Positions 1 to 56,096 of a stretch of DNA of 56,096 bases are shown in pieces. The notes under the pieces are model-generated. The model ran no database searches, had not been told where the DNA came from, and saw only the letters and a program-made list of their open reading frames with translations. Position numbers and translations under genes: made by a program. The stretch's first letter is position 1. The number at the start of each line of letters is the position of its first letter. The stretch comes from an uncultured Gammaproteobacteria bacterium (GTDB taxonomy: Bacteria; Patescibacteriota; Microgenomatia; UBA10105; UBA927), in assembly GCA_964445435.1 (NCBI GenBank), contig CAYUKU010000008.1:1-56096 (forward strand), read 5' to 3'.

Positions 1-2
1 GC

Positions 3-134
3 ATCGTATGGTTCGTTTTTTTCTACTTCGGAATTCTTATCGAGTATCGTGGATTATTCCAAAAAATAATCGTCCTTCCCGTCGTCTACTGGTTTATCCT
101 TCTCACGCGCAAACTCGTCACGCTAAAGTCCTAA
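3..134 (+). CDS. Partial CDS (3' end only): hydrophobic membrane protein C-terminus
   Basis: Frame 3 is open from the window edge: IVWFVFFYFGILIEYRGLFQKIIVLPVVYWFILLTRKLVTLKS*, TAA at 132-134. Two hydrophobic segments. Confidence 0.55.
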   Translation: MVWFVFFYFGILIEYRGLFQKIIVLPVVYWFILLTRKLVTLKS

Positions 135-689
135 TTCTTCATGATGCTCCTGCATCGCGCTGAGCGTAAGGGAGATAAAATCGCTCAGAGGTATTCCCAA
201 TTTTTCCTCGCACTGCCCAATCTGTTCGCGTTCGACGGCTGCGGCAAACGCCTTTTGTCCCCACTTTTTCATGACAGCGTCAACCGTGACTGATGAAAGC
301 TGCCTTTCCGGCCGAACCAGGGCTACCGCAACGATAAATCCGGTAAGCTCATCCACGGTCTCCAGCGCCCATTCCATTTCACCCTCAAGCTCTGCCAAGT
401 GCGTGCGCCTCCTGTTGTGAGACATCAGCGCATGGACAATAGGTCCATCAGTTTCACCGAGATTGCGCAACCACGAGAGCGTGTGTTTGGTGTGTTCATC
501 GGGGGCATTTTTCGTCTCCTCCCAGTCAGCATCATGAAGAAGTCCCAAAGTCTCCCACACGTCAGGATCGCCGCCCAATTTCACCGCAAGCGCACGCATT
601 GCATACCCGACTGCATACATATGCCGCCGGAGATTCTGATTTTTCGTGTGGTCGTGGAGTAACTGCCGGGCCTGCTCTTTCGTAATCAT
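123..689 (-). CDS. HD-domain (HDIG-type) metal-dependent phosphohydrolase, COG2316-like
   Basis: Motifs RRH...GLLHDADWE...H...SH...VDELTGFIVAVALVRP. Start overlaps the lysS stop (ATGA). Confidence 0.85.
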   Translation of the reverse strand: MITKEQARQLLHDHTKNQNLRRHMYAVGYAMRALAVKLGGDPDVWETLGLLHDADWEETKNAPDEHTKHTLSWLRNLGETDGPIVHALMSHNRRRTHLAELEGEMEWALETVDELTGFIVAVALVRPERQLSSVTVDAVMKKWGQKAFAAAVEREQIGQCEEKLGIPLSDFISLTLSAMQEHHEELGL

Positions 690-2989
690 GCCACGACTCC
701 CTCAAATTCGAGCGTACCGCCGCAGAATTTCATAATCATCGCAACCGACTCTCTGAGAGACTCCCGGACTTGCTCGGGTGAAATATCATAAACCCCGTCC
801 ACATTTATCCACACATCTGTCGACTCCTCGGTCACCATCGTACGCTTCGCATCCCTGTAGTTGAAGTCTATATTGTAGCCGCCATCACGATCATAATAGG
901 CTATTTCCTTTGCGGTATATGTCGTCGGCATCGTGTCTCCCAGAAGAAGAATTTCGTCGCCCTCTCCCGCATACCGAAGCACCGTGGGAAACTTGACGTT
1001 ATTAGCATCAAATGCGCCAACTGATATCCGATGTTTCATTACAACCAGGTTATATGCATCGACACAGGTATTGACCGTATACAGACCCTTCCCAAGGACA
1101 ACGCGCCGAAGAAGCGCCTCCGGTGACGGACGGCGGGAGTGCCAATCGATGCCCATTTCACGGTAGAGTTTGCGGTAGCTTGTTACTTCAGGATACGTCC
1201 CCAACTGCTCTGTCGTAAGCCCGGCAAGCGAGTCGAGAAACGCTTTTTTCTCCCGTTCGAGGTTGGGGTCTGATTTTATGATACGGACACCCTTTATAAG
1301 CGCAATCCCCACAGAAATGCTGGGAACTTTCGCTTTCAGCTGCGCGTCGATGACGAAATATTCAGGTTTCTGAATCAACTGGACACGTGCACCTTCTGAA
1401 GCAACACCACGGGTGTTAAGCGTCAACCGGGAAATTACCTGATCAACCGGGAATTTCCTCAAAAGCCATCCGGCTCTGGGTCCGTGTTCTTTATCAAGAA
1501 CCGCGATATACAACGCTTTGAACGCACTTTTGAGGTCCAGGTTCTTTTCTTTCGCAAGAAGAAAAATTTCCGACTGCAGTTTTTCAGGATCGGTAACCTG
1601 CCGCCAGATGACGGCAAGGTCGTTAAGAAACGCCCATTGCGCTTGTGTAAGGTGAAGTTGAGAGAGTGGCGCATCTGAAATGCGGTACCGATACTCATCT
1701 GGCGCATACTGGTCGAGCCACATTTGGGCATATGCGCTTCTTGTTTCCAGGATGTCGGCTTCAAATTTCGTCAATTTGGAACCTTTCAGTTGTTCGAATT
1801 TCGCCTTCACATCGACGTTCGGGAGCTGAAGGAAGTTGGCAATATCTCTAAATCGGGGCAACAGAAGTGTGGCGTCTTTAGGGGGGAGTTTATCGACTTG
1901 AGAAAGTTCAAATGCGCGGCTCAACTGTTCGTCTAATCCCGTATTGTATGCCTGCCAGCACCGGTCGTATTCATCGAAAAGATCTGCGATGGCCATCGTC
2001 CCCATCGGGTCAAATTCGATAGCCTGCCGATAGTCCGTTCGCGTGAAAAGAAACCGTCCGACCTCGGCAGGAAGAAGGTTCGTCAGATCCCGGCCTTTGA
2101 GTCCCAACCCCTTGGATGAGGACATTTTTTTCCCGCCGATGAGGAAGAATTCATACGGAAGATTATACGGATTTTCGATATGGAAAACATTTTTACATAA
2201 TTCTTTTGCGATATCCCGCGATCCGCCAGCAGAGGAATGATCCTTCCCAGCACCCTCAACCGTCACGCCCAACACCTTCCAATGCGCAGGCCAATCCACT
2301 TTCCATGGCAGCTTGCCCGGATGATGGGCGGGATTATTTTTGTCGGAAAACGGACTTACGCGTCCCTCATATCCGCAGCCTTTTGCCCAAGTAACCATCG
2401 ATGGTTCACAGGTATATGCAACCGTTTCCCCGTCCCAATCGTGAACTCTCGTCGTCCCCAATCTGCCGCATTTCTCACAAATCACCTGAAGCGGAAGCCA
2501 TCCTTTCTCCCGCTTCTTGCTGCCGCTGACCCGCTGGTAGATATCCTGAATTTCACTTGCGTGATCAAGAGCTTCTCTGATAACCCCGTCGAAGAGACCC
2601 GTGTGATACATATCCCATGATGAACGAAACTGTGCCCGCACGCCCAGGCTCATTAATACATTCTGGAAATCCTTCGTGAAATAATCTGCGAAACTCTCAT
2701 ATCCTTTCTGGGGTGATTTGGCAAGCCGAAGCGGTCTTCCCAGTTCATCGCCCATATGTGCCAGATCAGGCGGCAATCCGTCGACTGGATCAAAGTCGTT
2801 GAAAATATAGGTAAATGTGGCTTTCTTCCCTGCATCCGTAAGCGCGCGGTACACAAGATCGTGAACAATCGGCCCGCGAAGCGAACCGATATGGGCAAAC
2901 CCCGACGGGGTGAACATGTCGTCCACCCAGTATGGCGTGTGTTTGCCCGACGTTATGATTTCTTTTGCGATTTTATCAGCCCAAAACAT
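686..2989 (-). CDS. lysS: Class I lysyl-tRNA synthetase with C-terminal B3/4 (PheRS-beta editing-like) domain
   Basis: TPSGFAHIGS (HIGH-like), CEKCG and CEP...C Zn knuckles, KLPWKVDWPAHW, EGAGKDH, KMSSSKG. The last ~220 aa (RRPSPEALLRR...VDAYN...GAFD...FNYRD) look like a B3/4 domain. Confidence 0.92.
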   Translation of the reverse strand: MFWADKIAKEIITSGKHTPYWVDDMFTPSGFAHIGSLRGPIVHDLVYRALTDAGKKATFTYIFNDFDPVDGLPPDLAHMGDELGRPLRLAKSPQKGYESFADYFTKDFQNVLMSLGVRAQFRSSWDMYHTGLFDGVIREALDHASEIQDIYQRVSGSKKREKGWLPLQVICEKCGRLGTTRVHDWDGETVAYTCEPSMVTWAKGCGYEGRVSPFSDKNNPAHHPGKLPWKVDWPAHWKVLGVTVEGAGKDHSSAGGSRDIAKELCKNVFHIENPYNLPYEFFLIGGKKMSSSKGLGLKGRDLTNLLPAEVGRFLFTRTDYRQAIEFDPMGTMAIADLFDEYDRCWQAYNTGLDEQLSRAFELSQVDKLPPKDATLLLPRFRDIANFLQLPNVDVKAKFEQLKGSKLTKFEADILETRSAYAQMWLDQYAPDEYRYRISDAPLSQLHLTQAQWAFLNDLAVIWRQVTDPEKLQSEIFLLAKEKNLDLKSAFKALYIAVLDKEHGPRAGWLLRKFPVDQVISRLTLNTRGVASEGARVQLIQKPEYFVIDAQLKAKVPSISVGIALIKGVRIIKSDPNLEREKKAFLDSLAGLTTEQLGTYPEVTSYRKLYREMGIDWHSRRPSPEALLRRVVLGKGLYTVNTCVDAYNLVVMKHRISVGAFDANNVKFPTVLRYAGEGDEILLLGDTMPTTYTAKEIAYYDRDGGYNIDFNYRDAKRTMVTEESTDVWINVDGVYDISPEQVRESLRESVAMIMKFCGGTLEFEGVVA

Positions 2990-3003
2990 ACCCGTATTGT
3001 ATC

Positions 3004-3028
3004 AAAAAACCCGCTTCCCGCGGGTTTT
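3004..3028 (-). terminator. Intrinsic terminator after greA, abutting the lysS extended -10
   Basis: Minus strand AAAACCCGC-GGGAA-GCGGG-TTTTTT. Confidence 0.8.
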
Positions 3029-3049
3029 GTTGGTTTGTCAAGTTTCCTG

Positions 3050-3514
3050 TTATTCGATATCAAGAATCTTATATGCCAATTTCCCCGCGGGAGCTTCTAC
3101 CTCCACCTTCTCCCCTACCTTCTTGCCCATGAGCGCCTTGCCCAAGGGAGATTCGTGAGAAATTTTCTTTTCTTTCGGATCTGCCTCCCACTCTCCAACG
3201 AGCATGAACACTTCTTTCTTACCGTTGATGTGAAGCGTCACTTTGCAGCCGACGTCCACTTGGGATTTCGTGTGGTTGGTAATGACTTTGGCACCATGAA
3301 GGATTTCTTCAAGCTCCAGGATGCGGCCGTCGATAAAGGAAAGGTCCTGTTTGGCCGCAGCGTACTCGCTGTTTTCCGATAAATCACCCAATTCGCGTGC
3401 AGCAGCGAGCCGCGCAACCGCATCTGGGCGTTTCACACTCACGAGTTCCTCATGTTCCTTCTTAAGTTCGGCTAATCCGTCTTTTGTAAGGAGTATTTTG
3501 TTATTCGGATCCAT
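3050..3514 (-). CDS. greA: Transcription elongation factor GreA
   Basis: LTKDG..EL..E...ARELGDLSENSEY.AAK, EADP...KISHESPLGKALMG. Confidence 0.97.
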   Translation of the reverse strand: MDPNNKILLTKDGLAELKKEHEELVSVKRPDAVARLAAARELGDLSENSEYAAAKQDLSFIDGRILELEEILHGAKVITNHTKSQVDVGCKVTLHINGKKEVFMLVGEWEADPKEKKISHESPLGKALMGKKVGEKVEVEAPAGKLAYKILDIE

Positions 3515-3660
3515 ACCGGGTTGTGAAATTTCGACCTTTGCCTTAATGCTTTTATTTCGAAATTTCAGCTTCCTTTCTTATGTATCTAGATTATTCTAGC
3601 CGGATAATCCAACACGCGCAGGCAAAGAAATAGAAGCGTGTCGAAATTCTACTACCCGGC
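3512..3660 (-). ncRNA. Conserved structured 5' leader element, copy 1 (greA)
   Basis: Identical blocks shared with 9744-9894: 34 nt (3512-3545 = 9744-9777), 13 nt, 9 nt, and 20 nt (3640-3659 = 9872-9891). Self-complementary ends. Confidence 0.8.
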
Positions 3661-3673
3661 AGAATTTAGGCCT

Positions 3674-3721
3674 AAAAAAACCTGCCCCATCTTCAAGCTG
3701 AGCAAAAAGAACTGGGAGCAG
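3674..3721 (-). terminator. Terminator/attenuator-like hairpin in the greA leader
   Basis: Minus strand CTGCTCCCA...TGGGGCAG followed by G-TTTTTTT, lying between the promoter and the leader element. Confidence 0.55.
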
Positions 3722-3747
3722 CGTAAATTAATTCAACTTACTTGTTT

Positions 3748-3776
3748 AGTGTAGCGAATTTGCCTTGTGCTGTCAA
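3748..3776 (-). promoter_or_regulatory. Sigma70-type promoter for greA
   Basis: Minus strand TTGACA-17 nt-TACACT. Confidence 0.75.
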
Positions 3777-3812
3777 GGAGAAATTGGTACAATTGAAGCT
3801 AGAATTGCCTTT

Positions 3813-3886
3813 GCCCCCATCGTCTAGCGGCCTAGGACGACGCCTTCTCAAGGCGTAGATCTCCGGTTCGAATCCGGATGGGGGTA
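3813..3886 (+). tRNA. tRNA-Glu(CTC), CCA not encoded
   Basis: Cloverleaf: GCCCCCA/TGGGGGT acceptor (G1.U72), ACGCC-TT-CTC-AA-GGCGT anticodon arm, TCCGG-TTCGAAT-CCGGA T arm. Extended -10 TGGTACAAT upstream. Confidence 0.96.
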
Positions 3887-3942
3887 CTAAATACCTATAG
3901 TTTGAATACATAAAACTCTTCTGATACAATACGGTTGCAATG

Positions 3943-3966
3943 AAGCACTATTTGCAGTGCTTTTTT
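3943..3966 (+). terminator. Intrinsic terminator downstream of tRNA-Glu
   Basis: AAGCACT-ATTTGC-AGTGCTT-TTTT. Confidence 0.7.
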
Positions 3967-4078
3967 GTAACAGTCCCTCTTTTACATGGGCCGTCTTTCG
4001 GGACGTATAGAAAGCAAAATCCATCTTGCTTTTGTTTTGTTCCGTCCCGAAAAACTTGATTACCAGAAGGAGTTGACC

Positions 4079-4156
4079 ATGGAAGAAATCAAGAAGAACT
4101 GGCCCATTGGGTTCATTGTTCTGGTCGCGGCCATCGTCACCGGCATCGCCGGCTGA
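4079..4156 (+). CDS. 25-aa single-helix membrane peptide (not in ORF track)
   Basis: AGAAGGAG SD, 6 nt, ATG. Translation MEEIKKNWPIGFIVLVAAIVTGIAG*. Confidence 0.55.
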   Translation: MEEIKKNWPIGFIVLVAAIVTGIAG

Positions 4157-4189
4157 CAGACACCGGTCAATCCGGCACGGAGTTCTATT

Positions 4190-5332
4190 TTAGGCCGCGA
4201 TAAGCTCCAGCATGCGTTTGGCTTTCACATCCCAGTCGATTGATTTGGCGTAGACAAGGGCATCACGGCTGATTTGCTTTCTCCGTTTCCCGTCAGATAG
4301 AAGCACGATAATCTCCTTGGCAAACTGCCCGCCGTCACCGAGCGGTACTCTTACAACTCCCTTATCATACGTCAGATGGGGCGTGTCATAGAGGATTCCC
4401 GGAAGCCCGCACGCCATACCCTCGTCAAGTGCAATATTACCGGTATCGAAACGTGAAGCTGAAACAAATATTTTACTCGACTTAAGAATCATCGCTTTGT
4501 CCACCCCGTCCTGCACACCTAAAAAAAGAATATTTCTTTCCAGATGCACCCTTCTGACTTTTTCTTTCAATGCAGATTCAAGAATTCCGCCGCCTACAAG
4601 GGCAAGCACGCGTTTTTTATCCCATGCGACAATCTTTGACCAGATATCGATAAGCTCAGATACACACTTCTGCGGATGAAATCTGCCCACAAACACGGCA
4701 TCATACTTAATCGACTGTTTCGGGACCGACCGGAAAAAATCATTGTCTACGCCGCCACCTACGGCAAGAACATCGCCTTCACCGAAACGTGTCTGATCGA
4801 CAAAGCGAGTCCGATCAAAAGGAGACGCCGTCAAGACCTTGCTCCCGCACATCTGTGCAATCCGAAGGGAAATCACCTCATTGATGTAAAAAAGAAATCC
4901 CTTCCATTTCCCTCCGCTGTAATCGCGGCCCCAGGGCTCCCTGGTAAAGATATAACTTGCCGTAACCGCTTTCACCCTGGGCTGGTACAGCTTCACCATG
5001 AATGTAGGCAGCATGTCCGGCAGGAAAAATGAGGAAGCGAAAACGACATCGCACCGTGGAAACCGATAGAAGAGACTATAGAGTGCGGACGTCAACGTCT
5101 TGCCGATATTGGCCAGCACGAATCCCAACCGATCGAGCCAGGAGGACCACCAGAGCACAATCCGGTGAGAAGAAATCCCCGCTCCCTCGCAAAATCCCTT
5201 TCCGGCTTCGTTGGTAATAATCCCAACATCATGTCCCCAACGCATCCAGCGTTTGGCGCACTCGACGAAAATCTTATCTCCGCCGGAAAGCGTATCGGTA
5301 TGAACGGAGTTGGCGAAAATAAGAATCTTCAT
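4190..5332 (-). CDS. Glycosyltransferase family 4 (GT-B)
   Basis: SGGD N-terminus, VFVGRFHPQK, FVSASRFDTGNIALDEGMACGLP. Confidence 0.88.
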   Translation of the reverse strand: MKILIFANSVHTDTLSGGDKIFVECAKRWMRWGHDVGIITNEAGKGFCEGAGISSHRIVLWWSSWLDRLGFVLANIGKTLTSALYSLFYRFPRCDVVFASSFFLPDMLPTFMVKLYQPRVKAVTASYIFTREPWGRDYSGGKWKGFLFYINEVISLRIAQMCGSKVLTASPFDRTRFVDQTRFGEGDVLAVGGGVDNDFFRSVPKQSIKYDAVFVGRFHPQKCVSELIDIWSKIVAWDKKRVLALVGGGILESALKEKVRRVHLERNILFLGVQDGVDKAMILKSSKIFVSASRFDTGNIALDEGMACGLPGILYDTPHLTYDKGVVRVPLGDGGQFAKEIIVLLSDGKRRKQISRDALVYAKSIDWDVKAKRMLELIAA

Positions 5333-6321
5333 GGGGTGAATACGTCATGATCCCTGCTAAACTCATTACCCATCAGGTACGGATTGCCTCCAATAGCGTG
5401 AATCTTCCCGTTAACGACCCCCGCAGCAAGCGCATAGCGTCCGACCGGCAGATCAGGCCGCCGGATCCACTTATTTTCCTTTATCTTATATTCGTGAACC
5501 TCACTTGAAACTGCCCATCCTTGTTCCCCGCCCAGGATATAAATACTCTCCCCCAAAGCAACAGCGGTAAATCCGCTCACGGCATACGGAAGGGGCGCCA
5601 ACGTTTCCCATGAATCCGTTTTCGGATCATATGCCTCATGTGTGGTGAGGTTATTAAACCGGGTTCCCGCATATCCTCCCAAAACAAACAGTTTCCCCAT
5701 CGCCCCGACTGCGCTTACGTGTTCGCGCGCCGTGGGCATCGGTTTGCCCGCTGACCAACTGTCCGTCTCGGGATTGTAGATATGAAGAAAGTTTGTGGGA
5801 ACAGTGTTTATGCCGCCACCAACGGCATAGAGTTTCCCGTCAAGCGCTGCCACCGCAAGGGCGCCTCTTGCCACAGGCAGGTCGGCTTTGCGTTCCCACA
5901 CATTTTTTTCAGGGTCGAAAGCGAAAACATCTGACCGCACGGTAATTCGAACGCCGTTTCCGCCCACGACATAGATCTTTCCTCCGAGCATCGCTGCCCC
6001 TGTATGATGAACTGAGACGGGATAGGAAGGAGCCTTTCGCCATGTATCGGTTTTTGCGTTGTAAACTTCAACTAAATCGGTCGGAAACCAGACCGATGGA
6101 AGGGCAATCCCTCCGATAAGATAGATATCGTTTTCCAATACGGCGCCGGCCGCTTCATGACGGAAAGACGGGAGGGCTGCGGCCTTCTCCCAGCGTCCCC
6201 CGGAAGAATCGGCGGATGTAGTCGAACCTACAAGCGCCCGATTTGGTCGGTACCATACATTGACGACAAAAAGCAGAATATAAAAGGGAATCAAAACAAT
6301 GCGAAGCATCAGCTCATTCAT
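5329..6321 (-). CDS. Membrane-anchored Kelch-repeat beta-propeller protein
   Basis: N-terminal hydrophobic helix, then six Kelch repeats (IY.IGG/VGG...YDP.T..W). Confidence 0.88.
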   Translation of the reverse strand: MNELMLRIVLIPFYILLFVVNVWYRPNRALVGSTTSADSSGGRWEKAAALPSFRHEAAGAVLENDIYLIGGIALPSVWFPTDLVEVYNAKTDTWRKAPSYPVSVHHTGAAMLGGKIYVVGGNGVRITVRSDVFAFDPEKNVWERKADLPVARGALAVAALDGKLYAVGGGINTVPTNFLHIYNPETDSWSAGKPMPTAREHVSAVGAMGKLFVLGGYAGTRFNNLTTHEAYDPKTDSWETLAPLPYAVSGFTAVALGESIYILGGEQGWAVSSEVHEYKIKENKWIRRPDLPVGRYALAAGVVNGKIHAIGGNPYLMGNEFSRDHDVFTP

Positions 6322-6366
6322 GATTGGTATAGTATCTCATTAAGCTTCCTATGATACAATCGGCGC

Positions 6367-7335
6367 ATGTACATGGGACGGCGATCACCGCATACGTCAA
6401 AGAATCCGCTTCGAATATTCTTCTGGTTTCTCGTCTTTCTTATCGGTACATCATGGTATGTGTTTTCCCTGTCACGAAAGCAAAACGAAATTATCTCACC
6501 GTTAGCTAGTAATTTCGAAAATGTGAGAGAACATTTTCCATCGCCTACCCACGGTTCACTTCTTGCCCTATTTTCCAAATCGAAAAAGCCCGACGAGCTC
6601 AGAGCTGCAGTGAAAAAAATTGCCGATGAGAAGTGGAAAAACTACTCCATATACGTAGTGGATCTCACATCAGCATTTGAAATGGGCATGAATGAAACTT
6701 CTATATACGATGCCGCATCGGTGAACAAAATTCCCATTCTCGTTACCCTGTACCATGAGGCAAGCGAGGGAAATATCGATTTCAACCGGACAATCACTAT
6801 GCAAGAAAAAGACCGGCAGGACTACGGAACGGGCAGCATGCGCTATGACCCGTCAGGAACCGTGTATTCCATAAAAACCCTCGCCCGCCTCATGATCCAA
6901 AAAAGCGATAATACCGCCGCATACATCATCGCCAATCACATCCTCAAGCTGAAAGATATCCAAGCATATGTAGAGGGCTTAGGAACAACACAAACGGACA
7001 TGATAAAGAATACGACATCAAACCGTGATATCGCGCTCCTTTTTCGCCTCATGTTTGAAGGAAAGATCGCAAACAAGGCACTCACCGAGGAAATGGTAGG
7101 TCTCCTGAAAAAGACGGATTTCGAAGATCGGCTGCCGGCACAGCTTCCAGACGACGCTATTGTTTATCACAAGATCGGTACTGGCGTTGGCGCTGTCCAT
7201 GACGTCGGAGTCGTGGAAAATGGGAAGACTAAATACTACATAGGGATATTTACCAGCAACATCCTCGATGAGGAACAAACCAGTGAAGAAGTGGCCCAAG
7301 TCTCCAAACTTGTCTACGAATTCATGACGAACTAA
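6367..7335 (+). CDS. Class A beta-lactamase-like serine hydrolase with N-terminal TM anchor
   Basis: AASVNK (SxxK), SDN and HKIG motifs. Confidence 0.85.
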
Positions 7336-9797
7336 GCTCTTAGTGTCACGGGCTCGCGTACTAGACCCCGGAAGCTCACCGATTTTACGAGCGCGACTTT
7401 CAGAACCTCGTCCATGTGCTCGACGAAGTGAAAGGTGAGATCTTCTGCGACCGTCTTGGGGATATCTTCGAGATCCTTCTTATTGTTCTTCGGAAGGATA
7501 ACGGTCTTAATGCCCGCGCGATGGGCCGCGATAACTTTCTCCTTCACACCCCCGATCTCAAGCACCCGCCCGCGAAGCGTAATTTCCCCGGTCATGGCAA
7601 CCGTACGTTTCACGGGAATCTTGGTAAGAGCAGATACCAATGCGGTCGCTATGGCGGCGCCTGCTGACGGACCGTCTTTCGGCACGGCTCCCTCCGGCAC
7701 ATGTACATGAATGTCAATCTTCTGGAAAAACTTCTCCGGTAATCCGAGCATCTTCCACCGGCTGCGAACATAGGAAAGGGCAGCCTGCGCCGACTCTTTC
7801 ATGACATCTCCCAACTGTCCCGTCAACGTAATGGCTCCGCGTCCCGGCATAAGCGCGGCTTCTATAAAGAGAATGTCTCCGCCCGCCTCTGTCCAGGCCA
7901 TACCCGTAGACATACCGACTTCATCCTTCTTCTCAGCCAAATACGAGGTGAATCTGTACGGCCCGAGGTATTCATGAAGCGATTTCGGCGTCACGGTGAT
8001 GTTTCTCTTCTTGCCCTCCGTGTCGGCAATTTTCTTGGCGGTCTTCCTGAAAATGGTCGCCATTTCGCGCTCAAGATTTCTCACACCCGCCTCTCTGGTA
8101 TATCGTCTGATAATCTCAAGGAGTGCCAAATCGGCTATTTTCAAGGTTTTCTCAGGAATCCCGTGGGCTTCCCGCTGTTTTTCGTAGAGGAATCCTTTGG
8201 CGATATGGAACTTCTCATCCTCGGTGTACCCGGCAAACCTGATGACCTCCAGGCGGTCTCGCAAAGCCGGAGGAATGGTATCCAGGACGTTGCATGTGGT
8301 GATGAAAAACACGTCCGACAGGTCGAACGGTACTTCGAGATAATGATCCGAAAACGCGGAATTCTGTTCCGGATCAAGCGCCTCCAAAAGTGCTGAAGAA
8401 GGATCGCCGCGGAAATCCGTTCCGACTTTATCGATTTCATCGAGCATAAATACCGGATTTTTTGTACCTGCCTGCTTGATGCCCTGGATAATTCTTCCGG
8501 GGAGAGCGCCGACATACGTCCTTCGATGTCCACGGATTTCCGCTTCATCGCGGATACCGCCTAATGACATTTTCACGAACTTCCGACCCAATGCTTTCGC
8601 AATCGACTTACCTATCGACGTCTTCCCCACTCCGGGAGGCCCGACGAAACATAGAATGGTCGGGGTAGCCCTCCCAATCTTTTGCGGCTTATCGTCCGCT
8701 GGCTTGGCAATCTGGCTTTTGAGCTTCATGACCGCCAGGTATTCCAGGATGCGCTCCTTTACTTTTTTAAGACCGTAGTGATCCTCATTGAGGACCTTCT
8801 CGGCGTCTTTCACGTTCACGTTATTCGTGCTTGCTACTGCCCACGGCAATTCCACGAGCGTATCAAGATAGGTACGAACGTACGACGCTTCGGGGTTGTA
8901 CGGGGACATTTGGGCTAGTCGGGACAGTTCTTTTTCCGCGCGTGCCCGTACGTCTGGGGGCATGCCGGATTTCTTCACTTTTTCTGCAAGCTCTTTTATG
9001 TCCTTGTTTTCATCGTTCTCACCCAGTTCCTTCTCGATGGTCTTGATGCGCTCGCGAAGAACCTGTTCCCGGATGTTTTTGTCGAACTTCTCCTGTGTTT
9101 TGTTGGCGATTTTGCGCTCAAGCTCCAAAATTTTTGTTTCCTTCGAGAGAAATGCAATTTCCTTCTCCAATCGCTCTTTTACCGACACGAGCTCGAGAAG
9201 CTCCTGTCTTTCGCTTGGTTTTATGTCCAAGACTCCTGCCACATGGTACGAAAGCGAAAGCGGCGGGATACCGGACATGATATTCATGAATGTCAAAAAG
9301 TCCATGGTCTTACCGAGTTTCACCGCGCTTCTCAATTCATTGGTAAGGTGATTGAAAAGTGCTTTCACTTCATCCGAATCCTGGACATCATCCTTGATTT
9401 CTTCTGCCCGGGCCACATAATACGGCTCTATCGCTTCAAAAGATGTCAACCGTACCTTGGAAATTCCGCGAACGAGAGCGTTAATCTCTCCTTCGTTCTT
9501 CATCATTTGCACAATCTCCCCGACCGTACCGATCTGATACAGGTCAGAGGGCGTCGGATCGTTCATGTTGGGATTCCTCTGCATGGCGAGGATGACTTTC
9601 CTGCCGGAGCTTTGGGCGGCTTCTATTGCAGAAACTGACCGCTGCCTGCCGAAGGTAAGAATCATCTCCGTCCCCGGAAAGACTATGCCGTCCCGGATCG
9701 GAACAACGGGAAGAATGATTGATGGTGAGAGTTCAAGTTCGTTCATACCGGGTTGTGAAATTTCGACCTTTGCCTTACCACGTTTTCGAAATTTCAA
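7332..9797 (-). CDS. lon: ATP-dependent protease La (Lon); start either TTG 9797 or ATG 9746
   Basis: LON N domain ([12 protein letters not shown]), Walker A GPPGVGKT, catalytic DGPSAG and GGVKEK. Confidence 0.97.
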
Positions 9798-9894
9798 AAT
9801 CCTTTCTTTAACGCAACGAGTTTATACCTTCTGGTAGTCTCAGCACGCGTACGGCAAAGATAAAAACGCGAGTCGAAATTCTACTACCCGGTAT
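9744..9894 (-). ncRNA. Conserved structured 5' leader element, copy 2 (lon)
   Basis: Same blocks as 3512-3660. Ends ATACCGGGT/ACCCGGTAT are perfectly complementary. Begins about 9 nt after the predicted transcription start. Confidence 0.8.
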
Positions 9895-9899
9895 AGCGT

Positions 9900-9926
9900 C
9901 TAGCACTCAAGTATACCAACTGCTAA
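9900..9926. promoter_or_regulatory. CIRCE-like HrcA operator overlapping the lon -10
   Basis: CTAGCACTC-N9-AACTGCTAA versus consensus TTAGCACTC-N9-GAGTGCTAA (3 mismatches). Confidence 0.7.
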
Positions 9927-9937
9927 ATCTTTGTCAA
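9910..9937 (-). promoter_or_regulatory. Sigma70-type promoter for lon
   Basis: Minus strand TTGACA-16 nt-TATACT with a TG extension. Confidence 0.75.
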
Positions 9938-9953
9938 CCCCTGAAAATACCCG

Positions 9954-10814
9954 TTAAATAAATTCTTCAAGGACGTCATTCAGACGCTCCGAAACTACTC
10001 TTGAAGAAAGAAGAGGACCGTTTGCTAAAGCAGGTTCATGGTCTTCACTTGTTGGCTTCTCTTCTTTATAGAAGAGTCCCAGGGGAATTTTATCTCCCCA
10101 CTCCATTGCCTTCTCTATTGCCTTCAACTTATCCGTAGGCGCATATCCCCCGGCGGCCAGATTGTAGACACGCTGGCGATACCACTGATAGGTATGGATT
10201 TTATCAAACGTCACGCACGGCTGAAGGACGTCCACAACGGCAAATCCTTTGTGCTCTATGGCCCCGCTCATTAGCGCAATCAAGCCGGGCGTGTCGCCTG
10301 CAAAACCGCGAGCTACGTAGGTAGCGCCGGCTGCAATCGCCATAAGAAGCGGATTAACCGGATTATCAACTGCTCCTTGAGGTGTCGATTTAGTCACGAA
10401 TCCGGGCTTAGCAGTAGGAGAGGCCTGCCCCGTCGTCAACCCGTAGACTTGATTGTCGTGAAGAATAACCGTGACATCCGGATTGCGTTTGGCAGCATGG
10501 ATGAAGTGATTGCCCCCTTCGCCCAGCCCGTCACCGTCTCCGGAAACGACAATAACCGGCAATTTGTGATTAGCAAGCTTCGCGCCCTGGGCAACCGGCA
10601 ACGTGCGTCCATGAAGCCCTGCAAAACCGTATATCTTCATCCAATCATACATATTTCCATGGCACCCCACACCGTATATGACCAACCCGTCTTCCGGGCC
10701 TATCCCCTGTTTTGCCAAGGCTTCTTTGAGAGACAACCAAATACCGTAATCTCCACATCCCGGACACCAGGTCGGGAGCGTATTAGTCGAAAACGCGCTA
10801 CTGGTAACTGTCAT
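9954..10814 (-). CDS. 2-oxoacid:ferredoxin oxidoreductase beta subunit
   Basis: WCPGCG, GVGC, TPP motif GDGD...GGNH...DNQVYGLTTGQASPT, QPCVTF. Confidence 0.93.
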   Translation of the reverse strand: MTVTSSAFSTNTLPTWCPGCGDYGIWLSLKEALAKQGIGPEDGLVIYGVGCHGNMYDWMKIYGFAGLHGRTLPVAQGAKLANHKLPVIVVSGDGDGLGEGGNHFIHAAKRNPDVTVILHDNQVYGLTTGQASPTAKPGFVTKSTPQGAVDNPVNPLLMAIAAGATYVARGFAGDTPGLIALMSGAIEHKGFAVVDVLQPCVTFDKIHTYQWYRQRVYNLAAGGYAPTDKLKAIEKAMEWGDKIPLGLFYKEEKPTSEDHEPALANGPLLSSRVVSERLNDVLEEFI

Positions 10815-12544
10815 AGTATTGCTCCTGCTATTTCTTCCGGATACAACGGCCTGCCGTCATATTTCAGGATCTTTTCTTTTATAAGAAGGCCTGTGTATTC
10901 CCTAATAAGAGAGGCAAGCTGTCCCGTTGCGTTTTGTTCGACTGCGATAAGACGAGTAGAAGTGGAGAGTACGGCAAGCGCCTGCTCCTGCGCGAACGGA
11001 TAGAGCCAGGTAAAATGAACGAGTTTTACCGTTTTCCCTTTTGCCCGAAGAATATCCATCGCATCCAAAACGGCACCCTTCGTTGATCCCCAACTGACGA
11101 AGGTAATCTCGGCATTCAGGTCACCGATTACCTGCGGAGCCCGTACGTCCTTTGCTATCGCTTGGTACTTTCGCAGACGCTTGTTTGCCTGCGCTACTCG
11201 CATGGCGGCGTCTTCCGTCACGTGCCCGGTCTCGTCGTGTTCATAGGAGTTTGAAAAATATACGCCGTTTTTCTGGCCCGGAACACTCCGCAATGACACT
11301 CCGTCATCAGTATCAAGGGCATATCGCTTATATGATCCGTCCGCGGGAAGCTCGACCCCGAGGGCCAATTTCCCACGATCGACAACGACATCGCCGCTCA
11401 TACGTGAACGGGCGACACACCACTGGCTCTCATTAAGATATTTATCCGTTAAAACAAACACGGGAATATGGTAGCGATCCGCGAGATTAAATGCATCGAT
11501 CGTAAGCTCATATGCCTCGGCGGCATCGCTGGGAGCTAGGATAATCCGGGGAAATTCTCCGTGTCCGGCGTGTATGGCGAACTGAAGCTCTCCCTGCTCG
11601 GTCCACGTAGGCATACCAGTCGCCGGCCCAACCCTCATACCCAAATCGATGACAACCGGCAATTCCATAATGCCTGCCAGCGCCAAGCCTTCGACCATAA
11701 GGGCAAATCCACCTCCTGAGGTTGCCACCATGCTTCGAACTCCCGCCATACTAGCACCCAGCGCCATATTGATACCCGCAATTTCATCTTCCGGCTGCTT
11801 ATAGACGATCTCCAATTCCTTGGCGTGGTCGGCAAGAAATGTTATGAGCGAATTAATCGGCGTCATGGGATAGATGGCTGCGAATTTCATGCCTGCCTGA
11901 TATGCACCGACTCCAACCGCCTCACTTGCGTTTATCACGAGTTGATCTTCTTTTTTCTGCGCAGCCTCAAGAAACATGCTCGACTCGTTGGGGTATGTGG
12001 TTTTTATATAATCGTACCCGGCTTTCGCCATGGCGATATTGCTGTCGATAATTTTCTGGTCTTTCTTCTTAAACTGGTCGTGGATGATTTCTGAGAGTAT
12101 TTCAAACGGAGCGCCCATAAGGGCGATCGTCACCCCCAGAGAAACGGTATTTCTCATGATGGGAGCACCTGAAAGCGACCCCACAATCTCGGAAAGCGGA
12201 ACGGGAACAAGAATAACCGGTTTGGGGAAATCTTCTTTCGTCCACTGCCGATCCTTGGGGTCAAATACGACGATCGCGTTTTCATTGAGCTCTTCCTTAT
12301 GAAGTTCAACACACGGATTATGGAGGGAAACAAGGATGTGCACATCCTTGTTCATGGACCCGAACTGGTTGGTGGCTACCCGAACGGTTATGAGGTTATG
12401 CCCGCCGCGAATCAGAGAGGGGTACTCATTCGTCGCCAACGTATGATATCCCCGGCGCGCGAAGGCTCGGGCAAGCATGGTGCCTGCAGACATAATGCCG
12501 AATCCGGCCTCACCGCCAATTTTCCAGGTTATGCTATTTTTCAT
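10811..12544 (-). CDS. 2-oxoacid:ferredoxin oxidoreductase alpha subunit (gamma-alpha fusion)
   Basis: GGEAGFG...EYPSLIRGGH, AIYPMTP, EDEIAG, TSGGGFALM, GHGEFP. Confidence 0.93.
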   Translation of the reverse strand: MKNSITWKIGGEAGFGIMSAGTMLARAFARRGYHTLATNEYPSLIRGGHNLITVRVATNQFGSMNKDVHILVSLHNPCVELHKEELNENAIVVFDPKDRQWTKEDFPKPVILVPVPLSEIVGSLSGAPIMRNTVSLGVTIALMGAPFEILSEIIHDQFKKKDQKIIDSNIAMAKAGYDYIKTTYPNESSMFLEAAQKKEDQLVINASEAVGVGAYQAGMKFAAIYPMTPINSLITFLADHAKELEIVYKQPEDEIAGINMALGASMAGVRSMVATSGGGFALMVEGLALAGIMELPVVIDLGMRVGPATGMPTWTEQGELQFAIHAGHGEFPRIILAPSDAAEAYELTIDAFNLADRYHIPVFVLTDKYLNESQWCVARSRMSGDVVVDRGKLALGVELPADGSYKRYALDTDDGVSLRSVPGQKNGVYFSNSYEHDETGHVTEDAAMRVAQANKRLRKYQAIAKDVRAPQVIGDLNAEITFVSWGSTKGAVLDAMDILRAKGKTVKLVHFTWLYPFAQEQALAVLSTSTRLIAVEQNATGQLASLIREYTGLLIKEKILKYDGRPLYPEEIAGAIL

Positions 12545-12616
12545 CTCTCTTTAGCCTATCACATGTACGTGAACACAGTATCTGTCGCACATATTCGGGA
12601 AAATCATTCCGTCTTC

Positions 12617-12778
12617 TTAGTCGCTGCAGCAGGGATCCTTAAATCCGCAATTAGGGCAATGAGCGTCCCGTCCTCCCGGCATTCCATAAATAGGCGTGCC
12701 GCATCCGGGACATGGGCGAACATTGTATATTGAAGGATCTGATGCCTCAGGTAATTTAGGGGAAAATCTGCTTTCCAT
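12617..12778 (-). CDS. 53-aa CPxCG-type zinc-ribbon protein (not in ORF track)
   Basis: MESRFSPKLPEASDPSIYNVRPCPGCGTPIYGMPGGRDAHCPNCGFKDPCCSD*. Start overlaps the ferredoxin 3' end. Confidence 0.7.
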   Translation of the reverse strand: MESRFSPKLPEASDPSIYNVRPCPGCGTPIYGMPGGRDAHCPNCGFKDPCCSD

Positions 12779-13007
12779 TTTCATCAGTGATGAATATAGC
12801 CATCACCGGGCAGCCTTTCGCGGCTTCTATAAGCGCCTCATCCGTCTCGTCCTCAGCGGTATCAAGGATAATCGCTTTCGCCTGATCATCAAGCGCCCAC
12901 GCCTTGGGTGCTATCGCGACACACGTCGCTGCGCCAATGCACAGATCCTGATCAATCCACATCGTAAGCTTGCGGATTTTTCTTTTTATTTTCGAGTCGT
13001 CTGCCAT
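12756..13007 (-). CDS. Monocluster ferredoxin, probably [3Fe-4S]
   Basis: CIGAATC...CP (CxxAxxC...CP). Confidence 0.88.
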   Translation of the reverse strand: MADDSKIKRKIRKLTMWIDQDLCIGAATCVAIAPKAWALDDQAKAIILDTAEDETDEALIEAAKGCPVMAIFITDENGKQIFP

Positions 13008-13077
13008 AACAATACAAAAAATGGTACGGTATTACGCCGTAGCTATTATGTGCGATAGCTTACACTAGCTACTACCC

Positions 13078-13443
13078 TTATTTCAATGAGAGAATTGCCT
13101 TGTGCAAAACTTCCAGAGAAAGTGTCGCGCATCTGGTACGTGACGGTGTAAGCGTGGTCCCGAGCATTTTTATGATGTCTTCTCCCGTAAGTGCCAAGGC
13201 GTCTTTCAGGTTCATGCCTTTCACTTTTTCCGTCAACATCGAAGCGCTCGCCTGACTTATGGCGCACCCCTCACCCGTGAAGGAAATGTCCGAAATCTGG
13301 CCCACTTTCACCGCAAGCTCCATAGCGACACGGTCTCCGCATGTCACATTGCCTTCCTCCACTTTTGTGTCTGCGCGCTTGAGATGACCGAAATTCCGCG
13401 GATGTTTGTAGTGATCGAGAATCTGCTCCCTGTAAATATCCAT
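13078..13443 (-). CDS. sufU: SufU / NifU-like Fe-S scaffold or sulfur-transfer protein
   Basis: ILDHYKHPRNFG, GNVTCGD, GCAISQASAS, RCATL. Confidence 0.9.
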   Translation of the reverse strand: MDIYREQILDHYKHPRNFGHLKRADTKVEEGNVTCGDRVAMELAVKVGQISDISFTGEGCAISQASASMLTEKVKGMNLKDALALTGEDIIKMLGTTLTPSRTRCATLSLEVLHKAILSLK

Positions 13444-13455
13444 ACCAAGCGTAAG

Positions 13456-14685
13456 TTAGCCGAACATGCTCTTCACTTTTTCGATCCCGGTGACAAGAGC
13501 ATCTATGTCTTCTTCCGTCGTGTATATGTAAAAAGAGGCACGCGCAGTTGCCGCAATGTCCATCGAAAGGTGAAGAGGCATGGCACAGTGATTGCCTGAC
13601 CTGATGCAAACATTGTTTTCATCGAGAATCTGGGCTACGTCATGGGCGTGCGCCTGCTTAAGGGTGAATGCGATAACGCCGCCTTTCACGCCGGCATTTG
13701 TCGGTCCGTACATGGTAAGCCCGTCGATTTTCCCCAACTTCTTCATGGCATACCTGACAATATCTTCCTCATGCCTCCGTACCGCATCCATGCCGAGCCG
13801 CGACAAATAATCGACCGCTGCACCAAGACCGATTACCCCTGCAATATGGGGCGTTCCTGCTTCGAATTTGTGCGGGGGCTCTTTAAAAATAGTTTTCTCT
13901 ACCCTGACTTCTTTTATCATCTCGCCTCCATACTGGAAGGGATTCATGCGATCAAGAAGCTCATATTTCCCCCACAGAACTCCAACGCCCGTCGGGCCAA
14001 GCATTTTATGCGAAGAAAACGCGACGAAATCCGCATCCCATTCTTTAACGTTTACTTTCATGTGCGGCACTGCCTGCGCCGCGTCTACAAGGACAAGACA
14101 GTCGGGATTAAGCCTTTTTACCTCGCGAACGATTTTTCTGACGGGAACGATCGTGCCCAAAACATTTGACACAGCGGTAATTGCGAGTAATTTTGTTTTT
14201 CGAGTAATAAGTTTATCCAACTCGTCCAAATTCAGTTGTCCGTCTTGCCCAACGCCCCACACGCTGAAATTGAATCCCGCAACTTGCGCCATCTGCTGCC
14301 AGGGGACGAAATTGGAGTGATGTTCCATAATGGTCGTCACGACCCGATCGCTAGCTTTCAAATGAATCTGCCCCCAACTGTACGCGACGAGGTTTATCGA
14401 TTCACTTGCGTTTCTCGTAAACACCACTTCGTTTTCGTTGTCTGCGCCGATAAACGCGGCAACTTTCTTACGTGCCTCTTCATACTCGTATGTTGCTTCT
14501 TCCGAAATGGTGTAAATACCGCGGAAAATATTTGCACTGTATTTGATGTAATACTCACTAACCTTATCGATCACCAATTGAGGCTTGAGGGATGTTGCCG
14601 TAGAATCCAGATAAATAATCGGATTCTTGTTAATTTTCCGCTGTAATTGAGGAAAATCTTTTTTTATGGTACTCGCATCAAACAT
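13456..14685 (-). CDS. sufS: SufS cysteine desulfurase
   Basis: YLDSTATS, EHHSN, DAAQ, SSHKMLGPTG, RSGNHCA. The ATG at 14685 is preferred over 14706. Confidence 0.95.
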   Translation of the reverse strand: MFDASTIKKDFPQLQRKINKNPIIYLDSTATSLKPQLVIDKVSEYYIKYSANIFRGIYTISEEATYEYEEARKKVAAFIGADNENEVVFTRNASESINLVAYSWGQIHLKASDRVVTTIMEHHSNFVPWQQMAQVAGFNFSVWGVGQDGQLNLDELDKLITRKTKLLAITAVSNVLGTIVPVRKIVREVKRLNPDCLVLVDAAQAVPHMKVNVKEWDADFVAFSSHKMLGPTGVGVLWGKYELLDRMNPFQYGGEMIKEVRVEKTIFKEPPHKFEAGTPHIAGVIGLGAAVDYLSRLGMDAVRRHEEDIVRYAMKKLGKIDGLTMYGPTNAGVKGGVIAFTLKQAHAHDVAQILDENNVCIRSGNHCAMPLHLSMDIAATARASFYIYTTEEDIDALVTGIEKVKSMFG

Positions 14686-14705
14686 GCTGCCCCCGTGACA
14701 GAGCA

Positions 14706-15017
14706 TTAAATACTTACAAACACGTCTCCATTTTCCACTTTTGTCTCGTAACTTGTCACATCCGTCGGGGCAGGGAGCGTTAACACCTTGCCGTTGGTCA
14801 TATCAAATTGTGACCCGTGACACCCACAAATAATAATTGACCCATCGAGGAATCCTTCGGTCCCCAATGAACATGCTTCGTGACTACACATATCATCGAT
14901 GGCGAAAAACTCTCCGTCCACGTTGGCGATGGCGATCTTTTTGCCTCCCACAACAACAGTTTTTTTCATCCCCGGGGACAGATCTGAAACTGATAGTGCC
15001 TTGGTGAACGTTCCCAT
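14706..15017 (-). CDS. Rieske [2Fe-2S] ferredoxin
   Basis: CSH...CGCHGSQF motif. Confidence 0.9.
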   Translation of the reverse strand: MGTFTKALSVSDLSPGMKKTVVVGGKKIAIANVDGEFFAIDDMCSHEACSLGTEGFLDGSIIICGCHGSQFDMTNGKVLTLPAPTDVTSYETKVENGDVFVSI

Positions 15018-15027
15018 ACAACCTCCT

Positions 15028-15648
15028 TTATAGGGCCTTCCCTATCTTCTCCAGTATACGATACCTTACAGATTCATCATCGACAAGTGCGAGAGCAGCG
15101 CCAAAAAATCCCTGCGCGATAAGGGAAGCCCCCTGATTTCGCGGGATACCCCGGGTAGCCAGAAACCAAAGCTCCTCTTCTGAGATGGGACCGACAGTCG
15201 CCCCATGCGTACAGCGAACGTCATTTGCAAGAATCTCAAGCGAAGGCTTGCTCTCCGCATATGCGGTCTCTGAAAGTAGGAGATTTTCGTTCCTTTGGTA
15301 TGCGTCTGTTTTCTGCGCGTCTTTCTCAACTCTCACGGCACCGTCGGCGATAAACTTCGCGTTTCCGCTCAGAGCGGATTTCACCAAAAGGTTACTTGTC
15401 GTGTCAGGAGCCTCATGACGCTGAAGAGTCACCAGGCGAATATCCGCGTCTTTGTTTGCCACCACGACTCCTACGATCGTAGCTGCAGCGCCTGATCCTG
15501 TCAGCTTCACGGTCACGGATGCGTTTACTTTCTTGGCGCCTATTGATGCTAAGACAAGCATGAGGGATGTGCCAGCGGGGACGGTATATTCATGCTTGGA
15601 ATCGCCTTCTTCGAGGTACTGAATCATGGTTTTTCGCATACCGTTCAT
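15028..15648 (-). CDS. sufD: Short SufD-family protein
   Basis: QRNENLLLS...[19 protein letters not shown]...ATRGI. Confidence 0.88.
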
Positions 15649-17039
15649 CCCACAGATCCTTCCATTTGTAACTGGATTAAGCGATTCATCTCGACGGCGT
15701 ACTCGAGGGGCAATTCTTTCACAATCGGCTCGATAAATCCGTTGACAATCATGGATTCCGCCTGACCCTTCATAATACCGCGACTCTCTAGATAAAACAG
15801 CTGTTCGTCGCCTATTTTTGAAACGGTCGCTTCGTGCTCAATCTGAACGCTTTGCTCATCTATCTTCATCGTCGGATAGGTATCCGACCGCGATGTATCA
15901 TCCAAAAGAAGCGCATCACACACGACTTTGCTTTTCACGGATTTCGCACCCGGATACACCTGTACGAGACCCCTATACGAAGTTCGGCCGCCGGATTTGC
16001 TGATGGATTTGGAAATTATCTGTGAAGTCGTTTCCGGTGCGATATGGATCATCTTGCCACCCGCATCCTGGTGCTGATTGTGTCCTGCATATGCAATGGA
16101 TAGCACTTCACCCCTGGCTTTTCGTCCTACCAGATATACGCTGGGGTATTTCATGGTAAGCTTGCTTCCCAAATTCCCGTCTACCCACTCCATGACACCT
16201 TCCTCTTCCACGCGCGCGCGTTTGGTCACAAGATTGTATACGTTCGTGCTCCAGTTCTGGATAGTCGTATATCGTACGCGGGCACCCCTTTTGACGATAA
16301 TTTCCACCACTGCACTATGGAGGGAATCGGTCGAGTAAATAGGCGCGGTACAGCCTTCAACGTAGTGAACAAAGCTTCCTTCCTCGGCGATAATGAGTGT
16401 CCTTTCAAATTGTCCCATGTTAGCGGCGTTTATCCGGAAGTAAGCCTGAAGCGGCAGTTCAACATGCACACCCTTGGGGACATACACGAATGATCCTCCG
16501 CTCCATACGCTGCTGTTGAGTGCGGCGAATTTGTTATCCGCAAAGGGAACGACGGTTCCGAAATATTTCTTGACGATTTCGGGGTACTCCCGCAGACCCG
16601 AATCCATATCTAGAAACACGACTCCTTTTTTCCGAAGTGCTTCGTGGATACTTTTGTACACGACTTCCGACTCATACTGAGCGGATACTCCGGCAAGAAA
16701 CTTTTTTTCCGCTTCGGGAATGCCGATTTTGTCATACGTATCTTTGATATCCTCGGGCAAATCCTGCCACGAGGATGCTTTGGTGTCCGTGGACTTGAGA
16801 TAGTAATAAATATCGTCAAACTCGATTGTACTCAAATCTCCGCCCCACGTCGGGAGAGGTTTCTGCCGGAAGATGTGATAGCTTTTTTGCCGGAACTCAC
16901 GCATCCATGCGGGTTCACCTTTGTGGCGGCTTATCTGGTCAACCACTTCGCTATCCAAGCCGCGCTTCGTTCTAAAGACGTACCGTTCCGGTTTGTGGAA
17001 TCCGTATTTGTACGTGTCGGCAACCAACGGGTTACTCAT
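15645..17039 (-). CDS. sufB: Fe-S cluster assembly protein SufB
   Basis: [47 protein letters not shown]. Confidence 0.96.
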
Positions 17040-17842
17040 AGATATTTCTGGTAGCCGCTTTTTTCTATTTCGGCGGCGAGCCGTGCTCCTCCAGTCTTGA
17101 CGATTTTCCCTTTCACTAAGACATGGACCACATCTGGCTTGAGGTACTTAAGTATCCGCTGGTAATGGGTAATGATGATGACTCCCGTACCCTTCTTGGT
17201 GAGAAGTCCAATTCCTCGGGCAACCACCCGAAGCGCGTCGACATCCAATCCGGTGTCTATCTCATCGAAGATAGCGAATCTTGGAGCAAGGGTAAGCGCC
17301 TGAAGCATTTCTATTTTCTTCTTCTCTCCGCCGGAAAATCCGTCATGAACCGCGCGGGACAAAAACCTCTCATCGATAAGCAAAGACTTGGCATGCTCCC
17401 GCACCTGCGATGTGAAATCGGAAAGAGAAAGCCCGCCAGCGCTCCATCGTCTGGAAAGAAGCGGATTTTGGATGCGAGATTCCTTCGTATCTTGTTTCGT
17501 ACCGTAGAGCTCCTGATAACTCGTACGAAGAAGATTCATGACACTCACCCCCGGGATAGCAATCGGCGACTGAAACGCCAAAAATAGACCGGACTTCGCC
17601 CTCTCTTCTGTGGGAATATCAAGAATGTTTTTCCCATGTATTTTAACCTTAGACTTCTTATCAACGAGATATGCGGGGTGACCCATGAGTGCATAGGCAA
17701 GTGTCGACTTCCCGCTGCCGTTTGGCCCCATAACGGCGTGTACCTGAGCCCTTCCGACTGAAAACGAAATATCCTTCAGAATCTCAATCTCACCGATTCC
17801 CACGCGGAGGTGTTCTATGGATAAAGCGGAGTTTTTCTTCAT
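17036..17842 (-). CDS. sufC: Fe-S cluster assembly ATPase SufC
   Basis: [27 protein letters not shown] 17842 has an AAGGAG SD and TATAAT upstream. Confidence 0.95.
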
Positions 17843-17874
17843 AAGCTCCTTATTATAACGTTTTGTACGACAAA

Positions 17875-18663
17875 TTACAGTTGCGAGGATATGCGGTCTA
17901 ACTTCCCCATAAATACTTCGGTAACTCCTTGCATGCGGCATATGAAGTACTCGGTAGAGGCAAGAGGATTATTCGCAAGGGAATAAAAGCGATCCACGTC
18001 TTCTTTTTGGGAACGGTGGCAGAGGAGGGCTTTCTTTTTCATTGTCTTAACACCAGTCAAACTTATGGCAGTTGTAATATTCTTGTCCTCGGTCCCTCTC
18101 CACGGTTTGCCAAAGGATTCCTCCGGGAAAACTTTTTTCTTCTTAAGGTAAGAGATAACCGACTCAGGGGCGCACGCGTAATACAACTTCGGAGCATTTT
18201 CTTCGTCATATTCTTTCGTCCCTTCCAGTTTTTTCTGGATCCAGAATGCGTATTTCTGAAACGCAAAAGTCGTCGCATAACAGAGCTTGATATGATCGGG
18301 GTGATTGCTTATCCCCGTTGTGTCAAACGTGATGACACAGTCGGGAACCAACTCTTCCATCTTGCGATAAATCTTGTCTTCGAGTTCGCCGGGTTGTTCG
18401 TTTGCAAGCGTCCCGTCCATATATCCAAGAAACGTAATTGAGGACACTCCAAGAAGTGTGGCTGCCTGTTCGAGTTCTTTCTGGCGGATCTTCCCCAGCT
18501 CTTCGGGTGTGACGCTGTCATACCCAGCGGCGTTCCCTGCCTCCCCGCGTGTGGCACAGATAAGATCCACGCTCCATCCAGCTTTTACGTATTTGGCGAT
18601 CGTCCCTCCACACGTGAATGATTCGTCGTCGGGGTGTGCAAATACTAGCAGCATTTTTTTCAT
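17875..18663 (-). CDS. PIG-L family deacetylase (MshB/BshB-like)
   Basis: VFAHPDDESF, TRGEAG, HPDH. Confidence 0.9.
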   Translation of the reverse strand: MKKMLLVFAHPDDESFTCGGTIAKYVKAGWSVDLICATRGEAGNAAGYDSVTPEELGKIRQKELEQAATLLGVSSITFLGYMDGTLANEQPGELEDKIYRKMEELVPDCVITFDTTGISNHPDHIKLCYATTFAFQKYAFWIQKKLEGTKEYDEENAPKLYYACAPESVISYLKKKKVFPEESFGKPWRGTEDKNITTAISLTGVKTMKKKALLCHRSQKEDVDRFYSLANNPLASTEYFICRMQGVTEVFMGKLDRISSQL

Positions 18664-18860
18664 GGTTTACCTCCCATGGATACGATCTCCCTTTTGAGGC
18701 TATCCACCATAGCCCGAAGAACCATAACTTCCTGGTGTTTCATTTCGCTTGCTGCGGATTCGTGAATGACGCCCCGATACCGTCTCATTTTAAACCGGAG
18801 TTTCTCCTCATACACAGCGAGTTTTTCCTTGAGCTGACGCAATTTTTCGTTGTTATCCAT
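18660..18860 (-). CDS. 66-aa coiled-coil hypothetical protein
   Basis: Heptad-like charged helix, stop overlaps the next start, own -10 element. Confidence 0.7.
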   Translation of the reverse strand: MDNNEKLRQLKEKLAVYEEKLRFKMRRYRGVIHESAASEMKHQEVMVLRAMVDSLKREIVSMGGKP

Positions 18861-18880
18861 GATACAATCATATCATGGAT
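18855..18880. promoter_or_regulatory. Palindromic bidirectional leaderless promoter
   Basis: ATCCATGATA-CAATCA-TATCATGGAT. TGaTACAAT-6 nt-ATG on + and TGaTATGAT-6 nt-ATG on -. Confidence 0.7.
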
Positions 18881-19747
18881 AGCATCGCAATCGAATATCC
18901 GACTGATTGGACTGATTACGAGCTCATCGACACCGGCGATGGGGAGAAACTGGAACGTTTCGCTTCATATACGCTGATACGTCCTGATCCGCGTGCCCTA
19001 TGGCACAAAACGCTCGACTCAAATACGTGGGCAACTGCAAACGCCACATATAAGCGGCTTGACCCCAAAACAGGTCTATGGCAAACCAAACATATGCCCC
19101 CGAACCCCTGGCAAGTACGCTATCTCGGACTTACCTTCGTGCTGCGTCCCACGGAATTTAAGCACGTCGGCGTTTTCCCGGAACAGGCAGTCAACTGGAA
19201 TTGGCTGGCAGACACGATAAACGGGAAGCCGCTAAAGGTTCTCAATCTGTTCGCGTACACGGGCGGCGCCACCATGGCAGCAGTTTCTGCCGGAGCCCAC
19301 GTCACTCACGTAGACGCAGTAAAAAGCACGATAGACTGGGCAAACGAAAACATCCGTTCCTCCAATCTCACTGAAAAACCGATACGCTGGATCGAGGAAG
19401 ACGCGTATAAATTCGTCCAGCGCGAACAGCGACGCGGCAGCTTATATGACGCAATCATCTTGGATCCCCCGCGGTTCGGTCGCGGAACGAAAGGCGAAGT
19501 TTGGAAACTTGCTGAAGATCTGCCGGGACTTCTTGCGCTTTGCGCAACCATACTCTCGCCGAAACCCAAATTCGTACTCCTGAACGCATATACCGCTGAT
19601 CTTTCTGCCATAGCGCTGGGAAACATGCTCAACAGCGCATTGAAAAACTTCTCGGGGAAGACACGCTTTGGAGAACTTGCCCTGGAGGAATCCTCCTCAA
19701 AGAGACTGCTTCCCAGCGGAATTTTCGTCCGTTGGACCGCCTCCTAA
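18875..19747 (+). CDS. Class I SAM-dependent methyltransferase (RlmI/RlmK-like)
   Basis: HVGVFPEQ, VLNLFAYTGGAT, ILDPPRFG. Confidence 0.88.
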   Translation: MDSIAIEYPTDWTDYELIDTGDGEKLERFASYTLIRPDPRALWHKTLDSNTWATANATYKRLDPKTGLWQTKHMPPNPWQVRYLGLTFVLRPTEFKHVGVFPEQAVNWNWLADTINGKPLKVLNLFAYTGGATMAAVSAGAHVTHVDAVKSTIDWANENIRSSNLTEKPIRWIEEDAYKFVQREQRRGSLYDAIILDPPRFGRGTKGEVWKLAEDLPGLLALCATILSPKPKFVLLNAYTADLSAIALGNMLNSALKNFSGKTRFGELALEESSSKRLLPSGIFVRWTAS

Positions 19748-20428
19748 ACTGAAACGATTGAGAAGGAGAATCTTAAGCACCCTGTGAACGAGAAAAAAAG
19801 CAATCGGCCTGGGTATCCATAACCGCCCGTATATCCACTGGCTTACTTCTATAACGTATCTCTTCAGAAACAAACGTACCTTTTCGTCGGTCGAGGCAAC
19901 TCCTTTTACGCCGTATATTATTGAGCCTATCACCCCGATATCTTTGTATTCGCCGGATCGAACGATACGATCCATCGCCACTGAGCCCGCTCCCGGCCAA
20001 CCGCAAAACGCGTCATGCATCGCTACAATTCCACCCGTGCCCACATGTACGGCCCAAAGTGAATAATCCTCCCACGCATGCGCCCTATCATGAAGGCCGT
20101 CTATAAAAAGCATTTTTATAGGCAACTTCCACCCAGCGGATGCCTGCTTGGAAGTTTTTACAATGGGATGAATAACATCCTCAACGTGAGCTTTCTTTAT
20201 ATTTTTCAAAAATGCGGCGAGTGTTGAGCTGGTTTTGCCGCCGCTGAAATTACCCTTATGCGGATCTACCGCATACACGGGTTCGCCGGCACGTGCCAAA
20301 TTTATGGTGGATTTACCGTGAAAACTTCCAATCTCCACGATGACGCCGGTATTCTCCTTCGTCTCGAGAGCCGCTTGCCTGAGAAAATACGCTTCACGCG
20401 TAGTGAGCCAACCGGGTATGTCCTTCAT
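19697..20428 (-). CDS. Class I SAM-dependent methyltransferase (Methyltransf_24-like)
   Basis: GWL..E, VEIGSFHGKST, LFIDGLH, VAMHD. Confidence 0.85.
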   Translation of the reverse strand: MKDIPGWLTTREAYFLRQAALETKENTGVIVEIGSFHGKSTINLARAGEPVYAVDPHKGNFSGGKTSSTLAAFLKNIKKAHVEDVIHPIVKTSKQASAGWKLPIKMLFIDGLHDRAHAWEDYSLWAVHVGTGGIVAMHDAFCGWPGAGSVAMDRIVRSGEYKDIGVIGSIIYGVKGVASTDEKVRLFLKRYVIEVSQWIYGRLWIPRPIAFFLVHRVLKILLLNRFSLGGGPTDENSAGKQSL

Positions 20429-21156
20429 TTCTCTGCAACTACGATAAGCTTCGTGCTCGTTGGAGAGTACTCTGTTTTGTCATAATCACCGTAATACGAA
20501 ACGCGCTTAAACTGTGTTTTCGCAAACACGCGCTCAAGCGTTGACTTACGCATGGCGTTATATGTAATTGACGTATACACGTGTTCGAATGCAGCTTCGG
20601 TTTTCTTCACATATAAAATGTTAAACGTCATGGTCGCATCCTGATCATATTCACAGATGAAATAAAACGCATCGTTGGCGTTTACCCGCGCCGGAATAAA
20701 CTTTGGTTTCGTATCGAGAAATGAATCCGTTATACCGCTCGTAATTACCAGTATGCCGCCCTCGCTCACCCGTGCGTACATAGAGTTGAGTGCGGTAATG
20801 AGATCTGCGTCCGACAACATATGCGGCAAACTTGTCGTAAGGCATACGACCATCTCAAACGTTTCACCCCAGGTGTGTTCAAGCGTGCGGAAATCTTCTT
20901 TCTTAAGAGGGATATATTTGCCTTCCAAATTCAGCTTGGCCATCGCCAGCATATCGGGTGATATGTCAGAGCCGAACACCGTCAGGCCCATATCATGAAA
21001 CATCGAGAGGTGCCATCCGGTTCCGCATGCGCAATCCAATACGCGTGACACTGAATAGGTCTTAATCAAATCCTCAAAAAACGGACGTTGCTCGAAGACT
21101 TCTTCTTTGGGGTTAAGAATATCGTAAATTCCGGCCAATACCTGATATTCTTCCAT
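20425..21156 (-). CDS. Class I SAM-dependent methyltransferase (small-molecule N-methyltransferase-like)
   Basis: VLDCACGTGWH, GSDIS, CLTTSLPH. Confidence 0.87.
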   Translation of the reverse strand: MEEYQVLAGIYDILNPKEEVFEQRPFFEDLIKTYSVSRVLDCACGTGWHLSMFHDMGLTVFGSDISPDMLAMAKLNLEGKYIPLKKEDFRTLEHTWGETFEMVVCLTTSLPHMLSDADLITALNSMYARVSEGGILVITSGITDSFLDTKPKFIPARVNANDAFYFICEYDQDATMTFNILYVKKTEAAFEHVYTSITYNAMRKSTLERVFAKTQFKRVSYYGDYDKTEYSPTSTKLIVVAEK

Positions 21157-21161
21157 ATACT

Positions 21162-21425
21162 CTACACATCGCCGTTTTCTTTTATTTTCTCATCTTCATA
21201 GGGAGCAACAACGCGACGATACAGTTCATGCGTCACTGCCGACAACACACCTAATGCGCGATTGAGATGAACATATTTCGTCGGATACACCCGTTTCATG
21301 ACCCGGGTAATAAGGTAATTAAGCGCTCCGTCCTGGGACTCGAGAGGGAGACTTGTCAAATGGACGACTATCGGATCGACAAGCGCATCAATTGCCGGTC
21401 TGTCTTCTTTTTTAATATACGGCAT
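21162..21425 (-). CDS. Small conserved hypothetical protein (DUF6899-like)
   Basis: MPYIK...GALNYLITR...ELYRR...PYEDEKIKENGDV pattern, family recalled from memory. Confidence 0.7.
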   Translation of the reverse strand: MPYIKKEDRPAIDALVDPIVVHLTSLPLESQDGALNYLITRVMKRVYPTKYVHLNRALGVLSAVTHELYRRVVAPYEDEKIKENGDV

Positions 21426-21445
21426 ATCAATACTCTAACACATTT

Positions 21446-22240
21446 CTATGACAGCAGCACGCCTCCATCGACGACAACCTGAGTCCCCGTCATGTATGAA
21501 GACATGTCTGATGCAAGAAAAAGCGCGACTTTTCCGATATCGTCAATATCCCCCATCCTGTGCATGGGAATCTTCATCAAAAACGCTTCCATCACTTTGC
21601 CCATGTCCACGCCTTTCGGCTGCATGTTTGCGACTCCCGGAGTCGCAATTCCGCCCGGCGCTATTGCGTTCACCCATATTTTGTGCGGCGCAAGCTCAAG
21701 TGCTACGTTTTTCGTAAATCCCCACACGCCGTGTTTGGATGTGTCGTAATGCGCCAGGCCGACCATCGACGGATGAAGCGCATCAATTGACGTAATGTTT
21801 ATAATCTTTCCTCCCCGCCCCTGTTTGATCATCTGCGCGGATACGTATTTTGTCGTGAGGAAAACACCATAGACATTGGTTTTCATAACGGCCTCAAAAT
21901 CGGAAATAGTCATCCGGATCACAGGAATCGAGGGGAAAATGCCAGCGTTGTTCACCAGAATATCAACCCCGCCATATGTGCTGACCGTCTGATCAACGAG
22001 AACTTTCACCGACACCTCATCCGATACGTCAGTCGCAATGGATGTCACGTTCCAACCATGCGAGGTAAGTTCCTCTAAAGCGCGACTGGCATCTTGCGAA
22101 GAGCGGTTGGCAATCACGACATTTGCTCCCGCCTGAGCCAGCCGAAAGGAAATGCCAAATCCTATCCCCGCCGCTCCGCCGGTAACAATGGCTGTTTTCC
22201 CGGTCAAGTCAAGAAGTTTACTAAAGGGTGTCTTTTCCAT
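21446..22240 (-). CDS. SDR-family NAD(P)-dependent oxidoreductase
   Basis: TGGAAGIG, NNAG, YDTSK (YxxxK), VDGG. ATG 22240 has a GGAGG SD. Confidence 0.92.
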   Translation of the reverse strand: MEKTPFSKLLDLTGKTAIVTGGAAGIGFGISFRLAQAGANVVIANRSSQDASRALEELTSHGWNVTSIATDVSDEVSVKVLVDQTVSTYGGVDILVNNAGIFPSIPVIRMTISDFEAVMKTNVYGVFLTTKYVSAQMIKQGRGGKIINITSIDALHPSMVGLAHYDTSKHGVWGFTKNVALELAPHKIWVNAIAPGGIATPGVANMQPKGVDMGKVMEAFLMKIPMHRMGDIDDIGKVALFLASDMSSYMTGTQVVVDGGVLLS

Positions 22241-22301
22241 AGCGGCCTCCTGCTCCCATCGTAGCACTGCGAAAACCGGAACAAATGTAATCAAACACAC
22301 C

Positions 22302-22940
22302 TTACTTCTCGTCAATCTCAATCGTAGTGACGGAAACGGGATTCACGGGTTTGGACATTTCACCCGAGGACGATAATGTTACTGATGCTGTTGCAATCCT
22401 ATCAACAACATCAAGCCCCTCTATGACTCTGCCGAATATGACATAATCCTTCGGAAGCGCATAATCAGCATGCATAATGAAAAATTGACTTCCATTGGTG
22501 TTCGGACCACTATTTGCCATCGCTACCGTCCCGCGGGTATATTCACCGGAAAATGTTTCATCATCAAACCGATAACCCGGATTTCCCGTTCCGTCCCCGT
22601 TGGGATCTCCCCCCTGTATCATGAAATCCGCAATTATCCTATGGAAAATCGTATTATCATAGAACTTCTGGCGGGCCAAATACACGAAGTTATTGACGGT
22701 CTTGGGGGTTTCTTTCGCGTTGAGCGAGAGCGTTATGGCTCCCTCACTCGTATGAATCGTGGCGGTGTATGTCTTTTTCGAATCGATGATCATGTCGGGA
22801 GGAGAAAGTTTTTTTGTCGTATGCATGGTTGGGGTTGGGGTTAATGCCATGTTCGCCTCCTTTGGATTCGTTGTTCTATACGCACCGATTGCCAGAATAA
22901 CAATCGATATGCCGACTATATATATGTACGCCTTTTTCAT
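22302..22940 (-). CDS. Cyclophilin-type peptidyl-prolyl isomerase with N-terminal anchor
   Basis: FHRII.DFMIQGGDP, GTVAMANSGPNTNGSQFFI. Confidence 0.95.
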   Translation of the reverse strand: MKKAYIYIVGISIVILAIGAYRTTNPKEANMALTPTPTMHTTKKLSPPDMIIDSKKTYTATIHTSEGAITLSLNAKETPKTVNNFVYLARQKFYDNTIFHRIIADFMIQGGDPNGDGTGNPGYRFDDETFSGEYTRGTVAMANSGPNTNGSQFFIMHADYALPKDYVIFGRVIEGLDVVDRIATASVTLSSSGEMSKPVNPVSVTTIEIDEK

Positions 22941-22984
22941 GGATAGCTAGTATACCAAAAACCAGTCCGCAGAAACGGGGGTAA

Positions 22985-23752
22985 TCACGGACAACGAATC
23001 TCGACTGTGTGCGTCCGTGTTTTTCCCAATGCGAGATTTATCGACTTCCCGTTAAGGAGTTCTCCGTCAAAGCTCACCTGGATCCCACCTGAGCGCAATT
23101 CAAACTCGTATGTAAGTCCATACATGGAAAGTGTAATCAACTGTGATGAGGTGGCATTTACCGTCACATCAAGCGGCGGAAGCTTAGCAATCCCTTCCGA
23201 TCCAGCGACAATAGTATCCTTTGGCAATGAAAGGCCTGGGACAGAAACTGCAAATTGCCTCACCGGTTCAATCGGTTGGCAATTCGTATTCTTGATCACG
23301 ACGCTTACTTCTGTCATCCGCAGCCAAACAACTCCTACAGCAATGAGTGTAATTACGGCAAATGGTCCCTTCGTCACGGAAAATATCTTCCCCCATGTCG
23401 TATTTGTTGTTCCGCCGGAAGCTTGAGCATTGCTCAATTCTTTTTCCACTCTGGCCACCTCGCTTTTCAGGTCGTTCCAATATTTGAGAAACAGCAGGAT
23501 ATATTTTTTACGCTTTTTTTCTTTCTCTGTATGCACAGGAATTGCATGGGCAGTAAGTGGTATGACATCTCCCTTGTTGAGCATGTCGATATGGGTAGCT
23601 ACTTTCTCTGCCGACGTAAGGCACGTATCAACTCTAGGATGGATGCCCCAAAGGAGCGTCTTGAGGGAGCCAAACGTTGAGACGTCAAACGTCTCACTAT
23701 CAAAAACCGCATGGGCAGCCAAAAGTCGCTTCTCGATACTTTTATAATCCAT
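22985..23752 (-). CDS. Hypothetical single-pass membrane protein
   Basis: 255-aa ORF: helical N domain, one TM (FAVITLIAVGVVW), beta-rich C domain. Confidence 0.7.
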   Translation of the reverse strand: MDYKSIEKRLLAAHAVFDSETFDVSTFGSLKTLLWGIHPRVDTCLTSAEKVATHIDMLNKGDVIPLTAHAIPVHTEKEKKRKKYILLFLKYWNDLKSEVARVEKELSNAQASGGTTNTTWGKIFSVTKGPFAVITLIAVGVVWLRMTEVSVVIKNTNCQPIEPVRQFAVSVPGLSLPKDTIVAGSEGIAKLPPLDVTVNATSSQLITLSMYGLTYEFELRSGGIQVSFDGELLNGKSINLALGKTRTHTVEIRCP

Positions 23753-23786
23753 ACGAAATCAGTCCGCTTTCCTGAAGTATAGCGAA

Positions 23787-23817
23787 TTCAGCCCGTTTTC
23801 AGCAAAAAGGTTATAAT
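23787..23817 (+). promoter_or_regulatory. OmpR-type direct-repeat box plus -10 (site 1)
   Basis: TTCAG-cccgtt-TTCAG, 9 nt, TATAAT, 6 nt, ATG. Confidence 0.7.
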
Positions 23818-23823
23818 GAAGGC

Positions 23824-24501
23824 ATGAAAATCCTCGTCGTCGAAGATGAGCATCGGATTGCCACAACAATAAAAAAGGGGCTGGAGCAGGAACGGTACAC
23901 CGTTGATATCGCGTTCGACGGGGAGGAAGGCTTTGACCTTGCGGCTTCCGAGAATTACGACGTCATCATTCTTGATCTTATGTTACCGAAAAAAGACGGA
24001 CTTACGATAGTACGGGAATTACGAAATCAACACATCCATACGCCGGTCATCATGCTCACCGCCAAAAGTCAGATACACGACAAAGTCACCGGCCTGGACA
24101 GCGGAGCTGACGACTATCTCGCCAAACCTTTCTCCTTCGAAGAGCTCGTCGCACGGGTGCGCGCACTCTCACGGCGCCCTAAACAATCATCGCATTCAGA
24201 CACGCTCACAGCACAAGACCTCGTACTCAACACGAAAACATACGAGGTGAAACGTGTCCCAACGCCCGTATCCCTATCGGCGAAGGAATTTGCGCTGCTT
24301 GAATATCTTTTGCGAAATGCCAATACGGTACTCACAAAAGACCAGATCATAAATCATGTCTGGGCTTATGATGCGGATATTCTTCCAAATACGGTCGAGG
24401 TATATATTAGAAATCTGCGGAAAAAGATCGATGAACCGTTCCCAAACAAAAAACCACTTATCCAGACAGTTCGGGGATTCGGATACAAGATAGGAAAATA
24501 A
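23824..24501 (+). CDS. OmpR/PhoB-family response regulator
   Basis: ILVVEDE, DLMLP, GADDYLAKPF, winged-helix C-terminus TVRGFGY. Confidence 0.95.
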   Translation: MKILVVEDEHRIATTIKKGLEQERYTVDIAFDGEEGFDLAASENYDVIILDLMLPKKDGLTIVRELRNQHIHTPVIMLTAKSQIHDKVTGLDSGADDYLAKPFSFEELVARVRALSRRPKQSSHSDTLTAQDLVLNTKTYEVKRVPTPVSLSAKEFALLEYLLRNANTVLTKDQIINHVWAYDADILPNTVEVYIRNLRKKIDEPFPNKKPLIQTVRGFGYKIGK

Positions 24502-24505
24502 CCCT

Positions 24506-25528
24506 ATGTTTCGCTCTGCAAGACTCAAGCTCACCGCCTGGTATCTGGCCATCATCATGTCCATAAGTCTACTGTTTAGCCTGATAATTTACCTCAACAT
24601 AAATACCGAATTTCAGAGATTTGAGAGACTCCAGAAAATTATCGCTCAGGAAGAAAATTCTCTTCTTCTGCCTCTCCATCAACTGAGAATCTCCCGCTCA
24701 AGACTGGACGCCCAAACCATTCGCGCCGCGCGCGCAAGACTCGTCACGGCTTTAGGAATTAGCAATCTTGCGATTCTTGGCCTTGCCGGTACGGCCGGAT
24801 ATTTCCTCGCCGGAAGAACCCTTGGCCCTATCCAACAGATGGTGGATGAGCAGAATCGGTTTATCGGCGACGCTTCCCATGAACTCAAAACACCGCTGAC
24901 ATCCCTCAAAAGCGCACTTGAGGTTTACTTGAGGAACAAAAAACGCACCTTGCAAGAGGCAGATGATTTAGCCGCCGAAAGCATCGCTGAAGTCAATAAG
25001 CTCCAAACTCTCACGGAATCGCTCCTCACGCTTGCACAATTCCAGAAATCGAACATGCCCGCTGAAACCAAAGAAACGGATATATCGGAAGTTATTGTCC
25101 GATCGGTAAAACAGGTTTCCCCCATGGCACTAAAGAAGAATATCAAAATCAACAACAAGGTCGGACACGTCACGGTCAAAGGATACGAAGAGCAACTCTC
25201 AGAACTATTCGTGATACTTCTTGATAATGCTATTAAATACAGCGACCCGAAAACTACGATAGATATCTCTTGCCGGCACATCGATAACGGGATCGCGATA
25301 GCAGTAAAAGATGAAGGCATAGGAATCTTCGCGAAGGACATACCGAAAATTTTTGATCGGTTCTACCGCGCTGATTCTGCCCGCTCCAAAAACGGAACCG
25401 GAGGATACGGCCTCGGGCTCTCCATCGCCAAATACATCGCCGAAACGCACGCAGGGTCCATCACGGTAAAAAGCAGAGCAGGACACGGAAGCACGTTTAC
25501 CGTGACACTTCCGGCCCGTTTCAGCTAA
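24506..25528 (+). CDS. Sensor histidine kinase
   Basis: Two TMs, DASHELKTPL (H box), LLDNAIKY, D.G.GI, FYRAD, GLGL. Confidence 0.95.
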   Translation: MFRSARLKLTAWYLAIIMSISLLFSLIIYLNINTEFQRFERLQKIIAQEENSLLLPLHQLRISRSRLDAQTIRAARARLVTALGISNLAILGLAGTAGYFLAGRTLGPIQQMVDEQNRFIGDASHELKTPLTSLKSALEVYLRNKKRTLQEADDLAAESIAEVNKLQTLTESLLTLAQFQKSNMPAETKETDISEVIVRSVKQVSPMALKKNIKINNKVGHVTVKGYEEQLSELFVILLDNAIKYSDPKTTIDISCRHIDNGIAIAVKDEGIGIFAKDIPKIFDRFYRADSARSKNGTGGYGLGLSIAKYIAETHAGSITVKSRAGHGSTFTVTLPARFS

Positions 25529-25551
25529 AATTCAGCGATACGTCGTATTTT
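25520..25551 (+). promoter_or_regulatory. OmpR-type direct-repeat box plus -10 (site 2)
   Basis: TTCAG-ctaaaa-TTCAG, 10 nt, TATTTT, 6 nt, ATG. Confidence 0.65.
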
Positions 25552-25557
25552 TGACAC

Positions 25558-26826
25558 ATGAAACAATTTACGAAATTCCCGCCCGTATTGAAGGTAATAA
25601 TTTTTCTTTCCTTCGTTGGAATTGCCTGGTGGGGATACAAAACAGTCAAAGGAAACCAGACTGCCAAAACCCAATATCAAACAGAAACGGTGACGAGGGG
25701 AAATCTTATCGTTGCGGTTACTGCAACCGGAGAAGTATCAACAGCAAACAGCGCAACAGTCACAACCGAGGCTTCCGGTGTCGTAACGAACCTTTATGTA
25801 AAAAACGGTGACACGGTAAAGGTCGGAGAAAAAATAGCAGACATCGAGCTTGATCTCGATGGAAGGCAACGATCAACACAGGCGTACGCAAGCTATCAAA
25901 GCGCGAAAAACAACCTCGACTCCGCACGGGCGAACCTGTATAGCGCACATTCAACAATGCTCACCGAATGGCAGCAGTACATGGACAAAGCTCAAAACTC
26001 AACATATGAAAATGCAGATGATACGCCGAACAATGAAAAACGGGCGCTCACTGACTTCGTGACCACGCAGGACGATTGGCTTTCAGCGGAGGCAAAATAC
26101 AAAGTGCAGCAAAACGCGATAACCCAAGCGCAAACTGCGCTCAATACTGCATGGTTCACCTACCAAAAAACGTCGCCCACGATTTACGCACCAATTTCCG
26201 GGGTGGTTACCGGATTATCTCTTCAACCGGGATCAGTCATTACCGCGCAAACCACCTCAAGCGGAGGGGCATCCGCACAAAAAATAGCAAGCATTCTCAC
26301 CGTAGCAACACCGCTGGTAACGATTAACATCACGCAAATCGATGTACCGAAAATCGCCGTCGGCAATAAGGCAACCGTGACGCTCGACGCATTTCCAGAC
26401 AAAACGTTTGCCGGAACCGTCGTAAGCATAGACACGGTGGGAACAACAACCAGCGGGGTAACCACCTACCCCACCGTCATTAAACTTGAAACTGATCTGT
26501 CTGGAATTCTTCCCGGTATGTCAGCTCAAGCAAACATCATTACCGCAACAAAATCGGATGTTCTTGTCGTCCCAACAAGCGCTATCCAAACAACAAACGG
26601 ATCATCATCAGTCCAGATCATGAAAAACGGGAGACCTCAAACGACACCGGTAGAAACAGGCATTTCCTCGGACACGCAAACGGAGATACTATCGGGAATC
26701 GCTGAGGGTGAAACCGTAATTATCGGAACCGTCCAAAACGGGACGTCTCAAACGCAAACCTCCGGCTCCTCACCTTTCGGAATGTTTGGCGGGCGCAGCG
26801 GTAACGTAAGGATCATGACGCGGTAG
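25558..26826 (+). CDS. MacA/HlyD-family periplasmic adaptor
   Basis: N-terminal TM, GVV..L.VK.GD.VK.G lipoyl half, IYAPISGVV, PGMSA. Confidence 0.9.
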   Translation: MKQFTKFPPVLKVIIFLSFVGIAWWGYKTVKGNQTAKTQYQTETVTRGNLIVAVTATGEVSTANSATVTTEASGVVTNLYVKNGDTVKVGEKIADIELDLDGRQRSTQAYASYQSAKNNLDSARANLYSAHSTMLTEWQQYMDKAQNSTYENADDTPNNEKRALTDFVTTQDDWLSAEAKYKVQQNAITQAQTALNTAWFTYQKTSPTIYAPISGVVTGLSLQPGSVITAQTTSSGGASAQKIASILTVATPLVTINITQIDVPKIAVGNKATVTLDAFPDKTFAGTVVSIDTVGTTTSGVTTYPTVIKLETDLSGILPGMSAQANIITATKSDVLVVPTSAIQTTNGSSSVQIMKNGRPQTTPVETGISSDTQTEILSGIAEGETVIIGTVQNGTSQTQTSGSSPFGMFGGRSGNVRIMTR

Positions 26827-26829
26827 AGT

Positions 26830-27525
26830 ATGATTACCGTCTCGCGTATCTCCAAGATATACAAAACCGACGATCTGGAAACGGTTGCCTTGTCTGACGT
26901 TTCCTTTTCAATCAAGAAGGGCGAATTTGTCGCAATCATGGGTCCGTCCGGATCCGGAAAATCGACGCTCATGCATATTTTGGGAGCGCTCGATTTGCCG
27001 ACCAAAGGAAGATACATTCTTGACGATGAAGAAGTGTCCAAGCTCGACGATGATGAACTCGCTCATATCCGCAACAGAAAAATAGGATTCATTTTCCAGG
27101 CCTTCAACCTGCTTCCGCGTACAACGGCGCTAAAAAACGTGATGCTTCCTATGGTTTACGCGGGCATTCCCAAAGAAGAGCGAAAAACCCGCGCGGAAAA
27201 ATATCTGAGAATGGTCGGGCTCGAAAACAGAATGCTTCATACGTCAAATCAGCTATCGGGAGGCCAACAGCAAAGAGTTGCCATCGCCCGTGGCCTTGCC
27301 ATGAATCCGTCAATTCTGCTTGCAGATGAACCGACGGGAAACATCGCAACGGCGCAGGCAGAAGAGATCATGAATATTTTCCAAGCAATCAACGATGAGG
27401 GTCATACCATCGTCATGATTACACACGAACCGGATATCGCGGCCCATGCGAAACGCATCATCCACATACGTGACGGCAAAATAACCGAAGATGCAAAAAA
27501 TAAAAAACAAAAAAGGACACGGTAA
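26830..27525 (+). CDS. MacB/LolD-family ABC ATP-binding protein
   Basis: [31 protein letters not shown]. Confidence 0.95.
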
Positions 27526-27526
27526 T

Positions 27527-28750
27527 ATGGAGTATTCAGAAATCACCCAAGAAGCCGTCGGAACGCTCAAGCTCAACAAGATGCGTACCGGACTTGCCGT
27601 CCTTGGCATTATCATCGGTATCGGGAGCGTCATCGCTCTTATCTCTTTAGGACAAGGGAGTCAAAAAGCTGTACAAAATCAAATCCAGTCGCTTGGAAGT
27701 AATCTTCTTACCGTCCAGGCGCGGGCGCAAAGAGCCGGACCGGTACAAGGTGCAGGCGGAGGCGACACGACGCTGACCATGGAGGATGCCAAAGCGATTC
27801 AAACCTCGTCAAAAATCACTGCGGTAAAAAACGTGTCTCCTGAATACACCGGACGCGCACAGGTGGTCGCCGGACGAAATAACATAAATACCCAAATCGT
27901 CGGCGTGTACCCGCAATACGCAGATATACGAAAAATCCATATACAGTCCGGGTCGTTTATTTCCCAACGAGACGTGGACGCCATGACAAAAGTAGCCGTC
28001 ATCGGCCCGCAGGCTGCCAGCGATCTGTTCGGTGAAAACGTAAACCCGGTCGGACAATCCATACGACTCCAGGGGCAGACGCTAAGGATTATTGGTGTGA
28101 CAGTCTCCAAAGGCGGTCAGGGATTTAATAATCCGGATGACGCCATTTACGTGCCTCTTTCAACTGCACAAAAACAACTGTACGGTGCCAACCACCTCAC
28201 GACGATCGCGGTTGAAGCAAAGGATACCTCCGTCATGACTCAAGCACAGAATGAAATCGGCTATCTTCTCCTTGAGCGGCATAAATTATCAGCACCTGAA
28301 GACGCCGACTTTTTCATCTTCTCACAAAACGATATCCTCTCCTCAGCGTCACAGGTTACCGGAACATTCACTGCACTTCTTGGAGGAATCGCTGCCATTT
28401 CGCTTCTCGTTGGCGGAATTGGCATTATGAACATCATGCTGGTGACGGTTACTGAACGTACCCGGGAAATCGGACTGCGAAAGGCCCTTGGTGCTACCAA
28501 AAAAATAATAATCACTCAATTTCTCATAGAGGCGGTCATCCTGACGGTCACTGGCGGGGCAATCGGTATGCTCCTGGGCGTAACAATTTCATTTGTCCTC
28601 TCCTCTCTTATGAAAATACCTTTTACGGTATCACCATCCGCGATACTCCTTGCCATCGCCGTGTCCGGCGGCATTGGGGTACTTTTCGGATGGTACCCGG
28701 CAAAGAAGGCCGCGAATTTGCAGCCCATTGAGGCCCTGCGGTATGAGTAA
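27527..28750 (+). CDS. MacB/FtsX-family ABC permease
   Basis: RTGLAVLGIIIGI, GGIGIMNIMLVTVTERTREIGLRKALGA, PIEALRYE. ATG 27527 preferred. Confidence 0.93.
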   Translation: MEYSEITQEAVGTLKLNKMRTGLAVLGIIIGIGSVIALISLGQGSQKAVQNQIQSLGSNLLTVQARAQRAGPVQGAGGGDTTLTMEDAKAIQTSSKITAVKNVSPEYTGRAQVVAGRNNINTQIVGVYPQYADIRKIHIQSGSFISQRDVDAMTKVAVIGPQAASDLFGENVNPVGQSIRLQGQTLRIIGVTVSKGGQGFNNPDDAIYVPLSTAQKQLYGANHLTTIAVEAKDTSVMTQAQNEIGYLLLERHKLSAPEDADFFIFSQNDILSSASQVTGTFTALLGGIAAISLLVGGIGIMNIMLVTVTERTREIGLRKALGATKKIIITQFLIEAVILTVTGGAIGMLLGVTISFVLSSLMKIPFTVSPSAILLAIAVSGGIGVLFGWYPAKKAANLQPIEALRYE

Positions 28751-28754
28751 CCGA

Positions 28755-28786
28755 TTCAGGTGATTTTCAGGTGCGTCTGGGATACT
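28755..28786 (+). promoter_or_regulatory. OmpR-type direct-repeat box plus -10 (site 3)
   Basis: TTCAG-gtgatt-TTCAG, 10 nt, TGG-GATACT. Confidence 0.65.
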
Positions 28787-28812
28787 ATCTGCAGATCCCA
28801 AAGGAGGAACAT

Positions 28813-29274
28813 ATGAAAAATAACGTAATAGTCACTGCCGCTCTCGTAGCAATACTCTTCGGCGCCGGAGGATTTGTCGGAGGGATGAAATACAGTCAGA
28901 GTAAACGCGGAAATTTTATGATGCAATTCGGTGATGGTACAGGTGCGCGTGTCCGATTCGGAAGGCAAAATGGCGCACCTGTACGGGGTGGCTTTCGGCC
29001 CGTAACGGGAGAAATACTTTCAACGGACGACACGTCCATCACCGTCAAACTTCCGGACGGCAGCAGTAAAATTATTTTCCTTTCCGGCTCAACAACAATC
29101 AACAAAGCGTCAGCCGGGACTCAAGCTGACCTTAAAACAGGTGAGCGCGTTTCGGTCTTCGGAACTGAAAATAATGACGGAAGCATAACCGCGCAAAACA
29201 TTCAACTTGGAGTAATGTTCGGAGGGCGAATGATGCAGGACGGTACCCCGTCAGGAGCGCCGTCGGCGCAGTAA
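28813..29274 (+). CDS. Exported/membrane-anchored protein, DUF5666-like
   Basis: AAGGAGG SD, N-terminal TM, Gly/Arg-rich linker, GEILS...ITVKL.DG OB-like domain. Confidence 0.75.
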   Translation: MKNNVIVTAALVAILFGAGGFVGGMKYSQSKRGNFMMQFGDGTGARVRFGRQNGAPVRGGFRPVTGEILSTDDTSITVKLPDGSSKIIFLSGSTTINKASAGTQADLKTGERVSVFGTENNDGSITAQNIQLGVMFGGRMMQDGTPSGAPSAQ

Positions 29275-29811
29275 ATCTTTGAGTTTTTCAAAATCCGCAA
29301 GCATTAGCGATGCGTATTTAGGAAACCGTAAAATCGCGGCAGGATGAAGCGTCACGATATACGTTCTTCCCATTTGTCGTATGAGCGTCCCATGTTCCTT
29401 CATGATGGGAACGACCCGACCTAACATGGCATACGACGCCGTTGCACCAAGAAGGACAATAATCTTGGGTTCAATAACAGCCAATTGTTTATGAAGATGC
29501 ATTCGCCCATGGGCAATATCCTTTTTCGTCGGCGTTCCCCGATCGGGAAGATATTTGACGGGACTCGTAATGTAAACATCCTTTTCCTCTAACCCCGACT
29601 CGCGGATGAGCTTCCGCAAGAGCTGCCCCGAACGACCAACAAAGGGCCTGCCGGTTGCCGCCTCCGTACGTCCGGGAGCCTCTCCAAGAAAGACAATATC
29701 TGCGTCCGGATTGCCTTCACCGGGAACTGCCTTTCCGCTTTTGCCTTTTTTACACTCGGCACATCGTTCAATTTCCCGTGCAATTTTTGCCAGTCTGGCT
29801 TCTTTATCCAT
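29251..29811 (-). CDS. Family 4-like uracil-DNA glycosylase
   Basis: FLGEAPG, GRPFVGRSG, HPAAILR. Confidence 0.9.
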   Translation of the reverse strand: MDKEARLAKIAREIERCAECKKGKSGKAVPGEGNPDADIVFLGEAPGRTEAATGRPFVGRSGQLLRKLIRESGLEEKDVYITSPVKYLPDRGTPTKKDIAHGRMHLHKQLAVIEPKIIVLLGATASYAMLGRVVPIMKEHGTLIRQMGRTYIVTLHPAAILRFPKYASLMLADFEKLKDLLRRRRS

Positions 29812-29814
29812 ATA

Positions 29815-30177
29815 CTATTCCTCGATAATCTCACCTTCAATAATGTTCGGGTCGAAATATTTCTCCAGCAGATTAAAATTTTTCACGTTCGCCCGAAAGA
29901 AAATATCAAACACTATGCCCACGAAAGGTAATATTCCCAACACGTAGTCGACACTCATATTCCAGAGCATTGTTACGTATACGCGACCCGGAGCTTTGAG
30001 CTGGTACGCAATCCAAAAAAGGTAAAGAGACGTGACCGTGGAAATGATATTTCCGAATCCGGGAATGATATCAAGAAGCGGGTCTATACCAAATCTGATT
30101 CCGAGAACTCGAAACCGCAGATCCATAACCTGTGTCAATCTGCGTGCAAAATTTATGTGGCGTTTTATGACTGTCAT
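29815..30177 (-). CDS. DUF4112-like membrane protein
   Basis: MD..FR.LG.RFG.DPLL.IIPG.G...D...G..P.VG..FD..F.AN..N pattern. Confidence 0.8.
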   Translation of the reverse strand: MTVIKRHINFARRLTQVMDLRFRVLGIRFGIDPLLDIIPGFGNIISTVTSLYLFWIAYQLKAPGRVYVTMLWNMSVDYVLGILPFVGIVFDIFFRANVKNFNLLEKYFDPNIIEGEIIEE

Positions 30178-30223
30178 GACACGTATTATTCCAAAGCCTG
30201 AAAAAACAGGCAACCCTAATCTG

Positions 30224-30253
30224 TTGACAAATGCAAATAACTTGCATTATTAT
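30224..30253 (+). promoter_or_regulatory. Sigma70 promoter with a Fur/Zur-like inverted-repeat operator in the spacer
   Basis: TTGACA-AATGCAAAT-A-ACTTGCATT-ATTAT, directly upstream of a ZIP transporter. Confidence 0.65.
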
Positions 30254-30261
30254 GCGTGCAT

Positions 30262-30999
30262 ATGATTCCCGCGCTTATCGCCGTGATTTTTGTAAGCCTC
30301 CTGTCTCTCTTGGGTGCACTATTTCTTATCTTCAAACGGACATCACTAACCAAAATTCTCTCTCCCCTGCTCGCTCTCTCATCGGGCGTTCTTATCGGAA
30401 GCGCACTGTTTGACTTACTTCCCGAAGGAGTTGAACTTCTTGATGCTCAGGCGTATGTATTTGTCAGTGCAGGCATTTTCACGTTCTTCGCACTGGAGAA
30501 ACTTTTACGCTGGCATCATCACGTCGAGGGAGATCATCCCCACGAGGACAAGCCGAGCAAAACGGTCGGATACCTTTCGCTTATCGGTGACGGCATTCAT
30601 AACTTCATCGACGGGGTAATCATCGGCGGAGCATTCCTGGTGTCAGTGCCGCTTGGAATATCGGTTACTCTCGCTGTCGTTGCCCATGAAATTCCCCATG
30701 AGTTGGCTGATTTCACCATCCTTCTTCATAGCGGATTTTCAAATTCAAAAGCCTTGTGGTACAACTTCCTCTCGGCAACGACCGCAATCGTCGGCACTTT
30801 GACCGTTATGATGCTCTCTCAGGTGGAGCACGCACTTATCCCGTACCTTATACCGTTTGGCGTGGGGAACTTCCTGTATATTGCAATGAGCGACCTTCTC
30901 CCGGAGCTTCATCACCCCCGCTCAAAGGCTTCTTCCATCTTTCAGATCATCCTTCTTATTCTTGGAGCCGTAATCGTCTATTATCTTCCTTCGGAATAG
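30262..30999 (+). CDS. ZIP (ZupT-like) divalent metal transporter
   Basis: LLPE, His-rich loop HHHVEGDHPH, GDGIHNFIDG, AHEIPHELADF. Confidence 0.92.
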   Translation: MIPALIAVIFVSLLSLLGALFLIFKRTSLTKILSPLLALSSGVLIGSALFDLLPEGVELLDAQAYVFVSAGIFTFFALEKLLRWHHHVEGDHPHEDKPSKTVGYLSLIGDGIHNFIDGVIIGGAFLVSVPLGISVTLAVVAHEIPHELADFTILLHSGFSNSKALWYNFLSATTAIVGTLTVMMLSQVEHALIPYLIPFGVGNFLYIAMSDLLPELHHPRSKASSIFQIILLILGAVIVYYLPSE

Positions 31000-31027
31000 C
31001 GCCCGGAATATACTATAATAGTGCATC

Positions 31028-31849
31028 ATGAAGATCGCACTCGCCACGTACAACATACTATTCAATCACGACACGCGCGTCATAGCCTCCCTGCGCGAGA
31101 TTAAGAAAACCGGACAGACGCATGCACACACAATCGTCGCACTTCAGGAAGTACGAAATAAAACGATGCAAGATAACCTGCCGGAAAAAATCCACTCCTT
31201 GTTTCCGAAATACTCTGCAGCTTCGCTTCTCCACCCGAAACCCACAGTCAATGATTTCGGCCTCATGACACTAAGCAACCTGAAACAAGTCGCCTCGTTA
31301 CCGGTTCTTCTGCCGACTTTGCCAAAGCATCTTTTTAATATTCAAACCATTTTCTTAAAAACCATGCCCCAACAGGGCGCTCTCATCACAACATATAAAT
31401 TCGGAAGGAAAATATTGCGCGTCACTAATCTGCATCTGGATATTCTCGGCGGCATCCGCCATAAGCGGAAACAGATGAAATACATAATGCGGCATCTGGC
31501 AGCACAAAAAGCCGATTACGACATCATTTGCGGCGATTTCAACACCATCGGCCCCATAAAAATCATGAAACGAAGAGTCAAACGGCAAAAAAACGTGGTC
31601 CGGGAAGTTCTCGGAAACGAATTTAAGGAAGTTTTCATCCCTTCGTGGACGAGCGATGTACGTGAAACCATGAGCCCGATGATTCCGGCAAATCGCCTCC
31701 TGTATAAAAGCATGCGGCTTATCCGCATGAGTTTCCGCCAAAAACTCGACTGGATCTTCGTCCGGGGATTTAAAGGAGCTACGGCAATCGTTCGGCACGA
31801 CCTCAAAGGCTCAGACCATTATCCAGTCTTTGCGACACTGCATATCTGA
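31028..31849 (+). CDS. Endonuclease/exonuclease/phosphatase (EEP) family protein
   Basis: ATYNI, ALQEV, NLHLD, GDFN, LDWIF, SDHYP. Confidence 0.9.
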   Translation: MKIALATYNILFNHDTRVIASLREIKKTGQTHAHTIVALQEVRNKTMQDNLPEKIHSLFPKYSAASLLHPKPTVNDFGLMTLSNLKQVASLPVLLPTLPKHLFNIQTIFLKTMPQQGALITTYKFGRKILRVTNLHLDILGGIRHKRKQMKYIMRHLAAQKADYDIICGDFNTIGPIKIMKRRVKRQKNVVREVLGNEFKEVFIPSWTSDVRETMSPMIPANRLLYKSMRLIRMSFRQKLDWIFVRGFKGATAIVRHDLKGSDHYPVFATLHI

Positions 31850-31913
31850 AACACATCATATTTCCTTTTTCAAGCTATTGTATTCCCCAAAATTCGTGCT
31901 ATGGTAATAAACT

Positions 31914-32444
31914 ATGAATGACGCAACTGAAAAATGTCCAAAGTGCGGTTCTCCCTTAGGCGAGATCGTCGAAACGAAAAGCGGCAAGAAGCTCCAGCGC
32001 TGCTCAAACGGCACATGGAATCCCGAAACCAAGAAAAACGAAGGGTGTGACTTCGTAAAATGGCTCCCTGTCGAACCTAAGACGCTAGATGAAAAATGCC
32101 CCAAGTGCGGCTCTCCGCTTGTGCTACAGTTTACCCGCTTCGGTAAAAAGATGAAAAAATGTTCAACGGGCGGATGGGACAAGGTGGCCAAGAAACCAAC
32201 CGGATGCGATTACGTGGAATGGATTAACGGCACGACCGAGCCGCTTCCCGATAAGTGCCCCGAATGCGGAAATCCTCTTGTCCTCTATACGACGGCAGCC
32301 GGAAAACGGATGATCAAATGCTCGACCGCAGGGTGGGACAGCGCAGCCAAAAAAGCCACCGGGTGTCCATACGTTCACTGGCTCAAACCCGGTGAACCGG
32401 TATCCACCGGCGAGGAATTCCTTCCACCAGAACCAACAGGATAA
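31914..32444 (+). CDS. Stand-alone protein of three topoisomerase-I-type C4 zinc-ribbon repeats
   Basis: Three units, (E/D)KCP.CG.PL...CS...W......GC.(F/Y)V.W, starting near 31929, 32091 and 32250. Confidence 0.85.
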   Translation: MNDATEKCPKCGSPLGEIVETKSGKKLQRCSNGTWNPETKKNEGCDFVKWLPVEPKTLDEKCPKCGSPLVLQFTRFGKKMKKCSTGGWDKVAKKPTGCDYVEWINGTTEPLPDKCPECGNPLVLYTTAAGKRMIKCSTAGWDSAAKKATGCPYVHWLKPGEPVSTGEEFLPPEPTG

Positions 32445-32506
32445 TAATCCCGCGGACTTGTGCCAGTGATCCTCACGCTTTGTGAGAAATCCCACCGCTG
32501 ACTATA

Positions 32507-34933
32507 ATGGAAGAAATGGACCATCTTCCAGCCCATCATTCGGAACGCTCCCTAAAAATCGATGTTCTCAGGGGCATAGCCGTAATCGGAATGATCATCG
32601 CGCACGGGCTTTTCTTTTTCCACAATAAATCCAATCCGTACATTACTGCCCTGGAAGGACTCTTCAATACCACGGTATTTACCGTTTTCATTTTTGTATT
32701 CGGACAATCACTCTCCAAATGGCTCGATGTACATGCGTTTGATCACCCCAAAACCATCTGGCAATACTCGCTCAAAAGGGCAGGTCTTATATATCTTCTC
32801 TACGCACTTGTCGGGATAGTCGCGGTGATTACATCCAGACCGGAATTTTCCTATCTCGCCGGCACGCTTACCCTAACTAGCTCTCCGAATTTCACTGAAT
32901 ATATGGCCCTTTTTATCATTCTGGTTTTACTGACGCCGCTTCTGCGTCCACTCCTGCGGCTCTCACGGCAATCCATGCTTCTCACGTTTGTGATAGGAGC
33001 ACTTTCTTACCTTTTGGGAATTACGCTCTACGAGATGCACCTTCCTCTGTGGCTTACACCCATAAAGGCGCTCTTTGCCGGCGACGAAACGCTTCTGCGA
33101 TTCCCTGTGTTATTTTATTTTCCGGTTGTCTTGTGGGGATTATGGTGGCAGCACGATTCAGATCACAACACACAGGACAAAGTTCACACTGCAGAACACC
33201 TTTGGATGATTATTGCTTGCGTGAGCACAACAGTTGCGAGTGTACTTGTTGCCCAAACACTCAATATCCCGATCCTTAATCCAAACACCCGATGGCCGCC
33301 ATCCATATCGTTTCTGACGATGGGCATAAGCATCTCGACGATCGGACTTTTTCTCATGCCATCATTCGCATGGGTAGGCCCTCCGGCCAAAAAAATTCTC
33401 GGATATTTCGGCCGGGATGCACTCGATTTATGGGTCAATCATCTGCTCATCCTGTTCATCTATCGGAAATTCATTCGGTGGGAAACGGGAAGCACTGCTG
33501 TGATCGCGATCATGGTCACCACGCTTGTTGTGGTAACCGTTATTTTGTCCTCAACCATCGTGACCAACAGGATACGGTTTCCCCTCAATATCGCCTTTTC
33601 CGGAACGACGCGATTTCGTAAACGCTATGCTGCCCTGGTAAGCATCGCGCTTCTCGTTCTTTTGTGGGCAACCATGGTCGCCCCCACGAGTCCGTACGGG
33701 AACTTCATGATCTCGCCACCTCTCTCTGCGCAATCCAAGCTACCCATCAACACCGACGCCAAACTTACCGCTGGTTCGCTATGGTATGTACGACATCATC
33801 CCACACCGCAATCTCTCGAATTAACCGTGACTCTGGATACAGCGACAGATACAGAATCTATACATCCTGACTCAGTCCGGATTGCGATGAATGGAGTGTC
33901 GACGGAATTTCTCGGGATTACTGCCTCCGACGGAACGCTCCATTTCACAAAACCGGTTGCCGACATCTTCCCCGGCGTGTATACCATATCGGCGACTATC
34001 GACAACGGGGACAGCAGTCTACAGACAAATACACAAACAGTAACGGTTAGCGAGCCGCTTCTTGTGGCGTGGACTTTTGACTGGGAGGGATGGGACATAC
34101 CCGATACCGCGCTACAGGAAATAACAGATCTAACAATGGCGTATCCGACGCTCAAATTCAGTCATTTTGTAAACCCGCGAACGTTTCTTCCGGGTGTCCT
34201 TCATCCTACCCGAAACGCCCGGATTCTCGCCTTTCTTGGCGAGAGATATGCCAAAGGAGATGAAATAGCGATGCACCTTCACATGCAGTATGATCTTGTG
34301 AAATCTTCCGGAGTAGCAACAACTTCGGCACACGCCTGGGGACTGCGGGGCGATGAGGGGTACGATGTGCCCACCACAAGCTATTCACCTCAGGAATTCC
34401 GGCGCATAGTGCTCTTTGCACAAAAAGTTGCCTCAGAATCAGGTTTACCCACCATGAATGGATATCGTGCAGGCGGATGGTTTCTCTCTACCAATCAACT
34501 GAATGAACTCAAGTCGCTCGGATTTACGTATGATTCTTCGGGGCGCGACCGGCCCGGTACGGGACCGTTCCGCGCGATTCCCTGGAATCTCCCGATTGGC
34601 GCACAACCGTACTACCCAAGCCAAACAGATCAAAATCTAGGAACTGCCGATACTTCAGGCATTCTTGAAATACCCAACAATGGGGTGTCTACGTATGATC
34701 AAAGTAGTGAGTCACTGATATCCCGAATCGATTCCGTGTACCAAGGTGGTATCCTAACAGTGCCCAAAGTACTTGTTTTTGTTTCTCACCCGCAATTCTC
34801 TACCCGTGAGTTTCCGAAAATTCCGGAGGTGCTAACCCGAATAACCGCCATGTCTCAAGGAGCAGGACTTGGCCCGGCCGTATTTGTCACTACCGCGGAC
34901 ATAGCTCGTATATGGAATACCTTAAACAACTGA
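32507..34933 (+). CDS. Multi-pass acyltransferase-like (DUF1624/OpgC) domain fused to a C-terminal polysaccharide-deacetylase-like domain; probable start 32516
   Basis: IDVLRGIAVIGMIIAH plus many TMs. C-terminal WTFDWEG, MHLH, GYRAGGW. Confidence 0.72.
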   Translation: MEEMDHLPAHHSERSLKIDVLRGIAVIGMIIAHGLFFFHNKSNPYITALEGLFNTTVFTVFIFVFGQSLSKWLDVHAFDHPKTIWQYSLKRAGLIYLLYALVGIVAVITSRPEFSYLAGTLTLTSSPNFTEYMALFIILVLLTPLLRPLLRLSRQSMLLTFVIGALSYLLGITLYEMHLPLWLTPIKALFAGDETLLRFPVLFYFPVVLWGLWWQHDSDHNTQDKVHTAEHLWMIIACVSTTVASVLVAQTLNIPILNPNTRWPPSISFLTMGISISTIGLFLMPSFAWVGPPAKKILGYFGRDALDLWVNHLLILFIYRKFIRWETGSTAVIAIMVTTLVVVTVILSSTIVTNRIRFPLNIAFSGTTRFRKRYAALVSIALLVLLWATMVAPTSPYGNFMISPPLSAQSKLPINTDAKLTAGSLWYVRHHPTPQSLELTVTLDTATDTESIHPDSVRIAMNGVSTEFLGITASDGTLHFTKPVADIFPGVYTISATIDNGDSSLQTNTQTVTVSEPLLVAWTFDWEGWDIPDTALQEITDLTMAYPTLKFSHFVNPRTFLPGVLHPTRNARILAFLGERYAKGDEIAMHLHMQYDLVKSSGVATTSAHAWGLRGDEGYDVPTTSYSPQEFRRIVLFAQKVASESGLPTMNGYRAGGWFLSTNQLNELKSLGFTYDSSGRDRPGTGPFRAIPWNLPIGAQPYYPSQTDQNLGTADTSGILEIPNNGVSTYDQSSESLISRIDSVYQGGILTVPKVLVFVSHPQFSTREFPKIPEVLTRITAMSQGAGLGPAVFVTTADIARIWNTLNN

Positions 34934-36876
34934 TATCGCTTTTTGAGACGCGCACCCTTCTCCTTCTTGGCGTGACCACGCTCGCCGTAGCCTCGTGGTA
35001 CTATGCGCTCTTGGAGCGGAAACTGATAGCCGAACCGAAACGCATTCGCGCACTTTTCGCTCTTGCCGTCGTGTCATTGACCCTTGCCGTATGGCTTGAC
35101 GTAAAAATAATTCGTCAACTTCGGGATGTACCCAGGGTGCTTTTCTCCCGACCGGAAAATAACACTGCAATTCTCGCCCAATCACCGGACATAGACGTTA
35201 CCTTTTCTGCACCGGTCGTTTTCAAAACTCTTGCAGTGCACACGAATCCCCCGTTGGACTTTACGGTTGAAGAAAAGGGGTATCTTTGGAACCTCCTTCC
35301 GTTTGGAACAACACTTACGATTGTCCCAAAAACGACACTCCCGCCTGGCGAATCAATCATGGTCTACCTTGCCAATATGGAGGGTCCGATTACCAAAGGA
35401 TACGGGGGCGAACAGCTATTGGAAATGAAAGTGGAGAACCCTGAAGTCTCCCTGGTCAACCCTCCGGACAAAAGTGAAAATGTCGCTGCAACCCAAAAAA
35501 TTACCTTCTCGCTCTCGGCGCCAATTCTTTCCAAGGATGAGTGGACGATAAAATCGGACCCGGCTCACCCGTTTTCCCTGGAGCAGATCGACAAAAAAAC
35601 ACTGCAGGCGAATCCCGATGAACCCATGAGACAAGGCACTACGTATAAACTTACTCTGTCCCAATCCCCGATTGTCACACAGCGGAATGATAAGACAATC
35701 GTCAAGCAACTCGAAAAGCGCACAAAGTCGGAAATTCAGGTATCGACCGTGAAGGCTGCTTTCGTATCCGCTTTTACGCCAAGCGGAAACGCGGTAAACC
35801 CAGATGATCCGATTCTCCTGACTTTTGACCAACCGATGAAACAGAACACGCTTGAAAAATTCATTCGTATCAGTCCCGAAGTCAAACTCCGTCACAGTTG
35901 GGATGATAAGAATAACACACTAATCATTAAGCATGACACGTTTGCCAAAGATACTGAATACACACTCACCCTCGCAAAGGGAGTGGAAACCAAAAAAGGC
36001 GGAACGATTGATTCCGATACGGCGTTCCGATTCAGGACCGCTGGCCCTCTTACGCTCGTAGACGTCAATCCGGAAGACGGAGATAAAAACGCGCAGACCA
36101 ATCAATCTATAATACTCACGTTCGACCAACAAATACCCGACTCGATCAAAGACCACATTACAATCTCACCTGACATTCCGGGATCATACGCCATAAAAGA
36201 CAATGTCGTTGAACTTAAACCTAAAAGCGATCTTCCCTATAACACTACCTATACCATACGCATCGCTGCGGGTGCCCCCTCCAGGTATGGACTACCGTCA
36301 AAAACAGAAAAAGCAATATCGTTTACAACAAAGCCGGATCAGATCGCGCTTGACGTTCCCATGTACCGGCAACAGACAAACTTCACCTGCAATATTGCGG
36401 CCGCGAGGATGCTTCTTTCGTATCGCGGCATCTCGGTCACCGAACAAAATCTCATCGATAAAATAGGAATCGGCGGAAAGCGCGGATCCGGGAATCCCCA
36501 CAAGGGATACGTGGACGACTTCGGGACATTTTGGGAAGCCGTCATCACAGGTGTCACACAATACCGAGGCGCACGTCTCATAACAAACGGCACCATAACC
36601 GACCTCACCGATGAACTTAAGAAAGGAAATCCGGTCATGACGTGGGGTCAAAACGGCTGGTCCGATCCTCATGACATTTCCTGGAGGGCAACCGACGGGA
36701 CATTTATAAAAGCGGTGAACGGGATGCACTCCATGGTCGTGCGCGGATACATCGGCTCTTCCCAAAATCCGACGAAAATGCTCATAAACGATCCGTGGCG
36801 CGGGCAATACGAACTCGAAACCAGCGAGTTTTTACGTCGATGGAGTTACTACAAAGTCGCCATGGTAATCGAGTAA
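34912..36876 (+). CDS. Membrane-anchored protein with Ig-like (Big_5/SbsA-type) repeats and a C39-like peptidase
   Basis: Repeated ..P.....V......I.(L/I)TF....P units. QQTNFTCNIAA (Cys), MHSMVV.G (His), INDPW (Asp). Confidence 0.85.
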   Translation: MEYLKQLISLFETRTLLLLGVTTLAVASWYYALLERKLIAEPKRIRALFALAVVSLTLAVWLDVKIIRQLRDVPRVLFSRPENNTAILAQSPDIDVTFSAPVVFKTLAVHTNPPLDFTVEEKGYLWNLLPFGTTLTIVPKTTLPPGESIMVYLANMEGPITKGYGGEQLLEMKVENPEVSLVNPPDKSENVAATQKITFSLSAPILSKDEWTIKSDPAHPFSLEQIDKKTLQANPDEPMRQGTTYKLTLSQSPIVTQRNDKTIVKQLEKRTKSEIQVSTVKAAFVSAFTPSGNAVNPDDPILLTFDQPMKQNTLEKFIRISPEVKLRHSWDDKNNTLIIKHDTFAKDTEYTLTLAKGVETKKGGTIDSDTAFRFRTAGPLTLVDVNPEDGDKNAQTNQSIILTFDQQIPDSIKDHITISPDIPGSYAIKDNVVELKPKSDLPYNTTYTIRIAAGAPSRYGLPSKTEKAISFTTKPDQIALDVPMYRQQTNFTCNIAAARMLLSYRGISVTEQNLIDKIGIGGKRGSGNPHKGYVDDFGTFWEAVITGVTQYRGARLITNGTITDLTDELKKGNPVMTWGQNGWSDPHDISWRATDGTFIKAVNGMHSMVVRGYIGSSQNPTKMLINDPWRGQYELETSEFLRRWSYYKVAMVIE

Positions 36877-37886
36877 TGCATTTTCGGTTTCCGATCATTC
36901 TTTTCGTTCTTCTTATCATCGCAACCGCGTACCGCCTGACGCAGGGGCTACGTGAACCAATAGCCAGATGGGACGAGCAAACCAACCTCAGTGTCGTCCA
37001 CGAAATGCTCGAAAAACGATCATACTTCGTGCCATATTACGCTGGCGCGCCATTCTTCGAGAAGCCTCCGCTCTGGTACACGATTCACATACTTATCAGT
37101 CAGCATCCCGCTGCCATCTTGCGAACCGCCCGCACGATGGGCGTTTTTTTGACCGCAGGCATCATCTTTCTTTCCGTCTTCTCCGTGTGGAAACTATATG
37201 GGCCGGTTTCCGGTTTTATCACGTGGATAATACTTCTGCTTTCCAATCCGCTTTTTGTGCGTAACTCAGGGGGAGTATTTTCTACTCACACGCTCGTTTC
37301 AGCTGATTTGGATTCACTTCAGATTCTTTTTATCCTCATCGCGTTTCTGTCGGGCGTGTGGCGACACCAATATGCACAATTTACCTTTGGAGCAGCAACA
37401 GGACTGGGTATCCTGACAAAAGGACCCATGGCTCTCGTGCCCCTTGTTGCATGCTCGCTTTTACACAGAAAGACGCGCACTGCATGGATTACTACTTTCA
37501 TCGTTGTACTCCCGTGGTATCTTTTTATGATCCTTAAGTTCGACGGAGACTTCGTTCAATCACACTTTTGGTATCACCTCGTCACCCGCACGACCACTGC
37601 TATTGAGGGACACTGGGGATATCCGTGGTATTATCTATCCCTGCTTCTTAACCTGCGCATCTACCCGGCTATTATACTTATGCTTTGCGCACTTTTCCGT
37701 CTGATTAAAACAAAAAAGACTTCTTTCTTTGTTCAATATACAGGCCTGGCATCTCTGCTCTTTTTTATCATCCCGAGCCTGGTTAGCACCAAATTGGCCT
37801 GGTATATCCTCCCCCTCTACCCGTTTCTTGCGATCCTGACCGGAATTATTCTGAGCGATACGTACCGTCAAAACAACCCAAAGTGA
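36876..37886 (+). CDS. ArnT/PMT-like (GT39/GT83) membrane glycosyltransferase
   Basis: WDE, FFEKPPL, LTKG, TKLAWYILP.YP. ATG overlaps the preceding TAA. Confidence 0.85.
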   Translation: MHFRFPIILFVLLIIATAYRLTQGLREPIARWDEQTNLSVVHEMLEKRSYFVPYYAGAPFFEKPPLWYTIHILISQHPAAILRTARTMGVFLTAGIIFLSVFSVWKLYGPVSGFITWIILLLSNPLFVRNSGGVFSTHTLVSADLDSLQILFILIAFLSGVWRHQYAQFTFGAATGLGILTKGPMALVPLVACSLLHRKTRTAWITTFIVVLPWYLFMILKFDGDFVQSHFWYHLVTRTTTAIEGHWGYPWYYLSLLLNLRIYPAIILMLCALFRLIKTKKTSFFVQYTGLASLLFFIIPSLVSTKLAWYILPLYPFLAILTGIILSDTYRQNNPK

Positions 37887-38011
37887 ATACAACCACACTA
37901 CCGCCTCAAGGCTGATTTGCGGTATAATAACAGGACATTGTCCCAAATCCGTCACAAAGGTGTGCTCTATGATCTGAACTTTCGTGACATATAGGTTTCG
38001 TCCCAGAATTT

Positions 38012-38082
38012 TGCGGGGTCGTATAACGGTAGTACGCATCCCTCTGGAGGATGTTATCTTGGTTCGAATCCAAGCCCCGCAG
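38012..38082 (+). tRNA. tRNA-Gln(CTG), CCA not encoded
   Basis: TGCGGGG/CCCCGCA acceptor (U1-A72), CATCC-CT-CTG-GA-GGATG anticodon arm, CTTGG-TTCGAAT-CCAAG T arm. Confidence 0.96.
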
Positions 38083-38177
38083 CACGATTGGACACCAAGC
38101 GACCGTAAGCTCTCAAAAATCCCGATGTTGCTTGCTAAGTGTCATTTTATTTTAGGAAGTCTCGGACCGTACCCTTG

Positions 38178-39419
38178 TTATTCAGCGTCTCGTTTTATCC
38201 TCGAAGAAACGACCTTACGGTCATGAACGTAGAGTTGCCCGCCAAAAAGCTGAATTAGCTGCCGTTTCCTCTCAATATCACCATTGTTTAGCACATGCCT
38301 TGCGTAGTCCCGAATATCCATTGTCTTTTCATCAGGGTTAATGTCTTGTCTGAGAAGCACATCATCTCTGACTTTTTTGTACTCATTTATTCCTTCTCTA
38401 ATCTCAGGAGTTAGGTTTAGCATCTGGGGGTGTGCAATGAAGGTAAAGTTAATATATCTAAAAAACGCTTTCACCAAGTCTTCCTCACTGATGTAATCTT
38501 CCGGACAGTCATAATCAACCTGCCGACTGCAATGATAATAAACATGGTATTTTGGTTCTCCCCATTTCCTTTTTCGATATTTATCCTCACCAACAATATT
38601 TGATCCACATGAAGCACATTTGAATAACCCTTTAAAAGTAAATGTTTTGCTACCCCATTTAGATTTAGGTGGAACATAGAGCCTTCTTTGGACTTTGTTA
38701 AAAACCTCTTCAGTAATCAGTGGTGGATGGGCTCCTTTATACCAATTTCCACTACCGATCGGATACTCAAATTTTCCATAATAAAACGGGTTTTTGAGCA
38801 TTAAATATATTTGACTTAGGCTAACTGCTGATCCGGATCGGTTTGTAAATTCTTTTTTAACCATCCACTTCTTCAGTTCTCTCCCGGATATTCCGTAGGT
38901 TGCAACTTTATGAAACGCTTCAGTCACGATTGGACCGCGATCAGGATCAACCATTATGTCCTTTACTCCGTTAAAAGCTCTATTGAAATATCCAAGTGGT
39001 GCCATCCCTGGCCTAAACCCCATCTCACATTTTGCTCGAATACCTCGTTTAACGTTTAGTCCTTTTTGATCATTCTCCAGTTTCGCCTGCGAGCAAAGGA
39101 TCATAAGAAGGAATTTTTCGTTAGGATTATTTGAGAATACCTGCGAAAAGGTTTTAATCTGTACCAGTTTTCCCTGATCCATCAGGTCAACAAGCATCCC
39201 AAGGTCGCCCGCATTGCGACTAAGTCTATCTGGAGCCCATGTAAGTATGCCAGTGAACCTACCTAATCTAATATCGTTTAGCAGATTCATAAATACCGGA
39301 CGCTTGCCAGATATTTTTGCCGAATGACTTTCTTTTCTTATTTCCTTAACAGTAATCCCATCCCGTGTAGCTAAATCCGTCATTTCCTTTATCTGTGAAT
39401 CAATCGACATTGCCTGACG
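38178..39419 (-). pseudogene. Large serine recombinase lacking its N-terminal catalytic Y-x-R-x-S motif
   Basis: RQAMSIDSQI, WAPDRLSRN, QAKLEN, PLGY, CASCG...YYHC are present. No YARKS-like motif in any frame upstream. Visibly AT-richer than the flanks. Confidence 0.7.
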
Positions 39420-39537
39420 TCCGATGCCCGACTCCATCGTAACTGCACTGAAAGGAAATGATTTCAAAACGTGCAACCGGGGACACAAATATCCGGGAAG
39501 TGGGCCATGTGCTCGATCTGCTGGCAGAAAAAACTTC

Positions 39538-40368
39538 CTAATCCGGTAGAGCGATAATTCCGTTCACCCGGACGACCAAACCGTCTTTTTCAAGGCCGCG
39601 CAAAATTGAACGCATGAATTCCTCAGTTCGATCATAAGCCAGGGTCATTTCACTTATGAGCGCTGATTCCTCCACTGGCTTCGAGCGCAGTGCGTCGATG
39701 ATCCGACCCCGGAAAAAACGATTTGACTGACGAAATGGAATAGTTTGTTGTTTTTTTTGCGCGCTTCGGCCAACAAGTTTCGCTAATTCAAGCGCCCCGA
39801 AATCCATAAGCGCTTGATGCCATTCCCAAGAACGACCACGCGGTACGAGTTTCTGGGCGGTATCGTCAATTTCTTTTTCCGTCTGAGGCACATCCTTATA
39901 AAAGAAATGCGTAATGATCTTTCGTATATTCGTATCGACAGCTGCTACCTCTTTCCGATATGCGAACACCATGAGTGCTCGAGCAGTATATTTGCCCAAT
40001 CCTGGTAATTTAGTAAGCTGTGTCTCGCTCTTCGGAAATTTTCCCCCATAGTCGCGCATAACCGCTTCTGCCGTCTTCTTAAGATACAAAGCCCGTCGGT
40101 TGTAACCCATGCCTTTCCATGCCTTCAATACCTGCGCCGTTTTGGCCGAAGCAAGCGCCTCCACGGAGGGAAACTCGGCGAGAAACTCCGAGTATTTGGG
40201 AAGCACACGGGATACCTGTGTTTGCTGCAGCATCACTTCTGAAACCAGAATTTTATACGGATCGTGTGTGTTGCGCCACGGCAGGTCGCGGCGATGAGTA
40301 GTCCACCAGAAAAATATGAAACGCTGAAAAGACGCAATTTCTTGTGGTGCGATCTTCACAGGCAACAT
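39538..40368 (-). CDS. mutY: MutY-like HhH-GPD adenine glycosylase without Fe-S motif (start ATG 40368 or GTG 40359)
   Basis: LPWR, PYKILVSEVMLQQTQV, GMGYNRRA, LPGLGKYTA, VDTN, ALMDFGA. No cysteines. Confidence 0.85.
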   Translation of the reverse strand: MLPVKIAPQEIASFQRFIFFWWTTHRRDLPWRNTHDPYKILVSEVMLQQTQVSRVLPKYSEFLAEFPSVEALASAKTAQVLKAWKGMGYNRRALYLKKTAEAVMRDYGGKFPKSETQLTKLPGLGKYTARALMVFAYRKEVAAVDTNIRKIITHFFYKDVPQTEKEIDDTAQKLVPRGRSWEWHQALMDFGALELAKLVGRSAQKKQQTIPFRQSNRFFRGRIIDALRSKPVEESALISEMTLAYDRTEEFMRSILRGLEKDGLVVRVNGIIALPD

Positions 40369-40379
40369 TCTATCACACC

Positions 40380-40405
40380 AAAATCCCGCCTTTTGGCGGG
40401 ATTTT
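40380..40405. terminator. Bidirectional-type intrinsic terminator
   Basis: AAAATCCCGCC-TTTT-GGCGGGATTTT, perfect inverted repeat. Confidence 0.85.
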
Positions 40406-40431
40406 GGTGTTCTTTCCGTATCACTTCGCAA

Positions 40432-41232
40432 TTACGGAGTCGGTGTCGGCGTCTCGGTCGGCGTATCGGTTGGTGTCGCCGTCGGTGTCACCGTCACCGT
40501 GGCCGTTACCGTAGCCGTAACGGTCGGAACTGGCGGCAGGCTGAAGTCCTTCACATGGGTCACCTCGGTGACCGTGTTGTTTGAACTATCCCAGAGACCT
40601 TTTACGCGGACTCTGTGCCCTACCTGGATGTCAGTTTGCGTGATGGCTTCTTCTTTGCGGTTCACGAATTTCGTGGATGAAGAAACCGTGACTGTTTGGT
40701 CGGGACGTTTGGCTGAAAGCGTCGTCATGACCCACCCGCCACTCATGAGTGATTTCACCTGTCCGATAAATACGGCAAACCGCTTCTGTATCGAGAGGTT
40801 CCGAATCAGCCTCGCATTGATAACCGTGTGGGTGTCATCGGTCCATGCGCCGTACACGTTCACGATATTGCCGACGCTGAATTCTGCAATATCACTCTTG
40901 GCCCCGAAACGGCGGCGAAGCTGTGTCTTGTCCGTCAGATTCACGGTATAGGTCGTGCCGTCCTTCGTAATTGTGAGAGTCGTATCCGAAACCGCGGTCA
41001 CCTCTGCTTTCAGAATAATCGCCTTTCCTGCGACCGCGAAGTTCGAAAACGTACTTTTCATCTTTTCGCGGAATTCCTGGAAGAGATTTTTGCGCTGTTC
41101 CCGCAGTTCCTCACGGGCTTCCCGGAAGTCTTGCTTCGCATCCTTTAGATCGCCTGCAATAACGGCTTGAGGCATCACAAAACTTACACATAATGCGAGA
41201 GTAGCTATGCTTGCTTTCTGGCTATTGGTCAT
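40432..41232 (-). CDS. Secreted protein with two DUF5666-like OB repeats and a Thr/Pro-rich tail
   Basis: Signal peptide, coiled coil, two V.V...T...RR/NR....I.....VG..V.V.G.W units, (xT)n/TP tail. Confidence 0.8.
   Translation of the reverse strand: MTNSQKASIATLALCVSFVMPQAVIAGDLKDAKQDFREAREELREQRKNLFQEFREKMKSTFSNFAVAGKAIILKAEVTAVSDTTLTITKDGTTYTVNLTDKTQLRRRFGAKSDIAEFSVGNIVNVYGAWTDDTHTVINARLIRNLSIQKRFAVFIGQVKSLMSGGWVMTTLSAKRPDQTVTVSSSTKFVNRKEEAITQTDIQVGHRVRVKGLWDSSNNTVTEVTHVKDFSLPPVPTVTATVTATVTVTPTATPTDTPTETPTPTP
40436..40525. repeat. 6-bp-period coding low-complexity repeat (TV/TP dipeptides)
   Basis: Degenerate units cggtgt/cggcgt/caccgt/ggccgt in the 3' end of the CDS. Confidence 0.8.
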
Positions 41233-41254
41233 ACGAACCCCTTTCTATACTTAG

Positions 41255-41281
41255 TACGCAAACGGCGACAAAAAAGTTTCA
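41255..41281 (-). promoter_or_regulatory. ECF sigma-type promoter
   Basis: Minus strand TGAAAC-TTTTTT...(17 nt)-CGTA, similar to B. subtilis SigW/SigM promoters. Followed by an AGAAAGGGG SD. Confidence 0.6.
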
Positions 41282-41716
41282 TTCGGAGACATTGTAGGTC
41301 ACAGTGAGCTCTGTTTCAGCCGCGTTTCCTACCGAATCATTGGCTACAATGACGAAATAATTTTCCCCCTCATCCAATGATACCGTCACTGAAAAATTCC
41401 CGTTTGCATCGGCCTTGGCTTCCGATTCGTTCACAAACACATCGGCATTTGGTGCAGTTTTGCCTTTGATGGTAATCGAACCGGAGGTAACAGACGATCC
41501 GTTCGTAGGCGATGAAACAGTGAGCATCATCTTTGTCGTAGAACCGATATTCCCCGCTGAAGCCTCTGGTGGCTCGCTCTGAACCTCTGGCGTCTCAAAA
41601 ACGGTATTCACGATGCTTCCGGGAGTAACGGAATTAAGGTTTGCCCGGTATTTGGCAAACGCGACTCCGCCAAGAAGAAGAGCAATCCCGATAATGAGAA
41701 TCGCTTTCATGTTCAT
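41279..41716 (-). CDS. Membrane-anchored protein with one Ig-like domain
   Basis: N-terminal TM. LTVSSP.NG..V......I.GKT.P...V.VN...G.F...V.L.EG.N pattern. Confidence 0.8.
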   Translation of the reverse strand: MNMKAILIIGIALLLGGVAFAKYRANLNSVTPGSIVNTVFETPEVQSEPPEASAGNIGSTTKMMLTVSSPTNGSSVTSGSITIKGKTAPNADVFVNESEAKADANGNFSVTVSLDEGENYFVIVANDSVGNAAETELTVTYNVSE

Positions 41717-42120
41717 AGAGTCTCCTTTCTCACCACTCCTTTCGTTTTCCTTTTTGAAAGCTCACGAAGCCTTCGCCTGGCAAGTTCCCGCTTCCGGCGG
41801 GTCAGGACGACGAAGCCCGTAGAGAGTATCACAAGGAGCGCGAGAAACACAACTGCACCTTGCGGGAGTTCCGCCAAAAACGTGGAAACATTTTCCCGCC
41901 AAAACTCTCTCATTATTTCCGCGTCCTCCCAAAAAATTTCAAGCAAATCCAACGACCCGCTTTCCATAATCTGTTCACCGATACGCCATGCCGCAATAAC
42001 GAAAAGAATGAATAGAATTCCAATAAGTATCCGGAAACGGCGTAACACGCCAGCCGATCGCTTCTCTTCAAAGCGCGTCACTTTCTCCATAACTGATTTA
42101 CTTAGGTCATGATTTTTCAT
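41713..42120 (-). CDS. Putative anti-sigma factor (two TM segments)
   Basis: Overlaps the ECF sigma stop. Short cytoplasmic N-terminus plus two TMs. Confidence 0.65.
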   Translation of the reverse strand: MKNHDLSKSVMEKVTRFEEKRSAGVLRRFRILIGILFILFVIAAWRIGEQIMESGSLDLLEIFWEDAEIMREFWRENVSTFLAELPQGAVVFLALLVILSTGFVVLTRRKRELARRRLRELSKRKTKGVVRKETL

Positions 42121-42668
42121 AGTTCGTTTTTTGAGAAAATTTTCCTCAGGGCTTGCTTGGCCCGAAACAGATGCGTACGGACTGTGTTTATGGGAATGCG
42201 CATTTTTCTTCCGATTTCTTCATACGATAAATCATCAAAATAGTAAAGCCTGATAATACGACGGTATCTCTCTTCAAGCTGCGCAAGCGCACGGGCAACA
42301 ACTTTTTTGCGCTCCGCCGCAATTATATCTTCATATAACGATTCATCGTCGTCGGCCAAAACGATATCCTCCAAGGGTACCTGTTTTTTCTTCGAGCGAA
42401 GAAATGATATTGCCGTATTGCGGGCGATGGAAAATATATACGTGGAAAACGGTTTCTTCGGGTCGACCCGTTCGATCGTCTTATACAAACTGATAAACGA
42501 CTCCTGTACAACATCGTCGGCCGCGAAACTGTCCCCGACCAGATGCAGGACAAAAGAATGCAGTTTGCGCTGATACCGCTTCACGAGTAACTCAAACGCA
42601 AATACGTCCCCCTCCTGAACCGAGAGCACCAGGTCGACATCGCTTTTCACGCTCATAACTTGGCTCAT
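42117..42668 (-). CDS. ECF RNA polymerase sigma factor (SigW/RpoE-like)
   Basis: Region 2 (DDVVQESFI...FSTYIFSIARN) and region 4 (LSYEEIG...INTVRTHLFRAK). Confidence 0.93.
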   Translation of the reverse strand: MSQVMSVKSDVDLVLSVQEGDVFAFELLVKRYQRKLHSFVLHLVGDSFAADDVVQESFISLYKTIERVDPKKPFSTYIFSIARNTAISFLRSKKKQVPLEDIVLADDDESLYEDIIAAERKKVVARALAQLEERYRRIIRLYYFDDLSYEEIGRKMRIPINTVRTHLFRAKQALRKIFSKNEL

Positions 42669-42685
42669 TATAGTACAATTGTCCT

Positions 42686-43546
42686 ATGAAAACCGGAACT
42701 GTCGCGCTGATTGGCCGCCCAAACGTCGGAAAATCGACGCTCCTTAATCACATTCTTGGACATAAAGTGTCCATCACCTCCCCGAAACCGCAAACCACAC
42801 GGTTCGCAATCGAGGCAGTCTATGAAGATGAACGGGGTCAGATCGTGTTTGTGGACACACCGGGCATCTTCGGGAAAGTGGACGACCCCCTTGCCCGGAA
42901 AATTAATCTGACCGCTGAAGATTCACTTTCAGGTGGCGTGGATGTGGTCATCTATATGATCGACCACACGCGTGAGCGTGATTTCGAGGAAAACAAAACG
43001 CTTGGCATCGTTCGTAAAGCTAATGCGAAAAAAATTCTCGTCATTAACAAAATAGACGTCACCCGACCAACTCACATCGTGCAGTATAAATTTATGGAAG
43101 AAGAGTTTGATGCTGTGGTACATATTAGTGCACTCGAACACAAAAATATCCCGACACTTCTGACGGCCATATTCTCATTCCTCCCCGAGCGTGACGCGCT
43201 TGTCGACACGAAACAATCCGTCCAACCCGCTCTCAACCTCGACAGTAAAACCTTTATCGCGGAAATCATACGTGAAAAGGCGTTTCTCTTCCTTCGCGAC
43301 GAGGTCCCCTATACGTTAACGACGATCGTCGATGATGTCGAAGAACGAAAGAACGGAACGCTCTACGTCCGCGCACGGATCATTACATCAGCAGACCGGT
43401 ATAAAGCCATGATCGTCGGGAAGCAAGGCGCGATGATTAAGGAGATAAGCCAGGCCAGCCGCAAAGAGCTGGAAACCGCCTCAAGTAAGAAAGTATACCT
43501 TGAATTATCCGTAGAAACCGATCCGCATTGGGTGGATTATTTATAA
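42686..43546 (+). CDS. era: GTPase Era
   Basis: GRPNVGKS, QTTR, DTPG, NKID, ISAL, KH domain IVGKQG. Confidence 0.96.
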   Translation: MKTGTVALIGRPNVGKSTLLNHILGHKVSITSPKPQTTRFAIEAVYEDERGQIVFVDTPGIFGKVDDPLARKINLTAEDSLSGGVDVVIYMIDHTRERDFEENKTLGIVRKANAKKILVINKIDVTRPTHIVQYKFMEEEFDAVVHISALEHKNIPTLLTAIFSFLPERDALVDTKQSVQPALNLDSKTFIAEIIREKAFLFLRDEVPYTLTTIVDDVEERKNGTLYVRARIITSADRYKAMIVGKQGAMIKEISQASRKELETASSKKVYLELSVETDPHWVDYL

Positions 43547-44932
43547 TCGCGCGAGCGTTTCCTCTTTCCCGAGGATTTCGAGGGATTCCAATAGTGGAGG
43601 ACCGACGGTTTTCCCCGTGACGGCTAAACGTAACTCCATAAAAACGTCCCGTGCTTTCGCGCCTTTTTCTTCCGCATTTTTCCGCAAAGCCTGCTCCATC
43701 TCATCGTGGGTCCATTGGCAATCCGTGAGCGCACTTTTTACGATCTCGACTAATTCGCGCTTAGTCGGTCGCTCCGGCTGTTGCGGTTTGTGAAAGAAAA
43801 AATCCGCAAGCGAGGCGAACTCCTTCAGAGTGTGCATGCGTTCCCGAACAAGCGGAAGCACCTTCATCATGAGTTCCTTTTCGTATACGCCCCCGAAATA
43901 TTCCTCAATCTTCTTCATAAGATCGGCAGAACCCAGAGTCCGTATGTATTCCCCGTTCATCCAGCGCAATTTCTCAATATCAAAAACTGGAGCGGTCGTC
44001 TGGATATCCTCCAAACGAAATGCTTCCATCATCTCTTCTACTGAAAATATTTCTTTCCCTCCCGGAAACGACCATGCCATGGTTCCCAGATAATTTAAAA
44101 TCGCCTCAGGCAGAAATCCTTCTTTCTTAAACCAGCTCGCCCATACAGGATTTTTTCTTTTGCTGAGCTTGCTTTTATCGGGATTGCGAAGAACAGACAC
44201 GTGCGCAAACTTCGGCATCTCCCAACCGAAAAATCGATACAAAAGTATGTGTTTCGGTGTCGAGGAGATCCACTCCTCTCCCCGTATAATGTGTGTTATC
44301 TCCATAAGGTGGTCGTCGACGACTACTCCGAGGTGATATGTAGGAAATCCGTCGGATTTCAGAAGCACCTGATCATCGACCAAGGCATTTTCGAATGAGA
44401 TCTTCCCCCGTATAAGATCCGTAAACTCAGTAACCCCGCTGTCGGGAACATTGAGGCGTATAACGTGGGATGCTTTCGCGTTTAACCGTTTTTCGACTTG
44501 CTGAGGGGAAAGCGATTTACACAGTCCGTCATACATGGGAGGCTTGTGCTCTGCCTCCTGCTTCTTTCTCATTTCCTCAAGTCGTGCTGGTGTGCAGAAG
44601 CAATAATAGGCGTGTCCCTTGGCGACGAGCTCTTCTGCGTATTTCTTATATGTAGGCAATCGGTCCGATTGGCGGTATGGGGCAAAGGGGCCGCCCTTGT
44701 CAGGGCCCTCGTCGTGACTTATGCCAAGCCACGCCAATGAGGCCAGTATTCGATCCTCGGAGCCCTCAACGAGTCTGGTGCGATCCGTGTCCTCTATCCT
44801 GATGAGGAATTGACCACCGGCCTTCTTCGCCACGATGTAATTGATAAGCGCCGTATACGCGTTTCCGATGTGCAAATCTTCCCCCGTAGGGGAGGGGGCT
44901 ATTCTGGTGCGGATTTTCGTGGTCGTACTCAC
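43541..44932 (-). CDS. gltX: Glutamyl-tRNA synthetase (GTG start)
   Basis: RIAPSPTG, HIGN, RIEDTD, RGEEW, KLSKR, GPPL. Confidence 0.97.
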   Translation of the reverse strand: MSTTTKIRTRIAPSPTGEDLHIGNAYTALINYIVAKKAGGQFLIRIEDTDRTRLVEGSEDRILASLAWLGISHDEGPDKGGPFAPYRQSDRLPTYKKYAEELVAKGHAYYCFCTPARLEEMRKKQEAEHKPPMYDGLCKSLSPQQVEKRLNAKASHVIRLNVPDSGVTEFTDLIRGKISFENALVDDQVLLKSDGFPTYHLGVVVDDHLMEITHIIRGEEWISSTPKHILLYRFFGWEMPKFAHVSVLRNPDKSKLSKRKNPVWASWFKKEGFLPEAILNYLGTMAWSFPGGKEIFSVEEMMEAFRLEDIQTTAPVFDIEKLRWMNGEYIRTLGSADLMKKIEEYFGGVYEKELMMKVLPLVRERMHTLKEFASLADFFFHKPQQPERPTKRELVEIVKSALTDCQWTHDEMEQALRKNAEEKGAKARDVFMELRLAVTGKTVGPPLLESLEILGKEETLARL

Positions 44933-44976
44933 GAATTGATTCTATCACGCAGCCACCCTATACTTAAAGCACGCCT

Positions 44977-46029
44977 ATGGCCTCGCTTACGGAAACCGCG
45001 TATTACACGCGGCGCGCTATTAATTGGACTATTTTGGCTGTTATCAGCTACATCATCCTGCGCTTGTCGTGGGGGCTGTTGGTGATCGTATGGTTTACCA
45101 TCTTTCCTCCGAAGGCACCGCCGCCGAATCATGCCTTCGGCACACTTCCTGCAGTCAAATTCCCGCAGCAAGCCTCGGGATCGGGTCAGCTGGTTTTCCA
45201 GCTGGAGACCATCGAAGGTGGCGTTCCTGTGGCATCCGCAGCGGCTGAAGTTTATTTCATGCCGAAACTTGCGCCCAATCTCCTGGGACTCAACCAGGCA
45301 CAGGAATTTGCAAAGAATCTTCAGTTTGACGCGACACCCATTCAGGAAAGTAAAAACGTCTACCGGTTCAATGATCCGACTGAACCTTTGAGAAGACTCA
45401 GGTACGACATCGTATCGAAAAACTTCATTCTTCGGTACGCATTTGAGCAGGATGCGTCTGCGTTCCTGGGTCGCGGCCTTCCGCTTCCAGAAGCAGCGAA
45501 ATTGGAAGCCATTAATCTGCTTCAGGCGCAGGATTTGTACCCGGAAGATCTGGCACAGGGAACGACGCAAATCGTGTTTTTGCGCCTTACCGGAAACCGT
45601 CTTCTGCCGACCACAAGTCTCTCTCAGGGTGACGCAGTGAGAATTGATTTTTACCGAAGACCAATCGGCGAGACCAAGATAGTAACGCCTGCTCCTGATG
45701 AAGCGCCGGTCTCCATTATTTACTCCGGTTCCTCAGACGCGAAGAAACGGATTATCCAGTTTGCATATACGTATTGGCCGATCGACTACGTCACGACGGC
45801 CACGTATCCGCTTAAATCAAGCCAGACGGCGTGGGAAGAACTGCAAACCGGAAAAGGATATATCGCCCGTTATCCATCTAATTCATCTACTGCAGTTATC
45901 CGCTCTGTGTACCTGGCATACTATGACTCCTTCGAACCGCAAACATATCTCCAGCCAATTTTTGTCTTCGAGGGTGACAACGGATTCGTGGGATACGTGT
46001 CTGCTATAAGCCCGGAGTGGGTCGAGTGA
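44977..46029 (+). CDS. Hypothetical membrane-anchored protein
   Basis: 350-aa ORF, N-terminal TM, beta-rich exported domain ending LQPIFVFEG. Confidence 0.75.
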   Translation: MASLTETAYYTRRAINWTILAVISYIILRLSWGLLVIVWFTIFPPKAPPPNHAFGTLPAVKFPQQASGSGQLVFQLETIEGGVPVASAAAEVYFMPKLAPNLLGLNQAQEFAKNLQFDATPIQESKNVYRFNDPTEPLRRLRYDIVSKNFILRYAFEQDASAFLGRGLPLPEAAKLEAINLLQAQDLYPEDLAQGTTQIVFLRLTGNRLLPTTSLSQGDAVRIDFYRRPIGETKIVTPAPDEAPVSIIYSGSSDAKKRIIQFAYTYWPIDYVTTATYPLKSSQTAWEELQTGKGYIARYPSNSSTAVIRSVYLAYYDSFEPQTYLQPIFVFEGDNGFVGYVSAISPEWVE

Positions 46030-46986
46030 TTACTGCGGTTCGAAAACTTCCCACTGATAGTTGGAAAACACCCAGTTGATAAGCTGCGTCGTATCGGAGA
46101 AACGATCCCTGCTTTTCAAAACGACGATAATAACCCGATGGTCGCCCCTTTGCACGAGTGTTATGAGATTCTCTCCGGCCTCTTCGGTCCATCCTGTCTT
46201 AATCCCGCCTACGCCAGGAACTTTCCCTAAAAGCTCATTGACGTTTTTCAGCGGGTGAAAGTATGTGTGCGTCACATCGGAAACCGTAATCTGAGGAATG
46301 GCAACCATTTTGGCGATAATCTTATTGTTGAGGGCATAATTGGCCAGCCGCGCCAGATCCATCGGCGTTGTTTTGTGTCCGGGATTATCATACCCGACCG
46401 GATTGGTAAACGTACTGTGATCCAAACGAAGTTCACTCGCCTTCGCATTCATCGCCGCCACGAACCCGTCAACACCTCCCGGATGGTGCGCCGCAAGTGC
46501 CCATGCGGCATCATTTCCAGAATGGATGAGTGCACCGAAAAGAAGATTCTCGACGGTGATACGCTCCCCCGGCACCAGCCCCATCACCTGACCGCTGTTG
46601 GCAACTTCGCCGACCGTCACGATATCATCCAGATCATATAATTCGAGGGCTACGAGTGCGGTAAGAATCTTTGTCGTAGAGGCGGGCGCCAATAATTCTT
46701 CTTCGTGCTTCTTGTAAATGAAAACGCCGGAATCGACATCGAGAATAACCACCCCTTCTGCGGTAATTTCACTCCCCGGATAAACGCCGTATATGTTGAC
46801 GGGATAGGGAGCGGGTGTCGGAACGGTAACCGTGTTCGTCTTTCTTTTCGGGTTATCGGACGTGATACTTGAATACAGCGTACGTCCGGGAATTCCCAAA
46901 ATGAACAACCCGAAAAATACGAGAAATACAATCTTCTCCCAATGGGTTTGATACCATGTACGTTTGGCAGGTTTCTTTTTGGCCAT
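46030..46986 (-). CDS. D-alanyl-D-alanine carboxypeptidase (peptidase S11)
   Basis: PASTTK (SxxK), SGND (SxN), IKTG. Confidence 0.93.
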   Translation of the reverse strand: MAKKKPAKRTWYQTHWEKIVFLVFFGLFILGIPGRTLYSSITSDNPKRKTNTVTVPTPAPYPVNIYGVYPGSEITAEGVVILDVDSGVFIYKKHEEELLAPASTTKILTALVALELYDLDDIVTVGEVANSGQVMGLVPGERITVENLLFGALIHSGNDAAWALAAHHPGGVDGFVAAMNAKASELRLDHSTFTNPVGYDNPGHKTTPMDLARLANYALNNKIIAKMVAIPQITVSDVTHTYFHPLKNVNELLGKVPGVGGIKTGWTEEAGENLITLVQRGDHRVIIVVLKSRDRFSDTTQLINWVFSNYQWEVFEPQ

Positions 46987-48834
46987 TTAAACTTCTTTAG
47001 AATAATTTCCGATTATGGGTTTAGCGAGTTTTTCGTAGTCAGACTCCTTCAGACTGATAGACTTCGTATGGAGACCCGCGTTAAAGACGACTGATGCGTT
47101 TTCACGCACCGCCTCGTCCATGTATAACGGCACGCCGAATATGTGACCGAACGGCGGGACAGCACCGATGGGCACTGACGTAACCTCCAGGACTTCCTCT
47201 GCCGTTGCCATCCGCAAATCACGCACGGAAAACTGATGTTTAAATGCTTTCATGTCAACTTTCCGGTTGGCACTGACTGCCACCATGATAGGCTTGTCAT
47301 CTGCGTACATGACGAGCGCCTTTACCCCCATATGAAGCGCGGTTTGCCTGACCCGTGCTGCCTCTTCTGACGTATGCACAGGTTCATGTTCATAGGATTG
47401 GTAGACCAGGCCCGCGTTCTTTATCGCTGCCACAATCCGGTCGTATACGGCGTCTCCCCCTCCTTCTTGCGGTGCAACGGATATGCCCAGTTCGACCAAT
47501 TGATCCTTATCCACCTGACTTGGCGCATCCATGACGCTCGTCTTGCCGCCGCTGGTCTGAGGAAACGCCACAACCTCCCGAAGATAGGGCTCACCCGTAA
47601 TAGTCATAAGAAGCCGTTCGATGCCGTGGGCAAGCCCCCCATGGGGCGGAACGCCGTACTCAAATGCCTCCAGCATATGGCCAAATTGTTCCCTTATTTT
47701 TGATTTCTCGTATCCCATCACCTCGAACACGGCGGTAAGCACATCCGGTTTATGACTTCTGATGCTGCCGCCTCCCACCTCATAGCCATTACACACCAAA
47801 TCATACTGTGTCGTAAGAATCTCGCCGATATGATCTTTTTTCAGAAGCCATGCCTCGTGTTCGGGTTTTGGAGCCGAGAACGGATTGTGTGTAAATGTCC
47901 ACCCTCCTGTATCCGTCTTCTCAAAAAACGGGAAGTCCACGACCCATGCAAAAGCAAGTACGCCTGACTTCTTGTCTTTGTCTGTCCTCAAATCAAATTT
48001 ATCTGATCCGAATTTCTCCATGGCCTCCTTGTACGTAAAAACGGGAAACGGTTTTTGCTTCACCGTATATCCGAGTTTCTCCGTAACGGAGATCATCATC
48101 GCCTCATCCATAGCCATGACGTCATGACGGGTCACGAAGCTCATCTCGATATCAATCTGCGAGTGTTCAAATCCGCGATCAGCACGCAAATCCTCGTCTC
48201 GCAAACAGCGTGCAATCTGAAAATACCGCTCAAACCCGGCAACCATAAGAAGCTGTTTGTATTGCTGCGGAGATTGAGGAAGCGCGTAAAATTTGCCGGG
48301 CTGCATCCTTGCGGGAACCAAAAAATCCCTCGACCCCTCGGGCGTCGATTTGGTAAGCATCGGCGTCTCTATCTCGGTGAAGTCCTGCGAAAACAGATAC
48401 TGCCGTACCGCGTCGACGAATTTGGATCGAAGTCGGATATTGTGCGTTAACCGCGGCCGCCTCAGATCTAAATAACGGTATTTGAGGCGCATGTCTTCGT
48501 TGATATCCAAGCCGTCTGTATGAATGGGAATAGGAAGCTCTTTTGACTTGGAAAGGATAGTGAGTTTCGAAACTTCTACCTCGACTCCCCCTGTGGCAAT
48601 CTTGGCGTTCACCATGGCATCCGGCCGCTTCTTTACCGTCCCGACCACTTCAACGACGTCTTCAGGGCGCGCGTCTCCTAGGTCTTTGGCAGAAACCATC
48701 TGGACGATACCGCTTCTGTCCCGAAGATCCACAAACATCACCTTTCCGTGATCGCGTCGGGCATGAACCCACCCCTGGAGCGCAACTTCCTTCCCCACGA
48801 GCTTGACTGTGTCTTTTGCAAGGCTTCTTTCCAT
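46987..48834 (-). CDS. aspS: Aspartyl-tRNA synthetase (GAD-less, probably non-discriminating) fused to a C-terminal YbaK/ProX domain
   Basis: GWVHARRDHG, LRYRYLDLRR, TPEGSRDF, YALPQSPQ, FRDE-like LRDEDLRADR, PPHGG.AHGIERL. C-terminus HEPVHTSEE...GVKAL...GAVPPFG...FNAG. Confidence 0.93.
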   Translation of the reverse strand: MERSLAKDTVKLVGKEVALQGWVHARRDHGKVMFVDLRDRSGIVQMVSAKDLGDARPEDVVEVVGTVKKRPDAMVNAKIATGGVEVEVSKLTILSKSKELPIPIHTDGLDINEDMRLKYRYLDLRRPRLTHNIRLRSKFVDAVRQYLFSQDFTEIETPMLTKSTPEGSRDFLVPARMQPGKFYALPQSPQQYKQLLMVAGFERYFQIARCLRDEDLRADRGFEHSQIDIEMSFVTRHDVMAMDEAMMISVTEKLGYTVKQKPFPVFTYKEAMEKFGSDKFDLRTDKDKKSGVLAFAWVVDFPFFEKTDTGGWTFTHNPFSAPKPEHEAWLLKKDHIGEILTTQYDLVCNGYEVGGGSIRSHKPDVLTAVFEVMGYEKSKIREQFGHMLEAFEYGVPPHGGLAHGIERLLMTITGEPYLREVVAFPQTSGGKTSVMDAPSQVDKDQLVELGISVAPQEGGGDAVYDRIVAAIKNAGLVYQSYEHEPVHTSEEAARVRQTALHMGVKALVMYADDKPIMVAVSANRKVDMKAFKHQFSVRDLRMATAEEVLEVTSVPIGAVPPFGHIFGVPLYMDEAVRENASVVFNAGLHTKSISLKESDYEKLAKPIIGNYSKEV

Positions 48835-49044
48835 ACTCCCAATCATACCAAAAAAAGCGTCGGTCCATAAGCCCGGCTTGACAAATCCCACGTTTTCGGC
48901 AAAAATTACAAAACAGTATGAAATCCGTTTGGTATCACTCCATTAAGACCCTTTTTGTCCTTCCGACAGGAGGGGGTCCCGCGGTGGAGTAACCAAACAA
49001 ACATAGTTTCACCCGAACCCCCTCACAAAAAGGGGGTTTTTCGT

Positions 49045-49203
49045 ATGAAAACACAGCCACCAAACGAAGAAGAAAATAATAGGACGATACAAACGGATTG
49101 TACCGTCCGCTGGGAGACTGCGTCGATAGAAAAAGATGGCCAACAAGTCACGGTACTGTTTCCTGTGTACACAAGCGTTCCGCCATTGTCCGCCGCTCTT
49201 TAA
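49045..49203 (+). CDS. 52-aa hypothetical protein with hairpin-sequestered SD
   Basis: AAGGGGG SD, then ATG. MKTQPPNEEENNRTIQTDCTVRWETASIEKDGQQVTVLFPVYTSVPPLSAAL*. Confidence 0.45.
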   Translation: MKTQPPNEEENNRTIQTDCTVRWETASIEKDGQQVTVLFPVYTSVPPLSAAL

Positions 49204-49299
49204 CATTTAATAATTCATTCCGGCCGGCAATCTGAAAAGGATTCGTCTTTTTTAGAGTCCGTTCGGAATCCAAAACCATTTTTGCAGAGGAGAACACAT

Positions 49300-49479
49300 A
49301 TGGCATCAAAGAAAAAAGGAAAACTTAGTCTTAAAGTTCTTGAGCGAGGCGGTGAAATGCCCTGTCCGTTCCACCAAAACGGTAGATTAAAACGTGCCGG
49401 CAACGGCAAAACGTACTGCACGATTGGAGGAAATCACTGCATTCAGCAGGGTATCGCAAAGGGCAAATTAACCAGATAG
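49300..49479 (+). CDS. 59-aa basic protein with a putative Zn-binding motif
   Basis: GAGGAG SD. MASKKKGK...CPFH...YC..GGNHC...*, followed by a terminator. Confidence 0.6.
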   Translation: MASKKKGKLSLKVLERGGEMPCPFHQNGRLKRAGNGKTYCTIGGNHCIQQGIAKGKLTR

Positions 49480-49485
49480 TTCATC

Positions 49486-49526
49486 GAGATCTTCCGACGC
49501 GTCGGGAGATCTCTCTTTCCTTTTTT
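49486..49526 (+). terminator. Intrinsic terminator
   Basis: GAGATCTTCCGAC-GC-GTCGGGAGATCTC followed by a T-rich run. Confidence 0.75.
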
Positions 49527-49745
49527 GGTTTTGGACAGGCAGTCAGATATATAAACACTCACGTATGCGTGATTCTTCTTTATATACCTGTCTTATTATT
49601 CCTCACTGCAACAAACGCCTATTCTGAAACCATCATACGCGTGCATCTTGCGCATGATGTTTTCAATCCGGGCGTTTTTTGCGCCAGTTGTACAAATCCC
49701 CGTATTCTTGGGCTCGGGAGCGCTCGATGAATGCGGGGATTTGGT

Positions 49746-51401
49746 TTACGGCAGGATTTCTATATCCCGTATCTTGAGCTGAAGCTTCCGCCTTCCGTTC
49801 CACTCGTTCATATCGATGGCGTATGCCACGTCCATACGCGCATGTTCTTTCAACTTGCCATACAATTCGCCCATCCCAAACGCAATTGCGTCAATAGTCG
49901 TTGCCACCTCGTCACGCAAAAGTAATTTAAGGTGTTTATTCCCATTCCCGACCACCCGCGCGTCCAGCACCAGAAGGTTGCGTGTTACGAAAACCGGCTC
50001 CGGATTACCCAAGCCGAAGGGCTCAAAGTCTCCGATACCTGTCCACAAGCCCTCGGTAACAAGTGAAAGTGGAATTTCTGCGTCTATTCGAAGTCGCCTC
50101 ACAAGCAAGTCTTCTGAAATATCACGCTGGGCCACCTCTTCAAGTCTCTTTCGAAGCTCTTCGATATGTTTGGTTTCGACGGTGAAGCCGGCTGCCATCG
50201 GATGTCCTCCCACATCCACCAATATATCGCTCGCCGATCGGATTGCCTCGACAATGTTAAATCCGGCAATGGATCTGGCGGACGCCTTCGTAATCATCTC
50301 GCCCCTGGCCAAAACAATCGCGGGGCGATAATACTCCTCGACGAGTTTGCCCGCGACCAATCCGATAACGCCCTGATTGTACGAAGCGTCGGAAACGAAA
50401 AGGAGTTTTTTGTCGCTTCCTTTCATCAACTCTTTCGCGTGTGCGGCCGTATCCGTTGTCATAAGCTGGCGTTCCCTGTTGGTTTCTCCCAATCGTCTGG
50501 CAAGCAGCATCGCTTTGTCTTTTTGCCCGGTACACAACAGTCGTAGCGCATCCATGGCGTGAACCAATCTCCCCATTGCATTGAGACGGGGAGCAAGAAC
50601 ATGGGAAATGTTGTATGTACGAATCTCCCCCGGAGTAAGTCCGGCTTCTTCTATGAGCGCCAACAGTCCTACACGCGCCGTATGATTGATGGCTGCAAGT
50701 CCGTATTTCGCAATCGACCGATTTGGCCCCACAAGCGGTACCATGTCGGCAATCGTGCCGATGGCAGCCAGGGCAATCAACTCAAGAGACCGGGAATCCT
50801 GCATTCCGCGCGTCTTAAGAAGTTCCTTGGCCACAAACCAGGAAACACCCGCGCCGCACAGTTTCGTCGTGTGGACGATCCTGCAATCCGGAAGCTTGTC
50901 CGATTTTACATGGTGATCAGTCACGATGACATCAATCCCCAATTCTTTGGCATAGACCACCTTCTCCCATGCGGTAATGCCGTGATCGACTGTGATAATG
51001 AGTGTAGGCTTATATTGATCGACGACCGAATCGATTCCCTTTTTCGATAACCCGTACCCCTCATCCACACGATGCGGAATGTAGGGCATAACGTTTCCTC
51101 CCAAAGCATGAAGCGTCTCCCACATAATCGTACCGGCAGTTATGCCGTCCGCGTCATAATCGGCGTACACGACAATGGATTCCTTATCCGCAATTGCTTT
51201 TCCTATTCTTTTACTCGCTTCGGCAAGCGCTTCGGGATCTATTCCCACGTCATAGGCGTTTAATGTATACGGATCGGGCGTATGAAGAAATCGTTCGACG
51301 TCTTGTTTTTGGGTTACCCCCCTATTGAGAAGGAGACAGGAAAGAATGTCTTTCGTGGTCTCAAGGGGCGAATCTTTCCACTGAATTTCCCACTTCTTCA
51401 T
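49746..51401 (-). CDS. recJ: Single-stranded DNA exonuclease RecJ
   Basis: YADYDADG, PHRVDEGYG, TVDHG, TDHH, GTIAD, APRLNAMGRL, GGHPMAAG. True start ATG 51401. Confidence 0.95.
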   Translation of the reverse strand: MKKWEIQWKDSPLETTKDILSCLLLNRGVTQKQDVERFLHTPDPYTLNAYDVGIDPEALAEASKRIGKAIADKESIVVYADYDADGITAGTIMWETLHALGGNVMPYIPHRVDEGYGLSKKGIDSVVDQYKPTLIITVDHGITAWEKVVYAKELGIDVIVTDHHVKSDKLPDCRIVHTTKLCGAGVSWFVAKELLKTRGMQDSRSLELIALAAIGTIADMVPLVGPNRSIAKYGLAAINHTARVGLLALIEEAGLTPGEIRTYNISHVLAPRLNAMGRLVHAMDALRLLCTGQKDKAMLLARRLGETNRERQLMTTDTAAHAKELMKGSDKKLLFVSDASYNQGVIGLVAGKLVEEYYRPAIVLARGEMITKASARSIAGFNIVEAIRSASDILVDVGGHPMAAGFTVETKHIEELRKRLEEVAQRDISEDLLVRRLRIDAEIPLSLVTEGLWTGIGDFEPFGLGNPEPVFVTRNLLVLDARVVGNGNKHLKLLLRDEVATTIDAIAFGMGELYGKLKEHARMDVAYAIDMNEWNGRRKLQLKIRDIEILP

Positions 51402-51407
51402 GTGGCG

Positions 51408-51419
51408 TATGATATCATA
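51408..51419. promoter_or_regulatory. Palindromic bidirectional extended -10 shared by recJ and cca
   Basis: TATGATATCATA reads TGaTATCAT on both strands. Confidence 0.65.
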
Positions 51420-51428
51420 ATGATAACG

Positions 51429-52784
51429 ATGATTGCGCTTCCCCAACAAGCAGAATTCATTATAAAAACCCTCCAAAAAGCCGGTTTTGAAGCATACGCG
51501 GTGGGCGGATCGGTGCGGGATATTCTCATGGGAAGAACAACCCATGGTTGGGATTTCACAACGAACGCCACTCCCGAAGAAATTCTTGCTCTCTTTCCCG
51601 ACAGTTTCTATGACAACCAATTCGGCACCGTCGGCATCAAGCTGCGGCAATCTCCGCAAGACGAGGTAACGGACGTGTACGAAGTTACGACATATAGAAG
51701 CGAGGAGGGATACCAGGACCACCGGCATCCGGATAAACTCAGCTGGGGCAAGACACTTGAGGAAGATCTCAAGCGCAGAGACTTCACCATAAACGCTATC
51801 GCCTATGACGGAAAAAACATTATCGACCCGCACAATGGGCAAAGAGATCTCACAGACAAACTCATACGAACCGTCGGCAATCCTGATGAACGCTTCGCTG
51901 AGGATGCGCTTCGCATGATGCGGGCAGTCAGAATCGCCTCGGAGCTGGGTTTCATGATCGACACTGACACCCTGGAGGCGATAAAGAAAAACGCCTCAAC
52001 CCTCACACGAATCTCCGCCGAGCGCATTCGCGATGAACTTATACGGATTCTGGCAAGTCAGTTTGCGGCAGACGGAATATTGCTTCTCAAAAATACGGGA
52101 CTGCTTGTGCTCATCCTTCCTGAGCTTGATCGCGCATTTGAAATTCAGCAGAAAAGTCCCAAACGTCACCACATCTATGATGTGGGGACACACTCGGTCA
52201 TGGCCATGAAACACTGCCCAACAGCCGATCCGATCGTCAGACTCGCGACGCTTCTTCACGACATCGGGAAAGTAAAAACATATAGGAAGGATGAGACAGG
52301 GCTCATAACGTTCTATAATCACGAGGTAGTGGGTGCCCGGGAAGCCCGCTCGATCTGCTACCGGCTGCGACTGTCCAAAAAACAGATCGAGAAAATTATC
52401 ACACTCGTCAGGTGGCATCAGTTTACCGTCGACGAACGACAGACTGATTCCGCACTTCGACGCTTTATCCGTCACACAGGGAAGGAAAATCTGGATGATA
52501 TGCTCGCGCTTCGCATCGGAGACCGGCTGGGGGGTGGAGCGCGTGAGACCTCTTGGCGGCTTGAGCTGTTTAAAAAGCGACTTGAGGACGTACAGAAGCA
52601 ACCGTTCACCGTCACGGATCTGAAAATTAACGGATACGATGTTATGAAGGAGCGAAATGTGAAACCCGGCCCGATCATCGGGAAAATTCTCGGCGCGCTG
52701 TTTTTAGAGGTGGAGAAAGGATCACTCCTAAACGAACGCGAGGCACTTCTCGCTAGACTGAAAGAATTACCGCTTCCTTCTTAA
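51429..52784 (+). CDS. cca: CCA tRNA nucleotidyltransferase with HD domain
   Basis: AVGGSVRD, DFTTN, RRDFTINA, EDALRMMRAVR, SAERI.DE, LLHDIGK. Confidence 0.93.
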   Translation: MIALPQQAEFIIKTLQKAGFEAYAVGGSVRDILMGRTTHGWDFTTNATPEEILALFPDSFYDNQFGTVGIKLRQSPQDEVTDVYEVTTYRSEEGYQDHRHPDKLSWGKTLEEDLKRRDFTINAIAYDGKNIIDPHNGQRDLTDKLIRTVGNPDERFAEDALRMMRAVRIASELGFMIDTDTLEAIKKNASTLTRISAERIRDELIRILASQFAADGILLLKNTGLLVLILPELDRAFEIQQKSPKRHHIYDVGTHSVMAMKHCPTADPIVRLATLLHDIGKVKTYRKDETGLITFYNHEVVGAREARSICYRLRLSKKQIEKIITLVRWHQFTVDERQTDSALRRFIRHTGKENLDDMLALRIGDRLGGGARETSWRLELFKKRLEDVQKQPFTVTDLKINGYDVMKERNVKPGPIIGKILGALFLEVEKGSLLNEREALLARLKELPLPS

Positions 52785-53648
52785 TTCCCATCGGTGCCAG
52801 AGGATGAGAACGGGCGTTGCCACAAACGGCGAAGAGTACGTTCCCGAGATCGTCCCGACCAGAAGTGCGAACACAAACCACTGCGTCGTCGTGCCGCCCA
52901 TAAGAACCAGTGCCAATAACATGAAGATGATCGTCAGCGAATTCGTCAGCGATCTGCCCATCGTCTCGGTAAGCGCCCGGTCTGAGAGGGCATCAAAGTC
53001 TCCCCTGTCGCCGCCGCGCCTGCTCATCTCCCGTATCCGGTCAAATACGACAATGGTGTCATGGACCGAAAAACTCATCGTCGTGAGAAACGCGGTAACG
53101 AAAAGCGTATCAACTTCCACATGGAGGAAATGTCCCAGAAGGGAAAAAATTCCGAGAACCACCAGTAGGTCATGAATAAGCGCGATAACCGCGGAAACTC
53201 CGTATTTTATGTTCCGGAACGCATACGCTATATACGAAAGAATCACAGCGATCGCAACCAGTGCGGCAGTAACGGTTTTTGCCAATAGCTCCTTCCCCAA
53301 AACCGGTCCGACCGTCTCGTTACGAACCACTTCCACCGATTGGCCGGAAACGCTGGCAATTGCGGCTTCCAGTCGTGTCACGGACTCGTCCTCTTGCGGT
53401 TTGAGACGCAATAACCATGTATTGTCGTTTGACTTCTGGACAGTGGCGCCCTCAATCTTTTCTCTCGCAAGCACACCAGTAAGTGTGTCTGCTGAGACTT
53501 CCTGAGTCAACCGCAGCTCAAGGAGCGTGCCTCCGGTGAAATCAACCGCAGGCGCAAGTCCCCACCGAAGAAGTGAAAACACGCCCGGAATCAGAACCAC
53601 CGCAGAAATGCTTATATAAAGCCAGATATACTTGGAAAACCGGATCAT
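52767..53648 (-). CDS. secF: Protein translocase subunit SecF
   Basis: VDFTGG, VGPVLG, SVHDTIVVFDRIRE, GTYSS. Confidence 0.95.
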   Translation of the reverse strand: MIRFSKYIWLYISISAVVLIPGVFSLLRWGLAPAVDFTGGTLLELRLTQEVSADTLTGVLAREKIEGATVQKSNDNTWLLRLKPQEDESVTRLEAAIASVSGQSVEVVRNETVGPVLGKELLAKTVTAALVAIAVILSYIAYAFRNIKYGVSAVIALIHDLLVVLGIFSLLGHFLHVEVDTLFVTAFLTTMSFSVHDTIVVFDRIREMSRRGGDRGDFDALSDRALTETMGRSLTNSLTIIFMLLALVLMGGTTTQWFVFALLVGTISGTYSSPFVATPVLILWHRWELRRKR

Positions 53649-55018
53649 ATCTTTTTCTCCTTTTCCCGATAGAGCACACGGATAAGCGTCCGGGTAACAA
53701 CGATGCCCGTAAATAAGCTGGTAATGACTCCAACAAAGAGCGTCACGGCAAACCCCCGCACCAGACCCGAACTGGGAAGGAATGCCCAGTTTCCAGGGTT
53801 AAAAAGTATCGCACAGGTCAAAAGTGTCGTAATGTTTGCGTCTTTGATACTCTCCCATGCTTTTCCGAAGCCTAATTCTATTGCGATTTTCCACGGCTTG
53901 CCTAAACGCTTCTCTTCCCGAAATCGTTCAAAAATAAGAATATTGCTATCGACAGCCATACCGATGGAGAGAAGAAACCCTGCTATTCCAGGAAGCGTCA
54001 GTGTAATGGGAACCCAGCGGTAAATAGCCAAATTCAGAAGTCCGTACAATACGAGCGCCATGTCGGCCATGAGCCCTAACCAACCGTATTTCGCTATCAT
54101 AAAAACGGCAACGATGATAAGACCCAACATCCCTGCGCGCACGCTTCTTTCTATGGATTGAGCCCCAAGTGTCGCTCCTACCACACGTTTCTCTACGACT
54201 GAGACAGGGACCGGCAACGCGCCTGCGTTTAGCTGAAGCGCGAGCGTGCGCGCACTGTCCCGATCAAAACTCCCTGTGATAGCAGCGACACCGTCTGATA
54301 TTTCACTGTTCACCCTCGGCCAGGTAATCGGAAAGTCGTCCAGGAAAATGGCAAGTGGTTTGCCAACCAACCGTTTGGTAATCTCGCCGAATTTCTTGGC
54401 TCCGTCGCTGCTAAATTCAAGTGACACCTCCGGCTCACCTGTTTGTGAGCTAAAGGTTACCTGCGCTCTTTTGAGATCCTTTCCGGTAAGTCCGGTTGAT
54501 TTCGTATTGGCAAGAGTCGGAATGATAATGGCGCTCTCTGAAGACTCCGTTTGCGTGACAAACTCCCGAAACTCAAGCCGCGCGGTCTGACCAATGAGGG
54601 AAACTGCCTCATCTACGTTGGTCACGCCCGGCAGTTCTACGATAACGCGGTACGTCCCCTGCGACTGCGCCGACTGAACCAACGGCTCGGAAACCCCGAA
54701 CAAATTCACCCGGCGCTCAATCACCTGCTTGGCCGAATCAAGTGCGTTTATTCTGTCTTCTTCTTTTACGTTCGACATATCCGCTTCCAGAGCCAGGTGT
54801 GTCCCTCCTGAGAGATCAAGTCCCAGGTGCGTACGGAAATCCTTGTCCACTTGAAACCCAAGGACATTAAAGTGAAATGAAAGCGGGTTGACAACGCGGT
54901 CCACCGACCACGAGCCGATCTGAAATTTGAGGCGATAATTCTCCGGGATATCTATGGCGATGAGAAAGAAGGTTAGAACGATGAGAGAGAAAAATACCCT
55001 ACGCGACGTTTTAAACAT
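53645..55018 (-). CDS. secD: Protein translocase subunit SecD
   Basis: LGLDLSGG, RRVNLFGVSEP, LNAGALP, GMAVDSNILIFERFREE. Confidence 0.95.
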   Translation of the reverse strand: MFKTSRRVFFSLIVLTFFLIAIDIPENYRLKFQIGSWSVDRVVNPLSFHFNVLGFQVDKDFRTHLGLDLSGGTHLALEADMSNVKEEDRINALDSAKQVIERRVNLFGVSEPLVQSAQSQGTYRVIVELPGVTNVDEAVSLIGQTARLEFREFVTQTESSESAIIIPTLANTKSTGLTGKDLKRAQVTFSSQTGEPEVSLEFSSDGAKKFGEITKRLVGKPLAIFLDDFPITWPRVNSEISDGVAAITGSFDRDSARTLALQLNAGALPVPVSVVEKRVVGATLGAQSIERSVRAGMLGLIIVAVFMIAKYGWLGLMADMALVLYGLLNLAIYRWVPITLTLPGIAGFLLSIGMAVDSNILIFERFREEKRLGKPWKIAIELGFGKAWESIKDANITTLLTCAILFNPGNWAFLPSSGLVRGFAVTLFVGVITSLFTGIVVTRTLIRVLYREKEKKI

Positions 55019-55044
55019 AGAAAGATTGTACCACGGATGCGGTG

Positions 55045-55626
55045 CTAATTTACGAGGTCTTCTTCGTCTCCTACGACCATGATTCTCGAACCGCCTATGA
55101 TGGATAGGACGAACGGATCACGTCTGCTTTTGCGAAACGTGAACTCCTCTTCTGTCATAACCGTATAATTCATCTCCCGGCCTCGTCTGGCTTCCTCCGT
55201 TTTTATGATCTGGGAGAGTTCCGGCAGTACCACGTTTCCGACAACGAGAAGATCGACATCTGTTTGCGACTTCTTCTCCAGACCTCTTAAGAATCTCCCG
55301 GAAACCATGACAAACTTCAGCTTCCCCAGCCTGGGTTTATTCTTCAAAATGTCTGCTCCCAAACCTGACGTTTTCCCGATGAGATCAAGAAGTTCATTAT
55401 AAAGGGGGTAATCTTTCCGAAATCCGTAAAACAGACGATTGGCACGCTGTTCTTTCGTGACCATGCCCGAACGCTCCATGTGAGCAAGTTCGCGGCGAAC
55501 GGCGTTTATCTCTTCGTCAACTTTTCGAACGACATCACGAACGTGAAATATGGCTCCCGGGTGTGAAAGAAATAACGTAAGAATTTTAACTCGAACCCTG
55601 GAGATAATGATATCTTCAAGAAACAT
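55045..55626 (-). CDS. Winged-helix protein with C-terminal nucleotidyltransferase-like domain
   Basis: N-terminal HTH (RVKIL.LF...VR...INAVRREL). C-terminal DVDLLVVG...REMNYTV.T..EF. Confidence 0.75.
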   Translation of the reverse strand: MFLEDIIISRVRVKILTLFLSHPGAIFHVRDVVRKVDEEINAVRRELAHMERSGMVTKEQRANRLFYGFRKDYPLYNELLDLIGKTSGLGADILKNKPRLGKLKFVMVSGRFLRGLEKKSQTDVDLLVVGNVVLPELSQIIKTEEARRGREMNYTVMTEEEFTFRKSRRDPFVLSIIGGSRIMVVGDEEDLVN

Positions 55627-55659
55627 AGCCTTGCATCCCCGGGCAGGTGTAACGGTACG

Positions 55660-56096
55660 CTAGTATGTGACGGCAGTACCTGTGGGCAACATTTCAATCC
55701 ACAATTGCCCGCGGTTCAATGATACCTCTTTTCCATCGCTGGTGTAAAATTTCGTTCGGGCGTTTCTGTCTGGCTTTTTCCATGTCACTTTGGTGGCCTT
55801 CCCGTCCTGAAACAGGAGTCCGTCACCCGTGCCGATGTTCGCATAAAGTAGATGCGCATGCTCATCTACTGGCCCCGTCTCCTTCGCAAACATGATGACG
55901 ATTGCGCTTGCGGTTAGCTGTTTGTTGGTCTCCAGGTCCATGTGTGGAGCTCCGCCGTTGAAACGCTTATACGTATTGTTCGTCCTGTCATAATCCCATC
56001 GCACGCCGTATTCCTTCTCATAGCCTTTCCATGCGACGAAACTTGCCGAAAATGATGCCCCGCGATCGGCCTCTTTGGCGTCATCTTTGAATTTCC
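55660..56096 (-). CDS. Partial CDS (C-terminus), DUF3048/YerB-like
   Basis: Frame open to the window edge. Y..WDYD...Y.R, GDG..FQDGK....W.K, L..G..WIE. Confidence 0.8.
   Translation of the reverse strand, partial: KFKDDAKEADRGASFSASFVAWKGYEKEYGVRWDYDRTNNTYKRFNGGAPHMDLETNKQLTASAIVIMFAKETGPVDEHAHLLYANIGTGDGLLFQDGKATKVTWKKPDRNARTKFYTSDGKEVSLNRGQLWIEMLPTGTAVTY

Follow-up and report, generated by a model that had tools for sequence, protein, structure and literature searches.

Two copies of one element in the greA and lon leaders

The locus raises the question of why two unrelated genes should share one leader. In the window, i.e. the whole 56,096-nt stretch of DNA analysed, greA (3050-3514, minus strand) and lon (7332-9746, minus strand), whose identities are backed by Pfam, have leaders with a similar 144-nt element that adjoins the ATG directly on its 5′ side (Table 1); sequence comparison gives 78% identity between the two copies. 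The similarity sets in sharply at CCGGGTAGTAG and ends at ACCCGG(T)ATG, and the 27-nt and 20-nt end motifs had 0 occurrences in 100 shuffles of the window. The first-pass annotation had taken the leader for a shared control device of transcription and protein quality-control genes, with a MITE as the alternative. The shared blocks that it listed (a 34-nt 3′ block, a 20-nt 5′ block, AAGAAAGGA, TGAAATTTCGA and CTTTGCC/GGCAAAG) are all present in both copies.

The promoter of each gene drives transcription through the element, which becomes part of the leader. Both promoters are sigma-70-like and lie upstream of the element copies; the one proposed earlier for lon was recovered with a spacer of 16, and greA has its like with a spacer of 17. 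The accompanying view that most genes here are leaderless was too strong, as a TAnnnT box ends 4-10 nt before the start in 14 of 55 crude gene calls, compared with 8% at random positions.

Table 1 Features of the two element copies and their promoters in the window
Feature	Position	Strand	Remarks
MITE copy 1, 144 bp	3516-3659	-	last 144 nt of greA leader; nhmmer 91 bits sense, 21 bits antisense
Copy 1 5′ TIR, CCGGGTAGTAGAATTTCGAC	3640-3659	-	near-invariant across 71 copies
Copy 1 3′ TIR, GTCGAAATTTCACAACCCGG	3516-3535	-	
Copy 1 right TSD, TATG	3512-3515	-	includes greA start codon 3512-3514; GreA N-terminal domain from residue 7 (Pfam)
Copy 1 left TSD, now TCTG	3660-3663	-	upstream ATG lost; judged against relatives' empty sites
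Copy 1 internal SD-like motif, GAAAGGA	3571-3577	-	most conserved motif of family interior
Copy 1 H2 hairpin, 5′ strand, TGAAATTTCGA	3557-3567	-	partner 3524-3534 in 3′ TIR; between SD and AUG
Copy 1 helix b, CTTTGCC	3621-3627	-	partner b′ GGCAAAG 3536-3542, beside 3′ TIR; covariation
greA promoter, TTGACA-17-TACACT	3748-3776	-	upstream of element; kept in element-free relatives
MITE copy 2, 144 bp	9748-9891	-	nearly whole lon leader; nhmmer 98.5 bits sense, 22.8 bits antisense
Copy 2 5′ TIR	9872-9891	-	
Copy 2 3′ TIR	9748-9767	-	
Copy 2 right TSD, TATG	9744-9747	-	includes lon start codon 9744-9746
Copy 2 left TSD, now TATA	9892-9895	-	upstream ATG lost; judged against relatives' empty sites
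Copy 2 internal SD-like motif, GAAAGGA	9800-9806	-	
Copy 2 H2 hairpin, 5′ strand	9786-9796	-	partner 9756-9766
Copy 2 helix b, CTTTGCC	9853-9859	-	partner b′ 9768-9774; covariation and centroid fold
lon promoter, TTGACA-16-TATACT	9910-9937	-	kept in relatives, there ~15 nt before ATG

Terminal repeats, duplications and empty sites

The two leaders almost certainly contain copies of a MITE family, 134-144 bp long, of Candidatus Gottesmanbacteria (Patescibacteria/CPR). The element is non-coding, its sole reading frame being a variable one of 3-52 codons that enters from the flank, and its ends are imperfect 20-nt TIRs, with 3 mismatches between them, which are near-invariant in 71 copies. Direct repeats of 4 bp or more, free of mismatches, flank 53 of the 71; the TSD has 4 bp, sometimes 5 bp, and reads TATG in 39 cases, ATGA in 6 and TATGA in 4, besides CATG, TATGG, TGAAA and TGAAG. 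The flanking repeat seen earlier at lon is a 4-bp TATG and not TA, and its left copy has mutated in both genes.

In close relatives that lack the element (GreA 84-97% identical, Lon 85-90% identical) the promoters are the same, and the site is empty with a single TATG, both at greA (AAATTATGGATCC; L121/L122/L123) and at lon (TAGACGTTATGAATGAAC; L125/L126/L127), which identifies the greA and lon copies as lineage-specific insertions. A conserved link of the leader to these two genes is thus contradicted, and it is the MITE alternative that is borne out, by TIRs, TSDs, empty sites in relatives and many copies per genome: the MAGs JACRMP01 and DJJA01 have at least 8 element loci each, and 2 loci fall in this 56-kb window. 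In ~1 Mb of DNA searched we found no TIR pair 0.6-3 kb apart around a gene, as a transposase-encoding partner would show; IS1380-like elements (CC ends, 4-5-bp repeats) are no more than a possible lead to the IS family of the MITE.

Placement at start codons

Public genomes and metagenomes, the latter with 84 stretches giving a match, yielded 71 non-redundant full copies and 2 divergent ones, which were detected by the covariance model alone and stand, in sense, at the starts of pyrG and a tRNA_bind gene. All 73 copies are in sense orientation to the gene, and 71 of the 73 end at most 1 base from the native start codon, the remaining two lying 2 and 7 nt before it. Relative to the element end, the start codon of the 71 full copies is at +1 (61 copies), 0 (6), −1 (2), +2 (1) or +7 (1), and in the two copies at −1 a GTG start is formed with the last G of the element. 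Since the N-terminal domains recognised by Pfam start between residues 1 and 7, the starts at the element edges are native. The downstream genes belong to at least 58 unrelated families, mostly essential, and include ribosomal-protein, tRNA-synthetase, dnaG, secA, atpD and lon genes. Of what had been expected from a MITE, the many copies and the TSDs are found, while the random positions and orientations are not, all copies being in sense and at or close to starts.

TATG sites in the window and in relatives number 69 at starts and 174 in non-coding DNA, which gives P<1e-20 for all copies being at starts; a TATG target preference by itself cannot explain the placement. Three or four copies have their TIR variants swapped, and their interior is still in sense to the gene. 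The TSD of the surviving copies includes the start codon of the gene, usually as TATG, and since the duplicated bases include this codon, the native ATG reappears at the 3′ edge of the element.

Conserved interior features and a putative split ribosome-binding site

The interiors are only ~54% identical across the family, and three features are kept in them: the SD motif GAAAGGA(G), the H2 hairpin and two long-range helices that are rich in compensatory changes. Of the interior motifs, GAAAGGA is conserved best, and ordinary genes of the window use the same motif as SD (e.g. GAAAGGAGACTCTATG). A strict SD (AAGGA/AGGAG/GGAGG) is found in 62 of 71 copies; among the other nine, four lack an SD altogether (L016, L052, L065, L104), near-variants occur in five (L007, L011, L046 and two at L114), and all nine still precede intact genes. 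The distance from SD to AUG is 49-56 nt in the sequence (about 52) and 10-13 nt across H2; the predicted anatomy of a split ribosome-binding site, with SD, hairpin and AUG at working distance, is present in 62/71 copies. In the divergent pyrG copy the order of SD, hairpin, 9 nt and AUG is retained with different hairpin sequences.

The best explanation of the whole is in our view a start-codon MITE with a portable split ribosome-binding site, which we hold with a probability of roughly three in four. At equilibrium the two TIRs would pair in a stem of ~20 bp, with the AUG region buried. The element carries an AU-rich stretch, the canonical SD of the host (GAAAGGAG) and H2, in which an internal half-copy of the TIR is predicted to pair with the 3′ TIR; formation of H2 would pull the 3′ TIR out of the long stem and leave the SD 11-12 nt from the AUG. 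Whether the MITE in this way supplies a portable split ribosome-binding site that keeps the gene expressed is a separate matter, for which we set the odds slightly short of even. If the gene is kept working only by sense insertions at the start codon, the placement would be explained.

The minimum-energy fold of both leaders is the terminal stem, as the first-pass annotation had proposed for its State A (z-scores −2.7 and −2.4), and so it is in most family copies. The local hairpin of State B, TGAAATTTCGA with TCGAAATTTCA, is present in both window copies too. The pairing of CTTTGCC with GGCAAAG was also confirmed, not as the pseudoknot described, for it is nested in the terminal stem and pseudoknotted only with respect to the local hairpin. 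The two-hairpin fold is ~10.7 kcal/mol less stable than the terminal stem, and H2 formation would therefore need kinetic help. Ensemble calculations give the 9-nt stretch that precedes the AUG a probability of 0.11 of being unpaired when the leader is complete, and of 0.48 once the 5′ arm is taken away. Most copies retain 8-12 Watson-Crick pairs in H2; since G-U substitutions are not in excess over A-C there, H2 could be a TIR half-copy in decay and not an RNA helix under selection. The covariation anticipated for a structured RNA was found, and it is strongest in helices a-a′ and b-b′, with many compensatory changes; these lengthen the inhibitory terminal stem, not H2, and are left unexplained by the portable ribosome-binding-site model. 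Two divergent copies show compensated changes inside the TIR stem itself. Two-state folding, or RNase III release of a short-leader mRNA, may be ways in which the element is tolerated in an expressed gene.

A broader proposal, which we offer tentatively, is a mobile translation-start cassette: a dimer-like MITE with outer TIRs for transposition, whose interior (AU-rich standby region, SD, hairpin) and covarying two-state fold would be selected to restart translation at any start codon hit, so colonising the first codons of essential genes in a leaderless-rich genome. The two states would be the terminal stem lengthened by a-a′ and b-b′, and the two local hairpins, and the cassette may impose a common switch or timer, from translatable to closed or RNase III-sensitive.

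Other routes to expression

In a rival scenario RNase III cuts the ~20-25-bp TIR stem of this MITE (plus a-a′ or b-b′) and releases an mRNA with a ~10-nt leader and no SD. The helices a-a′ and b-b′, with their many compensatory changes, would lengthen its substrate; this stem is the fold of lowest energy in both window copies and most others, and has compensated changes in the two divergent copies. The product would resemble those native mRNAs of these genomes that have a short leader or none; in the relatives, the native lon mRNA has ~8 nt from the predicted transcription start to the ATG and no SD. Correia elements provide a precedent, as they are cleaved at their TIRs by RNase III (PMC10969869). 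This route leaves the conserved SD and its fixed spacing to H2 unexplained, and we regard it as doubtful, although the most serious competitor of the split site.

Coupling through an upstream frame is in our opinion unlikely. Here the upstream copy of the ATG, with the original SD or a leaderless 5′ end, would start a short uORF (typically MPGSRISTR..., 16 codons), and ribosomes crossing the 5′ TIR of the same MITE would melt the terminal stem and free the downstream start. The upstream start-codon copy is kept in 59/71 copies (57 ATG, 2 GTG), the frame from the TATG duplication is open across the entire 5′ TIR, and in the upstream flanks 23 copies have a −10 box whose end lies 4-10 nt from that ATG, while 8 have an SD; the rise in start-region accessibility from 0.11 to 0.48 without the 5′ arm is also as expected. 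However, the upstream ATG is lost in 12/71 copies, both window copies included (CTG, ATA), and the uORF varies from 3 to 52 codons, with only 3 in the ATGA class.

Other origins of the shared leader

A purely selfish MITE, placed by the target choice of its transposase (TATG/ATGA) alone and with no function at the RNA level, appears improbable. Shorter elements with the same TIRs also show sequence-specific 4-bp duplications (TTGA, CAAA), which suggests that the target preference is real. Against this, non-coding TATG sites outnumber those at start codons by ~2.5 to 1 and none is occupied, the orientation tracks the interior and not the TIR variant, duplications other than TATG (TGAAA, TGAAG, CGA, CATG) still give a start codon at the 3′ edge, and the SD is conserved against ~54% identity elsewhere in the interior.

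The original proposal, a cis-regulatory RNA dedicated to the joint control of greA and lon (as a thermosensor, riboswitch or protein-binding switch), is very hard to maintain. It would account for a structured leader with two mutually exclusive folds and covarying helices, and the leaders indeed match no known Rfam family at gathering score, as foreseen, the only match at E<=10 being CRISPR-DR47 (18.9 bits, E=0.54). Yet the closest relatives lack the element at either locus, TSDs are present, and many TSD-flanked copies occur per genome; among the element-bearing genes of 58 families there is no second greA, other greA genes being without a copy, and one Lon-like AAA+ gene (L012/L017). A gene-specific greA/lon regulon is refuted by the empty sites in the nearest relatives together with the 58 unrelated gene families.

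Least credible of all is a palindrome-associated element of the IS200/IS605 type, with single-strand transposition and insertion 3′ of a fixed tetranucleotide without duplication: the orientation is strictly uniform and subterminal hairpins exist at both ends, the right one ending 9-10 nt from the element end, but such an origin is contradicted by the genuine 20-bp TIRs and by flanks that vary in sequence and register (ATGA, TGAAA, CGA, CATG, CCATG) and match on both sides like duplications.

Comparison with known systems

MITEs are usually described as dispersed in intergenic DNA. In the literature searched, no MITE family was described with all known copies gene-facing and nearly all abutting a start codon; the abutment, the duplication of the ATG, the uniform gene-facing orientation and the element's own ribosome-binding motif are unusual for such an element. 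As known effects of MITEs, a 2024 review lists promoters, IHF sites, RNase cleavage, gene disruption and small RNAs (PMC10969869).

The Correia/NEMIS elements of Neisseria, whose TIRs give a long RNA stem (PMC10969869), are likewise non-coding, multi-copy TIR elements of ~100-150 bp, frequently located immediately 5′ of genes, whose transcripts include them. They come from another host phylum and are unrelated in sequence to the present MITE; Correia elements show no restriction to start codons or to a single orientation, and act via their own promoters and an IHF site. They also duplicate TA, whereas the Gottesmanbacteria MITE has a 4-bp duplication that includes the ATG, no consistent internal promoter, and an SD. 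The Rickettsia palindromic elements (RPE), mobile, palindromic and ~150 bp long, persist in essential genes through insertions compatible with function (PMC10969869). RPEs are in frame and translated within the protein, in contrast to the present MITE, which lies outside the coding sequence, at the first codon, and whose frame is not conserved (lengths 134-144 nt, stop codons). ERIC elements of Yersinia and other enterobacteria are transcribed TIR repeats with an orientation-dependent effect on mRNA (PMC10969869), mainly at 3′ ends via RNase E and with no link to start codons.

In phage T4 genes 25 and 38, a hairpin leaves the SD 11 nt instead of 27 nt, and 5 nt instead of 22 nt, from the AUG, respectively (PMC3014915). 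The MITE would similarly have a distant SD brought near the AUG by an intervening hairpin, from ~52 to 11-12 nt. The T4 split sites are fixed in single genes and proven by mutation and probing, whereas the putative MITE module is mobile, precedes dozens of genes and is known from its anatomy. If SD and hairpin act as proposed, the family would be a natural portable translation-initiation module, and would be an example of a parasite that settles on the most sensitive base pairs of essential genes and yet does not kill its host. It also bears on start choice in CPR bacteria, which have leaderless genes next to SD-led ones: wherever the MITE inserts, a gene that was leaderless or had a short leader acquires a structured leader of 150 nt. 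For annotation, this MITE repeat should be masked before riboswitch-like leaders are called in Patescibacteria genomes.

The Chunjie MITE of Geobacter uraniireducens has reportedly inserted within an operon without breaking it, with few insertions and no family-wide start-codon rule or SD. A similar situation is seen at L102, where two copies of the Gottesmanbacteria MITE lie between coupled genes of one operon.

Related blocks precede greA and lon

In the window, greA and lon are each preceded by a 144-nt block (see table), and the two blocks share 78% identity. The similarity starts sharply at CCGGGTAGTAG and stops at ACCCGG, one base 5' of the ATG, and the end motifs have no occurrences in the shuffled window. 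In both leaders the minimum-energy fold is a long end-to-end stem (z-scores −2.7 and −2.4), and an alternative local hairpin is found in each. The first-pass annotation had described such a shared, structured leader, and given the abrupt blocks, the end-pairing folds and the alternative hairpin, this observation stands. It was also right that no known Rfam family matches: no hit reached the gathering score, and the sole match at E ≤ 10 (CRISPR-DR47, 18.9 bits) is noise. Searches of the 56-kb window with the end motifs, a profile and a covariance model found no copies beyond these two.

For an empty-site test, we fetched the contigs encoding the closest GreA and Lon proteins. The greA relatives (GreA 97%, 94% and 84-85% identical) have the divergent tRNA-Glu, the TTGACA-17-TACACT promoter and the leader, and the element is absent; their site reads ...TAAATTATGGATCC..., where the window has ...TAAATTCTG-element-TATGGATCC. 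The lon relatives (Lon 90%, 90% and 85% identical) read TTGACA-16-TATACTTGAGTGCTAGACGTTATGAATGAAC, and the window ...GACGCTATA-element-TATGAACGAAC. Profile and covariance-model searches returned zero copies in the 20-kb greA and lon loci of these relatives. The empty sites, with their single TATG, show that both window copies are lineage-specific insertions with TATG duplication, the left duplicate having since mutated.

Coordinates of genes, element copies and neighbouring features (L numbers, fetched loci of other genomes or metagenomes)
Feature	Locus	Positions	Strand	Remarks
greA	window	3050-3514	minus	preceded by 144-nt block 3516-3659
lon	window	7332-9746	minus	preceded by 144-nt block 9748-9891
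Native greA leader stem	window	3674-3721	minus	
Lysyl-tRNA synthetase fusion	window	686-2989	minus	767 aa
Divergent subfamily copy before pyrG	L021	3597-3738	minus	TIRs CCAAG.../...CTTGG, duplication CCATG
Copy before tRNA_bind gene	L102	1545-1681		same operon as next
Copy before proS	L102	2029-2159		
Copy inside gene start	L016	5990-6127		
Copy inside gene start	L114	4430-4571		
Copy read through in frame	L067	578-717		
Single-hairpin element	L013	2624-2681		
Single-hairpin element	L005	6329-6393		
Single-hairpin element	L105	7907-7972		
Single-hairpin element	L109	893-958		
Single-hairpin element	L113	1305-1370		
Mobile island	L123	3400-9900		
CBASS-like pair and type IV secretion genes	L125	14200-21900		near lon

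The element is a MITE

The element ends in 20-nt imperfect TIRs, CCGGGTAGTAGAATTTCGAC and the reverse complement of GTCGAAATTTCACAACCCGG. Scanning one genome per GTDB species for either end gave 36 stretches, including about 25 full copies in Candidatus Gottesmanbacteria MAGs, two of which carry eight element loci each; the remaining matches were single ends scattered over unrelated phyla, about as many as chance would produce. Metagenome contigs scanned in the same way yielded 84 stretches, and after removal of identical sequences there were 71 full-length copies, all 134-144 nt long except for three atypical ones of 121-128 nt. Perfect 4- or 5-bp direct repeats flank 53 of the 71 (39 TATG, 6 ATGA, 4 TATGA and one each of TATGG, CATG, TGAAG and TGAAA), and in most of the others the flanks are one base apart. 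The flanking repeats show that the copies are insertions.

The TIRs, direct repeats, empty sites and many dispersed copies establish the element as a MITE, which the first-pass annotation had held only as an alternative. Five of the six features of MITEs were found, the exception being a transposase-encoding partner: in the ~1 Mb of fetched DNA there was no TIR pair enclosing a gene and no transposase-encoding element. The interpretation the annotation preferred, a dedicated regulator of greA and lon, fails on the empty sites in relatives and on the copies before 58 families of reading frames; the element likewise qualified neither as a gene-specific leader nor as a member of a known Rfam family. 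An IS200/IS605-type element carrying its own terminal TATG is excluded, as the flanks vary and agree on both sides.

Like a Correia-type MITE, the element is a co-transcribed repeat that forms a stem, and like the Rickettsia RPEs it is tolerated at essential genes. The MITE effects compiled in a 2024 review (PMC10969869) do not include the placement, the strand rule, the ATG duplication or the SD (Shine-Dalgarno) cargo of this element. Our literature search found no paper with these TIR sequences, and none that deals with Patescibacteria MITEs or with MITEs at start codons.

Insertions lie at start codons and face the gene

All 71 full-length copies face a gene and nearly all abut its start codon, which lies at +1 from the element end in 61 copies, at 0 in six, at +2 and +7 in one each, and at −1 in two (in L016 and L114), where GTG is made of the last G of the element and the duplicated TG. 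The Pfam-checked genes downstream encode ribosomal proteins (L1, L25, L27, L31, L33, S13, S17), SerRS, AspRS, ProRS, DnaG, SecA, a release factor, SmpB, LexA, ATP synthase beta, MurA, triosephosphate isomerase, YbaB, PilN, MacB and a Lon-like AAA+ protein. Their N-terminal domains start at residues 1-7, so the ATG at the element edge is the native start. Profile scores of 70-123 bits in sense against at most 42 bits in antisense make the orientation call independent of the near-palindromic ends. A covariance-model search, which depends less on exact ends, added two divergent copies, before pyrG and a tRNA_bind gene, both in sense and at the start codon.

TATG stands at the start in ~40% of the crude gene calls of the window, and the preferred target is therefore abundant at starts. 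Based on such crude calls, 69 TATG sites of the window and five relatives' loci coincide with predicted starts, and 174, counted over both strands, are non-coding; with at least 39 independent TATG-type insertions, all at starts, P is below 1e-20, in a copy search that needed one intact TIR and could have let decayed copies elsewhere escape. Target preference alone cannot account for this placement. The start codon is still at the 3' edge where the duplication is not TATG, and in three or four copies (L034, L050, L116 and perhaps L104) the TIR variants are swapped while the interior still faces the gene, which shows that orientation follows the cargo and not the ends. We read the placement as the work of two factors, a transposase preference for TATG/ATGA-like sites and, added to it, a filter imposed by gene expression.

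Some individual copies deserve description. Those in L016 and L114 inserted two codons into the gene, with a duplication of TGAAG or TGAAA, and the GTG rescues the frame. In L067 the upstream ATG copy reads stop-free through the element in frame with the downstream gene, a possible 47-residue N-terminal extension as judged from the frame. At L102 the upstream stop and the proS ATG overlapped before the insertion (TGATATG), and the older of the two copies has compensated changes in both TIRs (CCAGGAAGT / ACTTTCTGG).

Start signals at the insertion sites

The upstream flank keeps the gene's original start signals beside the left duplicate. The upstream ATG copy is kept in 57 copies; a TAnnnT box ends 4-10 nt before it in 23, corresponding to a leaderless or very short leader, and a GGAG-type SD motif precedes it in eight, the rest having neither by these strict patterns. 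The claim that most genes of the window are leaderless was correct in kind and overstated in extent: 14 of the 55 crude gene calls have the box before the start, and its frequency at random positions is 8%. TACAAT-N6-ATG starts are numerous in the window (upstream of 2989, 6367, 18875, 42686 and 55018, for example), and this arrangement suggests leaderless mRNAs.

Anatomy and covariation

Read in mRNA sense, the element consists of the 5' TIR, segment a, which is short (ACGCT), segment b (CATTGCG or a variant), a degenerate internal repeat of the 3' TIR (GTCGAA-TAG-ACTACCTGG), a variable AU-rich stretch with many indels, GAAAGGA(G), 2-3 nt, a degenerate internal copy of the inner 5' TIR (TGAAATTTCGAC), segment a' (AGCGT), AAAA, segment b' (CGCAATG) and the 3' TIR. 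The ends are nearly invariant and the interiors ~54% identical on average. The layout resembles a dimer of two hairpin units joined head to tail, and single-unit elements of 58-77 nt with the same ends are present in other Patescibacteria. In those of 58-68 nt, a TTGA duplication falls exactly on the promoter −35 hexamer, which is rebuilt at the right edge (e.g. CCTGG, then TTGACT-17-TATAAT); a 77-nt relative has the duplication CAAA. It may be that this transposon family favours sites at which duplication restores a functional motif.

Two folds are predicted. State A is a 20-bp helix between the outer TIRs, lengthened by a-a' or b-b'; state B consists of two hairpins, H1 and H2, in each of which an outer TIR is paired with its internal half-copy. 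Averaged across 66 copies, the energy was −46.7 kcal/mol without constraint and −36.0 kcal/mol with the two halves folded locally.

RNAalifold on the MAFFT alignment recovered the invariant terminal stem only, and the interior helices were found by register-aware counting and model-based realignment. Helix a-a', directly inside the 5' TIR, has five Watson-Crick positions in nearly all copies and more than 15 distinct pair sets, including ACGCT/AGCGT, ACGAT/ATCGT, ACGTC/GACGT, ACGCC/GGCGT, ATGCT/AGCAT, GCGCT/AGCGC, CATGTC/GACATG and ACGTTTT/AAAACGT. On the plain MAFFT alignment, two-sided changes occur in 5/5 pairs, 89% of cells pair, no shuffle of 500 matched the score and slid registers collapse. 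Helix b-b', directly inside the 3' TIR, has at least six contiguous pairs at constant position in 57 of 71 copies and at least 12 pair sets (among them CATTGCG/CGCAATG, CGTTGT/ACAACG, CTTTGCC/GGCAAAG, CTTTGTC/GACAAAG, TCATGCG/CGCATGA, AATTGCG/CGCAATT and GTCGC/GCGAC); double changes appeared in 7/7 pairs after model-based realignment, which is biased to the structure supplied. The orthologous copies L018 and L038, with conserved flanks and interiors 80% identical, differ by compensated changes in both helices, and two divergent copies have compensated changes within the TIR stem too. Since the segments run a < b < a' < b', the two helices cross; they would either stack on the terminal stem as a pseudoknot or extend it in two alternative ways.

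In H1 and H2 one strand is the invariant TIR, which precludes double changes; 8-12 Watson-Crick pairs are retained in H2, with no wobble bias. As a strand-of-action test, G-U versus A-C substitutions gave no signal in a-a', b-b' or H2. H1 alone has a G-U excess (96 G-U against 3 A-C at inner positions), a weak hint dominated by two polymorphic columns. Substitutions alone do not separate selection on RNA from selection on single-stranded DNA. Pairing of the a-b linker with the SD occurs in a few copies and is not general.

How the genes may be expressed

At greA and lon the element sits between the native promoter and the native ATG, and must thus form part of the mRNA leader of genes that cannot be silenced. 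At equilibrium, the 9 nt before the AUG are unpaired with P = 0.11 and the AUG with 0.26; with the leader closed on itself, something must open it. GAAAGGA(G) is the sole interior motif conserved in sequence with no covarying partner. The motif qualifies as a strict SD in 62 of 71 copies and is the same as the SD of ordinary window genes. It lies 49-56 nt from the AUG, of which H2 takes up 40, the remainder being 10-13 nt (mostly 11-12). The same arrangement operates in T4 genes 25 and 38, where a hairpin was shown experimentally to cut the SD-AUG spacing from 27 to 11 nt and from 22 to 5 nt (PMC3014915); in the element it is predicted from sequence. The divergent pyrG copy keeps GAAAGGAGGAG (SD), a hairpin of different sequence, 9 nt and the AUG, and its local fold is the minimum-energy fold.

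We propose, with a probability of roughly 0.45, that H2 would bring the SD to working distance of the AUG, making the element a portable split ribosome-binding site. Because H1 and H2 would be the first to fold as the leader is transcribed, the state open to translation may be a kinetic product. In sum, this is a MITE family confined to start codons that probably carries its own module for starting translation.

Cutting of the terminal stem by RNase III is an unlikely but serious competitor: it would best explain the kept pairing of a-a', b-b' and the TIR stem and would remake a short leader like that native to lon, but leaves the SD unexplained. Still less probable is that ribosomes translate a short upstream frame from the duplicated ATG and melt the 5' arm, as this ATG is lost in 12 of 71 copies, both window copies included, and the frame varies from 3 to 52 codons (16 being commonest); a conserved upstream ORF or peptide as an essential part is rejected on the same counts. 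The split ribosome-binding site and these two mechanisms are not mutually exclusive. An internal promoter is not a general feature: the best sigma-70-like scores average 7.4, against 6.6 in antisense and 6.2 ± 2.2 in shuffles, their position is inconsistent across copies, and a promoter scan finds none inside the window copies.

Neighbouring features

The native greA leader of the window has a GC-rich stem, CTGCTCCCA...TGGGGCAG, followed by U7 ~15 nt before the ATG, which is kept in relatives that do not carry the element. This stem may act as an attenuator or terminator within the leader and brings to mind the greA leader of E. coli; its loop is too long for the terminator scan, which passed over it. 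Nearby, a gene encodes a class I lysyl-tRNA synthetase domain with a B3_4 domain joined to its C-terminus, and this fusion also adjoins greA in the relatives L121 and L123. In L123, from the 94%-related genome, tRNA-Glu and greA are separated by a mobile island that carries serine recombinase, relaxase-like and TrwB-like genes, and the lon relative L125 has a CBASS-like pair (SMODS/CD-NTase and Cap15-like) with type IV secretion genes; neither is in the window. Several assemblies titled 'uncultured Gammaproteobacteria' (L002, L009, L016, L019, L030, L034, L036 and L126) carry the element, or a 90%-identical Lon, in Gottesmanbacteria gene order, and these titles are probably a mislabel.
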